Below are positions 1 to 20,000 of a stretch of 20,000 bases of DNA, one piece after another (positions within the stretch are counted from its first letter, which is position 1; every line of letters begins with the position of its first letter). The notes under the pieces were generated by a model. The model ran no database searches and was not told the origin of the DNA. It worked only from the letters and a program-made list of their open reading frames with translations. The stretch covers positions 3,243,594 through 3,263,593 of the forward strand of contig NC_057751.1 of NCBI RefSeq assembly GCF_004010195.1. Direction: 5' to 3'. Made by a program: the position numbers and the translations under genes. This DNA is from Chiloscyllium plagiosum. Its lineage: Eukaryota.

Positions 1-689
1 CAGAAAAACCCAAAATGTCTGCGCTAGCTTTTTGAAAGGCAATTGTGCCCAGTTTCCCGCAGAATGTCACAGTGATAAGTAGGACAAGACACTTTGATGT
101 GTTGACCTTTGTTCTGTTGCTTGGAAAAGCACTGCTGGTTGGCAGATTATGTGTCAGTTATGTTACTGATTTCCACTTCAAATCCAAGTGAGGTGAGACT
201 GGTCGCAATGCTGATCCCAGTGCAGTCCGAGTTACTGAGGTAGAACAGAACGGCACAGAAAGATGGCTGGATGTTCATTGCAGAAGCTGATAGTGCAACA
301 GCACCACAGTATGTGTTCAGTGGTGAGGTCTGGTCAGCTCCAACTCAAAGGCACACTGCAAGATATGGCAAGGGGACGTTTGGGATAGCTTTCTGTTTAA
401 ACCAGGGAGGACAGACCAGGTTTTAGTTTCTGAGGAAGGACATGTACAAAATGTTGACAGGCTTCCTTCCCCCCCCCCCACCCTCCCACTTTACACTTGA
501 CTGGCCCTAATTCTGAAACCGACTTGGAGTGAGATTGCTGGATACATTGAGCATCACTGAGTGCTGCCCAGAACTCGGTCACTGACTCTGTCACAGTGGT
601 TCACCTGGTGAAACCCTGATCCCAGCTGCAGGGATATAGAGATAGGTGCAGCTTTCAGCAGGGAGTCACACTGTGCTGGCCTCATAACA

Positions 690-2525
690 TTCCAGCCATG
701 ACCAAGACATGGCTGAAAGATGGACAGGTCGGCAGCTCAGTGTACCTGCTCGTAGGGTCTTCACGATAGGTTGGGAGCAGGATAGAAGAGGAGTGATCAA
801 GCAGTCGGCTATAGCACTGAGGTAGGATGAAATCTTGGAAGGATCGTCAAATGGGTCAAAGTAAAAATCGCAAAATGGCAAATACTCTGGTGAGTGTGTA
901 CTATAGGCCCCAACACAGTCAGAGAAAGGTAGAAGAATCAAATTGCATAAAAGTATATGTCTAACAAGGCTGCAGTGGTAGTACAGGATTTTAACTGTCC
1001 AAGTATTAACAAGGACATTTGTATGCAAGGTAGGACCATGGGGCTAATTGGTATGTGTCAATCCACAGTACAAAAGGACATCACAGAAATAGACATCAGC
1101 ATGCAGGACTGTGAAATACTGGAAAAATTAACATAGTGGGAGAGAGGAGGTTTGGAAGGGTTTAGCAGCGTCAACACAGGAGAAATCTGCAAACCCCGAC
1201 GAGATGTACGTCAGGCTGTTGAGAGAGGGACTATCAGGGACCCTGATAATAATTTCCACATCCTCCTTCTGACCACAGGTAAGGCCCCAGATGACTGCAG
1301 AACTGCTCGTGTTGTTCCATGATTAAAATAGAGAAGAAGGGATACAGCAGGGAAATACAGGCCGGTCAGTGGGGGAGAGGTTACCTGATTTGACTTCTGA
1401 GGGACAGAATAAATCGACACTTGGAGGGACACAGATTCATCAGGAACGATCAGCGTGGATTTGCGAAGGGAAGGTTGAATTTGACAAAAGTGAACAGTTT
1501 TTGCGGATGTAACCAGGACTGGTGATGAGCTGGGTGATTTTGGTATAGTCGTGATGGACTTCAGCAAGGTTTGAGATAAGGTCCCACATGCCAAACTGGT
1601 CAAGAAATGAAAAGCCCCTGGGATCCAAGGCACAGTGACATGCTGCATCCAAGATTGGCTGAGAGGCAGGAAGCAAAAGGTGATGGTAGACGCATGTTTC
1701 TGTGACTAGAAGACCGTTTCCAGTGGGATTCCACTGGGGACAATGTTGGGCTCTTGCTGTTTGTAATTTGCATCACTGACTGGGACTTAAACAAAAGGAA
1801 AATGATCAAGAAATGGAGTGGTGACCAGCAGGAGTGGTAAACAGAGAGGAGATGGCTGGGAATTGCAGAAGGATATCAACGGACTGGTCACCTGGGCAGA
1901 CAGCAGTGACAAATGGTATTGAACATGGAAAAATGTGAGGTCATTCAACTAGGAATGGCTGACAAGGCAAGGGTAGGACCCTACTGTGAATGTTAGGGCC
2001 CTGGAATGTACTAATGATCAGATGGAGCTGAAGGTAGCAGGACAGGTAGGTAAGGTCATACATAAGGCATGTGTGAATTCTGCATTTGATAGCTGAGACA
2101 TAGAATATTAGAGCAGAGAGGTGATACTGGAATTGTACAAAATGGTGGTTTGGCCTCACCAGGAGATGTGCGCAGTTTGAATCACCATATTACTGGAAGA
2201 AAAAAGAATTGGAAGAAAGTGAATGCAGAGGAAATTTACCAGGACGTTGCCTGAGCTGGAGTGTGAACTCTGCTGAGGTTGTTTTCCATGGGGTCATGGA
2301 GGTTCAGAGGGGATGTTAAAGAGATGGTATATAAGGTTAGGAGGGGCACAGATAAGCAGGAGAGAAAGGCGCTGTTCCCATGAGTGACCAGAGAGTATGG
2401 ATTGTGAAGGTAGGGGATTAAGAGGAGAGCTGAGATAGTGTTTCCACCAGACAGTGGTGGGGACTCTCAAATGTATTGCCTAAAAGCTTGGCTCAGTCTG
2501 AAACTCTGTCATTTGGATAATTTTA
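690..2525 (+). mobile_element. Degenerate CR1-type LINE (ORF2 remnant: APE endonuclease through RT to 3' region, internally deleted)
   Basis: Hand translation of + strand: TKTWL (701-715, cf. TETWL), VYYRPQ (896-913, cf. VYRPP), GKYRPVS (1350-1370), MDFSKV*DKVPH (1554-1589, cf. DFSKAFDKVPH). Many stops/frameshifts; ends approximate. Confidence 0.85.
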
Positions 2526-2814
2526 AATATTTATTTGTGTTGACCAGTGAGTACTTCCTGTTTTGTTGTCCATGTTGAAGGGTCTCCCAAATTTCCCTTG
2601 CTCGCACCCATAACTTGGCAGTGTGCCCCCGAGCTCTGGGCTGTAGTTTTGTTGAGCTCTTGCAGTACCAGTCTGTAATGAAACTGTCTGCACCCTTTCC
2701 AGAGCACCATCTGACTGTGAGGTCAATAGGTGAACTCGAGCTTGGTTATCTCTGGAGTCTGACAATTCACGGATCATCTCAGGAGTCAATCGACTTGAGA
2801 AAGAGGGAATGTTT

Positions 2815-2957
2815 AGGAGAAAGTGAGGACTGCAGATGCTGGAGATCAGAGTCGAGAGTGTGGTGCTGGAAAAGCGCAGCAGGTCAGGCAGCATCCGAGG
2901 AGCAGGAGAACCGACGTTTTGGGCATAAGCCCTTCATCAGGAAGGGCTTATTCCTGA
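2815..2957. mobile_element. Short Penelope-derived (pseudo-LTR-like) element with decayed hammerhead motif, copy A
   Basis: Similar to 10477-10697 and 14399-14583 (AGGAGAAAGTGAGGACTGCAGATGCTGGAGATCAGAG...). Flanked by the 15-bp direct repeat AAAGAGGGAATGTTT (2800-2814, 2958-2972). Minus strand reads CTGATGA-A-GGGC-TTAT-GCCC-AAAAC-GTC. Confidence 0.75.
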
Positions 2958-3280
2958 AAAGAGGGAATGTTTCCCTGGCTTGGGGGGAACCCAGAAGAAA
3001 GGAATACCAAATTAAAACTCAAGCCAGGCCTTTGGGGGGAAGGGTGTGAAAGCATTTCCTCACCCCATGGGCAGTGGGAAGATACAAATCTCATCCACCC
3101 CACCCTCAAAATAAAACACTTGCGGGCCAATTGAAGATTTCAACACTGAGATTGCTCACTTCTTGTTCAGTAAAATTATGGATATAAAAGCCAAGGTAGG
3201 TGGATGAAATAATAACAGAATTTGGATAACACTCTCCATACACCATGAAACGGGCATGATGGGCTGAATGGCCTGCTTTG
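2958..3280 (+). mobile_element. CR1 LINE 3' fragments (interrupted by copy A)
   Basis: GGAATGTTTCCCTGG...AAAATTAAAACTCAAGCCAGGCC...CATTTCCTCAC and terminal GGGCTGAATGGCCT resemble elasmobranch CR1 3' ends; recognised by eye. Confidence 0.5.
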
Positions 3281-3489
3281 TCACTGGCTGTTCCAGAAAT
3301 GAACCTTTTCTCTGGCATCTGGGCTTCAGTAACGGAGGTGATTTCAATGATTGGAATATTGACATTGCTCTGTGTGTATACGTTGTGGATGAAGGATGAA
3401 AGTGTAACCTTCATTTGCCACTTAAAGATCAGCTGTAGTATTGGCCAGGCTTCTCTAATGCCAATCAGATCTTGGTTTCCACTTGTTAA

Positions 3490-3570
3490 AGCAGTCCCGA
3501 AGAAAGATTATACCTGAAACGGTGACTTCTGCACCTCCTGATGCTGCCTGGCTTGCTGTGGTCTTCCTGA
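3490..3570 (+). mobile_element. Penelope pseudo-LTR fragment with degenerate hammerhead
   Basis: AGTC-CCGAAGA-aagattatacct-GAAAC-GGT-GACT (3493-3527; AGTC/GACT = stem I), followed by CCTGATGCTGCCTGGCTTGCTG resembling the other Penelope-derived copies. Confidence 0.55.
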
Positions 3571-3829
3571 CTGTATCGGCGCTACCTCGTGCTCCCACGA
3601 GGAGGTTGAACAGTTTATCCACTACACCAACTCTTCCAGCCTGTTCACCTTGGATTCCAGCATATGCAGTTTTGTCTGAAAAGATGGATGCTGATGACGG
3701 GCAGGGAGACTGGGCAAGGAATTGAGGCCAGTTATGTTTCATGAAAATGGAGAATATTCATACTTCATTCCCTGGCCATCCAAGTTGGTCATCACTTGCT
3801 GCTGACCTGCTATTAGGAATTGTTGATCT

Positions 3830-3835
3830 TTTATT
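3830..3835 (-). promoter_or_regulatory. Candidate polyadenylation signal AATAAA for the LZTS transcript
   Basis: TTTATT on + strand about 390 nt downstream of the stop codon. Another candidate lies at 2530-2535. No transcript data. Confidence 0.3.
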
Positions 3836-4227
3836 CTGAAAGGCTGTGCTGTTTTGGTTAGCCTTTTCCCTCTTCACCAGCCTTTCAGTGACCCCACCGT
3901 TGTCGTGTCACCTTCAGAGAATGTGTTGTGCAGAAGCAGCTAACCAGGAATGGTGAGCGACTGTCGAATTGAGTGTTGAGAGCTCGCTGTAAACAGGTGA
4001 AGGCAGTTTAGCAGCAACCTCAGTCAGTGGTCTCCCACCTTCACAATGACACGTGTCTGTAAACATTGAGAGAGTGCATTGTCAGGCAGTCATTCTGAAG
4101 TCAGCTCAACTGAAGTCAAGTCATATGGCTTCACAGTGTGGAAATTTCTGACCGTGAGCTGGATGAACCTCTGATCCACTCAGACAGTGGTCAAACCTGA
4201 GCCAAGCAGCAAGTTTTCTTACACTTG

Positions 4228-4926
4228 TTACAGGGCAGTGGCGACAATCTCTTGGTAGTGAATGTCAGTGCTCTGCTTTTCACTGCCCCTAAGATTGCTC
4301 ACCTTCAGCTCAGTGGAAAGCTGTTGGATGACTGTCTGCAGGCTCTGGTTCTGATGCAGCACCTCAGTGTAACTCTGCTGGAGCTGTTTCTGATACTCTA
4401 TCACTTGTTGCTTCTCCAGTTGCCACACGAGGCGCTCCTGGCGAAAGTTGCAGGAGAGCTCCCAGTTGGATTTCTTCTCCTGCTCCAGCTGGGCCTGTAA
4501 GCTTGCCAGCTCCTCTCGCAGAGCCACAGAGTCTTGCTCAGGCTTGCGTCGGGCCGGCTCCCTGCAGCCGCCGTGGCAGGCAGTGGGATCAGCCTGTGTC
4601 GCGTGGATGTCCAGCTCTTTGCAGCCAGCCAGCTTGTGCTTCAGCTGCAGGATCTGGCCGTCCTGCAGGCCCACCTTTTCCCTCAGCAGGTCAGCTGCGT
4701 TCTTCATACGCTGCCTCTCGTTTTCACACACCTCCAGCTCTCTGTCCCTGGCTTGCAGGCGGTTCTGCAGCTCCTCTACTGCCTGCTCTTGAGCAGATAG
4801 CTTTCCTTTGGCTTCTCTCAGCTGGCTCTTCAATGACAAGAGCTCACTGCTCTTCTGCATCAACTCAGCTTGCGAGTCTTTCAGCTGCTGTTTCAGCAGT
4901 GAGATCTCCCCTGACTTCTGGCAAAC
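4228..4926 (-). CDS. LZTS1: LZTS1-like, last coding exon (Fez1 coiled-coil/leucine zipper, C-terminal PDZ-binding motif)
   Basis: Acceptor ttgctgtttcAG|GTT at 4927/4926. VCQKSGEISLLKQQLKDSQ, ELEVCENE, FRQERLVWQLEKQQVIEYQKQLQQSY and DIHYQEIVATAL* match recalled LZTS1 motifs (VCQKSGEISLLKQQLKESQ...DIPYEDIIATEI). TAA at 4230-4228; 699 nt, phase 0. Confidence 0.92.
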   Translation of the reverse strand, partial: VCQKSGEISLLKQQLKDSQAELMQKSSELLSLKSQLREAKGKLSAQEQAVEELQNRLQARDRELEVCENERQRMKNAADLLREKVGLQDGQILQLKHKLAGCKELDIHATQADPTACHGGCREPARRKPEQDSVALREELASLQAQLEQEKKSNWELSCNFRQERLVWQLEKQQVIEYQKQLQQSYTEVLHQNQSLQTVIQQLSTELKVSNLRGSEKQSTDIHYQEIVATAL

Positions 4927-5924
4927 CTGAAACAGCAATGTTGCAGAAGCTGCTGTCAGTGCAGTGCATTATTCACATGGAACACCAACAAAACCTCCAT
5001 TTATTCTGTCTCTTGAAGGCAGTATACGATCCCTACCGCCTGACGGAAGGAAACGCCATGATAGACAAGAACATGGTCAAAAGGCTCGTATCAAAATCAA
5101 TATCTTCAAGCAGGAGAGGGCGGGGACTTTGGAGGAAACAGTGAAAATAGCACACTCCTGGGTGGAAATGGAGAAGTCTTTGGAGCCCTCCCACCAAATG
5201 GAAGCTAGGTACAAGTGCTAAGAAAGATTGGCTCTGCCTGCTGACAATATCACAGCAACAAACTCAAATCCAGATAATGCATTTCACAGCAATAGGAAAC
5301 ATATCACTGTGGTTCCTCCAACTCCAAATCTCCCATTCTTCTCACAAGCAACTCAAACCATTTTGTTATAAAGCAGCTTTACATTTAATATTGCTTGAAG
5401 GATTTTAATACCCCTTTCCCCAACTCCTGCAAACTTAGTTCAAGTTCTGTGAAAATGCCTGGACTGGTTTTTTAAAAATGCTTTAACAAGATTTCCTTGC
5501 AATCACATAATGAGGGATGACTGCTTCCTTGTCTGGTGAGGAGAATGTTTCATTTGGTTTAGATACTGTTTAATTGGTCATCGGAAAAATATTCCTTTAT
5601 GATGTGACCTGTGGAGTCAGTGGGCTGAGAGAAACAGTGAATTGCTCGATCCTCCATCTGAACAAAACAAACTCTCATGTCACTGCCTTGTTTTTCTGAA
5701 CAATGAGCAGCTTGGAGAGGTTTTTATTGAGTTGGAGGCAAGCCTCCTAAGAATGAGCTTCCCAGCTGATCTCTCCAAGTTCAGAAGAGAAAATCCTCTC
5801 CATCAATTCAGGGTGAAAGCACTTGATTCTTTTCATAGACCATCTCAAGATTTTATTTCCGAGCAACTGTGCCTGCAAGACTTGAGAGACAATTGGTGAC
5901 TTCACAATACGATGATGATGTCTA

Positions 5925-6070
5925 AAAGATGTTTGGATAAGTACTGGATAGGAAATGTTTGGAGGGATATGGGCCAGGAGCAGGCAGGTGAGACGAGGTG
6001 AGTTTGGGATTATGGTCAGCATGGACAGGTAGGACCGAAGGGTCTGTTTCTGTGCTGTTAGACTGTGTGC
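5925..6070 (+). mobile_element. CR1 LINE 3' tail
   Basis: TTTGGATAAGTAC...GGAGGGATATGGGCC...GGTCAGCATGGAC...GAAGGGTCTGTTTCTGTGCTGT; reverse-complement similarity to 14905-15060. Confidence 0.75.
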
Positions 6071-6959
6071 CAAGACTGTACATCAAGAGGAACAGATTAC
6101 AGTGCATCCTACACTTCAACCTTTTGCCTTTAAGAATAATTCAATGTTTTATTTCAGGCCAACACCAGCAGATAAATCTGTTTATTGTTTCTCTTTGCTG
6201 AAGAAGTTGTGTGTGTCTGTCTGTCTGTTTTGGGGATATTTATAGAGATGAGAATTAATACCATCACATGACTGACTGACTGTGTACATTAACTAACTTT
6301 TACATCTTTGTCGGAGAAGTTTTGTGTTGACATCAGAGACTCGGTAATAGATCTTGTTATTTCAAACCTGGTTTCATTGAGGTTTTAATTGGTCATCTTG
6401 GTAACAGGAAAAACATTTTTATTTTACACTGTGACCTATGGAGTTGTGGGACCAGAGAGACTGTGTACATCTCAAACCTCAGTCTAAAAAAGCACACTCA
6501 CAAGTGACTGTGTCAAAAACTAAACTGGGTGAGTTTGAACTGTCAATATTCAGTCCTGCTTGAAACACAAGAGAGACAGTAAAACACTTAAATAGTCTCA
6601 AGTGCAGATATATGTAAGAGTGTCAAGTGTGTGGACAGTGTTTTAGCCATTTATAGAGCCGTGTTTTACCTTACAGTGATGTGAAAGAGCTTGCCACTAA
6701 ATTCCAATGATGCTTTCCAGTTTGTTTATTCTGCTGAAGGTTTTCAAGAGAATTCTTGAGTTTGAAATGTACTCAACACACATGGTCCCTGTCTCTCAGA
6801 AGATTGGGACAACAATGAATGTCCTCAGAATTGTTGTGGCTTTCCCTCTCCGGTCAGTCTGAGAGTCTGTTACAGTCGCTGTAATATTGTAGCCTTCCCA
6901 GCGTTGGGAATACTGGTGTACCTTTTGATCAAGAGTGGGAGGGTGATTGAGAAACAAAG

Positions 6960-7470
6960 TAGGCTTGTTACAAACTGTACAGAGCCACAGCTGGAGTACT
7001 GTGTGCAAGTATGGTCTCCTTCATTAAGGAAGCCCACATTGCCAGTTCAATTGGCTTTTTCCTAAAAGGAAGCCATTATTTTCTTGAGGGAAGGATTAAC
7101 CAGGTTGGGCTGATACTCCTTGGACTGAGAGGTGATCTCATTGAAACTTGACAGGGTGGATACCAAGAGGATGTTTCCCCTTTGGGGAGAGTTTAAATTA
7201 AGGAGCACCGTTTAAAGACGGGGATGAGGAGGATTTGTTTTCTCTCAGAGGATTATGGGTCTTTTCCCCAGAGACAGCTGGAAGTTGGGTCATTGAATAT
7301 ATTCAAGGCTGAGTTTGAGACATTTTCAGTTGAAAGGAGTCCAGGGTTGTTGGGAGCAGACAGGAAAATGGACTTGAGATAAGAATGAGATTAGCTGTCA
7401 ATGTATTGGATAGCAGAGTGGGCTTGAGGGGCTGAATGGCTGACTCCTTCTCCAATTCACTAGTATTATG
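6960..7470 (+). mobile_element. CR1 LINE 3' fragment abutting the exon-2 splice donor
   Basis: CAGCTGGAGTACTGTGTGCAAGTATGGTCTCCT (LEYCVQVWSP), GAGAGGTGATCTCATTGAAAC (RGDLIE), terminal GGGCTGAATGGCTGACTCCT. Confidence 0.75.
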
Positions 7471-7476
7471 ACCTAC

Positions 7477-8187
7477 CTCCCATTTTGTTTCTTCCAGTTT
7501 TGGAGCAAGTTCAGTTTGTTCCCTTTGGTAGGCTTTGCATTTGGCGTTGAGGCTGTCATGCTCCCGCAGGAGTTGTGTGAAGTCTTCCTGAAGTTTGGCC
7601 TTGTCTTGCTGGAGTTGGCTGAGCTGGAGCAGGACCAGCTGGTGTTGGTTCCTTGGTGCCTTTGTTTTGGTGTCGCCTGACTGCGTCAGGCTGGTTACCT
7701 CCTGTTTGTCCTGGTCCAGTCTGAGGACAGCAGTTGCCTTCACATCCTGAGCTTCCCATCCAGCTTCTTTCTGGGGCTGGGGAAGGTTTGTGCTGTGGCT
7801 GGCCCGCCACTCCCTGCTCTCAGGGGTAGATGTGCTACAGCTTCCAGTGTTCAAGATGCTGTCCAGAGACCCCGCTCCCTGACTGATGTGATGCGCTGAG
7901 CCTCCAAACCTGCTGAGAAGGTTTGCTGTACTAACTGGCTCTGTGCTTGGAGTGGGCAGGCTAGACATGGAATTTCGACCCGAGTCTGACAGGGTACCAG
8001 AATGGTTTGTGTGTTTCTGCTTGTGAGCGTCATGCACCTCTGAATGCTTCGTTACCTTCGATAGATTGCCCTGAAATTCTCCCTTTTGATTTGCCAGCTT
8101 TCCTGAGATACAGTTCACATCGGCGTTGCCATTCCTGGGTGCCATCACCTTTAGCACTGTTGGCCTCACAATGTTCTTTCCTGTACT
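7477..8187 (-). CDS. LZTS1: LZTS1-like, second coding exon
   Basis: Acceptor tctctttcggtAG|AGT (exon starts 8187, STGKNIVRPT). Motifs SGTLSDSGRNSMSSLPT, SRFGGSAHHISQG, LQLSQLQQDK, LEETKWE. Donor GAG|GTAGGT at 7477/7476; 711 nt, phase 0 at both ends. Confidence 0.92.
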
Positions 8188-8529
8188 CTACCGAAAGAGA
8201 AGAAGACATAGTTAATCTCTCTTGTCTTGTATTGATGATAGGTTTCATCCACTTAACGGCCACTTTCTGCCCACTCCCTGACCAGCCCACACTCAGAGGA
8301 TTTACGCATAGGAAAATGGGCTGACACTGAAATGAGTTGTGGAGAGAATGGGGCAGTACAGGAGATTTCCCGCAGAAATTCCAGTGAAAGGTTACAAGTG
8401 GCCATTCATCCCATTTCCCTGGAGTTTCTACAGGTTGGTGAGGGTCAGGAACTCCTGTGCTTTTGGATGCAGTAACCTTGAAAACAAACCAAGTCTCTTC
8501 CAACAGCTCCTTCCAATCTCATGGCCACA

Positions 8530-8790
8530 GCCACTGAGTAAGACAATGGCAGCACTACCTGCAACTTCCTTTCCAAGCACATACCATCCTGACTTGGAAA
8601 CATATCACTGTTCCTTCAATGTCGCTGGGACAAAGCCCTGGAATTCCCTCCCTCAGGTCATTGTGGGTGTCCCTACATCACAAGGACTGCTGCGGTTCAA
8701 GAAGGCAGCTGATTACCCTCTTCACCAGGACAACTCGAGATAGATAATAAATACTGGCCCAGCCAGCAGCACCTACATCCCAAAAGCAGT
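8530..8790 (+). mobile_element. LINE (CR1/L2 clade) 3' end fragment
   Basis: CCATCCTGACTTGGAAACATATCACTGTTCCTTCA...GGTTCAAGAAGGCAGCT...AATAAATACTGGCC; reverse-complement similarity to 9360-9560. Confidence 0.65.
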
Positions 8791-8854
8791 GTGGGCCAGG
8801 GATCCCACACAATGCTCTCAGACTGTGATGCACAGGTCCTGTTTCCTGAGCAAC

Positions 8855-8935
8855 AAAGGTTCTGATGAAGGGTTACCAGACTCAAAACATCAACTCTGTG
8901 TTCTTCCCACAAATGGTGCTGAGTTTCTCATCAAT
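8855..8935 (+). mobile_element. Penelope pseudo-LTR fragment (second subfamily) with CpG-decayed hammerhead
   Basis: GGTT-CTGATGA-A-GGGTT-acca-GACTC-AAAAC-ATC-AACT (8858-8895); stems I and II can still pair. Confidence 0.55.
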
Positions 8936-9354
8936 AGCAGCTCATTGATATGGGATCTTACTGAGTGAAAACTGACCATCCTTTTTTCGGAAAATCACCA
9001 GTGCCTTCCAAAATTAATTTCTTCAGTTTGACAGCCGAATGACCATGTTGTGCCCAGTAACACTCTGAGTTCCTACCTGAAATCTAACAGCAATTTCAAT
9101 AAATCTTGCTGGCTTGTCCTGAACACCAGACCGTGTGAGAACAGTACGTCCCATCCTTCAGGTGGAAGGGAATGGGCAGCTAACATGAACCATACCCTTG
9201 TTTCACATCTCCCAGGAAGAAGCCATGTCTGGTCAGCTCTACAGATGTGCATTGGATCTGGACCAATGCAATCTTTTGATCTCAGTGGATGCATGAGAGC
9301 AAAGGGACAAAGGTTCAAGCCAGTAAATATAAATCCTAATGTTTTTGATAGATC

Positions 9355-9905
9355 CCTACAGGATGTCGGTGTTACTGGCTGTTGAACATTCACTGACTTT
9401 GAGAAGGTGGTGAGCTACCTTGGTGAGCATTGCAACGTAGGCCCACAACGATGTTAGGAATGGAGCTGCTGGGTTTGGACTCAGCAACACTGAAGGAACA
9501 GCGATATGTTTCCAAGTCAGGATATTGATAAGTTTGTAGGAGCGCATGCAGTTAGTGTTCCCCATTAACTCCTGCCCTTGTCTCCTGAATGACCAGGTTT
9601 GTGAGCTTGAAGATAGTATTGGGGGGGGAACCATGATGAGTTGCAGCATTGCATCTTGTAGATGGTACGTCCTGCTGCTACTGTATGTCCGTGGTGGAGG
9701 GATTGCATGTTGAAGGTGGTGGATGGGTTGTCAATCAAGTGGGCTGCTTTGTCCAGGATGGTGTCAGGTTTCTTGAGTTGTCAGAAATGCACCCATCCAG
9801 GCAACTGTGGAGTGTCCCATCACATTCCTGAGTTTTGCCTTGTAGATGGTGAACAGGATTTAGGGAGTTGGGAGGTGTGCTGCAGGATTCCTGGTCTGTG
9901 ACCTA
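9355..9905 (-). mobile_element. LINE (CR1/L2 clade) 3' fragment, inverted relative to 8530-8790
   Basis: CTGAAGGAACAGCGATATGTTTCCAAGTCAGGAT (about 9490-9523) is a near reverse complement of ATCCTGACTTGGAAACATATCACTGTTCCTTCA (about 8586-8618). Confidence 0.65.
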
Positions 9906-10252
9906 CCTGAAAATATTCTTCATGCAACGAGTGATGCATCATTAAATTCTACTTGAAAGGTGTGGAAGGTTGATAACCTCAAATAGGATGACTGAGAGAA
10001 AGAATTGTAATCTGAGGAGGTAAAGCAGGTTGGGCTGAAAGGCCTGTGGCAATTCTCTGAACTCAACAGAGCAATAAGGAGATAGCAGGATTGTTCTGAT
10101 GAGGTTCATTAACCGTAAGACGTGTTAGCCAAGCACCTGATCAAAGTCCAAAGTGAGCTCATTGATAGGAAAGTCTGCCATTTCCACCTGTTTGCACCAA
10201 ACTACTTCAGGTTATCAAAATGTAGGACCTTGTAGCTTTCTCACACATGTGA

Positions 10253-10540
10253 GCTACTGATCTTTCAGGTGAAGTTGGTATTGGTGTCCTCAGTGTCCCC
10301 TCCTTACAATCTTGTTTGTTGTGAAACTGTTCGAGGAGAAACAGAGGTCTGCAGATGTTGGAGATCAGAGCTGAAAATGTGTTGCTGGAAAAGCGCGCTA
10401 CTGATCTTTCAGGTGAAGTTGGTATTGGTGTCCTCAGTGTCCCCTCCTTACAATCTTGTTTGTTGTGAAACTGTTCGAGGAGAAAGTGAGGTCTGCAGAT
10501 GCTGGAGATCAGAGCTGAAAATGTGTTGCTGGAAAAGCGC
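10253..10540. repeat. 144-bp tandem duplication (2 copies, 3 mismatches)
   Basis: 10253-10396 and 10397-10540 both begin GCTACTGATCTTTCAGG and end GGAAAAGCGC. The unit is flank plus the first 64 bp of element copy B. Confidence 0.95.
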
Positions 10541-10697
10541 AGCAGCTCAGCCAGCATCCAAGGAACAGGAGAATCGATGTTTCGGGCATAAGACATTTCA
10601 GGGATTCCTGAAGAAGGGCTTATGCCCGAAACGTTGATTCTCCTGTTCCTTGGATGCTGCCTGACCTGCTGCGCTTTTCCAGCAACACATTTTCAGC
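10477..10697. mobile_element. Fold-back Penelope-derived element, copy B (80-bp inverted arms, 16-bp TSD)
   Basis: Arms 10513-10592 / 10619-10698 are near-perfect reverse complements. TSD TGTTGTGAAACTGTTC at 10461-10476 and 10698-10713. Confidence 0.85.
10601..10642 (+). ncRNA. Minimal type-I hammerhead ribozyme motif (putative)
   Basis: gggattc-CTGAAGA(10608-14)-A-GGGC-ttat-GCCC-GAAA(10628-31)-C-GTT^-gattctc: conserved CUGANGA and GAAA boxes, stem II, NUH triplet, imperfect stem I, loop-less stem III as in Penelope-associated minimal hammerheads. Confidence 0.65.
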
Positions 10698-10958
10698 TGT
10701 TGTGAAACTGTTCTCTGGCTGTACAGGTGTGTCCTGACATTCAGATCAATCAATCACAACCTTCAACATTGCACCTAAAATTACACTCAACTGGACCCTG
10801 CCATTTCCACTGAAATTCTGTCCCTGTTCCTGAGGAACTTGTACCTGGTGCTGTTGTGATTGACATAGACACTCATTTCATGATCACCTTTCCTGACTGG
10901 GATCTCCCAGGGCACTTTGCAAGCCCGGTCACTGTCCTGGGTGAGACAGGGCACTCAC

Positions 10959-11417
10959 CTTGTCAAGTTGGCCAGAGAATGGTACCAGTGTGGGTGGTGG
11001 CTCTTGCACATCCATGCTGACCGGTCCACCTTTCTGAGGCTTGACTTGGACAGTGCACTTCTTCAGCTTGCCTGTGTTGGTCAGCCCATTGGTTTTGCTG
11101 ATACTGATGTAGAAGAAGTCCTCTGTTTTCTCGCACTCAGAGTTTGCTTTGGAGCCTTTGTTGCTTGCTTGGTGGCTGGTGTCAAACCTCAGCAGGCCAT
11201 CTTGTTGCCTGAGGAGCTTGTGGAGGTGGGTAGCCTTGATGTTCCCATACTCCAAGGCTTTGCACTGTTTCCCTTGGAGATTCTGGCCTGAAATGAGGCT
11301 GCTCACACTCCCCATGTTGCTTTCGGCAGGCCAGCTAGGAAACACTGAGGCAAGCTGCGAGTTATTCACCTGAGACGGAAGCTTGATTTGGACGTGTATG
11401 GCATCTCCAGTTGCCAT
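10959..11417 (-). CDS. LZTS1: LZTS1-like, first coding exon (start at 11417 or at MGSVSS ATG 11315)
   Basis: MGSVSSLISG, RQQDGLLRF, KTEDFFYI and PPTLVPFSGQLDK match the recalled LZTS1 N-terminus (MGSVSSLISG...DGLLRF...KSEDFFYI...PPKLMPFSNQLE). Donor AAG|GTGAGT at 10959/10958; upstream acceptor tcttgcAG|G at 11457/11456. Confidence 0.9.
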
Positions 11418-11429
11418 AGCAAGTCCAAT

Positions 11430-11447
11430 TCAACAATTTAACTCCAT
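11430..11447 (-). promoter_or_regulatory. Upstream ORF MELNC* in 5' UTR
   Basis: ACC-ATG-G context; ATG GAG TTA AAT TGT TGA, in frame with and ending 12 nt before ATG 11417; lies inside the predicted exon (starts 11456). Confidence 0.6.
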
Positions 11448-11874
11448 GGTGTTGACCTGCAAGACAAGATTGGAAAGAGAAGGAGAATCTAATTAATTAA
11501 TTGTCAGCAATGAACCAATCAAGAAAGTCTTTTTGTTAATATTGTGCCTCTCACAACTACAGGATGTCCCAGTATGTTTCCCATCTCGGGGAATTCTTTT
11601 TGAACATTATAATCAGATTGCTGGCAACCGATCTAATGCACAGAAACCTCCCAGCAACAACAATGTGGTCATGTGATCACCTTTTCTTGTGCTCTTGTTT
11701 AGGGGATAGAAATTGGTCAAGGTGTTGGGGAAACCCATCCGCTTTTGTCTGGACTGGAAATTGTGGGATCTTCTCTGGCCACTTAAGGGTGACAGACCAT
11801 GAATCGTTTTAATTATGGCACTTGTGACAGCACAGCACCCTCTCGAGTGTCGACCTAGAATTCTGAGCCAAAAA

Positions 11875-12790
11875 CCACAGCACATCTATTCGATGGCCTG
11901 GTCTCCACAGCCCTTGTATCAATGAGTTCCATAGATTCACCACCCTCTGGCTGAAAAGGTTTCCCCTCAAGTCACTTCTAAAGGGTTGTCCCTTCACTCT
12001 GAGGCTGTGCCCTTGAGTCCTCATCTCTCTGACCAGTGGAAACATCTTCTCCACGTCCACACGATCAACAGGCCCCTCAATATTCTCCAAGTTTCAATCA
12101 GCGTCCCCCTCAACCTCCTAAACTCCATGGAATGTAGACCCAGAGTCCTCAACTGCCCGTCATATGACATACCTTTCATTCCCAGGATTGTGCTTGTAAA
12201 CCTCCAATAGACCCCCTCCAAGACAGCACATCCTTCCTTCGATATGGAGCTCAAAAGTATTCCAGACCCTTATGCAACCTTAACAACACACTTTTGCATT
12301 CTCAACCACTTGAAATGAATGCTAACATTGCATGTGCTTTCCTAACTGCTAACAGAACCTGCATGTTCACCCTGAAGAGAATCCTGAAACAGGACTCCCA
12401 AGAACAGTACTTGAGATTTCCCCATTTAGAAAATAATCTCTCCCTCTATTCTTCTGACCAAACGTGCAAACCTCTGACTTTCCCACATTATATTCCCTGC
12501 ACCACTTTTTTGGCCCTCACCTAACCTGTCCAAGACCTTCTGCAGCCTCCCCATTTCCTCAACAGCATCTATCCTTCCACCTATCTTTGTGTCATCTGCA
12601 AACTAAGCAGCAGTGCTCTCGATTCCTTCGCCCACATAATGAATGTATAACGTAATCATTGTAGTCCCAACAGTGAACTCTGTGCAACTCCATGGTCTGC
12701 GATCCTGAGAAAGACCTCCTTTTATCCCCACTCTCTGCCTTCTGCCAGTCAGCCAATCCTCTCTCTGTACCAGTACGCTGCCCCTCACAC
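11875..12790 (-). mobile_element. CR1 LINE ORF2 C-terminal remnant
   Basis: ORF-track peptides LEGVYWRFTSTILGMKGMSYDGQLRTLGLHSMEFRRLRGTLIETWRILRG and DRVDVEKMFPLV...GHSLRVKGQPFRSDLRGNLFSQRVVNLWNSL are typical CR1 ORF2 C-terminal motifs; frameshifted. Confidence 0.9.
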
Positions 12791-13829
12791 CATCTTATGA
12801 AGTAGCGATTTAAAGCAGGGAGTGGGAATTGATCCAAAGAAACATGAATGTAAGATGGACTGAGATTTCATGCAGGCTTTCTGACGTGCAGAAGGCCTGA
12901 CTACACACAGCACCAGGACACCTCCAGAGACAATCTGCAGGACTGGAATGGGAAATGAGAGCACTCACTGCTGCTTCACAGGATCAAATTGATTAAAGTG
13001 ACATCGAAGCAATTTGAAAAAAAAATCATTCATATCTCAAGGGATAAGATTCCTGAATCACTCCCACTCTCAGATACAGACCTTGATGAAGATGATTAAT
13101 TAAATGGCCAAATTACAATTTCATGTCGTAAATATTGCTGGCAGAATTGAATGTACAATAATCTATCCCTATAATTGTCTCACAGGGCTATGAGTGTTTA
13201 CTCTCCAGGATTCGCTGGGGTGTAGTGGTTGCAAATGTCTTATTTATGTTTGTGGATGGCATTTTGGGAATCTTATTTGCCCTGTCTTAACCAGCCACTT
13301 CCTAGGTGAAGAATGTATACTTTAATCATCTGTTTGAAAATGTTCTCACAGACAATTCACATCACACAGAGTGCTCACAGTTCAAGCTGATAATTATTGG
13401 GGTGGGTAGGAGTAAAAATAATTGCAGTAAGACTGTCTGTAATCAGCAGCACAAGATGTGTGTTGGAGCTCTGCAGATATTGTCAGTTTAATGTGATATG
13501 GGCTTGGCAAATCTGTTTGGGGGCATTCCTGGAGAAATCATCTCACATACGCACACCTCACTGGTCTATTCTCCGAATGGGCACTTGAGAAAGGAACAGT
13601 CTTCTACTGACTTCATCAGTTGACCTTGAAGCAAGTAATTTCTCTGTCACTGATATCACTCAATGGAAGTGTTCAGAGGAAATGAAAGGTTTTTTTTTTA
13701 AAGACCAGATCTTCCCTGTGTTTTTTCTGCAGCGAGTATGATTAACTCCTCATTCCTGGGAACTGCTCTCACTACCTGGGAACTTACTGTAGAAGAATTG
13801 TGTGGACCTGTCTGAGTCGGAAAGAGACA

Positions 13830-14690
13830 GGAGATGCTGGAGAAACAGAGTGAATGTTGCCAGTCTGATATAACATCTTTACAACTGCAGAGGACTGGGA
13901 AAAGACAGGTTTCACTCGACAGAAAAGGAGGAAGGAGGAGCTGGGATAGATGGCCCAGAGTGAAAAACAAACACAAAGGCAGGATTCAAGATAATAAGGA
14001 AGAGATATAGCTGAAGAGTAGGTGTTAATGGCAAGGGTTACCAGCAACAAGTAGGTCAGCGCGACCGAGAACAATGCTGTACAATGAGACACAGGTTCTT
14101 GGAGGTGAAGAGTATCTTCAAAGTGGAGGACAGTGTTCATGGTCTGAAGCTGCTGGAGTCGGTGCTGAGTCTGGAAGGCTGCAAATTGCTGGAACAGTAA
14201 ATGAGAGGCATTTTCTCCAGCTTGCAGTGGGCTTTGCTGGAGAATAGAGGCATACCTCAGACAGAAATGCTGGCACAACCAGAGGATATGTATTCAAATG
14301 ACCAGTGACGAGAAACTCGCTCATTCCTGCAGAACAGAGGAGAGGTGTTCCGCAAAGGGGTCGCCTAGTCTGTGTTTGGTCTTGTCAGTGTACAGGAGCT
14401 GAAAATGTGTTGCTGGAAAAGCGCAGCAGGTCAGGCAGCATCCAAGGAGCAGGAGAATCGATGTTTAGGGCATGAGCCCTTCTTCAGATTCTCCCGCTCC
14501 TTGGATGCTGCCTGACCTACTGCGCTTTTCCAGCAACACATTTTCAGCTCTGATCTCCAGCATCTGCAGCCCTCACTTTCTCCTCAGTGTACAGGAGACC
14601 ACATTGTAAGATGGGTAGATACATAGTCTAAGCAGATTACTGCTACCCCTCGAAGGTGTGTCTGGGGCTTCAGACAGTGAGAAGGGAGGA
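13830..14690 (-). mobile_element. Old Penelope-like element remnant (GIY-YIG endonuclease C-half plus 3' region), interrupted by copy C
   Basis: After removing the insert and one TSD, the minus strand from 14606 reads QCGLLYTDKTKHRLGDPFAEHLSSV (cf. PLE CGLLYIGETKRRLGDRFAEH), then EFLVTGHLN and KLEKMPLIYCSSNLQPSRLS (cf. KLEEQHLIFRLGTLQPxGLN). Limits approximate. Confidence 0.75.
14399..14583. mobile_element. Fold-back Penelope-derived element, copy C (64-bp inverted arms, 14-bp TSD)
   Basis: Arms 14396-14459 / 14487-14550. TSD TCAGTGTACAGGAG at 14385-14398 and 14584-14597. Minus-strand CTGAAGA-A-GGGC-TCAT-GCCC-TAAAC-ATC in the spacer. Confidence 0.85.
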
Positions 14691-14904
14691 GGGGGAGGAG
14701 TCAGTGTGTTCAATGGGCAAACGTGAAACATCTCAGGTGACCTGTGACAACAGACCAACATTCATCCCTCCCTACTGTCAAATCATGACCTGATAATGAC
14801 TTCAGTTCTGTGCAGGATATTGCTGTGCAGAGGTTAGCTGCAAATCACTGGACTGATTCCACTTCAGTAATACTGAATTGGCAGTGAAGTGCTTTGTAAG
14901 TATT

Positions 14905-15425
14905 TTAGAGTCACAGAGGTGTACAGCATTGAAACAGACCCTTTGTTCCAACTTGTCCATGCTGACCAGATATCCCAACCCAATCTAGTCCTATTTGCCA
15001 GCACCCGGCCCATATCCCTCCAAACCCTTCCTATTCATATACCCATCCAAATGCCTCTTAAATGTTGCAATTGTACCAGCCTCCACCACTTCCTCTAGCA
15101 GCTCATTCCATATAAGTACCATCCTCTGTGTGAAAAAGTTGCCCCTTAGGTCCCTTTTATATCTTTTCCCCTCTCACCCTAAACCTATGCCGTCTAGTTT
15201 TGGACTCCCCTAACCTGGGGTAAAGGCTATTCACTGCATCCATGCGCCTCATGATTTTATAAACATCTATAAGGTCACCCTGCAGCTGCCCACGCACTGG
15301 TCAAAATAGCCCAAGCCCCTGTAGCTCAAACCCTCCGACCCTGGCAACATCCTTGTAAATCTTTCCTGCATCCTTTCAAGTTTATCAGTGTCTTTCGTGT
15401 GTGCGGGAGACCAGAATTGAACACG
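14905..15425 (-). mobile_element. CR1 LINE 3' end
   Basis: AGAGTCACAGAGGTGTACAGCATTGAAACAGACCC...GGCCCATATCCCTCCAAACC...TTTTATAAACATCTATAAGGTCACCC...CCTGGCAACATCCTTGTAAATCT: reverse complement of a CR1 ORF2 end and tail. Confidence 0.85.
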
Positions 15426-15897
15426 GTAATGTATGTTGAAGCTGTGAAACGTGCTATCGAAGTGCAGCGTCTTTGTTTCTTCCTAATCCACTGGAGAACT
15501 CCTCTCACTGTCTGAAAACTAACTCAAGCTGCCTTTCTCTTGCATACCAGATCCTGTGTTGACACAGAGAGAGACAGATGGGCCACTTTGATCACATACG
15601 TGCAGTCTGACAACACATTAGGAATGGGAAGAATTGGAGCCTTTCACCTATTTGTACAGTCTGTCATTCTGTACATAGATTCAGCTGATTGAGAGGTCTT
15701 TTCACTTCATTCCATAATGCGTCTGTACTTTCAGCGTTCATGTCCTGGCCAAAAGAAATCTGTTGATTCCATCCCAGACATCTTTGTGTTTATTTCAAAC
15801 CTCTGAAATGTGACTCCAACAATAGCCATTTCTTGAACTGATAGTCATCTGTTGTAAGTGTGTCTGAGGGAGCATGATGAAGGGAGCTGATGGCGTG

Positions 15898-16531
15898 TGT
15901 CACAAAGCTGCTCCCTTTTTTCTGAAAGCTGTTCCTTTTCTCAAGGTCACTGTGTCCTTGTTGTTTTTCAGAGGGGTTGTAAACAGCTCCTGGTTCCTAT
16001 TAGACTGGTTTGGTGGAGAGATTAAAGGGTATAGAGAGGCCTTTTTGTTTATTTGTAAACAGATGAGACTTCAGGCCAAAGTGGTCATGTTTTAGAAGTG
16101 ACCTGTATAATGGAAGGGGAGTGGTCAGCTCTCTAGCTGGGCAGTTCAGCCCAGAACTGGTTGGGAGTTCAGCAGTGAGCTCTGTGAAAACAGGCTCCCT
16201 CTCTTTCTGCCCTTCCAACTTCAACCTGTAAGCATCTGTTCCATTTTTTAAACTTTTATTTTAAGGGGGTTTGCTGATTGGGACTGTTGTGTATTTTCGG
16301 AACAGCACAATAAGTCTAGTTAGGATAGACTGAGTTGTGTAGGGGATCTTTGTTCTGTTCTGTGTGTTTCATTGTGTAATTTTGTGAAGAAACTTTTGTC
16401 TGTTTTAAAACCTGGTAGTCAACCGAGCTAACTTCGGGTAATTTTCACCATACTCTTACTGAAACAAATTGCAAAGTTTTTTAAATTGCCTGCTTAAGAA
16501 TGTTTTGAGTGGTTTGGCCTAGTCCATAATA
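15898..16531. mobile_element. Probable solo LTR (Ty3/Gypsy-like), about 634 bp
   Basis: Begins TGTCACAAAG, ends CCATAATA (cf. ...TAACA). Flanked by CGTG (15894-15897) / TGTG (16532-16535), compatible with a CpG-decayed 4-bp TSD; no coding content. Confidence 0.5.
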
Positions 16532-16689
16532 TGTGTTAGGAGCTATCACTGCATTTCTGTCAATGTGAGGAAGGAGCTTGGTGCTGTTTGGATTCAACTA
16601 ACCTCCCTCCATTCAGAATTCCCTCCACAATGACAGGAACATGGACTTTGAAACATACAGGTCAAGTCACCATCATCTGACAAGACCAT

Positions 16690-16862
16690 AGGGCTCCTCT
16701 GACTTCTGAGAGAGAAGACTGGTGGTGGTTTAACCTGAGGGTCACCATGCCTGAGATGAGGGGAGAGATTGAGAAGGAGAGTCCTTCATAGTAGCCTCAG
16801 TCAGTGCAGGAATTCAACCCACACTGTCGGCCTCATTCTGCGTTCAGCCAATCAGCTGAGCG
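16690..16862 (-). mobile_element. tRNA-derived SINE fragment
   Basis: Minus strand: GCTCAGCTGATTGG (A-box-like)...GGGTTGAATTCC (B-box-like)...GGTGACCCTCAGGTTAAACCACCACCAG body. Confidence 0.6.
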
Positions 16863-16962
16863 AAACCCCATTTTTGAGACAGAGCATTCCTGTGAACCAG
16901 GTTTTCTGAATCGGGGAGGACAGAAAAATCACTTCAATCTCAGCTGGTTCATGTGAACATTT

Positions 16963-17288
16963 GGGGCGGTACGATGGCTCAGTGGTTAGCACTGCTGCCT
17001 CACAGCAACAGGGACCCGGGTTCAATTCCCGGCTCAGGCGACTGACTGTGTGGAGTTTGCACATTCTCCCCGTGTCTGTGTGGGTTTCCTCCGGGTGCTC
17101 CGGTTTCCTCCCACAGTCCAAAGATGTGTAGGTTAGGTGAATTGGCCATGGGAAATTGCCCGTAGTGTTAGGTGAAGGGGAAAATGTAGGGGAATGGGTC
17201 TGGGTGGGTTGCGCTTCAGCGGGTCGGTGTGGACTTGTTGAGACGAAGGGCCTGTTTCCACACTGTAGGGAATCTAATCGAATCGAAA
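16963..17288 (+). mobile_element. HE1-type V-SINE (tRNA-derived), near full length
   Basis: A box TGGCTCAGTGG (16975-16985), B box GGTTCAATTCC (17019-17029), V-domain TGTGTGGAGTTTGCACATTCTCCCCGTGTCTG...GGTTTCCTCCGGGTGCTCCGGTTTCCTCCCACAGTCCAAAGA, CR1-like tail GGGCCTGTTTCCACACTGTA plus AATCT/AATCG repeats. Confidence 0.92.
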
Positions 17289-19481
17289 ACAAAGTGTCTC
17301 CATAATCTTCGGTTCTTTATCGGTTGTCACAACACTTTGAATCAGCAAACATCTGGTCCTCTTTGATCACCACCTGTTAGAGATATTTGATGTCTGGACA
17401 AAGCCAGTGGAGGTTCTTCACCTGGGGAAGTTGTCAAAGGTGTTCCATCGGGAATGTTCTGGGAGGTAGTTGCAGTCTGTTTCCTGTTGGTGCCTGGCCC
17501 AGTTGCAACTCAGCTTTCAGTTCACTTACTGCTTAAGCTGTTCCAATCAGACCCTGGCACAAATCCGGACAACAGCTTGGACTTCTCACCAACCCTCCGA
17601 ACAAAGCCACTTCAAATGATGGCGAACAGATAATATATTGGAGACTCTGAAATTGATCAATGGGAACAGAGCTCAGTCCCCCTCTCAACCTCTGACAACA
17701 TATTGGTCAAGTTTAATAGGTCATTGATGCACTTCTGCTAAGCCTGATTTAGTCTAGATTTTCCCTCTGATTTGGGGGCAGCTTTCATTCCAAGTTGTGG
17801 CCACTAAAATATTGTTTGGCACCAAAGAAGAGGAGGAAGATGAGAATCTGTGTTGCGTCATGAATTGTGTTCAGGAATGGGCTGATGTGATGGGAACGCA
17901 TCGAAGAGAAGCTTTCACAATGGAATTGAAGAATTATTCAAAGAAGGAGAATCATTGCAGGGATGTGGGAAAAGGACAGGGGTTCACAGAGAGCTCTCTC
18001 AGGGCTCAATAGCTTTCTCCTGTTCTGCAAGTGATTGACAGTGCATGACATCTCCGTCAGATGGTAATGCAAGATGCTGAGCACAACTGTGTTGCTTCCT
18101 TCATGGAAAAGAGGGAATATAGACAGGTCAGATATTCATGGCCTTCCTTTCACTGGAGAACTGACAACTGGCTGTCATCCTGACAGTGCAGTAGCATTGA
18201 CAGACTTGAGCAAGGAAAGAAATAGATTTCAAATAGAATCTCATTATCCTTGAAATAATGCACACTTTCACAGGATTAGTCTTGAAACTTACGGACGGAG
18301 CCTCTGTAGAATTCCCCCCTCCCCTGGCAGAGACAGGACTGTAACAGAGCCCTGCTGCGAACCGAAAGAGAAGGTGGATGTGCTTGGGGATTGTACTCCC
18401 CTGCCCTGCTGTCCTGATTTCACTGGTTCCCTCCTCACCATTTGCTGAATGGCATTCAAGCAACTTTCCCTGATGACCTGGGTGCAAAAAATGCACTGAT
18501 TTATTTGGTGAGGCTTTGAAGAGAGCCAAACAGTGAAGGCTGCTTTCATCTTGCAGTCGTGGACTTGGATCTCGGTTGTTGGGACTGCCATCTCAGTTGA
18601 CAGCACTACATTGGGGGAAGTGCAGCATTATCCATTTAAGGACTGAGAGCTGTCAGAGGCCAATCCTGAACTGGGACAGCGACTCGCCTGAGAAACGTTG
18701 ACAAAGCATTTCTCACATTGTTTCCCAAGTTGTCTCTTGTTTTCCAGTCTTATTTGGAAAAGTTCCAGTGTTAATGATGAGCCCTGTCTGCTGCTTTTGG
18801 ATAGGAGCCAACCAACCTGTCATAATGTGCAGGAAGCCGATACATACCTCTCAACTGCTTGAAGTTACACTATCAATGGGCTGTGCGGTCTAGCGTAGCA
18901 CCCAGTACAGATTCCCAATGTGCCCAGAGTTTACGTATATCGTCCACTGAGCAGACATGGAATGACAATTGGCTGGCTCGGCACCAAAACGTCAACCGAA
19001 TGCAAATCTGCCATCAGAAACAAGAGGTAGAGACAGGATCAGTGTTCATCCTCCATGATATTCACCAGATTGCAAACTACCAACACTGAGAAAACTCATG
19101 GCTCCAGCAATGGACAATCCATTCAGCAGTTAATGCTGCACACTCTCTGATGTCTCGGTCATGTGTTTTCCCATCTGAGTTACACAAGGTATGTTGTGCA
19201 CTGAAACAAGAGGAGTGTCTGCAATGGTGGAGAAATGTTGGAGTGCTAAAAGCTGGAGCACACATTGCCACAGGATGGAACAGTCTGGAGAAGCACAGAC
19301 AACATTGATTGGCAAGAGGAAAAAGAGCAAAACCCACCGAACCCTCATTGGCAACACATGGCTCCTCACAGTCAGAAAACGTTGTCTCATGTGAGATATG
19401 GCCATATTTCAGCTGCAGTTCATACATCTTGCAGCAAATTCTTCCACACACTGACACTCTGCACATGCTGTGGACAGAATC

Positions 19482-20000
19482 CAGTAACTCTGATGACAGT
19501 AATTCTGAACTGGACGGACAGTAACTCTGACTGTACAGGAACTCTGACTGTACAGTAACTTTGAGCTGGACAGTAACTCTGAACTGGACGGTTACTCTGA
19601 ACTGTACAGTAACTCTGACTGTACAGTAACTCTGAGCTGGACAGTAACTCTGAACTGGACAGTAACTCTGAACTGGACAGTAACTCTGAACTGGACAGTA
19701 ACTCTGAGCTGGACGGTAACTCTGAACTGGACAGAACTGGACGGTAACTCTGACTGGACAGTAAATCTGAACTGGACGGTAACTCTGAACTGGACCGTAA
19801 CTCTGAACTGGACAGTAACTCTGAACTGGACGGTTACTCTGAACTGGACGGTAACTTTGAACTGGACGGTAACTCTGAACTGGACGGTAACTCTGAACTG
19901 GACAGTATATCTGAACTGGACGGTAACTCTGAACTGGACCGTAACTCTGAACTGGACAGTAACTCTGAACTGGACGGTAACTCTGAACTGGACGGTAACT
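19482..20000. repeat. 18-bp minisatellite (AACTCTGAACTGGAC[A/G]GT)n, continues beyond window
   Basis: Period 18 read directly (e.g. ACTGGACGGT at 19861 and 19879); some 17-bp and truncated variants near the left edge. Confidence 0.97.

What the first reader, a model, noticed from the sequence alone, without database searches (positions are those of the whole stretch)
2800..14597. Family of short fold-back, hammerhead-bearing non-autonomous retroelements with 14-16 bp TSDs
Seen: three related 143-221 bp inserts (2815-2957, 10477-10697, 14399-14583), each bounded by its own exact direct repeat (15, 16 and 14 bp). All share the long-arm terminus (G)AGGAGAAAGTGAGG. Copies B and C sit in opposite orientations, yet their short inverted arms stop at essentially the same position (...TTTTCAGC[T]), and the hammerhead motif lies at or next to the fold-back centre. 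Known: Penelope-like elements have pseudo-LTRs, often partly inverted, that carry minimal hammerheads. Inference: this is a discrete small element with defined ends, mobilised by target-primed reverse transcription (retrozyme/SINE-like), rather than random Penelope debris. It may already be in repeat libraries without the ribozyme being annotated.
Basis: partly seen in the sequence, partly recalled or inferred. Interest (0 to 1): 0.75.

Follow-up and report, generated by a model that had tools for sequence, protein, structure and literature searches.

The report
Short fold-back Penelope retroelement end insertions
The three small inserts are real retrotransposon insertions, but they are stump copies of the ribozyme-bearing end of a Penelope-like element, laid down in the already described 'inverted copy plus short tail' pattern, so they are a tidy example of a known kind and not a new class of element.

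Summary
The observation mostly holds. The 15, 16 and 14 bp direct repeats are exact. For B the duplication is proven: two sister-species studies show the empty site with one target copy. The long-arm end is fixed to within 1-2 nt in at least 1,800-3,000 contigs per run with unrelated flanks. Corrections: only B and C have a second arm. A is another subfamily with a small snap-back. The three fold-back centres differ, and only 1 of 4 hammerhead-bearing arms keeps an intact core.

The two fixed ends lie 35-37 nt apart. That matches the 30-40 bp 'tail' of Penelope-like elements (PLEs), which has been tied to two reverse-transcription start sites (PMC11167929). Best reading: very short PLE insertions, built head-to-head at each landing. 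They are not a SINE, MITE or retrozyme with a fold-back master. The autonomous partner was not found (no genome held). One open point: 4 of 5 arms begin 0-3 nt before the ribozyme core, suggesting a defined RNA 5' end. This scan reported the same pattern many times elsewhere in this genome.

The parts
2800..2814 (+). Copy A left target-site duplication (15 bp)
2815..2943 (-). Copy A single long arm, 129 nt: hammerhead motif (2913-2943, G12 changed to A at a CpG), body and tail; separate subfamily; probably in or beyond the host gene's 3' UTR
   Evidence: present in the sister species (records 1 and 16)
2941..2957 (+). Copy A centre: two re-copied sense fragments of the ribozyme 5' part, joined through 1-3 nt overlaps (9-bp snap-back hairpin)
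   Evidence: mechanism inferred
2958..2972 (+). Copy A right target-site duplication
10253..10396 (+). First unit of a 144-bp tandem duplication: 80 bp flank including the target, plus a 64-bp tail-end stub of B (10333-10396); 3 differences from the second unit, all in the stub
   Evidence: absent in the sister species, carried by a second individual (record 12)
10461..10476 (+). Copy B left target-site duplication (16 bp)
   Evidence: empty site
10477..10604 (-). Copy B long arm, 128 nt, with 37-nt tail (10477-10513); ribozyme core and helix II damaged
10605..10697 (+). Copy B short arm, 93 nt, no tail; the only intact minimal hammerhead core (10605-10635; predicted cut after 10635, GUU triplet)
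   Evidence: activity not tested
10698..10713 (+). Copy B right target-site duplication
   Evidence: single copy in the sister species (records 6 and 20)
14385..14398 (+). Copy C left target-site duplication (14 bp)
14399..14487 (-). Copy C short arm, 89 nt, no tail; starts at the first core base C3; core damaged (G12, G16.2)
14487..14583 (+). Copy C long arm, 97 nt, with 35-nt tail (14549-14583); starts at the base right after the predicted ribozyme cut site
   Evidence: cut site inferred from the PMC4209133 motif
14584..14597 (+). Copy C right target-site duplication
3494..3680 (+).
3569..3631 (+). 63-bp in-frame piece of a Penelope-type reverse transcriptase (just after the YIDD motif), between TCTTCC repeats, inside copy D

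Best explanation
The inserts are very short insertion products of an endonuclease-bearing Penelope-like element (PLE) family of very high copy number. Steps: (1) the PLE protein nicks both target strands 14-16 nt apart, giving the target duplication [duplication shown; enzyme inferred]. (2) Reverse transcription starts inside the RNA at one of two fixed sites 35-37 nt apart, giving one arm with the tail and one without [two fixed ends shown; cause taken from PAc biochemistry]. (3) Each cDNA runs towards the RNA 5' end and stops at or near the hammerhead, probably because the template RNA begins there, or once because it had been cut [clustering shown for 5 arms; cause inferred]. (4) The two cDNAs, one primed from each strand, are joined head-to-head through short overlaps, so the centre is new in each copy. 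With only one arm (A), the cDNA end snaps back briefly before it joins the target [inferred]. The genomic copies are dead on arrival and their ribozyme cores decay at CpGs.
For: Exact TSDs far beyond the null. Empty site for B in X9 and X13: one contig joins 10316 to 10698 with contiguous record coordinates, lacking 381 bp = 221 + 16 + 144. Loose ends with unrelated flanks (agreement 0.32-0.35) pile at 2814/2815/2816: 595/601/601 contigs in X5, 941/1125/1009 in X9, 889/1053/980 in X13, all lower bounds. Tail of 37 and 35 nt on one arm only, against 30-40 bp and head-to-head inverted copies described for PLEs. PAc nicks and extends both strands, starts at two internal sites that define the tail, and is modelled as a dimer. 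The motif has the minimal-hammerhead traits of PMC4209133: extra base after A9, G10.1-C11.1, palindromic 15.2-16.2, no loop 3. Centres differ in A, B and C. Both arms of B share a T where A and both arms of C have C. Other centre joints with other inserted letters occur in the run contigs (table 5c). A PLE-type RT fragment lies in the window.
Against: No copy of this end was seen joined to an RT/GIY-YIG ORF: no genome was held, and a 40-aa frame across the end found no longer protein (weak test). The RT fragment lies in copy D, a different family. The short-arm end rests on 2 copies and was not among the loose-end rows shown (18 shown, 8615 not shown). Random 5' truncation of a multi-kb element would not put 4 of 5 arms within 0-3 nt of the ribozyme core, so plain 'truncation' is incomplete. 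PAc starts in an AC-rich stem-loop; here an AC-rich run precedes the short end but the folds are unremarkable (z -1.51 to +0.18). The three targets show no common ATT nick motif by eye. PMC3846280 explains junction palindromes by self-priming, not by two-strand priming.
Confidence: 0.72

Rival explanations
1. A dedicated non-autonomous short element: a roughly 130-nt unit (hammerhead to tail) transcribed from its own source loci and mobilised in trans by a PLE protein, with the inverted arm still added at insertion.
For: Arms have both ends defined: 4 of 5 start 0-3 nt before the core and the tail end is fixed. No longer copy lies in the 20 kb window. Non-autonomous PLE derivatives are described (PMC8557442; bioRxiv 10.64898/2026.07.22.740005). 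pLTR sequences suffice in cis (PMC3846280).
Against: PAc needs RNA downstream of the start sites (the first 172 nt of its ORF), which these copies lack by construction, so they could not be re-copied themselves if this family behaves alike. No promoter-like tRNA head. 3 of 4 cores are broken.
Confidence: 0.18
2. Same PLE origin, but the inverted arm is made by self-priming (snap-back) of one nucleic acid strand and not by priming at both target strands.
For: A's centre is a 9-bp snap-back with 1-3 nt overlaps. B's centre is a near-palindrome. Both B arms share one variant. Self-priming was proposed in PMC3846280.
Against: Snap-back alone does not explain why the second arm stops 35-37 nt short of the end in both B and C, at the spacing of the PLE tail. 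C's arms have different 5' ends, and the short arm holds 28 nt that the long arm lacks, so it cannot be a copy of the long arm.
Confidence: 0.2
3. Non-LTR retrozyme monomers: units released by hammerhead cleavage from tandem arrays, circularised and reverse-transcribed.
For: Hammerhead motif, large TSDs (PMC7229834), and C's long arm starts at the predicted cut site.
Against: No head-to-tail units in the window. The motif is the minimal PLE type. 4 of 5 arms include sequence upstream of the cut site. Head-to-tail joints have 25-34 letters a side with unknown letters between, which fits neighbouring copies as well as arrays.
Confidence: 0.04
4. DNA-transposon MITE or a microRNA-like hairpin.
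For: Long hairpins; Rfam miRNA matches, all below gathering score.
Against: The termini are not inverted repeats (6, 13 and 12 of 30 matches). TSD length varies from 14 to 16. Centres vary.
Confidence: 0.01

Closest known systems
Insertion units of endonuclease-positive Penelope-like elements (Penelope/Poseidon, Neptune): pLTR, adjacent inverted 5'-truncated copy, 30-40 bp tail (PMC3846280 passages and Discussion; PMC8557442 passages and section 10)
   Same: Head-to-head inverted copies, tail on one end only (35-37 nt), target duplication, palindromic junctions, hammerhead in the repeat.
   Different: No ORF or direct pLTR pair here: the whole insert is 143-221 bp. TSDs are 14-16 bp against 8-10 bp in the rotifer examples. 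5' ends cluster at the ribozyme.
PAc, Poseidon of Anolis carolinensis (PMC11167929, parts 1-2 of 4 of the text and passages)
   Same: Two fixed ends a tail-length apart, downstream of a hammerhead. Cut site to outer end is 97-99 nt here; in PAc the cut is at +26 and one start site at +111-118 of the ORF.
   Different: No protein ORF was found running from this end. No ATT target motif and no significant stem-loop were seen.
Minimal hammerheads (min-HHR) of metazoan PLEs (PMC4209133, parts 1-2 of 4)
   Same: Core, extra base after A9, G10.1-C11.1, palindromic helix III without loop, short helix I; mostly dispersed single motifs of truncated PLEs; opposite-strand pairs 100-700 bp apart were noted there.
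   Different: Helix II has 4 bp here against 7-8 bp in Schistosoma. No shark family is named in the parts read.
Non-LTR retrozymes of animals (PMC7229834 passages; bioRxiv 10.64898/2026.07.22.740005 parts 1-3 of 5)
   Same: Small, non-coding, type I hammerhead, related to PLE pLTRs, present in one chondrichthyan sampled.
   Different: Retrozymes are defined by head-to-tail tandem units, each with a complete ribozyme. These inserts are single or head-to-head and mostly have broken cores.

Membership tests
EN+ Penelope-like element insertion | Minimal hammerhead motif in the terminal repeat | tested here: met
   Motif in 4 arms, intact in 1; traits as in PMC4209133. Rfam has no match. Cleavage not tested.
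EN+ Penelope-like element insertion | Inverted 5'-truncated copy adjacent head-to-head | tested here: met
   2 of 3 inserts (B, C); A has only a 9-bp snap-back.
EN+ Penelope-like element insertion | 30-40 bp tail at one end only | tested here: met
   37 nt in B, 35 nt in C; outer end fixed in thousands of contigs. The inner end rests on 2 copies.
EN+ Penelope-like element insertion | Target-site duplication created on insertion | tested here: met
   3 of 3 exact; empty site for B in 2 of 2 sister-species runs.
EN+ Penelope-like element insertion | This end sequence flanks an ORF with telomerase-like RT and GIY-YIG endonuclease in a full-length copy | not testable with these tools
   No genome held. 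Protein search of the open frame across the end gave 0 hits (weak). Pattern scans of viral, metagenome and prokaryote collections gave no true relative. The RT fragment in the window lies in another family's copy.
Non-LTR retrozyme | Two or more head-to-tail units, each with a complete hammerhead | tested here: not met
   None of the 3 inserts. Arrays elsewhere in the genome could not be checked.
Non-LTR retrozyme | Expressed as linear and circular unit-length RNA | tested here: inconclusive
   The one RNA run laid (X22, 6 in 100 of it read) put no read on the stretch, which the tool marks as no test.
SINE | tRNA/5S/7SL-derived head with pol III promoter and simple-repeat 3' tail | tested here: not met
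   0 tRNA genes; no such Rfam family among 16 matches; arms end in ...TTTCTCC(TC) with no A-rich or simple-repeat tail.
MITE (DNA transposon) | Terminal inverted repeats and constant short TSD | tested here: not met
   6, 13 and 12 of 30 terminal matches; TSD 15, 16 and 14 bp.

The most novel reading that the evidence does not exclude
These stumps are run-off copies of the 5' leader of the PLE RNA, not truncated 3' ends. Because reverse transcription starts inside the RNA, the protein can start at the first tail, about 130 nt from the RNA's 5' end. The minimal hammerhead, whose palindromic helix III can only form between two RNA molecules, would then act mainly as an RNA dimerisation signal. 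It would hold two leaders head-to-head for a dimeric protein that primes one on each target strand, one at each start site. That would explain in one step the fixed ends, the one-sided tail, the centre at the ribozyme and the mixture of cut (C long arm) and uncut arms, and would give PLE minimal hammerheads a role that does not need efficient cleavage. No such proposal turned up in the listings or the passages read; subscription papers were not searchable.
Probability: 0.13. Interest if true: 0.7.

Novelty: new member of a known kind. Interest (0 to 1): 0.3.

Why it matters
As a class it is known. Its value is as a natural dataset: a family with thousands of short, TSD-bounded, partly species-specific insertions lets one test in vivo whether the PLE tail comes from two reverse-transcription start sites used on opposite strands, and whether the hammerhead marks the RNA 5' end, is cut, or pairs two RNAs. 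These are open points of the PLE cycle. Presence/absence sites such as B are also clean phylogenetic markers.

Tried and rejected
Whole-genome tabulation: no genome held. Rfam: 16 matches at E<=5, all below gathering score, 14 of them miRNA models, mostly on the B and C hairpins; rejected as fold-back look-alikes. ARAGORN: 0 genes. A 22-nt tail motif found 0 matches in viral and 0 in metagenome contigs. A 19-nt body motif found 48 metagenome, 0 viral and 38 prokaryote-genome loci. Across all 86 the longest alignment to the element was 46 columns and the top scores came from 23-41 nt matches around the seed, so I took them as chance. The 40-aa open frame across A's arm found no longer protein (3 candidates, 0 scored; weak test). 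The 21-aa RT piece had no PDB match. Of 4 phmmer hits to the 45-aa frame, 2 (P0002, P0003) are repetitive proteins and were dropped as spurious. Folding of six arm segments gave no significant structure. No RNA holder was listed and the RNA run laid gave no test. Head-to-tail joints (2943 to 2814/2816) were not taken as evidence of tandem arrays, because similar joints link an unrelated repeat (6058) to the same end. Summed contig depths were not used as copy numbers. Sequence look-up in earlier findings returned nothing.
Full report
SETTING. The window holds a Fez1/LZTS-family gene on the minus strand (ORF 4228-4968, Pfam Fez1 E 2e-50; further coding stretches near 7303-8187 and 10929-11312, assigned to the gene by position and by a recalled LZTS N-terminus, with no Pfam match for the last). 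By position A lies about 1.3 kb beyond the stop codon, B in an intron and C upstream of the first coding stretch (inferred). No whole genome was held.

OBSERVATION. All three direct repeats are exact and abut the inserts: 15, 16 and 14 bp. In 1500 random pairs of windows with the same spacing, the longest exact repeat was 12 nt. Laying public contigs on 2500-15000 gave direct proof for B. In two runs of a sister species from two studies (X9, X13; flanks about 3.5-4% different), one contig of 1836-1837 nt maps to 9745-10316 and then 10698-11964 with contiguous record coordinates. The 381 missing bases equal the 221-bp insert, one 16-bp target copy and the 144-bp tandem duplication. So B inserted after the split, or is unsorted there, and the duplication arose with or after it. 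A second individual of the source species (X5) has a contig over 9837-10373 with one other letter, so the duplicated junction is not an assembly error. A is present in the sister species (contigs start at 2919/2922 inside the insert and cross its right junction). C probably is too: one contig runs 22 nt into it, below the tool's 31-letter rule.

ANATOMY. Read in the ribozyme's sense, the unit is about 130 nt: minimal hammerhead, body, an AC-rich run ending ...TTTTCAGC, and a last 35-37 nt. B is a 128-nt long arm and a 93-nt short arm head-to-head. C is an 89-nt short arm and a 97-nt long arm. A is one 129-nt arm followed by two small re-copied pieces of the ribozyme's 5' part. The short arms of B and C stop at the same place once 1 and 3 nt of overlap with the target are allowed. 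Across the genome the long end is fixed: contigs whose flanks are unrelated (agreement 0.32-0.35) leave the alignment at 2814, 2815 or 2816 in 595/601/601 (X5), 941/1125/1009 (X9) and 889/1053/980 (X13) cases; these are lower bounds because the tool stopped counting. The short end was not among the 18 loose-end rows shown (8615 hidden), so it rests on two copies.

At the 5' side, 4 of 5 arms start 0-3 nt before the first core base (A long, B long, B short, C short). The fifth (C long) starts at the base after the predicted cut. The three centres are all different, and run contigs show further centre joints with other inserted letters (table 5c). A differs from B's short arm at 11 of 93 columns, clustered just before the tail; B and C short arms differ at 5 of 89. 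Only B's short arm keeps an intact core (1 of 4 hammerhead-bearing arms). The G12 and G16.2 losses in A, C and B long fall on CpG sites, as expected for neutral decay.

THE RIBOZYME. The motif is CUGA(A/U)GA, one extra A, a 4-bp helix II closed by G-C, GAAA, then CG-U-H with no loop 3. These are the traits listed for the minimal hammerheads of metazoan PLEs, which did not cleave as monomers and cleaved weakly as dimers (PMC4209133, parts 1-2 of 4 read). Rfam has no model that matched. Cleavage was not tested.

WHAT IT IS. PLE insertions are described as 5'-truncated, often with an inverted truncated copy adjacent at the 5' end and a 30-40 bp tail at one end only (PMC8557442, passages and section 10; PMC8969392, passages). 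Rotifer examples have a 31-bp tail, inverted pLTRs, 8-10 bp TSDs and palindromic head-to-head junctions (PMC3846280, passages and Discussion). The purified anole element PAc nicks and extends both target strands and starts reverse transcription at two internal sites whose interval is the tail. It is modelled as a dimer and does not need ribozyme cleavage in vitro (PMC11167929, parts 1-2 of 4 and passages). B and C fit this in detail: two outward-pointing 3' ends, one with and one without a 35-37 nt tail, joined at variable centres.

MECHANISM. Most likely (0.72 for the PLE reading as a whole): staggered nicks 14-16 nt apart; priming on each strand, one at each start site; both cDNAs run to the ribozyme region; head-to-head joining through short overlaps. 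Shown: TSDs, empty site, the fixed long end, the shared short end in 2 copies, variable centres. Inferred: the enzyme, two-strand priming and the cause of the 5' stops. C argues against simple snap-back, since its short arm holds 28 nt that its long arm lacks. A argues that brief snap-back does occur. The clustering of 5' ends is the one feature that plain truncation does not explain. The PLE transcription start lies in the pLTR in Penelope and Chlamys-3, so an RNA that begins at the ribozyme and is copied from its first tail would give just this unit. Earlier notes of this scan reached the RNA-start idea from larger samples; I could check it only on these 5 arms.

AGAINST AND OPEN. The autonomous partner was not identified. 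Pattern scans found no true relative in viral, metagenome or prokaryote collections, and the open frame across the end matched no longer protein. A 63-bp piece at 3569-3631 does encode PLE-type reverse transcriptase. Two of 4 phmmer hits align there (P0004 75%, E 2.4e-4; P0005 64%, E 3.1e-4) and show YIDD just upstream. P0004 has a sub-threshold RVT_1 match, and the nearest atlas clusters of P0005 carry RT and GIY-YIG at 0.87-0.89, a lead only. But this piece sits in copy D, an older family, so it shows PLE coding sequence in the genome and not the partner. A non-autonomous short source RNA (0.18) and snap-back synthesis of the second arm (0.2) remain; these overlap with the main reading and are not exclusive. 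Retrozymes are defined by head-to-tail units with complete ribozymes (PMC7229834, passages; bioRxiv 10.64898/2026.07.22.740005, parts 1-3 of 5); that test is not met here. SINE and MITE tests are not met. Expression was not tested.

NOVELTY. No paper on this shark family appeared in searches, and none on two-strand priming in PLEs in searches. Subscription papers, Dfam and Repbase were out of reach, so this is weak. The kind is known, and this scan has reported it many times on other pieces of the same genome. Verdict: new member of a known kind, interest 0.3. The boldest reading not excluded is that the minimal hammerhead pairs two leader RNAs for a dimeric protein (probability 0.13, interest 0.7 if true).

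Noticed in passing
window 3494-3680 and 3569-3631: An older PLE-end copy of another family is interrupted by a 63-bp in-frame piece of Penelope-type reverse transcriptase, in the same sense, between TCTTCC repeats (3562-3567, 3632-3637). Other copies of that family in run contigs skip this part (joint 3567 to 3647). Possibly a template switch or break-repair patch.
   Followed up: partly
window 10253-10540: A 144-bp tandem duplication spans B's left junction. All 3 differences between the units lie in the 64-bp element stub. It is absent in the sister species and carried by a second individual. It could be a later duplication, or an aborted first cDNA plus re-copied flank in the same insertion event.
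   Followed up: partly
window 14487: C's long arm begins at the base right after the predicted hammerhead cut site; one case of 5 arms, with 1 nt of ambiguity, so suggestive only of a self-cleaved template.
   Followed up: partly
window 4228-11312 (minus strand): Fez1/LZTS-family gene; copy A lies about 1.3 kb past the stop codon with its hammerhead arm in the gene's sense, but its core is broken (G12 to A).
   Followed up: partly
window 5932-6058 and 14923-15051; 8586-8667 and 9442-9523: Two other pairs of inverted dispersed repeats (about 79% alike), high-copy in the laid contigs and unrelated to the hammerhead unit; not identified.
   Followed up: no
window 19482-20000: An 18-bp-period minisatellite runs off the end of the window.
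   Followed up: no

Follow-up and report, generated by a model that had tools for sequence, protein, structure and literature searches.

A hammerhead motif in an LZTS/Fez1-family intron of Chiloscyllium plagiosum as part of an abundant Penelope-like retrotransposon family

A first-pass annotation of a 20,000-nucleotide stretch of the Chiloscyllium plagiosum genome (the window, in whose positions all coordinates are given) placed a hammerhead ribozyme with an intact core in intron 1 of an LZTS gene, antisense to that gene, and proposed that the inverted repeat surrounding it acts as a built-in off-switch. Is this a ribozyme at work in the intron, or one copy of a repeat that happens to lie there? 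We conclude with high confidence that the motif is the pLTR hammerhead of an abundant Penelope-like retrotransposon, and that the 222-bp insertion carrying it is probably an inert stub, with a mirror arm that likely arose as the element inserted.

The hammerhead core and its host gene

Read letter for letter, the plus-strand core (10608-10635) begins with C3 at 10608 and comprises CUGAAGA (10608-10614), an extra A at 10615, stem II GGGC/uuau/GCCC (10616-10627), GAAA (10628-10631), CG, U10634 and U17 at 10635. Stem I joins 10601-10607 to 10636-10642 in seven pairs, including one U-U and one G-U, and the predicted cut lies between 10635 and 10636. The core, stem II, stem I with its U-U and G-U, and the predicted cleavage position at 10635, which is the correct one for the motif, are thereby confirmed base by base as first annotated. 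The core bases of the minimal hammerheads (min-HHRs) of Penelope-like elements (PLEs), C3 U4 G5 A6 N7 G8 A9 ... G12 A13 A14 A15.1 ... U16.1 H17, are all present, with H17 = U, and the description as a minimal type-I PLE hammerhead with a palindromic (ACGU) helix III stands. Its hallmarks are those of the metazoan PLE pLTR min-HHRs (Cervera & De la Peña 2014, PMC4209133): an extra nucleotide between A9 and 10.1 (A10615), G10.1-C11.1 (G10616-C10627), palindromic 15.2-16.2 (ACGU, 10631-10634), no helix III loop, a short helix I and mostly dispersed single copies. It departs from them in carrying U as H17, and from the Schistosoma forms in the same source, whose stem II has 7-8 bp, in a stem II of 4 bp.

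A min-hammerhead descriptor gave one match on both strands of the window and none in 300 windows simulated to match its dinucleotide composition, so the motif is not a product of chance. No Rfam hammerhead covariance model was among the 16 matches at E<=5, and the Rfam matches at the locus were sub-threshold and mostly miRNA hairpin models, mirroring the palindrome.

On its own, the 42-mer adopts stems I and II at -11.7 kcal/mol, with a closing-pair probability of 0.83 and an unremarkable z of -1.5. Native copies read ...CCTCATTC directly 5' of the core, as does the loose-end consensus of 90 RNA reads, and the outer GGG of stem I (10601-10603) is therefore junction sequence and not part of the motif as had been annotated. 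The outermost three of the seven pairs thus rest on junction bases, and with native flanks (from L083) the stem-I closing pair has a probability of at most 0.07 in four folds. To call the core intact was likewise generous: every core base is there, but the cleavage site is GUU against GUC in the family, a tandem partner is lacking and the core is on the strand opposite the host gene. GUU counts among the permitted NUH sites, GUC and GUA being the fastest (PMC3138052); single min-HHRs showed zero cleavage in vitro and their dimers were cleaved weakly (PMC4209133), and the anole hammerhead required the protein of its element (PMC11167929).

The host is recognized at the LZTS/Fez1 family level by a Fez1 match on 4231-4968 (E 2e-50). 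The intron that holds the motif spans 8188-10958 on the minus strand (GT at 10958, AG at 8188, with a spliced junction in the X12 contig) and follows the first coding exon, and its donor at 10958 is 316 nt from the motif, in agreement with the roughly 320 nt first given. That exon (10959-11456, minus strand, ATG at 11315) carries an AG acceptor at 11457-58, and a probably-RNA contig extends more than 400 nt past it on both sides. Because of the upstream acceptor and the spliced sequence beyond it, this is not exon 1, and the earlier label of intron 1 was wrong. No intact hammerhead core follows any CTGA on the host (minus) strand, and since the left arm of the insertion lacks CUGAAGA, there is no hammerhead on the strand of the host gene. 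The hammerhead copy on the opposite strand is likely inert.

Layout of the insertion and its repeat family

The 222-bp insertion (10477-10698) is flanked by a 16-bp target-site duplication (TSD) at 10461-10476, identical to 10698-10713, the first base of the right copy being common to the element end. Its left part is an inverted pLTR arm on the minus strand (10477-10592, +12 to +127 of the family unit) with five differences from the family majority, and its right part an untailed forward arm on the plus strand (10604-10698, -4 to +91). The left arm alone bears a tail of about 36 nt (10477-10512), as it reaches +127 and the right arm +91; a tail on one arm has been described before (PMC3846280, PMC8557442, PMC11167929). 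Between the arms lies an 11-nt junction (10593-10603) that ends in the GGG giving the outer three bases of stem I and resembles a slipped repeat of left-arm sequence; comparable junction inserts occur in L014, L021 and L022. The inverted repeat of about 80 bp first noted around the core is present, as 85 nt at 93% (10513-10597 and 10614-10698), and each arm carries sequence absent from the other.

This layout of an inverted 5'-truncated pLTR, a one-sided tail and a TSD is that of the EN+ PLE insertions already published (Pen2a_Av, PMC3846280; PMC8557442), which share head-to-head arms, a 30-40 nt tail on one arm, a TSD and a short palindrome or overlap at the junction. Unlike in Pen2a_Av-type insertions, no ORF separates the arms, which consist merely of about 95 and 116 nt of pLTR, and the TSD, 16 bp long here and 11-20 bp across the family, is 8-10 bp in those insertions (PMC3846280, PMC8557442). 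Beside the insertion, a 144-bp segment made up of left flank and the left arm's first 64 bp is duplicated in tandem (10253-10396, with the other copy at 10397-10540 and three differences between them). The duplication has GC microhomology at its junction and ends inside the left arm, and a contig of run X9 crosses 9900 to 10373 unbroken; it is either a later duplication beside the palindrome or an assembly artefact or merged haplotypes.

When the left arm is included, the RNA folds as one long hairpin (-166.4 kcal/mol, z -21.6): stems I and II have probabilities of 0.000 in all folds that begin no later than 10580, and 39 kcal/mol must be spent to impose the active fold when the left arm is included. 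A read-through transcript of the locus would fold into a hairpin of about 90 bp hiding the core. Folding models hence uphold the first-pass annotation in that the long hairpin buries the core, but not in its being a built-in off-switch, for an arm of this inverted kind is already known to result from insertion (PMC3846280, PMC8557442) and occurs with varied junctions in 45 of 115 sampled insertions, which makes the hairpin a by-product; no sign was found that the hairpin of this locus differs from those of other insertions among the 115. In our reading, the inverted arm would remove function rather than regulate it. That a working hairpin-gated ribozyme on an antisense transcript affects the LZTS gene is an idea to which we give very little credence. 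All core bases are present with a permitted GUU site, the junction GGG lengthens stem I to seven pairs so that the isolated 42-mer folds correctly, and a G before ATTC is common in the family (counts below), but single min-HHRs go uncleaved in vitro and the locus offers no tandem partner, the core is fully paired once the left arm has been transcribed first, an order favoured co-transcriptionally, the change at position 17 fits CpG decay, and such a hairpin is no peculiarity of the locus.

Compared with the majority of the 115 sampled insertions, the forward arm has two differences, the +43 subfamily site and C17→U at 10635, a CpG, where the change fits CpG decay. The 3.56-Gb genome holds 1,643 exact matches to the 35-base core in the U17 form of this copy and 29,004 in the C17 form of the family, and the reversed controls, searched genome-wide, have no match. 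The motif is not locus-specific; it is one of tens of thousands of near-identical Penelope-type copies, several times the 4,000-9,000 of coelacanth and Xenopus (PMC4209133, where sharks go unnamed in the accessible portion). In sister subfamilies loop II and N7 are altered and the U-U of stem I is replaced by U-A, core and stem II are unchanged, and two-sided changes were not seen. One such subfamily, to which L105, L106, L108, L112, L122 and others belong, differs in its loop II and has a stem I of 4 bp that pairs throughout, and is a better candidate for a cleavage assay.

The whole unit is matched at 92-95% by 29 other loci, and arms agree within copies, as would suit a palindrome moving as a preformed, MITE- or retrozyme-like non-autonomous element. 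We hold this to be unlikely, as junctions vary widely among the whole-unit copies, arm lengths form a continuum, 57 of the 115 insertions are solo, and the copies lack the head-to-tail tandems that define animal retrozymes (bioRxiv 10.64898/2026.07.22.740005). The insertion resembles the non-LTR retrozymes of that report in being non-coding, PLE-derived and equipped with a type-I hammerhead; unlike them, with their at least two head-to-tail units with complete hammerheads, it is head-to-head with one core, and identity with a non-LTR retrozyme was rejected on this ground.

Three further family copies lie in the window. That at 14396-14585 is a second inverted insertion in the opposite orientation, with a TSD of about 13 bp and G12 of the core changed to U; the tailed arm there starts at +29, the predicted cut site, and has one base in common with the other arm. 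A solo tailed copy on the minus strand (2815-2943) has a CUGAUGA core, G12 changed to A and a TSD of about 15 bp, and an older, diverged copy (3495-3567) has 75% identity. An 18-bp minisatellite of at least 29 copies (19482-20000) continues past the window end, and frames in 11800-12870 and 16850-17320 look like what we take to be CR1-type LINE fragments and a SINE-like repeat.

Longer copies lead to the parent element, as they run upstream into a GIY-YIG frame (L036, Pfam 23.3 bits, over the cut-off). In L093 and L103 a gap-free stretch places this same hammerhead 467 nt downstream of the GIY-YIG motif, and in L111 and L114 the sequence is uninterrupted from RT through EN to pLTR. A 674-aa ORF in L124 matches RVT_1 at 31 bits (over the cut-off) and GIY-YIG at 21.4 bits (just under the cut-off), with DKG at 61, YIDD at 302 and IIYCIRCSRCGLLYIG at 559 (criteria of PMC8557442), two cysteines within the nuclease core and, between RT and EN, the CX4CX2C linker CNRRRCNTC at 522, which conforms to the CX2-5CxxC linker of Neptune/Nematis that is absent from Penelope/Poseidon. 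The parent ORF is thus an RT followed by a C-terminal EN of GIY-YIG type, which adjoins this pLTR, as in EN+ PLEs, and by the sequence criteria of PMC8557442 the motif is assigned to the pLTR end of an RT plus GIY-YIG Penelope-like element of Neptune/Nematis type. Among eight long copies, each gapped or 5'-truncated, no full-length pLTR-ORF-pLTR element was found, and a Pfam GIY-YIG profile search of the genome yielded one weak match, which was left out. An ATG 3' of the cut site (family unit +47 onward) opens a frame through the tail (10477-10575, minus strand) that reads MLPDLLRFSS... in the copy at 2815 and may be where the parent ORF begins; copies that connect this ATG with the RT were not found.

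Formation of the inverted arms

The family statistics come from 115 independent insertions anchored on the exact 35-mer in contig C1 alone; four second matches of one insertion, L144 (mis-anchored) and L061 (unrelated) were dropped before counting, and 30 loci matching the whole unit were excluded as selected for the palindrome. Inverted insertions number 45, solo copies 57, and 13 are gapped at the 5' end. Junctions of the inverted insertions vary, with overlaps of 1-3 nt or with inserts, and a TSD of 11-20 nt was found for 37 of the 45. Exactly one arm is tailed in 43 of the 45 pairs and both arms in none; of the two exceptions, one has a tailed arm that is very short and the other an arm that is truncated. 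Given that solo copies are tailed in 23 of 57 cases, 48% mixed pairs would be expected if the choice were independent, against the 43 of 45 observed (p 6e-12). Of 149 diagnostic cells, 8 are discordant between the two arms of an insertion, compared with 30% between insertions, and one discordant site was seen in 8 of 41 pairs. The 5' ends lie at -6 to 0 in 77 of 102, and the longer 5' extension belongs to the untailed arm in 20 pairs, to the tailed arm in 6 and to neither in 17, statistics that are biased by the exact 35-mer anchor and the single contig. In the inverted pairs L037, L050, L058, L146 and L179 the arms differ at a non-CpG subfamily site, possibly from two templates per insertion.

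The one-tail rule together with arms matching one template fits priming from both target strands, and twin priming, that is, two primings on one RNA, one per nicked strand, is the explanation towards which we lean, although the concordance of the arms could stem from later gene conversion in the hairpin. The endonuclease would nick both target strands about 14-16 nt apart, and both 3' ends would prime RT on a shared uncleaved RNA, the one from the tail end (+127), the other from an internal site (+91). The two cDNAs would stop near the likely start of the RNA at ATTC, 4 nt before the core, and their 3' ends would join via 1-3 nt of microhomology, sometimes with inserted bases. The ATTC, a putative transcription start, sits in what we take to be an initiator-like context. 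With the anole PLE protein (Anolis Poseidon PAc; Frangieh et al. 2024, PMC11167929), both strands are cut and extended in vitro, which the genomic pattern here implies as well, and RT likewise starts at two sites bounding the tail with uncleaved RNA as the template; two-strand extension is not tied to inverted arms in the accessible portion of that paper. A literature search, with most subscription journals outside its reach, found no published statement of the two-strand-priming explanation.

The same identity of the element is compatible with another origin of the mirror arm, namely self-priming (fold-back) on the antisense template, with the tail asymmetry produced by endonuclease resolution, as proposed in PMC3846280 and PMC8557442; we consider it possible but distinctly less probable. 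Fold-back accounts for the identity of the arms and for tails on one side, and it agrees with the 20:6 skew, the untailed arm being longer 5' in 20 of 43 pairs, whereas the polarity is opposite by more than 5 nt in 6 of the 43. The junctions are overlaps or inserts rather than loops, the two-strand extension in vitro (PMC11167929) is a further point against it, and both sites look like starts, since solo copies, many of them flanked by TSDs, end at the one or the other.

Possible traces of cleavage and the value of the family

To look for a footprint of cleavage, copies were counted by the position at which they begin. Those beginning at +24, +27, +29 (the cut site), +31 and +37 number 267, 111, 486, 591 and 305; for each flanking dinucleotide allowed, the values are 30, 28, 81, 98 and 34. 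Inverted junctions account for most of the excess at +29 and +31 (23 of the 30 and 13 of the 15 loci that were inspected), and there microhomology is an equally good explanation; the estimates for solo copies at the same five positions (12, 0, 16, 7 and 11) show no clear spike. In a check for a G derived from an RNA cap, the base before ATTC is G in 3,444 copies and T in 646, in counts that cover G and T prefixes and are confounded by the inverted arm's own GG; in 20 sampled copies it is G in 11, A in 7 and T in 2. Among single-cell poly(A) reads of run X13, sampled at about 2%, 1,066 were placed and 98% of these continue into unlike sequence, that is, other copies; begins or ends showed no pile-up, with none in the unique flanks, in a library type that cannot show cleavage ends, and run X14 gave no placed reads.

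For a fuller form of twin priming we see the chances as evenly balanced: the PLE RNA would be primed twice obligately, at the tail end and at the internal site, from both nicked strands, and the cDNAs would run off a capped 5' end before the hammerhead (the extra G or GGG) and be end-joined, while the threefold excess of arm ends at and directly after the cut site may record occasional cleavage in vivo.

The locus itself matters little, being one stub among tens of thousands, both its ribozyme and its insertion of kinds already known; a role of the ribozyme, if any, would belong to the RNA of the parent element, through the dimer- or protein-assisted cleavage of the literature. The value lies in the family statistics. 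The family is a large natural data set on how Penelope elements form their inverted ends and tails, the origin of which is called undefined in PMC8557442, and the strict one-tail rule with matching arms yields predictions that are testable in the existing in vitro PLE system.
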